Part shown: in pieces, positions 1-32,000 of the stretch
How the letters are laid out: each line of letters starts with the position of its first letter
Position numbering within the stretch: the stretch's first letter is position 1
NCBI RefSeq assembly: GCF_001306055.1
Contig: NZ_LGHJ01000012.1
Location: forward strand, 150,001-182,000
Direction: 5' to 3'
Length of the DNA stretch: 32,000 nt
Origin: Bellilinea caldifistulae
Lineage (GTDB): Bacteria > Chloroflexota > Anaerolineae > Anaerolineales > Anaerolineaceae
Program-made: the position numbers and the translations under genes
Notes under the pieces: generated by a model
Seen by the model: only the letters and a program-made list of their open reading frames with translations
Database searches by the model: none
Told to the model about the DNA's origin: nothing

Positions 1-307
1 TTTCGGTGAGAGTCGGAGTACGGGTCGGCGGCACAAATGGCGTAAACGTCTGGGTTGGCGTCCACGTTTGGGTTGGGGTCGGCGTAAATGTGTCGCTCGG
101 CAGGATGAAAAATGTGGGGGTCAGGGTGGGAGGTTGGGGCGGTTCAGCCGTATTGGTAAGCGTGACCGTCGGGGTTGGCGTTGGCTCAGGCACATTCCCG
201 TTGAGCTGCAGAATAAAAAACCCCAAGCAATAGCAGGGTATGGTTGCCAGTATGATAAAAACCAGAATGGATCGGATCCGAGTGCGGCGTTCGGCGCGAA
301 AGGCCAT
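1..307 (-). CDS. Partial CDS (truncated by the window edge): membrane-anchored Pro/Thr-rich protein, function unknown
   Basis: Hand translation of the minus strand from ATG 307-305 gives MAFRAERRTRIRSILVFIILATIPCYCLGFFILQLNGNVPEPTPTPTVTLTNTAEPPQPPTLTPTFFILPSDTFTPTPTQTWTPTQTFTPFVPPTRTPTLTE, open to position 1. There is an in-frame stop upstream at 349-347. The layout is a basic N-terminus, one hydrophobic helix, then a PT-rich linker. It is missing from the ORF track because it has no stop inside the window. Confidence 0.55.
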   Translation of the reverse strand, partial: MAFRAERRTRIRSILVFIILATIPCYCLGFFILQLNGNVPEPTPTPTVTLTNTAEPPQPPTLTPTFFILPSDTFTPTPTQTWTPTQTFTPFVPPTRTPTLTE

Positions 308-378
308 CCAGAAGTTCTCCCAGTACTCCTCGATAATATCACGGCCTTATGGATGTGGCAAGTCGAGTAACGGACAAG

Positions 379-1206
379 TCAGCGGCGTTCATCCGGCATG
401 GGATTCAACTGGGTCGTTTGCATCTCCTTGCGGACGGTTTGGTAAAGGTTCTCGGCTTTCAACTCCCCAATCGTGTAGCAGGGTGCTTGCAGTTGATCGG
501 CCAGGGCCTGCGCCAGTCCCTGATCAAACGCCACATGCTCCATGTTGATGACCACACTGTGGATGTGTTCCTCGGCAATCTGCCGGGCAATTCGATAGGC
601 TTCTTCATGGGGCGGAAGCTTGCCCATTGAAACATTCCCGGCGCCATCGGTGAGGACGATCAGCAGCGGCATCACATCGGGATGCAGCATCCGTTCGCGC
701 ATCAGCACATCGTAAGCCAGTTTCAGGCCGGCCGAAAGCGGCGTCTTGCCTCCTACCGGAATATCGGCAAGTGCCCGCTGTGCCAGCGTAACCGAATTGG
801 TGGGTGGCAGAACCAGCGTGGCGCGGTCTTTCTGGAAAACGATCAACCCGACCCGATCACGACGCTGGTAAGCATCCGTCAAGAGGGAAAGGATGGCTCC
901 CTTGGTCGCCTGCATCCGCTCCGCCACCGCCATAGACCACGAGGCATCCACCAGAAAGAGGATTAAGTTTGCCGCCCGGCGCACCCGCACTTTGCGCATG
1001 TAATCGCTGGGGCGCACCGAAAAAGCCACTCTCTGCCGGTCTTCCTCACGTTCCCGCTGATGGGGAGCAGCCGCCCGTAAAGTAGCATCAAAAGCCAGAT
1101 CATCAGCCTTGCCATAAGAAGGCCGCGATTGGATATAACGGCCGCGTTTTCTTTCGGTGCGGGTACGTGACCGACGCCCGGCAAAACGACGCACCATTTT
1201 ATCCAA
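379..1206 (-). CDS. VWA (von Willebrand A) domain segment of ChlD/BchD C-terminal type. This is the conventional ORF call; it is probably the 3' part of a frameshifted chlD-type gene.
   Basis: MIDAS motif DASWSM (DxSxS) and LTDGAGN are present, in a ChlD/BchD/CobT-like VWA layout. The TTG at 1206 is merely the first start codon in the frame. The frame is open with no ATG/GTG/TTG up to 1392 and there encodes a Pro/Glu-rich linker. Confidence 0.8.
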   Translation of the reverse strand: MDKMVRRFAGRRSRTRTERKRGRYIQSRPSYGKADDLAFDATLRAAAPHQREREEDRQRVAFSVRPSDYMRKVRVRRAANLILFLVDASWSMAVAERMQATKGAILSLLTDAYQRRDRVGLIVFQKDRATLVLPPTNSVTLAQRALADIPVGGKTPLSAGLKLAYDVLMRERMLHPDVMPLLIVLTDGAGNVSMGKLPPHEEAYRIARQIAEEHIHSVVINMEHVAFDQGLAQALADQLQAPCYTIGELKAENLYQTVRKEMQTTQLNPMPDERR

Positions 1207-2462
1207 GGGTGTGTCCAGCCGGCGCGGGTCGAAAGACTGACCGATTTTTACCCGCTCACCGCCATCCCACCATTGAGCGTTCTGTTTTCCAAAAATTTCT
1301 TCCGTCTGTCCGGGTTGAGGAGTTCCCTGAGGGAGCGTTTCCGGACTTTCCGCTCCCTCGTTCAGACTTTTTTTTGCTGATTCTTCTCTTCCTCAACCCT
1401 TTCAACTTCTTCGCGCCGCTGACCGGTAGAACTGGCTCCCTGTAATTGCTCAATCCGGTCTTGCAGTTCTTCCATAGTCACTTCTTCCTGAGAGAAAGGC
1501 CCGCGGCGCAGACGGTGCGGAAGCGCCAGTTCTGCTGCCAGCGCAATATCCCGCCCGTTGATTGCCGTGCGCCCATCGAAGGCGGCCTGCGCCCGGGCGG
1601 CTTTGAGAATGACCAGATCGGCGCGGTGTCCGTCCACATTCAAAGAAGCGGTCAATTGAGCAATTGAAAGCAGATCGCGACTGGTATAACCAACCTGATC
1701 AATCAACCGGCGAGCGCGTTCAATCTGGCGGGAGAGTTCTTCCTCTTTTGGCAGCCACTGCTGACGGAATTTTTCGGGATCGGCTTCAAAAGCCAGATTG
1801 CGTTCCATGATCTGCACCCGTTCGCGCGCATCCCGGATACCGTATATCTCTACGGAAAGGGCAAACCGATCCAGCAGTTGCGGGCGTAAATCACCCTCTT
1901 CGGGGTTCATCGTCCCCACCAGAATAAAGCGGGCCGGATGGCTGAACGAGATGCCTTCGCGCTCTATGATGTTCATCCCCATGGCAGCCGAGTCGAGCAG
2001 CACATCCACCACATGGTCATCCAGCAGGTTGACCTCGTCAATGTAGAGCAGACCGCGGTTGGCAGCCGCCAGCACGCCCGGCTCGAAAGCACGCTCGCCC
2101 TTCTGAATCGCTTTCTCGATATCCAGTGTCCCAACCACTCGATCCTCGGTCGCCGAAATGGGCAGATTGACGAAGGGAGTGGCACGGGTCGCAACCGGCA
2201 GCTCCTCCCCACGAGCGTGCCGCTCACGACATTCGGTACACCATGTAGAAGGACTATCCGGATCACAACCAAAACGGCAGTCGGCCACCACCCGCACATG
2301 CGGTAAAAGCGCTGCCAGCGCCCGTGCCGCGGTGGATTTGGCCGTGCCGCGCTCTCCGCGAATCAGAACCCCCCCGATGCGCGGATCAACCGCGTTCAAG
2401 ACCAGCGCGCGCTTCATGCGTTCCTGACCGACAATGGCAGTAAATGGGTAGATGACTGGCAT
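379..2462 (-). CDS. chlD: Predicted ~694-aa ChlD/BchD-like medium chelatase subunit (AAA+ module, Pro/acidic linker, VWA) produced by a -1 shift at 1374-1368
   Basis: The -1 frame is open from 1392 to the stop at 381-379. The junction would read ...EEKNQQKKSLNEGAESPETLPQGTPQPGQTEEIFGKQNAQWWDGGERVKIGQSFDPRRLDTPLDKMVRRF.... This architecture equals that of ChlD. The 155-nt gap between the two conventional ORFs has no start codon in the VWA frame. Confidence 0.5.
1329..1375 (-). promoter_or_regulatory. Candidate -1 programmed frameshift (or slippage) cassette: A8 run with heptamer A_AAA_AAA, 8-nt spacer, 9-bp GC-rich hairpin
   Basis: The minus-strand mRNA reads CAG CAA AAA AAA GUC UGA. The heptamer at 1374-1368 is in X_XXY_YYZ register and the spacer is GUCUGAAC (1367-1360). 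The stem is GAGGGAGCG (1359-1351) paired perfectly with CGCUCCCUC (1337-1329), with a 13-nt loop. No U-tract follows, so it is not a terminator. Confidence 0.55.
1362..2462 (-). CDS. AAA+ chelatase ATPase of the ChlI/BchI family (zero-frame product, 366 aa)
   Basis: The N-terminus YPFTAIVGQERMKRALVLNAVDP is typical of ChlI/BchI. Walker A is GERGTAKST and Walker B is LLYIDEVNLLDDH. There is a Cys-rich insert CRFGCDPDSPSTWCTEC and a Lys/Glu-rich tail ending on the A8 run. Confidence 0.85.
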   Translation of the reverse strand: MPVIYPFTAIVGQERMKRALVLNAVDPRIGGVLIRGERGTAKSTAARALAALLPHVRVVADCRFGCDPDSPSTWCTECRERHARGEELPVATRATPFVNLPISATEDRVVGTLDIEKAIQKGERAFEPGVLAAANRGLLYIDEVNLLDDHVVDVLLDSAAMGMNIIEREGISFSHPARFILVGTMNPEEGDLRPQLLDRFALSVEIYGIRDARERVQIMERNLAFEADPEKFRQQWLPKEEELSRQIERARRLIDQVGYTSRDLLSIAQLTASLNVDGHRADLVILKAARAQAAFDGRTAINGRDIALAAELALPHRLRRGPFSQEEVTMEELQDRIEQLQGASSTGQRREEVERVEEEKNQQKKV

Positions 2463-2600
2463 GTTCTTAAGAATTTCCTTTTTTCAACAATATCCTGCAA
2501 TCTTTCCTGTGCAAGTTTATCACAAGCCGTTCAGAGAATCAAAGACAATTCGTAGAGGGTACAGCAATTCCATGTCCATAGCGACGTTTAAACAAGAGAA

Positions 2601-2625
2601 AGCACCAGTTTTATGCTCTGGTGCT
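2601..2625 (-). terminator. Candidate intrinsic terminator downstream of arsC
   Basis: Perfect 8-bp stem agcaccag (2601-2608) / ctggtgct (2618-2625) with a 9-nt loop, 22 nt after the arsC stop. On the minus-strand RNA the hairpin is followed by UUCUCUUGUUU. Confidence 0.4.
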
Positions 2626-2646
2626 GAACAAGCCAAAAGCTATGAT

Positions 2647-3081
2647 CTAGTTAACCGGAATGTTCATTTCCTTCAGCCACTCGCGCACCCGCGCATCAAT
2701 TTGATCGCGTATTTCCCGAAATTTTTGCAGGGTTTCCTCCTCGCTACCAACAAACGCTGCCGGGTCTTCAAACGGCCAGTGCATCCGCATTCCCATGCCC
2801 GGAAAAATCGGGCAATTTTCCTCGGCGTTGCTGCATACGGTAATCAAATAGCCAAAATGAACTTTACCCATAAAAGTATCCAGGGTTTTGGAGTAATGCT
2901 GGCTGGTATCTACCCCAATTTCTTCCAAAACTTTGACCGTGTAGGGATTCAATCCCTTCGGCTCTAAACCGGCACTATAGACTTCAAAATGATCCCCGGC
3001 GTATTTACGCAACAAAGCCTCGGCCATCTGGCTGCGTGCTGAATTACCTGTACATAAAAACAGGACTCTCGCTTTGCTCAT
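2647..3081 (-). CDS. arsC: Arsenate reductase, thioredoxin-coupled LMW-PTP type
   Basis: P-loop CTGNSARS (CX5R-S) near the N-terminus, plus the downstream Cys pair in VCSNAEENCP. Together these correspond to the three catalytic/relay cysteines of Bacillus/Staphylococcus ArsC. Length is 144 aa. Confidence 0.8.
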   Translation of the reverse strand: MSKARVLFLCTGNSARSQMAEALLRKYAGDHFEVYSAGLEPKGLNPYTVKVLEEIGVDTSQHYSKTLDTFMGKVHFGYLITVCSNAEENCPIFPGMGMRMHWPFEDPAAFVGSEEETLQKFREIRDQIDARVREWLKEMNIPVN

Positions 3082-3208
3082 CGTTACCTCTTTTGACGAA
3101 TACGGAATAAGGTTTATTCAAAACTTTTTAACCAGAATAACATAAACCACCAGCGATTTGATTAAAAAGGGTATAACATTCCTTTATTGGACGATTAAAA
3201 AGCAGAGG

Positions 3209-4459
3209 TCAAGGGCATTGAATTAACCCCTGCGCCCACAGGCAGCCCCCGCAGGCTGGCTGGGTATTACCAAAACAATCCTCTAAATTTTGATCGGCCA
3301 TTTCACAGGCATTGCAAACGACACAGGGAGCAAAATCAAAAGTCAGCAAACGCCGACGCAAATCCATGTAAATCGGGTCTCGCCAGATTGCAGCAAGACT
3401 CTGCGTGGTTAAATCCCCACAAAAATAAGCCGTGGATCGGCGCAGATGATCATCCAGGTAGCTGTCATGGGTATGCAGCAGTGAAAGGCAGGGACTGACC
3501 TTACCATCCCATCGCACGGAAAGACTGCCCTTATCTATGAACGGACAACGATTACCCGTCCGCAACGGATTCAAACCGCTAACTTCCACTCGAAACCCAT
3601 CCTGAATTGCCGCGGCTAAGGATTGCTGCACTTCCGGCGGGAAATCCGCTCGCGGCAGGTTGATAACCGGCAGCAGACTGGCTTTCTGCGCTTCTGGTTC
3701 ATACTGGGCACGATCATACAGCGACTCTCTGCGTAAATCGCGGGTGTGTGCCAGCACATTGCTGATCGAAAAGCAGGCCGCACCCAACTCGCGCCCCAAT
3801 TCGAGTAAGCGGGGCAGTTCATGGATATTGCGGCGCATGGCCACAAAAGCGATTCCCAATTGAGTGACTGCTCGGCTTTCCTGCCGCAGTTGATGAAAAC
3901 GACGCAAATGGCTCAAAATCTGTTCAAGTGCATCGCCCAACCGCACATCCATGTAAGCCTGCGGAGTGGCCCCATCCAGTGAAACCCACAGCACATTGAC
4001 CCCCGTATCCAGTAAAGCCCGGCAGGCACTTTCTCCCAGCAAGGTACCGTTGGTGATGATCTCCACCTCTGCACCGATTGAGCGAGCTTCGGCAATCATC
4101 TCAAAAATGCGGGGGTGGGCAAGCGGTTCTCCATATCCGCCGAAATAGAGGGTTGGGCGGGGGTAAAAAGTCTCCACCCCTTCCAACAATCGTTCAAAAA
4201 TCTCTTGGCTCATAAAACCGGCCGCTTCGTCCCATACATTTCGAACGCAGGTACGGCATTGCAAATTGCACACATTGGTCACCTCCACATAGACCCGTTC
4301 CAGAAATGTAACCGGCCGATAGAGAATGAGCTCCCGTCCGTTTTCTTCCAAGATGGTCTGTTCACCGGCCTGTAAACCGAACCGCTCAGCAACCGCCGCA
4401 GGAATTTCCAGTTTCCCCTCCCGATTCACCCGCACCCAATAGCGCTTTTGACTCATCAA
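3209..4459 (-). CDS. Radical SAM enzyme with a C-terminal SPASM-type Cys cluster domain and an N-terminal SpoVT/AbrB-like domain
   Basis: The CX3CX2C motif is in VTNVCNLQCRTCVRN and the GGE-type motif is GGYGEPLAHP. C-terminal Cys clusters are CPFIDKG...VSPC and CVVCNACEMADQNLEDC...CGGCLWAQGLIQCP. The N-terminus KLEIPAAVAERFGLQAGEQTILEENGRELILYRP resembles an AbrB swapped-hairpin. The first codon is TTG (4459), with ATG at 4456. Confidence 0.85.
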   Translation of the reverse strand: MMSQKRYWVRVNREGKLEIPAAVAERFGLQAGEQTILEENGRELILYRPVTFLERVYVEVTNVCNLQCRTCVRNVWDEAAGFMSQEIFERLLEGVETFYPRPTLYFGGYGEPLAHPRIFEMIAEARSIGAEVEIITNGTLLGESACRALLDTGVNVLWVSLDGATPQAYMDVRLGDALEQILSHLRRFHQLRQESRAVTQLGIAFVAMRRNIHELPRLLELGRELGAACFSISNVLAHTRDLRRESLYDRAQYEPEAQKASLLPVINLPRADFPPEVQQSLAAAIQDGFRVEVSGLNPLRTGNRCPFIDKGSLSVRWDGKVSPCLSLLHTHDSYLDDHLRRSTAYFCGDLTTQSLAAIWRDPIYMDLRRRLLTFDFAPCVVCNACEMADQNLEDCFGNTQPACGGCLWAQGLIQCP

Positions 4460-4500
4460 AGGTCAACACTCCGTAAAAAAATATTCAATAGCACGAATAA

Positions 4501-4530
4501 ATTATACGAAAAAGGCCTACCCCTTGTCCA
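4501..4530 (-). promoter_or_regulatory. Candidate sigma-70-type promoter for the radical SAM gene
   Basis: On the minus strand: -35 TGGACA (4530-4525), 18-nt spacer, perfect -10 TATAAT (4506-4501). It lies about 45 nt upstream of the start codon. Confidence 0.4.
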
Positions 4531-4559
4531 TTGACATAAAGACGGATAAGATTGATAAA
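4531..4559 (+). promoter_or_regulatory. Candidate sigma-70-type promoter for the hom operon
   Basis: Perfect -35 TTGACA (4531-4536), 17-nt spacer, weak -10 GATAAA (4554-4559). The SD GGGAGA is at 4573-4578 and the ATG at 4583. Confidence 0.35.
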
Positions 4560-4582
4560 AATCACAAAAACAGGGAGATGCC

Positions 4583-5617
4583 ATGAAACAGGTAGCGCTG
4601 GCTTTAGTCGGTTTTGGGAATGTTGGACAGGCTTTTGCCCGTCTGCTGCTGGAAAAAGAACAGCAAATCGCCCAGCAGTTCGGTTATCAGTTCATTGTCA
4701 CCGGCATCGTTACCGGCCGTCACGGCAGTGCCATCAGTTCCGGCGGCATCAGCCTGACGCGGGCGCTGGAAGTGATCAGCCGTGGTCAATCGCTGGACAT
4801 CCTCTCCGAAATGCCGGCTCCCAAAAACACCCTCGATTTTCTGTTTGCCAGTTCCGCCGAAGCCATGCTGGAAACCTCACCGGTCAACCACCACACCGGC
4901 CAGCCGGCAATTGATCACATCAAAGCCGCCCTGGACAAAGGCATGCACGCCATCACTGCCAACAAAGGGCCGGTGGTGCATGCCTATCAAGAATTGATGG
5001 ACATGGCCGCCACCCGCGGCAAGCGCTTCTTGTTTGAAGCGGCCGTCATGGACGGCGCTCCTATCTTTTCGCTGTTCCGCGGGCCTTTACCATGCATCGA
5101 GGTTCACGGGTTTCAGGGCATTCTCAACTCCTGCACCAATTTCATCCTCGGCCTGATGGAAAACGGCAAAACATTCGATGAAGCCGTCCGCGAGGCTCAG
5201 GCAATTGGCATCGCCGAAACCGATCCATCGGCGGATATTGACGGCTGGGACGCTGCCATAAAGGTTGCTGCGCTCAGCACCGTGGTGCTTGGCATCCCTC
5301 TCAAACCTCAGCAGGTTGAACGCAGCAGCATCCGCGAAATTACCCCCGCCATGATCAGCGAAGCTCGTCAGGCTGGCGAACGTTGGAAGGTGGTCTGCAC
5401 TGCGCGGCGCAAAGGCAAAGAATTGCTGGAAGCCTCGGTTAAACCTCAGCGCGTCTCGGCCGGTAGTCCCCTGTTTGCCATCAACGGTACCAGTTCCTAC
5501 GTGGAATTTCACTCCGATGTACTGCCCGGCCTGGGGATCGTCGAAAACAATCCCGGCCCGAACACCACCGCATACGGCTTGCTGGCCGACCTGATCAACG
5601 CACTGCGCGGGCAATGA
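4583..5617 (+). CDS. hom: Homoserine dehydrogenase family protein (no ACT domain)
   Basis: N-terminal Rossmann motif LVGFGNVGQ. Motifs ITANKGP, FEAAVMDGAPIF, GILNSCTNFILGLM and AQAIGIAETDPSADIDGWDAAIKVAAL match the homoserine dehydrogenase catalytic domain. Confidence 0.8.
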   Translation: MKQVALALVGFGNVGQAFARLLLEKEQQIAQQFGYQFIVTGIVTGRHGSAISSGGISLTRALEVISRGQSLDILSEMPAPKNTLDFLFASSAEAMLETSPVNHHTGQPAIDHIKAALDKGMHAITANKGPVVHAYQELMDMAATRGKRFLFEAAVMDGAPIFSLFRGPLPCIEVHGFQGILNSCTNFILGLMENGKTFDEAVREAQAIGIAETDPSADIDGWDAAIKVAALSTVVLGIPLKPQQVERSSIREITPAMISEARQAGERWKVVCTARRKGKELLEASVKPQRVSAGSPLFAINGTSSYVEFHSDVLPGLGIVENNPGPNTTAYGLLADLINALRGQ

Positions 5618-6255
5618 GCGAAGCCTACTGGTTCGGCGGTTTCCGGCTGGAAAAGCCCGCTGAATTGCCGGACGCCTTGCAAGGGCTGGGATTTCAACCG
5701 GGCTGGATCGAGGAAATTCACTGGGTCAACGCCTTAAATCCTCCCGATCAGACCTTGTTTCATTCCATCACTCTCTTTGAATGGCCTCGTCTCAGCCATC
5801 CGCTGCGACTGCTACACTTGCTTTTGAACGAATTAATCCACGCTCAACGTCATACCCTCCTGTGGGTTGAAAGGGACTCGCACAACCACCTCCGCGCGGC
5901 TGTGCTGGGCAGCCCGGTCACCGTTGGCCGGTTCAATCTGCCGCCCCAATACCGCCTTCTGCCACTGCCGCCCGCCAGTGGAAATTGGCCAAAAATGCTC
6001 GCCTTCTGGCAGTCGCATCTGAACCTGCAAGCCGAAATCCAAACCGCTCCCAACTGGCTGATTTATCCACCCGCGGCTGAGGCCGCAATACAGATCTCCT
6101 TTCCCCATGCAGAGCGCATCCTACCCCCGTATTCGGATACCTGTATCGAACAGTTGGCAGCCGGACTGGAAACCGCCCGTTCCCTTTCGGCTGGTGAGGG
6201 GTTATGGATAGATGAAAGACCGCCTCATCTGGCGTTATTTATCGAAAGAAGATGA
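5614..6255 (+). CDS. Hypothetical protein, 213 aa, no recognisable motif
   Basis: The ORF has ATGA start/stop overlaps with both neighbours (5614-5617 with hom, 6252-6255 with folK), which argues for real translation within the operon. Confidence 0.6.
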   Translation: MSEAYWFGGFRLEKPAELPDALQGLGFQPGWIEEIHWVNALNPPDQTLFHSITLFEWPRLSHPLRLLHLLLNELIHAQRHTLLWVERDSHNHLRAAVLGSPVTVGRFNLPPQYRLLPLPPASGNWPKMLAFWQSHLNLQAEIQTAPNWLIYPPAAEAAIQISFPHAERILPPYSDTCIEQLAAGLETARSLSAGEGLWIDERPPHLALFIERR

Positions 6256-6953
6256 GATTGAAACAGGTTTTTCTGGCTTTGGGAACTAATTTAGGCGACC
6301 GGCTGCACAATTTGCAGCAGGCAATCTTCCAACTGCCTCCGGCTGTACTGCCCCTCCGCGCCTCACAGGTTTATGAAACTCCCCCGTGGGGAATTGAAGA
6401 CCAACCCCGTTTCCTGAACATGGTCATTGAAACGGCAACAGCCCTGCCGCCAGTGGAGTTATTAAACTACCTGAAAACTTTGGAAAAACGACTGGGGCGG
6501 GTTGAGAATGTGCGGTACGGACCGCGCCTGATTGACATGGACATCCTGTTTTATGAGGATCAAGTTCTCTCGGAGGAGACGCTTCAAATCCCCCATCCCC
6601 GTCTGCACGAACGCTCCTTCGTTTTGCTCCCGCTGAACGACCTCATTCCCGGTTTTCAACACCCGCTCCTGAAGAAAACCATCACGGCTTTGTTGAAAAC
6701 CAGCGACCTGAGCGGGATCATCCCTCAGCCCCTGCCAGCCGGTTTTCAGTTGCTGCCCTATGACGGCTGGTACAACCTGCCAGCCGACCTGCGCGGTGCA
6801 TTGGAAGATTCCGATCGGGCGGCGGCGGCATTTTATACCCTGCCCTCTTCGCACCGCCAGCGTTGGATAAACCACATTCAGGAAGCTCGCCGGGCAGATA
6901 CCCGTTTGCATCGCATCGCAAAAATGGTTGAATCACTCGCCGAAGGTCATTAA
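6252..6953 (+). CDS. folK: HPPK (2-amino-4-hydroxy-6-hydroxymethyldihydropterin pyrophosphokinase) fused to a C-terminal YdeI/OmdA-like domain
   Basis: HPPK motifs are ALGTNLGDR, YETPPWG, RYGPRLIDMDILFY and IPHPRLHERSFVLLPL. The C-terminal ~65 aa, LPADLRGALEDSDRAAAAFYTLPSSHRQRWINHIQEARRADTRLHRIAKMVESLAEG, match the YdeI/OmpD-associated tail pattern. Confidence 0.85.
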   Translation: MRLKQVFLALGTNLGDRLHNLQQAIFQLPPAVLPLRASQVYETPPWGIEDQPRFLNMVIETATALPPVELLNYLKTLEKRLGRVENVRYGPRLIDMDILFYEDQVLSEETLQIPHPRLHERSFVLLPLNDLIPGFQHPLLKKTITALLKTSDLSGIIPQPLPAGFQLLPYDGWYNLPADLRGALEDSDRAAAAFYTLPSSHRQRWINHIQEARRADTRLHRIAKMVESLAEGH

Positions 6954-6983
6954 TCCCCCATTGACACCCTGACGGAGCGTATC

Positions 6984-7835
6984 ATGAAAAGCCTCTCTTT
7001 TGGCAGCCGGACGTACATCATGGGCATACTCAATATCACACCGGACAGTTTTTCGGGAGATGGACTGCTCAACCAGACCGACCTGCTTCAGGCAGCGCGC
7101 CGGCAGGCATTGGATTTCATCGCTGCCGGCGCCGATATTCTGGATATTGGGGGAGAAAGCACCCGCCCCGGCGCACAGCCCGTCAGCACGGAGGAGGAAA
7201 TGAGCCGCGTTCTGCCGGTGATTGAGTTGCTGGCAGCCCTTGAAGCGGATGTCATCCTCTCGGTGGATACCTACAAATCCGAAGTGGCCGAGGCAGCCCT
7301 GCGGGCCGGTGCAGACTGGATCAACGATGTGTGGGCTTTGCGCGCCGACCCGTTAATGGCAGAAGTGGCTGCCCGCCATCATGCCACCCTGATTCTCATG
7401 CACAACCGTAGCAAACCCTCCAATGCCCAACTGGAAGAACGGCTGGGCGGACGCTATGTGGGAATTGAGTATCAGAATTTGATTGAAGACATTTGCAATG
7501 AATTGCTGGAAAGCGTTCGGCTGGCTCAGCTTGCCGGTGTTCCCACTGACCGCATCATTCTCGACCCCGGCATCGGCTTCGGTAAGACCGTTGACCAGAA
7601 TCTGGAAATTTTGCGCCGCCTGGATGAATTCAAGAAACTGGGGTTTCCGTTACTCTTGGGAGTTTCGCGAAAATCCTTCATCGGCTACACCCTCAACCTG
7701 CCCCCCGACCAACGTCTGGAAGGAACCCTGGCTGCCTGCGTGATCGGCATTCAACGCGGTGCTGACATTTTACGGGTGCACGATGTGGAAGCCGTTACAC
7801 GCGCCGCCCGCATGACGGACGCAATTTTGCGTTAA
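6984..7835 (+). CDS. folP: Dihydropteroate synthase
   Basis: Motifs are GILNITPDSFSGDG, DIGGESTRPGA, SVDTYK, INDVWA, ILDPGIGFGK and GVSRKSFIG. The SD GGAG sits 7 nt upstream of the ATG. Confidence 0.9.
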   Translation: MKSLSFGSRTYIMGILNITPDSFSGDGLLNQTDLLQAARRQALDFIAAGADILDIGGESTRPGAQPVSTEEEMSRVLPVIELLAALEADVILSVDTYKSEVAEAALRAGADWINDVWALRADPLMAEVAARHHATLILMHNRSKPSNAQLEERLGGRYVGIEYQNLIEDICNELLESVRLAQLAGVPTDRIILDPGIGFGKTVDQNLEILRRLDEFKKLGFPLLLGVSRKSFIGYTLNLPPDQRLEGTLAACVIGIQRGADILRVHDVEAVTRAARMTDAILR

Positions 7836-7840
7836 ACAGT

Positions 7841-7875
7841 CAGTCCGCCCCCTGCGACCGGAGCAAGGGGCGGAC
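7841..7875. terminator. Bidirectional intrinsic terminator between the convergent folP and repeat-protein genes
   Basis: Perfect 10-bp GC-rich stem agtccgcccc (7841-7850) / ggggcggact (7866-7875) with a 15-nt loop. T-rich sequence follows on the plus strand (ttgaacgggttatttttt). Confidence 0.6.
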
Positions 7876-7892
7876 TTTGAACGGGTTATTTT

Positions 7893-8951
7893 TTAGGGAT
7901 AGGTATTGTTCCAGAACCAGTTGTAGGCGTAATACCCCTGCGGGCTATCCATGCGTATGGCAATCCGCTGGCTGCCTTTCAGGCTTTCGGGAATATCGAA
8001 AGTGGCTTCAAAACTGCCGCCGCTGCCGGTTTCCTTCGTACCAACCACCACACCGCCAATCCCCTTGGTGCCGTAGGCACCCATGCGGACGGTAAAGGTT
8101 TGATCGGCCGGGAAGTTTTTGGCGCTGATGGTTACCTTTCCATCCCGCACCACGGCTTTGATGCTGAAGGTGGGTATTCCGCTGTAGCCGGGGGCTGGCG
8201 TCGGGGTCGTGCCGGGCGCGGGGGTGCTGCCGCTGCCGGTGCTGTTGTAGAACCAGTTATAGGCAAAGTAACCGCCGCTGGCTTCCAGACGAATGGCAAT
8301 CCGATCCTTACCCTTCAGGCCATCCGGAATTTTGAAAGTGGCTTCCAGCTTTCCGCCGCTGCCTGAATCAAGGCTACCTACAACCGTGCCGTTGACGCCC
8401 TTGGTGCCGTATTCACCCATCCGCACGGTAAAGGTCTTTCCGGCCGGGAAGTTGTTGGTCTTGACTTTTACTTCGTCATCTTTGGTGACCGATACGATAT
8501 CCACCGTTGGGATGCCGGTGTAGGGCTTGCTTGGCGTGCCGGTGTCTGCGCCGGCCGGGTCGTTGGTGAACCAGTTATAGGCATAATAACCTTGCGGGCT
8601 GTCAATCCGAATGGCGATCAGTTTCAATCCTTTGAGCGAGGCAGGAATGTCGAAGGTCAATTTTTTACTGCCGCCGCTTTCGGAGTTGAAACTGCCAACG
8701 ACTTCTCCGCCGACCCCTTTGGTGCCTATTTTGTTCATGCGCACCGTAAAGGTCTGGTTAGGAGGCAGGTTTTTCATCTGAATGGTAACCGATTGATCCT
8801 TTTTGACTTCTGAGATGTCAAATGTGGGATAACCGGAATAGGCCTGAGCCGTGGTTAAAGGCAGCGCCAATGCCAGAACGCTGATGACCATCAGCGTTAC
8901 GATAAGACGCAGCCCGTTCCAGCCAGATTTTAGGACAATTGAGTTGTTCAT
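7893..8951 (-). CDS. Secreted protein made of three tandem ~93-aa repeats, function unknown
   Basis: Signal peptide-like N-terminus ending TTAQA|YSG. There are three copies of Y(S/T)G(Y/I)PT..I....D..V.I....(L/F)P....FTVRM...GTKG..G.VVG......GG.....F.IP..LKG...IAIR......GY(Y/F)AYNWF.N, joined by short Pro/Gly/Thr linkers. The SD GGAGGG lies upstream. Confidence 0.8.
   Translation of the reverse strand: MNNSIVLKSGWNGLRLIVTLMVISVLALALPLTTAQAYSGYPTFDISEVKKDQSVTIQMKNLPPNQTFTVRMNKIGTKGVGGEVVGSFNSESGGSKKLTFDIPASLKGLKLIAIRIDSPQGYYAYNWFTNDPAGADTGTPSKPYTGIPTVDIVSVTKDDEVKVKTNNFPAGKTFTVRMGEYGTKGVNGTVVGSLDSGSGGKLEATFKIPDGLKGKDRIAIRLEASGGYFAYNWFYNSTGSGSTPAPGTTPTPAPGYSGIPTFSIKAVVRDGKVTISAKNFPADQTFTVRMGAYGTKGIGGVVVGTKETGSGGSFEATFDIPESLKGSQRIAIRMDSPQGYYAYNWFWNNTYP
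7905..8840 (-). repeat. Three tandem coding repeats of ~279 nt each (approx. 8562-8840, 8244-8522, 7905-8186)
   Basis: Protein-level repeats span aa 38-130, 144-236 and 256-349 of the 352-aa product. Conserved blocks are FTVRM, GTKG, IAIR and AYNWF. Confidence 0.8.
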
Positions 8952-9110
8952 GGTTCGATCCCTCCTGGATCAAGAAAAAAAATTTACAAAATCAGTATAG
9001 CAAAAGGCGCTACACGAAACAATAGGTTAAAAATAAAGACGATGAACGCCCCAAAAAGTTCCTGTATTGGGTAAGTTCCTGAGAAAAATGCTCAAATTTG
9101 AGAAAAAGCG

Positions 9111-10274
9111 CTACGATTCGCCCTTGAACACCACCGCCAGCGCTCCCAAATTTGCCGCAACGGGCAAAGCATCTTCACTCCCCCGCCAAATCTGTCCCAA
9201 AGTCGCCACGCTAAAACACGGTATTTCGCCGGCTTCTTCTTGAACGACCTCCAATAATTTCGCCGGTCTGGTGCGGAACAACTCAAACCAACCCACATCC
9301 AGGAAAAGCATTGCCACGCCCGCCGCTCCCTCACCTGCCAGCTGGTTGGCAGTCTGAATCGCGGTTCGAACGGCTTGCAGAGCAGCAGTTGGATCCGTCG
9401 TCATCAACCGTAAGATACTGCCTTCGGGTATGGCTACATTCATCCGCAGAGAGCCATCCTCTGCGACGGTCAACGGCGCAGCCAGAACCGTTTCGGATTG
9501 TCCTGCTTCCCGATAAGCCAGCGGAAAAAGGCGCAGCAGATCTTGTAACGGCGGTTTTGTCCACTCAGCCGGGGTGTGACCCAGAACCGTGCAAAGTTGG
9601 TCGGCTGCTGGTTGACCGTCCAGTTGAATCAGGCGGTTTTCACGGCTGGCAGTTGCCCGAAAATACACCCCGCTATCCTTCCAACCCTGTGCAGCAGCCA
9701 TCCCCGCGCGAATGCCGGCTCCTAACCATAACGCTGAAAGTCCACCCTCGGCACAAAAGGTTTCCCCCAACAAAAAATTTTTTCCGCGCGGGAAACCAGC
9801 TCCTGAAAGAAAACCTCCCACCCCCAACGGCACCTGTTCAAAATAAGGAAGTAGCGTGCTGATCTCCCCATTTAACCCGTCAGCCGCCAGCAGCACCGAA
9901 TGCCAGTGGCGGTTAATTCTGGCATGCTCCAATCGCCCACTCAATTCCAGCGCACTGCCAAGCGGATCTATCGAATAATGTCCGATCCAGGTGGTATCCA
10001 GCGCAAAATTTCCACCCAAAATCACCACCACCATTTTCTGGGGGGCAGAAGCGGCGTAGATCGTCGAGGTAGTACCACCCCACAGGGGAATATCTCCCAG
10101 CAGAGCGTTCAAAACCGGCCTGATTTCCGCCGGATCAAAAAGATGCGAAAAGAAGACCAGCGCCGCTTTGGGGCTGGCAGAACGCAGTCCCTTCAAAGCT
10201 TGTTGAGCGGCCTGCTGAGCGGCTTCGCGTCCGTTGATTTCATTGCTGTACCCCACTGCACTGACCAGACTCAT
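9111..10274 (-). CDS. FIST domain protein (FIST_N + FIST_C sensory module)
   Basis: The N-terminus shows a typical FIST pattern (AVGYSNEINGREAAQQAAQQAL...PKAALVFFSHLFDPAEI...LGDIPLWGGTTS). Length is 387 aa. The SD GGGAGG lies in the 27-nt gap after the upstream kinase gene. Confidence 0.75.
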   Translation of the reverse strand: MSLVSAVGYSNEINGREAAQQAAQQALKGLRSASPKAALVFFSHLFDPAEIRPVLNALLGDIPLWGGTTSTIYAASAPQKMVVVILGGNFALDTTWIGHYSIDPLGSALELSGRLEHARINRHWHSVLLAADGLNGEISTLLPYFEQVPLGVGGFLSGAGFPRGKNFLLGETFCAEGGLSALWLGAGIRAGMAAAQGWKDSGVYFRATASRENRLIQLDGQPAADQLCTVLGHTPAEWTKPPLQDLLRLFPLAYREAGQSETVLAAPLTVAEDGSLRMNVAIPEGSILRLMTTDPTAALQAVRTAIQTANQLAGEGAAGVAMLFLDVGWFELFRTRPAKLLEVVQEEAGEIPCFSVATLGQIWRGSEDALPVAANLGALAVVFKGES

Positions 10275-10301
10275 GCCTGCCTCCCTTCCGCGCGGATTGG
10301 C

Positions 10302-13300
10302 TTACTGCTCGGCTACGGGTATGGTGAAGTGGAAGGTTGTACCGCGGCGGTACTCGCTTTCAAACCAGATTTGCCCGCCCTGCATTTCCACCAGACTGCG
10401 GGTAATGTTTAAACCCAAGCCGCTCCCCGGCACTTCCCGCGCTTTTGGATCTTCGGAACGGAAGAACTTCTGAAAAATCTTGGGTTGATCCTCCGGGGCG
10501 ATTCCCAGCCCGGTATCCTGAACCCACACATGCACCACTTCCGCCGGCCCGTTTTCGTCCCATTCATTTTTGGTGCGTAACGCCCCTACGGTAATTTTTC
10601 CACCGGCTTCGGTGTATTTGTGCGCATTACTGACCAGATTGACCAGCACCTGCACCAGACGGGTACGGTCTGCCCACACCGGCGGCAAATCGGCGGGCAG
10701 GTTGATGGTAAGGGTCTGTTGCTTTTCTTCGATCTGCCGGCGGGTAGAACGCTCAACTTCCTGCAAGGCTTCGGAAAGGTGAATGGGCGCAAACTCCAAG
10801 CGCAACCGCCCGGCTTCAATCTTGGACAAATCATTCAAGTCCGAAACCAGAGTGTTCATGCGGTCAATGTTGGAGCGGATGACCGTCAGGAAATTAGCCT
10901 GAGCGTCGTTGACCGGCCCAACCGCTTTAGCAGCCAGCAGTTCGGTGTACCCCTTAATCGAGGTCATCGGGTTTTTGAGTTCGTGGGCAACAAACGACAC
11001 AAACTCGCTCTTAGCCACATTGGCGGATTGTACGGCGCTGTACAACTGGGCGTTTGCAATCGCAATGGCGGCATGATCACCAAGGCGTTGCAAGAATTCG
11101 AGCATATCCTCATCGCAGACTTCGGGCTTGCGGCTTTCCAGCAGCAGTAAACCGATCACACTCTGCTCCCGCTGGATCGGTATCAAGACTTGACTGGCTG
11201 CGCTGGTAAACAACCCCGGCAGATCCTCAGCCGGGTAGGACCGAATGGCGCGGCGCAGGTCAATCATCCGCCCCAGTCCAATCCGATCCCCCGGGATCAA
11301 ATCATTTTCAAAAATGCTCAATTCGTCCGCATATCCCTGGGAAGCAACCACACGCACCCCTTCCGGCAACACCACCCCCACCAGTCCCGCATCCGCCCCG
11401 GATTGACGCATCGCCCATTCCAGCGTAATCGTCATGGCGCGGCTGACATCCAGACTGGTGTTCAATTCGCGGTCAATCCGCTGCAAAACGGAGAGTTCCT
11501 CAACTTTGGCAGCCAGCGCCTGATCAGTCAGGGTGTAAAGCCGGGCATTTTCAATCGCCACCGCTGCCTGCGAGGCAAAAGCGGTCAACAGTTCCTGATC
11601 ATCCAGGTTGAAGTTGGAGCCGTCCTTACGGTTGACCACCTCAATCACCCCCAGCACCGTATCTTTGACGATCAGGGGTACAACCAGCAGCGAGCGGGTC
11701 ACAAAGCCGGTCATCTTATCCGGCTTGGAGAACCAGTCTTTGGAAGAACGCACATCATTGACAATCAGCGGCTGGCGGGTCTGGAAAGAGCGCCCGACCA
11801 CCCCTTTATCAGCGGGCATGCGCTGACCTTCCAACTCATGGGCTACCGGCCCCAGCACCACCCTGAAGACCAACTCCTCAGTATGCTCATCCAGCATCAA
11901 TAAACTGCCCGCCTCACAATTCAAAATATCTACCGCACTTTGCAGAATATTCTTCAACAGGCGCTCCGGGTCGAGTGTAGAAGTCAACTGGCGGGTAACC
12001 TCGTTGAGAGTCTTCAACTGACGGGCGCGCCGCTCACTTTCAGCCAGCAGGCGCACCTTGAAAATGCCGCCAGCCGCCTGATCAGCCAGCGCTTGCAGGA
12101 TGCGCAACTGCTCGGTAGTGAACCGCTGGGCGGGGTCGCGCCGTCCCAAGCAGATGATCCCAATCGGCTCAGCGCCGGCGTTCAGCGGGGCGGCCATCCA
12201 CGCGTAGATGGCGTCGGTCAAAGGCAGCAAGCCGCGCTGGCGTGATTCGCGGCTGTAATCATCGGTCATGCTGCCGCGTCCACTGGCAGCAACTTCACTT
12301 TCGAGGCTCGGTTCAACCGGCAAATACAAATTTTCCTGTTCGCTGACCCGCTCTTCCCCATCAATGAAGAAAACCTGTACCAGTCCATCCCCCTGGGGAG
12401 ATTTGAGAATCAGGCGGAATTGATCGGCGGGAATTAACTGGGTAATTTGAGCATAAATCAGCTCAAAAATATCATCCAGATTGAGGGTGACATTGACCCC
12501 TTGCGCAACGCGGGTGAGAATATTCATCTCGCGCACGCTGTTTTCCATTTCGCTGACCATCTGGGCGCGATCCAGCGCCAGCGCAGCCTCACGGCACAAT
12601 CTGCCGACGGCTTCCAGAACTGGCGGGGTGAATCCTGCGCCCGTTTGTCCATCCAGCGCCAGCCAACCCAACAGGCGCTGGTTACCGGGTAAGGGGAAAA
12701 ACCAGCGCGCATTCAGCAGGCTCAAGCGGGTTCGTTCGCCGCGCAATTCATCCATCAGTACCGCATCGGCTTCATTCAAACTTAAGAAACCCTTGATTTT
12801 GGTAAGGTGCTCAACCAGCGGACTGTTGGATTGAAAAACCAGATCACTGGTTTTCTTGCCGTTTTGGTCTTCAGCCGCCTGATACGAATCACTCACCAGA
12901 TCGTATAAAAACAAGTGGGCTTTTTCAACCCCCAATTTCTCCAACAACTCCCTGCGCAGACGGAGAATGATCTCGCGCCGGTCGAGTGTATCCAACAGAC
13001 TGACCGCTTCGGTCATTTCAACCCGCCGCGGTGATTGTTGCAATGAGACACCTCTCAAGGAAGAGAACAGTCCTTCCAAACGATTGCGCAGCGGGAAGAA
13101 AGCCAGCGCCATGATAAAAAACAGCAGCGCACTCAACCACGGTGAATTCCAGCCAAGGGCTTGTTGAAACACCAGCGAAAGGCCGCTCACCAGCAAGGCA
13201 TAGCCGCCCGCCAGCAGCAAACCGGTCATTACCAGCGGGGTATAGCGGTTGATCTGGCCCGCCCGGCGAGATTCGAGCGTGCGTCCGTTGAACAAAGAGG

Positions 13301-13337
13301 ATTTTGGAGTTGAATTACCCGGGGATTGACTCATCAT
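10302..13337 (-). CDS. Membrane-anchored sensor histidine kinase with about four GAF-like modules
   Basis: N-terminal TM helices are present. The H-box is SEFVSFVAHELKNPMTSIKGYTELL, the N-box is LVNLVSNAHKYT, and the G-boxes are VQDTGLGIAPED and GSGLGLNITRSLV. Repeated GAF-like segments precede them (e.g. LNEVTRQLTSTLDPERLLKNILQSAVDILNCEAGSLLMLD). Confidence 0.9.
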   Translation of the reverse strand: MMSQSPGNSTPKSSLFNGRTLESRRAGQINRYTPLVMTGLLLAGGYALLVSGLSLVFQQALGWNSPWLSALLFFIMALAFFPLRNRLEGLFSSLRGVSLQQSPRRVEMTEAVSLLDTLDRREIILRLRRELLEKLGVEKAHLFLYDLVSDSYQAAEDQNGKKTSDLVFQSNSPLVEHLTKIKGFLSLNEADAVLMDELRGERTRLSLLNARWFFPLPGNQRLLGWLALDGQTGAGFTPPVLEAVGRLCREAALALDRAQMVSEMENSVREMNILTRVAQGVNVTLNLDDIFELIYAQITQLIPADQFRLILKSPQGDGLVQVFFIDGEERVSEQENLYLPVEPSLESEVAASGRGSMTDDYSRESRQRGLLPLTDAIYAWMAAPLNAGAEPIGIICLGRRDPAQRFTTEQLRILQALADQAAGGIFKVRLLAESERRARQLKTLNEVTRQLTSTLDPERLLKNILQSAVDILNCEAGSLLMLDEHTEELVFRVVLGPVAHELEGQRMPADKGVVGRSFQTRQPLIVNDVRSSKDWFSKPDKMTGFVTRSLLVVPLIVKDTVLGVIEVVNRKDGSNFNLDDQELLTAFASQAAVAIENARLYTLTDQALAAKVEELSVLQRIDRELNTSLDVSRAMTITLEWAMRQSGADAGLVGVVLPEGVRVVASQGYADELSIFENDLIPGDRIGLGRMIDLRRAIRSYPAEDLPGLFTSAASQVLIPIQREQSVIGLLLLESRKPEVCDEDMLEFLQRLGDHAAIAIANAQLYSAVQSANVAKSEFVSFVAHELKNPMTSIKGYTELLAAKAVGPVNDAQANFLTVIRSNIDRMNTLVSDLNDLSKIEAGRLRLEFAPIHLSEALQEVERSTRRQIEEKQQTLTINLPADLPPVWADRTRLVQVLVNLVSNAHKYTEAGGKITVGALRTKNEWDENGPAEVVHVWVQDTGLGIAPEDQPKIFQKFFRSEDPKAREVPGSGLGLNITRSLVEMQGGQIWFESEYRRGTTFHFTIPVAEQ

Positions 13338-13370
13338 GAAAATTGATTTTTATGGCAATGAAAATGGGGA

Positions 13371-13886
13371 TCAGGAGGATTTCTTTCGTTTGCGGATACT
13401 GCCGGCATTCAGTTCGAGCGGCACCTGCTGTCGGCTGAGCATTTTCAACAACACTCTTACCCGTTCGCTGCCCGGAAGTTTGACATCGAAGATGGCTTCA
13501 TAGCCGCTGAAAGGTCCGTGCTCGATGATCACCTCATCACCCGCCTGCAATCCTTCCAGCCTTTCCCCGCCCGCCAGATTGATTTCCTGTACCCGCCGCC
13601 GGATAGCATGAATCAGGCTTTCCGGCACGGCTGCCGGTTCACCCCCAAAGGATACCAGCCCTTTGGCGTGCGGCATCCATTGAAAAGTGGAGACGCCAGC
13701 CGCTTCCAGATCCACATAGACGAAGAGATAGCCGGGAAAATAGGGGCGCACTTTGCGGGCACGCGGGTTAACCGGGTTGACTTTCAGACGCGGATAAAAT
13801 ACTTCAAAACCGCTTTCTTGCAGGTGACTGGCAAGAACGGATTCTTTATGCGGGTGGCTTTGCAGGGCATACCAGTTGGCGGACAT
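13371..13886 (-). CDS. Specialised NusG paralog (RfaH/LoaP-like transcription antiterminator)
   Basis: NGN domain: WYALQSHPHKESVLASHLQESGFEVFYPRL...RPYFPGYLFVYVD...KGLVSFGGEPAAVPESLI. KOW motif: GDEVIIEHGPFSGYEAIFD. At 171 aa it is co-linear with E. coli RfaH. Confidence 0.8.
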   Translation of the reverse strand: MSANWYALQSHPHKESVLASHLQESGFEVFYPRLKVNPVNPRARKVRPYFPGYLFVYVDLEAAGVSTFQWMPHAKGLVSFGGEPAAVPESLIHAIRRRVQEINLAGGERLEGLQAGDEVIIEHGPFSGYEAIFDVKLPGSERVRVLLKMLSRQQVPLELNAGSIRKRKKSS

Positions 13887-13967
13887 GAGACATCTTCTCT
13901 GTTTAGATATTATACCTGTTTCGCCTGCACCGGTTTATTTCCACGACCGGCTTTCAATTTTATTAGT

Positions 13968-16532
13968 TTAACCAGCCCCGGAAGAGCCGCCCCCGCTGCC
14001 GCCCCCGCCACCGCCGCCATCGCCGGAGCCCATGGAAGAGGTGGTAATCACCCCCGTCAGCACAGCGCTGTCAACGGCTGACCCATCCAAAGCGGTAGCC
14101 CACGAAAGAAGCGTACTTAACCCTTGATTGCGAAAGGCTTTCACCCAGGCATCACCCAACCCAAAGGCAACCGCATACGGCAAAAACTCTTCCAGCCATT
14201 CCTGACGCAGCAAACTGCTGTTTTCCGGCTTCATCAGTTGGCGCAAGTAGCCGCGGAAGGATTCCCAGCGTTGAAAGCGCTGCATTCCGCCGAGCATAAA
14301 AATGGAGAGTTTTTCAGCCGTTATCCAGAAAGAGAACGCGCCGATCATTGACCCCAATCCCACGCCCATCAACACCACTCCCACAAAAGGAGAAACAAAA
14401 TTTGTTAAGATGAAGAATAAGCCAGCCATTCCGACCACAAAGGCAAAAATAAAGAGAAACGTCGCCACAGCGTTCAAACGACGGCGTGCCTCAACCGCCT
14501 CTGGCCGAACCAAACCCTGGTTAACCAACTCATTGGTCAAAATCCGAGTAAATTGAGTTGTCTTGGAACTCAAAACCTGCCCTACCTTACTGAGGAATAT
14601 CTCCTTCTTGGATGAAAGCGCATCTGGCGGGAAGATCAACCGCTGAAGCAGGATTTCATGATCGCTGCCGCTGAGCGGTTGCAGCAAAGACAATCGAAAA
14701 TCCCGCGCTTTGAAAACCCCCTTACCTTCCACCAATTCCATCTTGACCCACGAACGCCGCGCCCACTCCAACAAGAGCGCGAACAAATCAAATAACCCAA
14801 CTCGGCCGTTGTAGAGCATGAAACCGGCAGCAGCAGGAGTCAGGTCATCCGGCGGCTCGGTGATCGTACCGGGCGGAATGACGGCGCTGGGGTCAAATGC
14901 GTAGCGGCGGCGGATACGGCCGGCAGCCAGCATACAGGCGCCGACAATCCCAATGGCAAGCCCCATTGCGTAAGGTATCCCTGCCCGCAACTGGCGGCCG
15001 CGCTCCAATTGAAGCGCCTGCCATTGCGGAGGCTGCTGAATCAGACTGCCGGGCGGAAAATACGCTTCAATGACCACATCTTCATCTGCCGCAATCTCGC
15101 TGACGCGAAAAAGAAAGGCGGATCCCTCATCCAAAGGCTCAATCTTCTCTCCGCGCAGAATAATCGGTTGAACCGGCCTGACTCCCGCCGGCAAGACCAA
15201 CCGGATTTGGCTCTTCCCAATGGCGTACTCATGTTCGGGCGGAATGGCTACCCACGCTAACCCATCTCCCTGATTGGTCTGCCGAACCGCCCCACTGACG
15301 CGGTAGGTTAACTCAAAGGTATGGCGGGCATCGCTGGTCGGCGTAAAATGCCAGACAACCTTCAACGCCTCGCTGTCCTGGCTGACTTCCACCTGACCCG
15401 CCTGACTGCCCGGCGCTAAAAGAAGGCCATCCATCCGCGCCGATACAAACTCTAACCGATCCAACTCGTTTTTGGAAATTTCCCGAAACGCAAAGGTGAA
15501 AGGCCCGCCTTCGAAATTAAACAAAACAGTTTCGGTTACCAGCAACTCGCCGTTGGGCTGCAAATTGATTTCCACGTCGAAGCGTTCGGCAGAATACGAT
15601 TTTGCTACCACCGGTTGAACCAACCCGCTCAGTAAAACAATCATCCCGATCAGACTGGCCAGTATCTGAACCCGACGAGTCAGACGCAAGCCGTTCATGA
15701 TCAGTAGGTAAACCACCGCCATGACCATAAAAACCGCCAGTCCCGCTGCCGGATCGTAAGTCTGAATGCGAAAAAGCGCCGGTGAGGGAATTGCCGAACT
15801 GGGGAAAGTCACCATCAATGCAGCGTATAAATTATTTGCGGCGTGCAGTCCCAGCGCCAGTTCCAACCCCTCACTCCGCAGGGTAACCCAGCTCAACAGC
15901 AGACCAATCCCAAGGTAAAAAGGCATCGTGAACCACAACCCGTATGTACCCACTTCCGGATTGGCACCGTGTAGCAGCATGAACAAGAGCGAAGGCACCA
16001 GCAGCGGCAGCCACAACCCCTTGCTGTACCGACCCAGCCACTGGGTCAGATATCCGCGAAAAATCAGTTCTTCGGTAGAGGTTTGTAAGGGTATGAGCAA
16101 AACGGACAGGATGAAATACGGAACGAATTCCAGCGGGTTAAAATTCCACACATAATTGCCCGGCTGCAATTGAGCCAGCACAAGATCTGCCAAAGCCGAA
16201 ATGCCGAACCACACCAGCCCGGAAAGGAACATCCTCCGCCACTGAAAAGACCCCACCGGCCGAAAGAGGGTTTTCAACGGACGTTGATGGAAAAATGCCA
16301 CCCCCGCCAGCACAGTCAAACCGGCAAACGGGAACGGAATCATCGTCAAAATCAACAGCGAAAGTGGCGAGAATTGAAAAATATCGGTGGTGCCTTCGAT
16401 CAGAAAAAATGGGATGGTAGCCGCAATTTGTACCACAAAAGTCACCACGATCACGGCCAGAATCACCACCCCATAACGCCAGAATTCGTTACGTCCTTGC
16501 TGGGCGGCTTGTAAATAGGCGTTCATGTCCAT
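13968..16532 (-). CDS. Fusion protein: CPBP (CAAX/Abi) intramembrane glutamic protease followed by a DUF2207-type membrane protein with a Gly-rich tail
   Basis: CPBP motifs are TEELIFRGYL (EExxxR), LLFMLLHG (FxxxH) and GLHAANNLY (HxxxN). The DUF2207-like ectodomain start is YSAERFDVEINLQPNGELLVTETVLFNFEGGPFTFAFREI. Later TM helices and the C-terminal GSGDGGGGGGGSGGGSSGAG follow. Confidence 0.75.
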   Translation of the reverse strand: MDMNAYLQAAQQGRNEFWRYGVVILAVIVVTFVVQIAATIPFFLIEGTTDIFQFSPLSLLILTMIPFPFAGLTVLAGVAFFHQRPLKTLFRPVGSFQWRRMFLSGLVWFGISALADLVLAQLQPGNYVWNFNPLEFVPYFILSVLLIPLQTSTEELIFRGYLTQWLGRYSKGLWLPLLVPSLLFMLLHGANPEVGTYGLWFTMPFYLGIGLLLSWVTLRSEGLELALGLHAANNLYAALMVTFPSSAIPSPALFRIQTYDPAAGLAVFMVMAVVYLLIMNGLRLTRRVQILASLIGMIVLLSGLVQPVVAKSYSAERFDVEINLQPNGELLVTETVLFNFEGGPFTFAFREISKNELDRLEFVSARMDGLLLAPGSQAGQVEVSQDSEALKVVWHFTPTSDARHTFELTYRVSGAVRQTNQGDGLAWVAIPPEHEYAIGKSQIRLVLPAGVRPVQPIILRGEKIEPLDEGSAFLFRVSEIAADEDVVIEAYFPPGSLIQQPPQWQALQLERGRQLRAGIPYAMGLAIGIVGACMLAAGRIRRRYAFDPSAVIPPGTITEPPDDLTPAAAGFMLYNGRVGLFDLFALLLEWARRSWVKMELVEGKGVFKARDFRLSLLQPLSGSDHEILLQRLIFPPDALSSKKEIFLSKVGQVLSSKTTQFTRILTNELVNQGLVRPEAVEARRRLNAVATFLFIFAFVVGMAGLFFILTNFVSPFVGVVLMGVGLGSMIGAFSFWITAEKLSIFMLGGMQRFQRWESFRGYLRQLMKPENSSLLRQEWLEEFLPYAVAFGLGDAWVKAFRNQGLSTLLSWATALDGSAVDSAVLTGVITTSSMGSGDGGGGGGGSGGGSSGAG

Positions 16533-16623
16533 TTACCTCGTTTCTAAGTACCCCGTTGACAATCTGCAAATGACTTCTGAACACCCCCAATTATCCGCCA
16601 ATTTGGATGATTAAACCAGATGG

Positions 16624-17004
16624 TTAAAGGGACTTTTCCTGTTCAATCGAAGGCGCAGATGGCTGTGTGGTAGTCGGGTTGTTTTCTGACAGTTCCTCGT
16701 CCAGCAGATTGGGACGCACCTGATACCTGCGTGCCACCGCCCGATAGCGGTTTTCCAGAATGCCGGCAATCAGGCGGGTTTCCACCACACGGATTGCCCC
16801 ACACTGTTCCAGAAGGTTGAAATGATAATACAACCGGTTGGGCGGGATATTCAACTCGCGCGCCACTTCCCGGATTGTGGAAGGCTGCTCGATCAACACC
16901 CGCAGCACTTTCAGCCGCAAACGCGAAACCAGCACCTTCATGGTTTGTAAATCATTCACATCGAACACCGGTTTGAGTTCATTTTCGGACATCGGCTTTT
17001 CCAT
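16624..17004 (-). CDS. ArsR-type winged helix-turn-helix transcriptional regulator
   Basis: LRLKVLRVLIEQPSTIREVARELNIPPNRLYYHFNLLEQCGAIRVVE matches an ArsR/SmtB-like HTH. Length is 126 aa. Confidence 0.7.
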   Translation of the reverse strand: MEKPMSENELKPVFDVNDLQTMKVLVSRLRLKVLRVLIEQPSTIREVARELNIPPNRLYYHFNLLEQCGAIRVVETRLIAGILENRYRAVARRYQVRPNLLDEELSENNPTTTQPSAPSIEQEKSL

Positions 17005-17018
17005 TCAGTCCTGAGCGG

Positions 17019-17058
17019 TTAAATCTTTTTGAATTCATTGTAGCAACGCAAGATTTAA
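17019..17058. promoter_or_regulatory. Inverted repeat TTAAATCT-N24-AGATTTAA, candidate operator
   Basis: Perfect 8-nt arms at 17019-17026 and 17051-17058, 15 nt upstream of the ArsR-type gene start, within the divergent intergenic region. Confidence 0.3.
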
Positions 17059-17103
17059 TTCTTTTCAAGAACAAGTTAAGATCAAGTTAATGGTCTGATT
17101 TTT

Positions 17104-19398
17104 TTGGAACATCTGGATTTTTGGCGCTTAAATCCTTATACTGATTTAAGGATGAGTGTACTGGAGCAACCTTTCGTTGGCGGGACAGGCGAAGCCCCTC
17201 TTTTACCGCTTGGGCGGTATTTGCCATTGCTTCCCGGCGGGATGATCGGTGCCTGGCTCAAACAGAACGTGCCGGTGGGAGCGTGGCTTTTGGACCCGAT
17301 TGGGGCTCACCCCCAGCTGGCACTGGAAGCAGCCCGGGATGGCTATCGCATTCTCATCACCAGTAACAACCCGATTCTCTCCTTCATGCTGGAAATCCTC
17401 GCAGCCGCCCCTCCCCGCCGCGAGTTCGAAGCCGCTCTGGCTGCCTTGGCAGCCAGCAAACGCGGTGAAGAACGCCTTGAACGACATCTCCTCAGTCTTT
17501 ATCACACCCCATGTGCTGCCTGCGGTCAACTGGTTGCGGCGCAAGCCTTCATCTGGCAAAGCGAACCGCTGCGGATGGTAAGCCGAATTTACCGCTGCCC
17601 GTCCTGCGGCGATGAGGGCGAACGCCCGATTACCCCGGCAGACATTGAAAAGCTCAGCCTGCCCGGCAACGATGCTCTCCACCGTGCCCGTGCCCTATCC
17701 CGGGTGATCGGCGACCCGTCAGCGAGCTCGGCTGAACAGGTTGGCGAAGCCCTCAAAACCTACCTGCCGCGCCCCCTGTATGTACTGACCACGCTCATCA
17801 ACAAGATAGATACCCTCGCCTTACCCGAAGACCGTAAACGCTTGCTGACCGCCCTGCTGATTCAGGTTTGTGACGAGGGTAATACCCTCTGGCAACACCC
17901 GGCAGTCCGCCCCCGCCCGCGTCAGCTGACCATCCCCACTCAATTCCGGGAAAACAACCTCTGGCTGGCTCTGGAAAATGCCGTAGAGGTGTGGAGTTCT
18001 CCTGCTCAGCCGGTACAAATTTCGGTTTACCCGCAATTACCGGAGGGGGCGGGTATCTGTCTGTTCCGCGGAAGGATTTCTGCCCTGCCGCCTTCGACCA
18101 TGCCAATTCAACCGGCGGCGATCATCAGCATTCTCCCCCGGCCCAATCAGGCATTTTGGACTCTCAGCGCCCTGTGGTCCGGATGGCTGTGGGGCCGAGA
18201 GGCTGTTCAGCCGCTGCGCGGTGCATTGGAACGCCGCCGTTACGACTGGTACTGGATGTCCCATGCGATTCAACGTGCCTTACGCGAGCTTTCCCGCCAC
18301 ATCCCCGCAGGTACGCCTTTTTTTGCACTGGCCAGCGAGACTACACCGGGTTTTCTTTTGGCCGCCTTTCTCGGCCCGTTGACGGCTGGTTTCACCTTGA
18401 AAGGATTTTCGCTGGAACGCGAAAGCGAGTTGGCCCAATTTCACTGGCAATCCGTGCCAACGTCACAACCCGCCCCCGCTCCAATCAGCCCAAAACCGCT
18501 TCTGCAAAATGCTCTCCAGGGCTATCTGCAAGCGCGCGGAGAGCCAGCCCGCTACCTGACTTTGTTTGCCGCTGCTTTATCTACGCTGCTCGAAAACGGC
18601 CTGCTCCCTCGCCGGACGGAGGAAATTGCCCCCGACGATCTCGCCCGCCTGCAAGCCAAAGTGGGAGAGGTGCTGGAAGACCGTCGTCTTTTCGTCCGTT
18701 ATGCCGGACACGGTCAGGCTGAAGAAAGCGGTGCCTGGTGGTTGAGCGATCCGCACCCAGCCAGCCTGCCTCTGGCCGACCGGGTAGAAAAAGAGGTTGT
18801 CAAATTTCTCGTCCAGCATAAACTCATCCAGCGCAATCAACTGGAAAGCAGTCTTTACCCCCTGTTTCCGGGTTTGTTGGTGCCGTCTCGGCCGCTGATC
18901 ACAGCGGTGTTGGAATCGTATGCCTCGCCGGTCAACGGGCAGGCTCACCAGTGGCAACTGCGCCCAGAAGATGAGCCGGCCCGCCGCCGAACCGATCTCA
19001 CCAATGCGGCTCACAGCCTCAAACTCATTGGTGAAAGATTGGGCTTCCGCATCGAAGGCGATCAACCGATGGTCTGGCTGAACGAAAAGGATGAGGCGGT
19101 TTATTTGTTTTTCCTGCTGGCAAGCAGCATCATCAGCCCGTATGTGTATCAAGCCCACAGGGCGCCGCCTTCTCGCTGTGTCCTGGTTCTGCCGGGCGGC
19201 CGTACCGGGCTGCTTGGTTTCAAAATACGCCGCGACCCCCGATTGAGCGAAGCCTTCCAAAAAGGCTGGCGCTTACTTAAATTCCGTCACCTGCGTTATT
19301 TGAGCGAATACCCCTACCTCTCCGAGAATCAATGGGAAGACCTGCTGAACGGCGACCCCCCGCAATGGGAGGACGCCGTTCAGATGAGAATGTTCTGA
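17104..19398 (+). CDS. Large hypothetical protein with a Zn-ribbon; resembles a catalytically degenerate COG1743-type (Zn-ribbon) DNA methylase
   Basis: WLLDPIGAHPQLALEAARDGYRILITSNNPIL resembles the methylase pattern LDPFAGGGS..LEA.RLG....DLNPVA. The Zn-ribbon is CAACG...CPSCG. IISILPRPNQAFWTLSALWSGWLWGR resembles DPPYYDN..Y..LSDFFYVWLKR but has lost DPPY. The likely true start is ATG 17152 (MSVLEQ) rather than TTG 17104. Confidence 0.65.
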   Translation: MEHLDFWRLNPYTDLRMSVLEQPFVGGTGEAPLLPLGRYLPLLPGGMIGAWLKQNVPVGAWLLDPIGAHPQLALEAARDGYRILITSNNPILSFMLEILAAAPPRREFEAALAALAASKRGEERLERHLLSLYHTPCAACGQLVAAQAFIWQSEPLRMVSRIYRCPSCGDEGERPITPADIEKLSLPGNDALHRARALSRVIGDPSASSAEQVGEALKTYLPRPLYVLTTLINKIDTLALPEDRKRLLTALLIQVCDEGNTLWQHPAVRPRPRQLTIPTQFRENNLWLALENAVEVWSSPAQPVQISVYPQLPEGAGICLFRGRISALPPSTMPIQPAAIISILPRPNQAFWTLSALWSGWLWGREAVQPLRGALERRRYDWYWMSHAIQRALRELSRHIPAGTPFFALASETTPGFLLAAFLGPLTAGFTLKGFSLERESELAQFHWQSVPTSQPAPAPISPKPLLQNALQGYLQARGEPARYLTLFAAALSTLLENGLLPRRTEEIAPDDLARLQAKVGEVLEDRRLFVRYAGHGQAEESGAWWLSDPHPASLPLADRVEKEVVKFLVQHKLIQRNQLESSLYPLFPGLLVPSRPLITAVLESYASPVNGQAHQWQLRPEDEPARRRTDLTNAAHSLKLIGERLGFRIEGDQPMVWLNEKDEAVYLFFLLASSIISPYVYQAHRAPPSRCVLVLPGGRTGLLGFKIRRDPRLSEAFQKGWRLLKFRHLRYLSEYPYLSENQWEDLLNGDPPQWEDAVQMRMF
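17127..17150. promoter_or_regulatory. Inverted repeat CTTAAATC-N8-GATTTAAG abutting the ATG at 17152
   Basis: Perfect 8-nt arms at 17127-17134 and 17143-17150. It shares the TTAAATC/GATTTAA core with the 17019-17058 repeat and covers the ribosome-binding region of the 764-aa gene. Confidence 0.3.
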
Positions 19399-19400
19399 AA

Positions 19401-22400
19401 CTAGGGTGTGGGTGTATCGCTGGGAGTTGGTGTCAGGGTAGGCGGCGGGGTAGGTGTGAGGCTGGGCGTTTGTGTGCTGGTCGGCGTGACAGTTACGGTT
19501 GGCGTGACAGTTACGGTTGGCGTGGGCGTAGGTGTCGGCGTGGGTACTTGAATATTCAGGTGAATGGTACGGATGGCGTAGGTGTCCCTCCGGCTGTTCA
19601 GCACAATCCGCAAGGTGACTTTGCCGGCCGGCACATCGGTCAGATCCCAGTCGGTGAGGAACTGCGGCTGATCGGACTGCGGTCCGCCGCGGTACAGCTC
19701 TTTCCACTCGGCCGGTTCATCCCCAATTCCGTATTCCAGCCGGTAGTCCTCATACGCTTCCGGCACTTTGATCAGGGCATAAATTTCCAGCGGCGAGCGG
19801 GTAATGGTTTGATTCTCACTCAACCCGGCGAACAAAATCAGGGGGCGCTGGTCATTGACCGTACATTCACGCTCCGGCGTGAAAAAGATGGGCTGCTGAA
19901 AGCCCATTTGCTCGGCCCAGCGTTGTCCTTCCGAAGTTTCCAGAATCCAGCGGATAGCGCTTTTATCGGTCACGTTCAGGGCAAATTTCTCCTCCACAAA
20001 ATCGGCACAGGCCGAGGAAGCCAGCAGTCCCGTCCAGGTATCAATGCGTACCTTCTTCCAAAGGTCTTCTTCTTTGGGCAGAGGGGGTTGGTCATAGGCA
20101 AAAATTTCATTGCGCTGTAACGGACAAAATTCGGACGGTTCGGTTCCGGAGATGGCGCAAATCACCCGATCTACAATCCCGGCCGGACGGGCAAACGGAG
20201 TAGGATTACCACCGGTGATTTGCTGCACAGCAAGGCGCATGAAATTCGACCAGATCGGCGCCGCACCGGTCAGGCCGGTTGTGTTGATCATCGGCGTGTA
20301 ATCGGCATTACCGACCCAAACCCCCACCGCCAGATCAGGGGTGTAACCCACCGTCCAGTTATCGCGAAAATCGTTGGTTGTGCCGGTCTTGACGGCAGCC
20401 GGAAAGCCAATATTCAACACCGAATCGATTCCAAACATCAGCGCCCGGGCTTGATTATCCGAAAGAATGGAACTGATCAGGTAAGCGTGTTCCGGGCGGA
20501 TGACCTGCTCCCCAGCCGGGGTTTTGTACTCGTAAACAGTATTGCCCTGAAAGTCCACAATCTTTGTGATCGAAACGGGTGGAATCAAGCGTCCGCCGGT
20601 GGCAAATACACTGTAAGCCGCGGTCAATTCCAGCAGCGATACATCCCCGCCGCCCAGCGTCAGGGATAGGCCGTAATCCGGTCTCGTCAGCGTAGTAATT
20701 CCCAAGCGCCGCGCAAAAGCAATCAGGCCTTCTTGTTGGGGCGTGGCAGGGTTGTCATAAATTCCCACAAATTGCAGCGCCTTGACCGCCGGGACATTGT
20801 AGGAATTAGCCAGCGCCGTGCGCACGGTCACCGGTCCATGAAAACGCTCATCGTAGTTAATCGGGCGGTAAGGTTCCCGCTGGTCATTCGGATCTCCGGA
20901 GGGTGGAAATTCGCTCGGCACATCCCAGATCAGGGTTGCCGGTGTCCAGCCCTTTTCAAAAGCAGCCGCGTAAGTCAACGGCTTGATCGCCGAACCGGGC
21001 TGCCGCGGGCTGATTGCCATGTTGACCTGCCCGGAAATGGCCGCGTTGTAAAAATCGGGCGAGCCGACCATTGCCAGAATCTCCCCGGTGGACGGGCGAA
21101 TGGCCACCAGCGCGCCGTTGGTCGCATTGTTGCCCGCCAGTTGAGCCACCTGGTCACGCACCAACCGCTCGGCCGTTTCCTGCAAAGCCGGATCCAGGGT
21201 GGTATAAACGGTAAAACCGGAGCGGTAGATGGTCGCCGGGTCGTAACGCTCTTCCAATTGGGCACGGATGTAATCCACCCAGTGTGGAAAGCGGTAGACC
21301 TGCCGGGCGGGTTGGAAGTTGTAGTTTTCAATCTCGCGCACCGCTTCGGCAGCTGCCTGAGCATCCACACACACCGGACGCAGCGAAGTGCTGACATCAA
21401 TGCAGTTGCGCTCACGGCTCAACTCGTACATCAAAACCACCACCGTGCGAAAGCGGTTCAAAGTTGCCTCGCGGTTGGCTTCAATGTCGTAAATGGCCGG
21501 TGCCTGCGGAATACCGGCGAGGAAGGCTGCCTGACCAAGGGTCAATTTGTCGGCGGTGGTGTTGAAGTAGGTTTCGGCAGCGGCTTCCACCCCGTAAGCC
21601 AGTTTGCCGTAATAATTCTCATTCAGGTATAGTTCGAGGATTTCTTCTTTGCTGTAGCGGCGGGTAATTTCGGCTGCCAGCACAATTTCGCGGGCTTTTC
21701 GATCCACCGTCCGCTCGTAGCGTTCATCGGCCAGCAACAAAGCCCGCGCCAGCTGCTGAGTAATGGTTGAAGCGCCGGATACCACCTCGCCGGTGGTGTA
21801 GTTTTGCCACAAAGCGCGCGCAATTGCCCAAGGGTCAAAACCGGGGTGGGTGTAAAAATCCTTATCCTCGGTGGCAATCGTCGCCGCAATCATGTAAGGA
21901 GAGATTTTCTCCAAAGGCACGTAGGTTCGCCGTCCGGCGTTGGGATCAATGATTTCGTAGATCAGGTTACCGTTGCGGTCGAGCAGACGGGTCGTTTCAA
22001 ATTGAGAGGCTTTACCGGGCAAGTCCTCGATGCTCGGCAAGCTGGCGGCAATCGAAAAATAGCGCACAACCAGGAACGATCCAACCAGCACCACCACAAT
22101 CACCGCCAGAAACAGCAGCCCGATCAACCCCCTCAACAGGCAACCGAGTGGCTTCTTCCAGGCGTTGTTGGCTTTTGGTTGAGAAGGCGGCGAAACGCTT
22201 TGTCCGGCGCTGGAAGTCGTCCGCGAGGGAGGCGCTCCACCGGGGCGAGGCGCTCCACCGGGGCGTTGAGCTCTGGTTGGCGTGCCGGCCGCAGTGGTCT
22301 GACGTGAGCGTTGGGCGGCCGACGTCGAACGCTGGTAAGCTGCCGGAGTTACCCGGGTGGCATCCGGATCAACTTCTTCTACCCGACGGGGCAGGTCAGT

Positions 22401-22976
22401 GCTACTTTTGCCGTAAGGCGGCGGGGGAGGTTGTGGAGCGCCGCCGCTGACCCGCGTGGCTTGGGAATCGGGCAGTGGGGCGGATGGCGGTGCTGCACTC
22501 GGGCGGGTTTGTTCAGGTTCTTCCTTCACGCCGGGGGCGGGTTCTTCCAGCCCCTCGCCATACCAGCCGCCCGTTTCTTCAGGGACACCCGTCGGGTGAC
22601 GGCTCACCGCCGCCGTATCCGCCGGGGCTTCGCCCTTTTCCAGACGCTCCAGGTCTTCACCAAACCAGCCGGCCGTTTCCTCGGGTTCTCCGGTGGGGTG
22701 GCGCTCACTAACGGATGCGCTTTCCTCAGCCGGGCTGGGGGTTTCTTCTTTAGGCGCGGAGGACTTGTCCGCTTCTGCCGGTTGGGGTGGCTGGCCCTCC
22801 TTACTGCCGGGCTGTTCCGGCATTCGCAAAGGGCCGGTGCCGCCGGTCAACACCGATGAATCACCGTCCTGCGCCGAAGCAACCAGACGGCGCAGACGTT
22901 CACCGGGCTGGGTTGGCTGGGTATCATCCAGCGGTTTTTTTTCCTGAGGTTCTTTCGGTTCTTCGCTCATTTTCAT
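19401..22976 (-). CDS. Class A penicillin-binding protein (GT51 transglycosylase + transpeptidase) with a long disordered N-terminus, an extra C-terminal domain and a PT tail
   Basis: GT51 motifs are ATIATEDKDFYTHPGFD and GASTITQQLAR. Transpeptidase motifs are GSAIKP (SxxK), NSYN (SxN) and KTGTT. The TM helix is at about aa 279-305, and the C-terminus is VPTPTPTPTPTVTVTPTVTVTP.... Confidence 0.9.
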   Translation of the reverse strand: MKMSEEPKEPQEKKPLDDTQPTQPGERLRRLVASAQDGDSSVLTGGTGPLRMPEQPGSKEGQPPQPAEADKSSAPKEETPSPAEESASVSERHPTGEPEETAGWFGEDLERLEKGEAPADTAAVSRHPTGVPEETGGWYGEGLEEPAPGVKEEPEQTRPSAAPPSAPLPDSQATRVSGGAPQPPPPPYGKSSTDLPRRVEEVDPDATRVTPAAYQRSTSAAQRSRQTTAAGTPTRAQRPGGAPRPGGAPPSRTTSSAGQSVSPPSQPKANNAWKKPLGCLLRGLIGLLFLAVIVVVLVGSFLVVRYFSIAASLPSIEDLPGKASQFETTRLLDRNGNLIYEIIDPNAGRRTYVPLEKISPYMIAATIATEDKDFYTHPGFDPWAIARALWQNYTTGEVVSGASTITQQLARALLLADERYERTVDRKAREIVLAAEITRRYSKEEILELYLNENYYGKLAYGVEAAAETYFNTTADKLTLGQAAFLAGIPQAPAIYDIEANREATLNRFRTVVVLMYELSRERNCIDVSTSLRPVCVDAQAAAEAVREIENYNFQPARQVYRFPHWVDYIRAQLEERYDPATIYRSGFTVYTTLDPALQETAERLVRDQVAQLAGNNATNGALVAIRPSTGEILAMVGSPDFYNAAISGQVNMAISPRQPGSAIKPLTYAAAFEKGWTPATLIWDVPSEFPPSGDPNDQREPYRPINYDERFHGPVTVRTALANSYNVPAVKALQFVGIYDNPATPQQEGLIAFARRLGITTLTRPDYGLSLTLGGGDVSLLELTAAYSVFATGGRLIPPVSITKIVDFQGNTVYEYKTPAGEQVIRPEHAYLISSILSDNQARALMFGIDSVLNIGFPAAVKTGTTNDFRDNWTVGYTPDLAVGVWVGNADYTPMINTTGLTGAAPIWSNFMRLAVQQITGGNPTPFARPAGIVDRVICAISGTEPSEFCPLQRNEIFAYDQPPLPKEEDLWKKVRIDTWTGLLASSACADFVEEKFALNVTDKSAIRWILETSEGQRWAEQMGFQQPIFFTPERECTVNDQRPLILFAGLSENQTITRSPLEIYALIKVPEAYEDYRLEYGIGDEPAEWKELYRGGPQSDQPQFLTDWDLTDVPAGKVTLRIVLNSRRDTYAIRTIHLNIQVPTPTPTPTPTVTVTPTVTVTPTSTQTPSLTPTPPPTLTPTPSDTPTP
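19483..19524. repeat. Tandem 18-bp repeat, 2.3 copies (ggcgtgacagttacggtt)
   Basis: Exact copies at 19483-19500 and 19501-19518, plus a partial copy at 19519-24. It encodes PTVTVT PTVTVT in the PBP tail. Confidence 0.9.
22229..22264. repeat. Tandem 18-bp repeat, 2 copies (gaggcgctccaccggggc)
   Basis: Exact copies at 22229-22246 and 22247-22264. It encodes RPGGAP RPGGAP in the PBP N-terminal extension. Confidence 0.9.
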
Positions 22977-23171
22977 TCTACAAATTGACGGATTTCAGAT
23001 TGACAATTTCTCACCCGGATTGCATTCCATCTGCCTTCCTTCAAGACGCCACAGGTTTTTTTTGTTCGCGGCGCCGCTTAGTAAGGCTGCAAGCATTGTA
23101 CCAGAAAGTCAATCCATTGCATTTTCATTCTAGCATAATCCATCCGGGCGCAACTCAGGTAAAATGAAAGT

Positions 23172-25565
23172 ATGCGAACCTGGAATCTCGGAATGAACGA
23201 CCCGTTGATGCTCACCTTGTGCGCTGATGCACGCATTTCCCCCGTAGATTACCTGAACGATCACATCTGGCAGATTTCTTTCAGCGGCAATGAGCCCGAA
23301 GCCCTCACCCTGTTCACCACCTTTGGGCTACGGGTGCGCGCCATGCGGCTTTTTCCGCGGTTCTTGCGCAAAGACACGGTGATCAGTGCTCCAGCGGATT
23401 TCTTCCAACCGCCGCGCGTGACCCGCCTGTTCCCCAATGATATTGAAGTGCGCTTTTCACCCTTCAGCGGACTGGATGTAACCGCCGAGTACCGCGTCTT
23501 CAATTCACAGGCCATCGGCGGGCGATTCACCTTCCATAACCCCTCGGTGCTGGGCGAAAAGTTCATCTTCGAGTGGTGCGGGCTGCTCACCCCATTGAAG
23601 GACGGTGAAGGGGGTATGCGGACCACTCAATTTGGCATTCATCCGGTTTTAGAGGGTCGAATCGAGGGCCTGGCGCCCGTGTGTTTCATCACCGGCGGTT
23701 TGCGGGCTGGCAGTGGCCCCTATCCCAGTCTCACCGAGCAGGTCAGTCTTTCTCCCGGCGGAATGCGCCAGATTGTCTGGGCACTGGCCAGCCTGCCGGA
23801 AACCTCGCAAAGTTACGAACTCGCCCGCCAGATCTGTGCCCGCTCATGGGAAGCGGACCTCGCCCGCATTGAATTGACCAACCGCAGCGAGTGTATGGAA
23901 ATCACCACCGGCAATCCCGAATGGGATGCCGTCTTCAAACTTTCGCAGCGTCTGGCGGCTTCCCTCTTTTTCCCGGCCAGCGCTCATCTGCCCCGTCCCT
24001 CGTTTGTACTGGCTCGCCAGCCGGATCAGGGTTATTCCCTGCGCGGGGATGGCAGCGACTACAACAGTCTCTGGAATGGTGCAACCGCGCTGGATGGCTG
24101 GTATCTCAGCCGATTGGTTTTACCGGGCATGGCCGAGCGGGTGGCCGGGGTGGTGGAGAATTTTCTCGCCACCGCCGACTCCAGAGGTCAGGTGGATTGG
24201 AAACCCGGTCTTGCCGGTCAGCGCAGCCGGCGCATGGCCCAGCCGCTTCTGGCTCAACTGGCCTGGGACGCGCATCAGACCCTCGTGGATACCGAATGGT
24301 TGAAAAAAGTCTATACCGGTTTGCTGGCTTTCTTTAAAGCCTGGTTTTCACCCGATCATGACCGTGACCAGGACGGTTTCCCGGAATGGGAGCATCCTTA
24401 CCAATCCGGCCTGGAATTTTCGCCCCTCTTCGATGTGACTTTTTCGCCAAGTCAGGGAATTGAGCCAACCTTTATCGAAACCCCCGCTCTGGCGGCCATG
24501 TTGTTCAATGAAGCCGGCTGCCTGCTGAAAATCGCCGCCGCACTGGGCGAGGAAAGCGACCAGGAGTGGTTGAAAGCCCGGCAAAAGCACCTGCGGGATC
24601 TGGTTGAGGGACTGTGGAACGAAGAAGAGGGCATCTACACGCCCCGCGACGCCTATACCCACACCGTCAGCCGTGGAGAAGTGCTGTTGACCTTCGACTC
24701 GCCGGGTGAATACCGGTTACAGCATCGCCTGAATCCCCCGGCCCGCCTTCGGCTGCAATTGGAAACCCAGACCGAACTGACCCGCCGCATTCACCTGTGC
24801 CTGAAAGGGCGCGATACCTTTGGCAATCCGCTGGAAGAAGAAATCACCCCCCAGCAGATCAGCTGGCGGCATGGCGGCGGAAGATATACCAGTCCATCCG
24901 TATTTTCCTTTATCAGCAGCATCGAAGTGGTCAACCTTCACCCCGGTGATCAGGCCACCATTGCCACCATAGACTTTTTCGATGAGGACATCTCAATGCT
25001 CTTACCTCTGTGGGCGGGTATTCCCTCGCCTGAACACGCCGCCCGGCTGGTCAACGAAACGCTGCGCAGCCGTTACCTCCAACCATACGGATTGGTAGCC
25101 CATCCGGTGCGCGGGACAAAAATCGGCAGCGGACAAAATCCGCCGGTATTGCTGGCCTGGAATGTACTGATTGGCGAGGGCCTGATTCGCTACGGCTACC
25201 TCCGGGAAGCCGTGGAGCTGTTTGAAAGCTGGATGAAAGCCATCACCCAGTCATTGAGGAAAGAACATGTCTTTCGAGCCGCCTATGATGCGATGAGCGG
25301 ACAGGGAAAAGGCGAGCAGAATGTCCTTGGCGGAGCAGCGCCCTTGGGCTTTTTCATCCGACTGCTGGGGGTACGCCTTCTCGGCGACCAACGAATCATC
25401 CTCACTCATTTGAACCCCTTTTCCTTCCCGGTTACAGTACAATATCGGAGAATCACACTCACATTTCTTTCCGATTCTACCCGCATCACCCTGCCCAACG
25501 GTCAAACCTGGGTGTATGACGGAAACTCGCCGCAGGAAATTTGGTTGACGCCTCCCCATCCATAG
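23172..25565 (+). CDS. Six-hairpin (alpha/alpha)6 glycoside hydrolase-like protein (GH63 / MGH1-like impression)
   Basis: DQDGFPEWEHPYQSGLEFSPLFD resembles the acid-containing ESG(M/W)D(N/D)SP(R)(W/F)D block of GH63/GH37-type barrels. AWNVLIGEGLIRYGYLREAVELFESWM and FRAAYDAMSGQGKGEQNVLGGAAPLG are typical C-terminal barrel helices. This is a by-eye call only. Confidence 0.5.
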   Translation: MRTWNLGMNDPLMLTLCADARISPVDYLNDHIWQISFSGNEPEALTLFTTFGLRVRAMRLFPRFLRKDTVISAPADFFQPPRVTRLFPNDIEVRFSPFSGLDVTAEYRVFNSQAIGGRFTFHNPSVLGEKFIFEWCGLLTPLKDGEGGMRTTQFGIHPVLEGRIEGLAPVCFITGGLRAGSGPYPSLTEQVSLSPGGMRQIVWALASLPETSQSYELARQICARSWEADLARIELTNRSECMEITTGNPEWDAVFKLSQRLAASLFFPASAHLPRPSFVLARQPDQGYSLRGDGSDYNSLWNGATALDGWYLSRLVLPGMAERVAGVVENFLATADSRGQVDWKPGLAGQRSRRMAQPLLAQLAWDAHQTLVDTEWLKKVYTGLLAFFKAWFSPDHDRDQDGFPEWEHPYQSGLEFSPLFDVTFSPSQGIEPTFIETPALAAMLFNEAGCLLKIAAALGEESDQEWLKARQKHLRDLVEGLWNEEEGIYTPRDAYTHTVSRGEVLLTFDSPGEYRLQHRLNPPARLRLQLETQTELTRRIHLCLKGRDTFGNPLEEEITPQQISWRHGGGRYTSPSVFSFISSIEVVNLHPGDQATIATIDFFDEDISMLLPLWAGIPSPEHAARLVNETLRSRYLQPYGLVAHPVRGTKIGSGQNPPVLLAWNVLIGEGLIRYGYLREAVELFESWMKAITQSLRKEHVFRAAYDAMSGQGKGEQNVLGGAAPLGFFIRLLGVRLLGDQRIILTHLNPFSFPVTVQYRRITLTFLSDSTRITLPNGQTWVYDGNSPQEIWLTPPHP

Positions 25566-25591
25566 CGCAAAGGACGAAAGGAGCAGATTGA

Positions 25592-25945
25592 ATGACAAAA
25601 AAAGGAGCATCTTCCCCACCCCCTGACCTGTGTATGTGGGTCGTCGTTCAAGCTCAGGACGCTGAAAGCGCCGAAATGGCTTTGATGGAACTGGGATTCC
25701 CGGTCACGCGCCTGCCCAGTTACGGGGGATTTCTCGGCAGACGCAATGCCACCCTGCTGGTTGCCCTTCACAGCAGCCGCCGGCAGACGGTGTTAGATGC
25801 CCTGCACGAAACCTGCCGGCAGCGGGTCGAATACATTGCTGTGCCGCTGGAAAGCGCGCCACTGCCCCTGCCCACCCCCACCCCGATCACCATTGGCGGG
25901 GCGACCATTTTCGAAATGGAAATTGAACATTACGAGGAGTTATAG
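25592..25945 (+). CDS. PII-like cyclic-di-AMP receptor family protein (DarA/PstA-like), paralog 1
   Basis: From MWVVVQAQDAESAEMALMELGFPVTRLPSYGGFLGRRNATLLVAL it is co-linear with B. subtilis DarA (MKLIVAVVQDQD...[26 protein letters not shown]). The C-terminus GGATIFEMEIEHYEEL compares with GGATVFVLPVDEFHQF. GGAG lies 8 nt upstream of ATG 25592. Confidence 0.7.
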   Translation: MTKKGASSPPPDLCMWVVVQAQDAESAEMALMELGFPVTRLPSYGGFLGRRNATLLVALHSSRRQTVLDALHETCRQRVEYIAVPLESAPLPLPTPTPITIGGATIFEMEIEHYEEL

Positions 25946-25947
25946 CC

Positions 25948-26217
25948 ATGAAACTCATTCTTGCCATCGTCCCTGATACTTCCAGCGAGCCGGTTTCCCA
26001 GGCGCTCACCTCGCACAATTTCCGCGTTACCGGCATCGCCTCCACTGGAGGATTTCTGCGGCGGGGTAAAACAACCCTGCTCATCGGCGTTGAGGATGAT
26101 CAACTGGAACAGGCATTGCAGCAGATTCGCGCTGCCTTACCCCCCCAACCAGCGGACAGCAAAGAGAGCCGCGCCGTGATTTTTGTCCTGAAAGTGGATC
26201 ACTTCGATCATTTCTGA
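25948..26217 (+). CDS. darA: PII-like cyclic-di-AMP receptor (DarA/PstA family), paralog 2, shortened loop
   Basis: MKLILAIVPDTSSEPVSQALTSHNFRVTGIASTGGFLRRGKTTLLIGVEDDQLEQALQQIR...AVIFVLKVDHFDHF is close to B. subtilis DarA. It is 89 aa versus about 109 aa. It starts 2 nt after the paralog 1 stop, with GAGGAG 8 nt upstream. Confidence 0.8.
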   Translation: MKLILAIVPDTSSEPVSQALTSHNFRVTGIASTGGFLRRGKTTLLIGVEDDQLEQALQQIRAALPPQPADSKESRAVIFVLKVDHFDHF

Positions 26218-26339
26218 GCCTTCCTCCTTAATCGGCTGGCGGGGTGAATTGTGCAACTTTTTTACTCTGCCTGACGTAAATAGGGTATGATGTATCCCAC
26301 TGGGGTAAATCCCATTCTAAAAAATGATCGGAGTATTCC

Positions 26340-26747
26340 ATGATCGAACAGAATCCTCAACCCACCTATTCAAATGCGATGCTCAAACCGGGTCTGGTTA
26401 CCGCACTGGGAGTCATGACGCTGGTCAGCGGTATCATCAACATCCTGACCGGTTTGGGAATTACCACGGCAACCGTACTGGCAACCCTGGGCATTGGTCT
26501 GATTTGCGCCCCCATCACCTTTCTGCCGGCAATTCTAGGCATCTTCGAAGTGCTTTATGCCCTGAAAATTCTGGCAAACCCGCCTGTACCGGTTCAGTTT
26601 TCCCAAACCATCGCCATTTTAGAAATTCTGTGCATTGCCTTTGGGAATGCGATTGCCTTGATCGTTGGTATTCTGGCGCTGGTGTTTTACAACGATGCGG
26701 CCGTTAAAAACTACTTTGACCGCATCAACGCCCAGCCGGCCGCATGA
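26340..26747 (+). CDS. Small polytopic membrane protein, function unknown
   Basis: 135 aa with three to four hydrophobic helices (LVTALGVMTLVSGIINILTGLGI, LATLGIGLICAPITFLPAILGIF, IAILEILCIAFGNAIALIVGILALVF). Confidence 0.6.
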   Translation: MIEQNPQPTYSNAMLKPGLVTALGVMTLVSGIINILTGLGITTATVLATLGIGLICAPITFLPAILGIFEVLYALKILANPPVPVQFSQTIAILEILCIAFGNAIALIVGILALVFYNDAAVKNYFDRINAQPAA

Positions 26748-26861
26748 GAGAAACGGGCATCAAATTAATGTGGCACAGGGATTGCACCGTTCCAAAAAGA
26801 AGGTATAGTAAACCACAGGCATCCCTGTTTCCAGCAATCATTTCAAAATAAGGAGAATATC

Positions 26862-27530
26862 ATGGATTTTGGTCTGGCATTTTCATATGTATTTCAGGAC
26901 AAGGATTGGCTGCGCAAAGTGGGCATCGTTGCGCTCATTTCGCTGATCCCCATCCTGGGTCAACTGGTGCTGATCGGCTGGTCATTGAACATCACCAAAC
27001 GGGTCATTGACCGCCACCCCGAACCACTCCCCGAAGTGGATTTTGGCGGCGATCTGGCACGCGGCTTCTCAGCCTTTGTGATTGGTTTCGTTTATTCCCT
27101 GCCGATCACCCTTTTCGCGCTTGTCTTTGGCATTCTTGACTCGGTTGTTGCCGGTCAGTCCAGCTCCGATGCAGCCAATACATTGATTGCCATTCTTTCC
27201 CTGTGCTTCGGCCTGTTTGCCTTCCTTTACGGCATTGCCATAGCAATCGTCCTGCCGGCCGCCTACGGCAACTACATTGCCAAAGGCAATCTGAGCGCCG
27301 GTTTTGCGTTGGGTGAAGTCTTCGGACTGGTGCGCGCCAATATCGGGGCTTATCTGATCGTCCTGCTGGGTTCTTTTGTCGGCGGGTTGATTGCCCCCCT
27401 CGGCACCATTTTATGTGTGGTTGGTGTGATTCTAACCTACACCTACACCGTCGCCGTGATGGGACATCTGTACGGGCAGGCGTATAATGCCGCCACCCAG
27501 AATCGTGTAGTGGTTAGCGCTGCCGGCTAA
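26862..27530 (+). CDS. DUF4013-like membrane protein
   Basis: The N-terminus FSYVFQDKDWLRKVGIVALISLIPILGQLVLIGWSLNITKRVI matches the DUF4013 pattern, followed by multiple TM helices. The SD AAGGAG lies upstream. Confidence 0.65.
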   Translation: MDFGLAFSYVFQDKDWLRKVGIVALISLIPILGQLVLIGWSLNITKRVIDRHPEPLPEVDFGGDLARGFSAFVIGFVYSLPITLFALVFGILDSVVAGQSSSDAANTLIAILSLCFGLFAFLYGIAIAIVLPAAYGNYIAKGNLSAGFALGEVFGLVRANIGAYLIVLLGSFVGGLIAPLGTILCVVGVILTYTYTVAVMGHLYGQAYNAATQNRVVVSAAG

Positions 27531-27562
27531 TCTCCCGCATCCGGCTGGAAATCAAAATCAAT

Positions 27563-27599
27563 GCAGCGCTGCTTATACCGACGCAGCGCTGCTCTTTTT
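27563..27599. terminator. Bidirectional intrinsic terminator between the DUF4013 gene and the AMMECR1 gene
   Basis: The self-complementary decamer gcagcgctgc occurs twice (27563-27572 and 27583-27592), giving a 10-bp stem with a 10-nt loop. It is followed by tcttttt on the plus strand and by auugauuuugauuu on the minus-strand RNA. Confidence 0.6.
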
Positions 27600-28173
27600 A
27601 TTCGTGAAATTCCTCCACCTGGTAGGTCAATACCGTGAGTTTTTTCAACCGCCACAACTTGCGCGGAGCGCCCATCTTAAGGCACAACTGATCCAGAAAA
27701 TTCTCCGCATCCGGCAGGGAATGCCAGACCTGCGGGAGAAAGGTAGCCCGCCGGCCATCGTCCATCAGTACCACGCCATCTATCCCCGGGCGTAGTTTGC
27801 GAATCAAATCCAGAGGAGAGTCATAGTCCAACGGCTGCGGCGTGGTCAGTCGGGAAATTTCGATCTGGAGATGATCCACTTCCTCCGGCCGTACCGGAGG
27901 AAAGCGGTAATCCGCCAGTGCCGCAGCAATCGCATGTTCGCGCACATCCTCAATCAATGGCTGATGCGCCTCCAGCGTCCCGATGCAGCCGCGCAATTTG
28001 CCGTTCAGGGTCAGGGTTACAAAGGTGGCACCTTCCTCCTTCAAACGGGGTGGGATGCTCTCCCAATCCAACGGGCGCAGGGGACGCCCGTGGACGGCGT
28101 CTTCAATCGCCTCGCGGGCTACTTGCAACAGCAATTTGCGTTCATTTTCGGTTAACTTTTCCTCTGTCATCAC
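27598..28173 (-). CDS. AMMECR1 domain protein (AmmeMemoRadiSam system protein A type)
   Basis: Motifs are TFVTLTLNGKLRGCIGTLEAHQPL, AIAAALADYRFPPV, LQIEISRLTTPQPL and GVVLMDDGRRATFLPQVW. Confidence 0.85.
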   Translation of the reverse strand: MMTEEKLTENERKLLLQVAREAIEDAVHGRPLRPLDWESIPPRLKEEGATFVTLTLNGKLRGCIGTLEAHQPLIEDVREHAIAAALADYRFPPVRPEEVDHLQIEISRLTTPQPLDYDSPLDLIRKLRPGIDGVVLMDDGRRATFLPQVWHSLPDAENFLDQLCLKMGAPRKLWRLKKLTVLTYQVEEFHE

Positions 28174-28699
28174 ACAACCTGTGGTACACCCGATTGTGAT
28201 AGACCAGCGGCTGTCCCGGTCGGTTGTGATGAACGGACAGAACCTCAGCGATGTACAGGGTAGAGTTCTTCATCGGATAACGCTGCACCACCCGGCAATC
28301 CAGACAAACCAGTCCGCTGGTTAAAAGGGGCACACCGCTGACAAGGGTGAAGGTTTCAATGCCCGCCATTCGGTCTTCATCTTCCGGTATCCGCCCCGCA
28401 AAACGGTCGGCAATATCAGCCTGATCTTCTGCCAATATTGTAACTCCAAACACGCCGGATTGTTCGACTAAATTGCGGGTTCGGGTGGTGTTCGCCAGGG
28501 TTACACCCACCAGCGGAGGATCAAGCGAAAGCGAATTAAATGAATTAACGGTCATACCGTGTTGAATTTCACCGGCACGCCCGGTTAAGACCGCCACGCC
28601 GGTTGTCCAGTGACGCATGGCATTCCGCAGGGCTTCTCCCATTGCAGATTCCATTTTCACCTCCTGCTTCATTTTTGCCGGCTGGCAGTGAACTTGCAC
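28142..28699 (-). CDS. Flavin reductase-like FMN-binding split-barrel protein
   Basis: ALRNAMRHWTTGVAVLTGRAGEIQHGMTVNSFNSLSLDPPLVGVTL and GVFGVTILAEDQADIADRFAG are typical of the flavin reductase domain. The true start is probably an internal Met (MKQEV or MESAMGE). Confidence 0.8.
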   Translation of the reverse strand: MQVHCQPAKMKQEVKMESAMGEALRNAMRHWTTGVAVLTGRAGEIQHGMTVNSFNSLSLDPPLVGVTLANTTRTRNLVEQSGVFGVTILAEDQADIADRFAGRIPEDEDRMAGIETFTLVSGVPLLTSGLVCLDCRVVQRYPMKNSTLYIAEVLSVHHNRPGQPLVYHNRVYHRLCDDRGKVNRK

Positions 28700-28835
28700 C
28701 CCAATCCGGCACTACGGTTATACTTTTCAGCACCGGACAAGTCAAGCCCTTGTCGAACGCAGGATTGCAACGCTTGATGTACAATGGTAAAAAAGAAACA
28801 AAACCCGTCGCTTAAAGCACTCCGCTAACAAATAA

Positions 28836-28865
28836 TTGCCAAAATCCCTCCGATTAAGGTATCAT
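28836..28865 (+). promoter_or_regulatory. Candidate promoter for the amidase/L,D-transpeptidase operon
   Basis: -35 TTGCCA (28836-28841), 18-nt spacer, -10 TATCAT (28860-28865). The first in-frame ATG is at 28878, which would leave almost no leader. Confidence 0.3.
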
Positions 28866-28877
28866 GAAATCCAGACA

Positions 28878-29657
28878 ATGATGAGCAGTGAACCCACCCC
28901 CTCCTCCGAAGATACCGGTAAAAATCCACCGGCACTCAGCGCACTTTGGACGATCCTCAGCATAGCGCTGGTGGTCGCCACCCTGTTCACCCTGTGGACA
29001 CCCGCCAACCTGTTTTCCAACCAGATGCTCGACCGCATGTTTCAGGCGATCCAGAGCAATCCAACCCTCACCTACCCAACCCCAACTGCCGCTCCGCGCC
29101 TGCGTATCGGGATCGTTGCCGGGCATTGGGGCAATGATTCCGGCGCCGTTTGTCCGGATGGCCTGACTGAAATGCAGGTCAATCTGGAAATTGCCAACCG
29201 TGTTCAACAGCAATTGCGTGAGGAAGGGTTCGAGGTGGACCTGCTGCAGGAATTTGATGAGCGCATGAATGGCTATCAGGCTCTGGCGCTGGTCTCCATT
29301 CATAACGACTCGTGCGAATACATCAATGATGAAGCCACCGGCTATAAAGTGGCCGCAGCCGCTTCCAGCGCCTTTCCGGAAAAGGCTCAACGTCTGAGCG
29401 GCTGCCTGATTGAACGCTACGGCAAGATCACCAACCTGAAATTCCACGCCAATTCAACCACCAATGACATGGTTTATTACCACACCTTCCGCGAGGTTGA
29501 CCCCGATACCACCGCGGCCATCATTGAAACCGGTTTCCTCAATCTGGATCGGCGTATCCTGACCGAACAACCCGATCTGATTGCGCGCGGCATCACCGCC
29601 GGCATTTTGTGCTACGTGCGGAACGAGCCCATTCCCATGCTGGATACCGGACAATGA
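28878..29657 (+). CDS. N-acetylmuramoyl-L-alanine amidase (Amidase_3 family), N-terminally membrane-anchored
   Basis: Motifs are RIGIVAGHWGNDSGA, EMQVNLEIANRV, LALVSIHNDS and AAIIETGFLNLDRRIL. The TM helix is ALWTILSIALVVATLFTLW. The ORF-track TTG at 28836 coincides with the putative -35 box, so ATG 28878/28881 is preferred. Confidence 0.85.
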   Translation: MMSSEPTPSSEDTGKNPPALSALWTILSIALVVATLFTLWTPANLFSNQMLDRMFQAIQSNPTLTYPTPTAAPRLRIGIVAGHWGNDSGAVCPDGLTEMQVNLEIANRVQQQLREEGFEVDLLQEFDERMNGYQALALVSIHNDSCEYINDEATGYKVAAAASSAFPEKAQRLSGCLIERYGKITNLKFHANSTTNDMVYYHTFREVDPDTTAAIIETGFLNLDRRILTEQPDLIARGITAGILCYVRNEPIPMLDTGQ

Positions 29658-30790
29658 GGATGGAGCAGCAGCCAGACCCGCGGCAAGTTCTGGCGGAAGC
29701 CCGCCGCGCCCTCCGGCAGGGGGAACGCAGCACTGCCCGCCGCCTGGCTGCTGAGGCTGCGAAAGCACAACCCGATCTGGAAGAAGCCTGGCTCATTCTG
29801 GCAGCGCTTGCCGAACCGCATGCCAGCATCCAGTATCTCAACCGCGCTTTGCAAATCAACCCCACCAGTCAGCGGGCGCGCCGGGGAATGCACTGGGCAA
29901 TTCAACGCTTGCGACATCAGCCGGCCGCCGCACCCCCGCAACTTCCCTCAACTGCAAACGATGTGGCCAGCGGTAAAACTTTACCGGTGCGCATCCGTCG
30001 CATTCAAGCCGTGGCGGCTGAGGATACCCAACCGTTGCGGCTGCCTGCCTCCGCCCGCCCGCCAGCAGTCACCCCGCCCACGGTCAAAGCTGCCGCCTCC
30101 ATTTTCCGCAGCATTCCCACGCTGGCGTGGATCAGTCTGCTATCGGCAATCGTCGTGATCTGCGTGGCGATTTTGCTCTGGCTGGTGCTGCCGGACCTGC
30201 AAACGGCGCTTGCCGAAAGTCCCTCGGCGGCCCGTCCGGTGGGAGCGCTGTTCAAACCATCGCTGACACCGACCTTCACCGCCACCTTCACCCCCACTGC
30301 CACTGCCACCGCAACCCCCACCGAAACCTCCACACCAACCCCCACCGACACGCCAACACCCACGCCCACCGATACACCTCAGCCAACCGCCACCCCGCTC
30401 TTGATCAGCGGCGGTATGGAGGTTGAAGTAGCCGAGGACGAGCCGTGGATAGATGTGGATTTGAGCGATCAAATGGTCTATGCCTATGTCGGTAGGGAAC
30501 TGGTCAATAGTTTTCTGGTGTCCACCGGCACGTGGCGCACACCAACCGTCACCGGACAGTATCGCATCTATGTCAAATACCGTTACACCGACATGGCCGG
30601 CCCGGGTTATTACCTTCCCGATGTACCCTACACCATGTATTTTTACAAAGGATACGGTTTGCACGGAACTTACTGGCACAATAATTTTGGTACGCCCATG
30701 AGCCACGGCTGCATCAATTTACGCACCGAAGATGCCGCCTGGCTGTTCGATTTTGCCTCGGTTGGCACGCTGGTCAACATCCATGATTGA
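29654..30790 (+). CDS. L,D-transpeptidase (YkuD domain) with a TPR-like cytoplasmic N-terminus, a TM helix and a PT-rich linker
   Basis: The catalytic block is LHGTYWHNNFGTPMSHGCINLRTEDAAWLF. The TM helix is LAWISLLSAIVVICVAILLWLVL. The linker TPTFTATFTPTATATATPTETSTPTPTDTPTPTPTDTPQPTATP spans about 30266-30397. ATG 29654 overlaps the amidase stop (ATGA). Confidence 0.85.
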   Translation: MRMEQQPDPRQVLAEARRALRQGERSTARRLAAEAAKAQPDLEEAWLILAALAEPHASIQYLNRALQINPTSQRARRGMHWAIQRLRHQPAAAPPQLPSTANDVASGKTLPVRIRRIQAVAAEDTQPLRLPASARPPAVTPPTVKAAASIFRSIPTLAWISLLSAIVVICVAILLWLVLPDLQTALAESPSAARPVGALFKPSLTPTFTATFTPTATATATPTETSTPTPTDTPTPTPTDTPQPTATPLLISGGMEVEVAEDEPWIDVDLSDQMVYAYVGRELVNSFLVSTGTWRTPTVTGQYRIYVKYRYTDMAGPGYYLPDVPYTMYFYKGYGLHGTYWHNNFGTPMSHGCINLRTEDAAWLFDFASVGTLVNIHD

Positions 30791-30802
30791 TCCCTGGGTT
30801 TG

Positions 30803-31886
30803 ATGTTTAGCCTGTTTTCTTCCCATCTTGCCCAAATTTCCCGCCGCGAATTTCTCAAACTCTCCGGCATCGGTGCGCTGGCATTTTTCAGCCTGCCCCT
30901 GCGCCTGGATCGGCTGCTTTCTACCAGACTGCCGGAAACCGAAGTGTCGCTGCCCCGCCTTGGGCGCGTAACTGCCCCCAAAATTGATGGCTATCAACGA
31001 CCCTCTTTCAATGCCGAGCTCAAAAAAACTTACTGGCGGGATTTGGTGCTGTCCATCACCGAAGTGACCCTCGGCGGGGAAGATTCGGGCCACAATCGCA
31101 TCTGGTATGGGGTTGAGGATGGCGTTTATGTCCATTCCGGCGATATTCAACCGGTGAATCTGCAAAAGCAATCTCCGGTGGCCAGCCTGCCGGAAGGCGG
31201 AGCCCTGGCCGAGGTCAGTGTACCGTTCACCGACACCCTGTGGGATTTACGCCGCCAGGACTGGTTTTCTTATCGCCTGTACTACGGAACTACCTACTGG
31301 GTGGACCAAATCCAGCAGGATCAAAACGGGAAATTCTGGTACCGCATCCGCGATGACAAGTGGAAAATCTTTTATTACGCGGACGCCACCCACCTGCGGA
31401 TTGTCAAGGAGGAGGATGTCGCCCCCCTCTCGGCAGATGTGCCGCCGAACGAAAAACTCATCGAAATTCATCTGCCTGAACAAATCGTCATCGCCTACGA
31501 GCGAGAGCAGGCAGTTTTCATGGCGCGCACTTCCACCGGCGCCCGCTTTATAGATGGCGATTACCGCACCCCCCCCGGGAATTTACATCACCAACCGCAA
31601 ACGCCCCTCCCGCCACATGGCAGCCGGCGACCGGGCCGCCCCCAACAGTTACGATTTACCGGGTGTGCCGTGGGTGTGCTACCTGATGGACAACGGCATC
31701 TCTTTTCACGGCACCTACTGGCACAACAATTTCGGCAGGCCGCGCAGTCATGGCTGCATCAACCTGTCCATCCCCGACTCGCGTTGGGTATACCGCTGGA
31801 CTCACCCGCCTGTCCCTCTACAAAAGGTGACTCTCATCGAAAAAACCGGTACAATGGTTAAAGTAATAGACAAGCCGATGGCTTGA
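30803..31886 (+). pseudogene. Second L,D-transpeptidase (Tat-type signal + YkuD domain), split by a +1 frame change at a C8 run
   Basis: Frame A (30800-31861) has MFSLFSSHLAQISRREFLKLSGIGALAFF (SRRxFLK twin-arginine motif) and reads sensibly to ...FIDGDYRTPPG, then becomes low-complexity. Frame B (31554-31886) carries PGIYITNRK...HGTYWHNNFGRPRSHGCINL. The two frames join at CCCCCCCC 31569-31576, and removing one C gives ...DYRTPPGIYITNRK.... Confidence 0.65.
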
Positions 31887-31923
31887 CCCGATTTCCATTA
31901 AGCCTGCCCCGGAGGAGATAGCC

Positions 31924-32000
31924 ATGCCACAACCGCTTTTTGCAGGTTTGGTTGTTGACGAAAACGATCAAGTGGTGGAAACCACAATGGTTGGCTCCGA
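31924..32000 (+). CDS. Start of an unidentified CDS (runs off the right edge)
   Basis: ATG 31924 is preceded by GGAGGAG (31911-31917) with a 6-nt spacer. It reads MPQPLFAGLVVDENDQVVETTMVGS and is open to the end of the window. Confidence 0.4.
   Translation, partial: MPQPLFAGLVVDENDQVVETTMVGS

Follow-up and report, generated by a model that had tools for sequence, protein, structure and literature searches.

Some chlD genes reportedly give two cobalt chelatase subunits through -1 frameshifting, a precedent that the initial annotation of the DNA studied here cited as Antonov 2020 (Mol Biol Evol); that citation exists, under doi 10.1093/molbev/msaa081, and the family is also treated in papers from 2013 and 2022. 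Genes of this fs-chlD type consist of a ChlI-like open reading frame (ORF) and, behind it in the -1 frame, a VWA ORF that lacks a start codon near the junction, with a poly-A slippery site ending the first ORF, a downstream RNA structure and two products per gene. In E. coli reporters, three members of the family showed frameshifting of 10% (A7), 40% (A9) and 63% (A11) (Antonov et al. 2013 NAR, PMC3711429). Anaerolineae fs-chlD genes have been listed from genomes without cobN or chlH (Kuznetsov et al. 2022, PMC9227772), and the family is known in Anaerolineaceae genomes of this kind. The locus described here, from Bellilinea caldifistulae, lies in a 32-kb stretch of DNA that was analysed as a whole (the window). 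It shares the ORF arrangement, slippery site, structure and predicted pair of products, and it belongs to this published recoding family, which has already been reported from Anaerolineae. The fs-chlD texts consulted do not name B. caldifistulae.

Several better-known systems resemble the locus in part. In E. coli dnaX, which encodes tau and gamma, one gene likewise specifies two proteins with a common N-terminal AAA+ module, using a heptamer of Lys codons together with a 3' hairpin placed at a similar distance, and with a stoichiometric rationale. However, the dnaX shift leads to the shorter product, whereas the shift in the window would lead to the longer one; the dnaX heptamer, A_AAA_AAG, ends in G, whereas that of the window ends in A; and dnaX has an upstream Shine-Dalgarno (SD) sequence, whereas the window locus has no conserved internal SD. 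A dnaX-like SD stimulator was considered and rejected, as the GAGG that the window carries some 15 nt upstream is not conserved in relatives. Thermus thermophilus dnaX also carries an A-run in an AAA+ gene and makes two products, in this case through transcriptional slippage on A9. It resembles most relatives of the window locus, which have A9-A10 without structure, whereas the window combines A8 with a conserved 3' hairpin, pointing to the ribosome. In IS3-family transposases, such as IS911 orfA-orfB with A_AAA_AAG plus a structure, a shift similarly fuses a start-less downstream ORF, and the short unshifted product is functional too; these are mobile elements with unrelated protein families, whereas the window holds a chromosomal housekeeping-type gene. 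At the protein level, a parallel is the BchI/BchD motor of Mg-chelatase (1g8p, 2x31), with an AAA+ module like ChlI/BchI and a VWA domain like BchD. The locus nevertheless scores under the cut-offs of both equivalog models, at 436-439 for BchI-ChlI (TIGR02030, cut-off 466.95) and 444.8 for BchD-ChlD (TIGR02031, cut-off 499.55).

All features described here lie on the minus strand of the window. The first ORF (ORF1, 1362..2462) begins with ATG and encodes a ChlI-like AAA+ ATPase of 366 aa, identical to WP_061919387.1 of B. caldifistulae. A Pfam scan finds AAA_lid_2, Mg_chelatase and AAA_5 in this protein, and residues 3-325 match the ChlI structures 8osf, 6l8d and 1g8p with E-values of 1e-98 to 1e-106. 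An acidic tail ending ...NQQKKV closes the protein. Its closest neighbours share this build, since all 120 of the nearest protein clusters are 362-391 aa long, with a hypervariable tail followed by a KK(K)x end. In the RNA, ORF1 finishes with CAG CAA AAA AAA GUC UGA. The A8 run (1375-1368) contains the zero-frame heptamer A_AAA_AAA (1374-1368), and the zero-frame stop UGA (1364-1362) stands one codon past it. Both the ending and the heptamer register given in the initial annotation hold when the sequence is read again.

Across this site, the -1 frame stays open between 1392 and a stop at 381-379, and its earliest ATG, GTG or TTG is the TTG at 1206, which confirms the open, start-less frame described earlier. 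The linker between run and start codon (1207..1367) can be translated solely through a frame change, and the Pro/acidic peptide originally proposed for this stretch matches the translation. Part of it, at about 1302-1207, carries the motif ...F..(N)WWDGG..V..G..F.PRRLDTPLDK, which is conserved in relatives. The rest of the -1 ORF (379..1206, with the stop at 381-379) comprises an AAPxQ-type segment and an integrin-I-like VWA domain at about 963-508 (Pfam VWA_2/VWA). Residues 499-640 of the predicted fusion match the VWA chain of BchD (2x31_A), and the orthologous ORFs are hit by PF26791, a precomputed Pfam family.

The locus could instead hold two ordinary genes, with the VWA protein made from TTG 1206 or ATG 1197, or by re-initiation past the ORF1 stop. 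Gene callers annotate it in this way, and GCA_001050215.2 has a 272-aa VWA gene starting at an internal ATG. This explanation is very improbable when set against the roughly 160 nt past the run that contain no start codon and encode a conserved peptide. In relatives, the linker motif precedes the first possible start codon, up to residue 130, and in several of them the earliest possible start is 92-130 codons in, past the motif. Moreover, no SD-like sequence was seen by eye before TTG 1206 or ATG 1197. A profile that is continuous over the junction also speaks against separate genes. TIGR02442 is the NCBIfam model 'putative cobaltochelatase', describing the fused ChlI-ChlD type, with a curated cut-off of 779.45 bits. 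ORF1 alone reaches 515 bits and stays under this cut-off, whereas the 694-aa trans-frame product scores 800.8 bits and covers profile positions 1-640 of 641 in one stretch, unbroken across the frame junction, where the predicted peptide is SLNEGAESPETLPQGTPQPGQTEEIFGK.

Comparison across related loci extends these observations. The set comprises 161 loci, namely 160 related loci plus the window, and at the corresponding position every one of them has a run of seven or more A's that contains A_AAA_AAA in the zero frame. Run lengths are A7 in 16 loci, A8 in 6, A9 in 97, A10 in 40, and A12 and A14 in one each. The VWA ORF lies in the -1 frame at 154 of the 158 resolvable loci and in frame at none (0/158), and the zero-frame stop falls 0-4 nt past the A-run in 137 of the 147 loci counted. 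The 161-locus comparison supports the initial reading of a single chlD-type locus that gives I-like and D-like proteins through a -1 shift, as does the trans-frame product, which matches TIGR02442 from end to end; as judged from sequence, one gene very probably yields a short ChlI-like ATPase as well as a long ChlD-like protein.

The same comparison bears on the suggestion, raised at the outset, that a true A9 was misread and the gene is plainly fused, and on the further possibility that a recent frameshift has left a pseudogene. Homopolymers are error-prone, and 4 of the 158 relatives, in which the VWA ORF is in +1 or broken, deviate in a way that looks like homopolymer error. Nevertheless, scaffold DF967971.1 of B. 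caldifistulae has the same A8 and hairpin with 0 mismatches to the window, and an independent JGI metagenome contig has them too. The -1 arrangement in 154 of 158 loci spans varied species and sequencing technologies, both ORFs are intact and conserved, and the short protein length recurs in all 120 nearest clusters. An artefact or decay is therefore extremely improbable, and the sequencing-error alternative was rejected, as two independent sources agree on A8 and relatives keep the -1 arrangement.

Downstream of the heptamer, after a gap of 8 nt, lies a hairpin that is a putative stimulator of the -1 shift (1329..1359). The spacer GUCUGAAC (1367-1360) separates it from the A8 run, its arms GAGGGAGCG (1359-1351) and CGCUCCCUC (1337-1329) form 9 perfectly complementary base pairs, and its loop (1350-1338) has 13 nt. 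These dimensions, already given in the initial annotation, were verified for complementarity and folding, and the 9-bp hairpin appears in the MFE and centroid folds alike. A terminator reading was discarded, in line with the earlier judgement, since no U-tract follows and a terminator search calls no site at the hairpin. The local fold is about 2 sd better than shuffled sequences (z -1.8 to -2.2), and A8 occurs 4 times in the 32-kb window against 3.9 expected. Neither the A8 run nor the hairpin is remarkable in isolation; the significance of the site comes from the placement of its elements and their conservation in relatives. In the A8 clade, the hairpin is kept across 12 distinct sequences, with 96% of cells paired, one compensatory change (G-C to A-U) and two G.U changes. 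Conservation of the hairpin is partly confounded by coding, and the compensatory change is the sole true one. Of the elements whose conservation had been raised earlier, the heptamer (161/161) and the start-less -1 peptide persist across orthologues, while the hairpin persists in the A8 clade but not at most A9/A10 loci.

The hairpin may, tentatively, be part of an H-type pseudoknot, judging from base complementarity. A candidate stem 2 (1308..1346) would pair GUCCGG in the loop (1346-1341) with CCGGAC further 3' (1313-1308), a duplex of -12.5 kcal/mol that is better than shuffles (p 0.003-0.005). The same 3' site pairs in five other lineages, so that duplexes better than shuffles occur in six lineages with the window, and four lineages lack the pairing; a test of cognate versus non-cognate pairing gives p 0.016. 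Covariation in fixed register is weak, showing 65-71% of cells paired, with few double changes, and the pseudoknot was retained as a tentative idea because of the duplexes in individual sequences and the cognate comparison. No Rfam 15 model reached its gathering score anywhere in the window, and none reached E<=1 in positions 1-3300.

Short runs (A7/A8) accompany the hairpin, and A9/A10 loci are mostly without it. The A7/A8 loci (n=28) have a mean z of -2.1 and a mean MFE of -19.1, versus -0.5 and -11.9 for A9+ loci (n=134); the difference gives a Mann-Whitney p of 1.5e-9, a value that comes from few clades and ignores phylogeny. This pattern matters for transcriptional slippage, in which RNA polymerase would add one A on the A8 run and the resulting A9 mRNAs would encode an in-frame fusion. 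The site is a pure homopolymer, as such slippage would have it, and relatives mostly carry A9-A10, run lengths at which Thermus dnaX is known to slip, without a stable 3' structure. The window, however, has no more than A8, and it is precisely in the A7/A8 lineages that a conserved hairpin lies 6-8 nt 3' of the run. Such a hairpin is still unformed while polymerase sits on the run; a ribosome can be affected by it, but a polymerase yet to transcribe it cannot. The zero-frame register of the heptamer, which is always kept, also tilts towards the ribosome, but weakly. In particular, the register at A7 loci (A_AAA_AAA in 16 of 16) was considered as strong proof of ribosomal slippage and then dropped, since these loci amount to about three lineages and two of the three registers give a valid heptamer. 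On the other side, reporter efficiency in the family is higher the longer the run, and PRF versus PTR at poly-A sites was left undecided in 2013 (PMC3711429). Because the protein product is identical, comparative data do not separate a ribosomal from a polymerase slip. With the short run and the hairpin taken into account, polymerase slippage appears unlikely for this locus, and the sequence is probably that of an fs-chlD-type site for programmed -1 recoding that acts through ribosomal slippage.

In the ribosomal mechanism, the majority of ribosomes would terminate at the UGA (1364-1362), yielding the 366-aa ChlI-like AAA+ protein. Some would pause with two tRNA-Lys on A_AAA_AAA (1374-1368), hindered by the hairpin 8 nt downstream, then move back by one base and continue with AGU CUG AAC..., across the Pro/acidic linker and on into the VWA domain. 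Their product would be a 694-aa ChlD-like protein with the N-terminal AAA+ module common to both products, and the two would assemble into an I/D-type AAA+ complex. We infer the ribosomal site of the shift, its efficiency, its stoichiometric role and its cellular function, and recoding might fix the ratio of I- and D-like products.

The locus does not overturn current understanding, but it affects annotation and offers material for further work. The deposited genome shows two separate genes with a truncated VWA protein, where the correct product would be the 694-aa trans-frame protein, and the same annotation error occurs in more than 150 Anaerolineae assemblies. The locus also supplies an fs-chlD example from a cultured organism, in a lineage without a known large chelatase subunit, and could serve as a model for an I/D complex alone. 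Furthermore, its relatives form a natural series from A7 to A14, with and without the hairpin, for telling ribosomal from transcriptional slippage. One joint reading, which we regard as possible though rather doubtful, is that the gene family switches in the course of evolution between A7/A8 runs with a hairpin or pseudoknot, used by the ribosome, and structureless A9-A10 runs, perhaps used by polymerase, as interchangeable solutions, and that the ChlI/ChlD-like pair of strictly anaerobic Anaerolineae, lacking CobN/ChlH, has a role other than tetrapyrrole metal insertion.

The gene surroundings bear on the last of these points. A scan of 20 other large ORFs in the 32-kb window found no CobN/ChlH-like protein, in agreement with the initial annotation, and the window contains no cobalamin riboswitch or B12 gene. 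These companions of the aerobic CobN-ChlI-ChlD cobaltochelatase system are thus absent from the surroundings and a chelatase role is unsupported at the locus; 'cobalt chelatase' would here be a family label. Clustering of ORFs over 81 loci (80 genomes plus the window) recovered no conserved large-subunit neighbour or universal partner. The gene neighbourhood was set aside as a clue to function, since only syntenic housekeeping genes recur across the 81 loci, encoding an S1-domain protein and M19 and M42 peptidases. An upstream LMWPc gene is conserved in close relatives only.

ORF1, the zero-frame ChlI-like AAA+ reading frame on the minus strand (2462-1362, ATG start, 366 aa), matches the Pfam families AAA_lid_2, Mg_chelatase and AAA_5. 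Its 3' end reads CAG CAA AAA AAA GUC UGA, with an A8 run (1375-1368) that holds the zero-frame heptamer A_AAA_AAA (1374-1368) close to the stop codon at 1364-1362. An 8-nt spacer, GUCUGAAC, separates the heptamer from a hairpin whose arms, GAGGGAGCG (1359-1351) and CGCUCCCUC (1337-1329), pair perfectly around a 13-nt loop. MFE and centroid folds alike recover this hairpin (1359-1329), and no terminator-like site is called there, in agreement with the initial annotation, which had not taken it for a terminator. The -1 frame, with VWA_2/VWA matches, is open on the same strand from 1392 to a stop at 381-379, and its earliest ATG/GTG/TTG is a TTG at 1206. The sequence statements made earlier (ORF ends, heptamer, spacer, hairpin and open start-less -1 frame) are thus all correct. 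Taken singly, these elements are not statistically striking: the window contains four A8 runs against 3.9 expected, and the local fold exceeds shuffles in stability by about 2 sd. The Walker A motif of ORF1 (residues 36-43, window about 2357-2334, minus strand) is GERGTAKS, with Ala before the Lys where the P-loop consensus has Gly; this motif recurs in 116 of 120 homologues.

Across 161 loci (80 species-representative genomes, 80 metagenome contigs with relatives, and the window), every ORF1 ends in an A-run of at least seven that holds a zero-frame A_AAA_AAA, so the heptamer is conserved in orthologues. The runs comprise A7 (16 loci), A8 (6), A9 (97), A10 (40), A12 (1) and A14 (1). Of the 158 resolvable loci, 154 have a -1 VWA ORF, three have it in +1 and one has it broken; an in-frame fusion occurs in none. 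Run length differs by lineage while the frame relation stays constant, a pattern predicted by selection for a -1 recoding site and not by random homopolymer errors. The 120 protein clusters closest to ORF1 in a 5.8-billion-protein collection span 362-391 aa, with no fusion of about 690 aa among them; in every one, KK(K)x closes an acidic tail that is otherwise hypervariable. The initial annotation had allowed for a homopolymer error hiding a true A9; the A8 recurs in the deposited scaffold DF967971.1 and in a JGI metagenome contig of independent origin, which differs at 3 of 1,273 nt and also carries the hairpin. The second contig, the short protein clusters and the 154 of 158 -1 junctions together rule out a sequencing error or pseudogene. 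The four deviant junctions (L048, L087, L121 and L013; three with a +1 VWA ORF after A9, A10 or A12, one broken further downstream) could be homopolymer-length errors or genuine run-length variation.

In all relatives, conceptual translation of the -1 frame immediately past the run gives a variable Pro/acidic segment that leads into the conserved motif ...F...(N)WW[DE]GG.KVK.GE.F.PR[KR]L[DN]TPLDK..R..GRRS.T.TERK. The first possible -1 start codon varies widely in position and in several loci falls at residue 92, 93, 114 or 130, beyond this motif, so the VWA protein cannot in general be made by independent initiation. In relatives the -1 peptide is conserved ahead of any start codon, and the -1 stretch after the run is, to judge from these sequences, translated. 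In the largest A9 clade (e.g. L005, L015, L021, L022 and L089), the first ~20 nt after the run hold a near-invariant ACUUAAARCUCGAAGAUGA, which encodes NLKLEDE within the otherwise variable linker and has no stable predicted fold.

The 694-aa trans-frame product, built as ORF1 without its last residue followed by SLNEG..., reaches 800.8 bits against NCBIfam TIGR02442 'putative cobaltochelatase' (curated cut-off 779.45) in a single alignment spanning positions 1-640 of the 641-position profile; for ORF1 alone the score is 515 bits. Structure matches assign residues 3-325 to ChlI/BchI and residues 499-640 to the BchD VWA chain 2x31_A, and the product falls below the equivalog cut-offs of true BchI/ChlI and BchD/ChlD. 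The 161-locus comparison and this end-to-end match support the earlier interpretation of one locus encoding I-like and D-like products through a -1 shift. As in dnaX and IS3-type frameshifting, the two proteins would share an N-terminus, and the longer of them would come from the shift, a trait in common with IS3 elements.

A hairpin 3' of the run can stall a ribosome but cannot affect a polymerase that has yet to transcribe it. In the proposed mechanism, a ribosome on the A8 run would be held up by the hairpin and shift to -1; for this reason ribosomal frameshifting is probably the mechanism at this locus. Transcriptional slippage on the run, the main rival, is considerably less probable. Both yield the same protein, so comparative data and proteomics cannot separate them, and their balance may differ in A9/A10 relatives.

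Run length and structure are related across the family. In the 55 nt after the run, A7/A8 loci (28 distinct sequences) have a mean z of -2.1 and a mean MFE of -19.1 kcal/mol, versus -0.5 and -11.9 kcal/mol for loci with A9 or longer (134 distinct sequences); Mann-Whitney p values are 1.5e-9 (z) and 7.5e-13 (MFE), uncorrected for relatedness and with short runs confined to a few clades. Short-run loci carry a stable hairpin 6-8 nt past the run, and long-run loci mostly have none. The A7-clade hairpin, CGCCGG(A)...(U)CCGGCG, is unlike that of the window's clade, so short runs occur together with at least two unrelated hairpins. Frameshift efficiency in the family grows with run length, from 10% (A7) to 40% (A9) and 63% (A11) (PMC3711429); the trend fits this rise and suggests that structure compensates for a short run.

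The window's hairpin is conserved within its own small Bellilinea-like A8 clade (L001, L081-083 and L161-L168), and most A9-or-longer loci lack such a structure. Across 12 distinct clade sequences 96% of cells are paired, with one compensatory G-C to A-U change (L168), two G.U changes, and one mismatch tolerated in three sequences whose stem instead gains two pairs. Beyond the clade, the linker in which the arms encode EGA and TLPQ is hypervariable, which makes coding constraint alone an unlikely reason for the conservation of the arms. The loop segment GUCCGG (1346-1341, minus strand) could also pair with CCGGAC (1313-1308), 15 nt past the stem, as a possible H-type pseudoknot. Five other lineages have a loop pairing at the same 3' site with differing sequences (e.g. 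GCCCAGG/CCUGGGC in L163), and in each of the six the duplex beats loop shuffles (p 0.001-0.02); four further lineages tested lack it. Cognate pairs exceed non-cognate pairs in stability (p 0.016 with 10 lineages, 0.058 with six). Fixed-register counts are weak (65-71% paired) because the register varies by lineage, and the 3' site itself encodes a conserved Pro-Gly pair.

All the testable features that define the fs-chlD recoding family are present at the locus. This family was reportedly named in Antonov 2020, and the citation given in the initial annotation does exist. The family was described and reporter-validated in 2013 (PMC3711429) and extended to Anaerolineae in 2022 (PMC9227772). B. 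caldifistulae is not named in the accessible fs-chlD literature and is therefore an additional member of a described family. What the analysis adds is the relation between run length and hairpin, the tentative pseudoknot, and a gene unannotated in the deposited genome. The ORF1 protein is identical to WP_061919387.1, GAP12035.1 and KPL76350.1 of this cultured Anaerolineae species, and scaffold DF967971.1 (GCA_001050215.2) matches the window without mismatch over 3,962 nt. In that assembly the VWA ORF is annotated as a 272-aa gene of its own with an internal ATG start (2766-3584 of L170, the scaffold locus; window 379-1206, minus strand), so the recoding is unannotated there; the conserved linker is left untranslated.

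The earlier remark that the window has no CobN/ChlH-like large subunit holds for the 20 other large ORFs scanned. Their functions are unrelated, including an LMW phosphatase, a radical SAM/SPASM protein, homoserine dehydrogenase, folate-pathway enzymes, a histidine kinase and a penicillin-binding protein; two of them and one further ORF have no Pfam match. An Rfam search of the window returned nothing, cobalamin riboswitch included, and ORF clustering over 81 loci found no conserved partner beyond ORF1 and the VWA ORF. Genes of the fs-chlD type are reported in Anaerolinea, Ornatilinea, Longilinea, Levilinea and Brevefilum, in genomes without the large subunit or the chlorophyll and B12 pathways, and the function of the I and D pair was called unknown (Kuznetsov et al. 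2022, PMC9227772). Given these absences in the window and in related genomes, 'cobalt chelatase subunit' is best read here as a family label, not a demonstrated role.

The LMW phosphatase/ArsC-like gene (Pfam LMWPc; 2647-3081, minus strand) adjoins the chelatase-like gene upstream, also in close relatives (L161-L164 and the deposited scaffold), but its conservation does not extend to the wider family; L163 and L164 carry a heavy-metal P-type ATPase further upstream. The radical SAM/SPASM gene (3209-4459, minus strand) is the second gene upstream, is co-oriented, and is also present in the isolate scaffold; the analysis turned up no connection between it and the chelatase-like gene. Two putative long ORFs on the plus strand lack a Pfam match at E<=1e-5: 17104-19398 (764 aa), which overlaps several smaller ORFs on both strands, and 30800-31861 (353 aa). 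Downstream of the VWA stop, an ORF at 1-378 (minus strand) encodes a hydrophobic segment followed by Pro/Thr-rich low-complexity sequence and continues past the window edge; the same strand has a promoter-like TTGCCA-17-TATTAT at 361-333.
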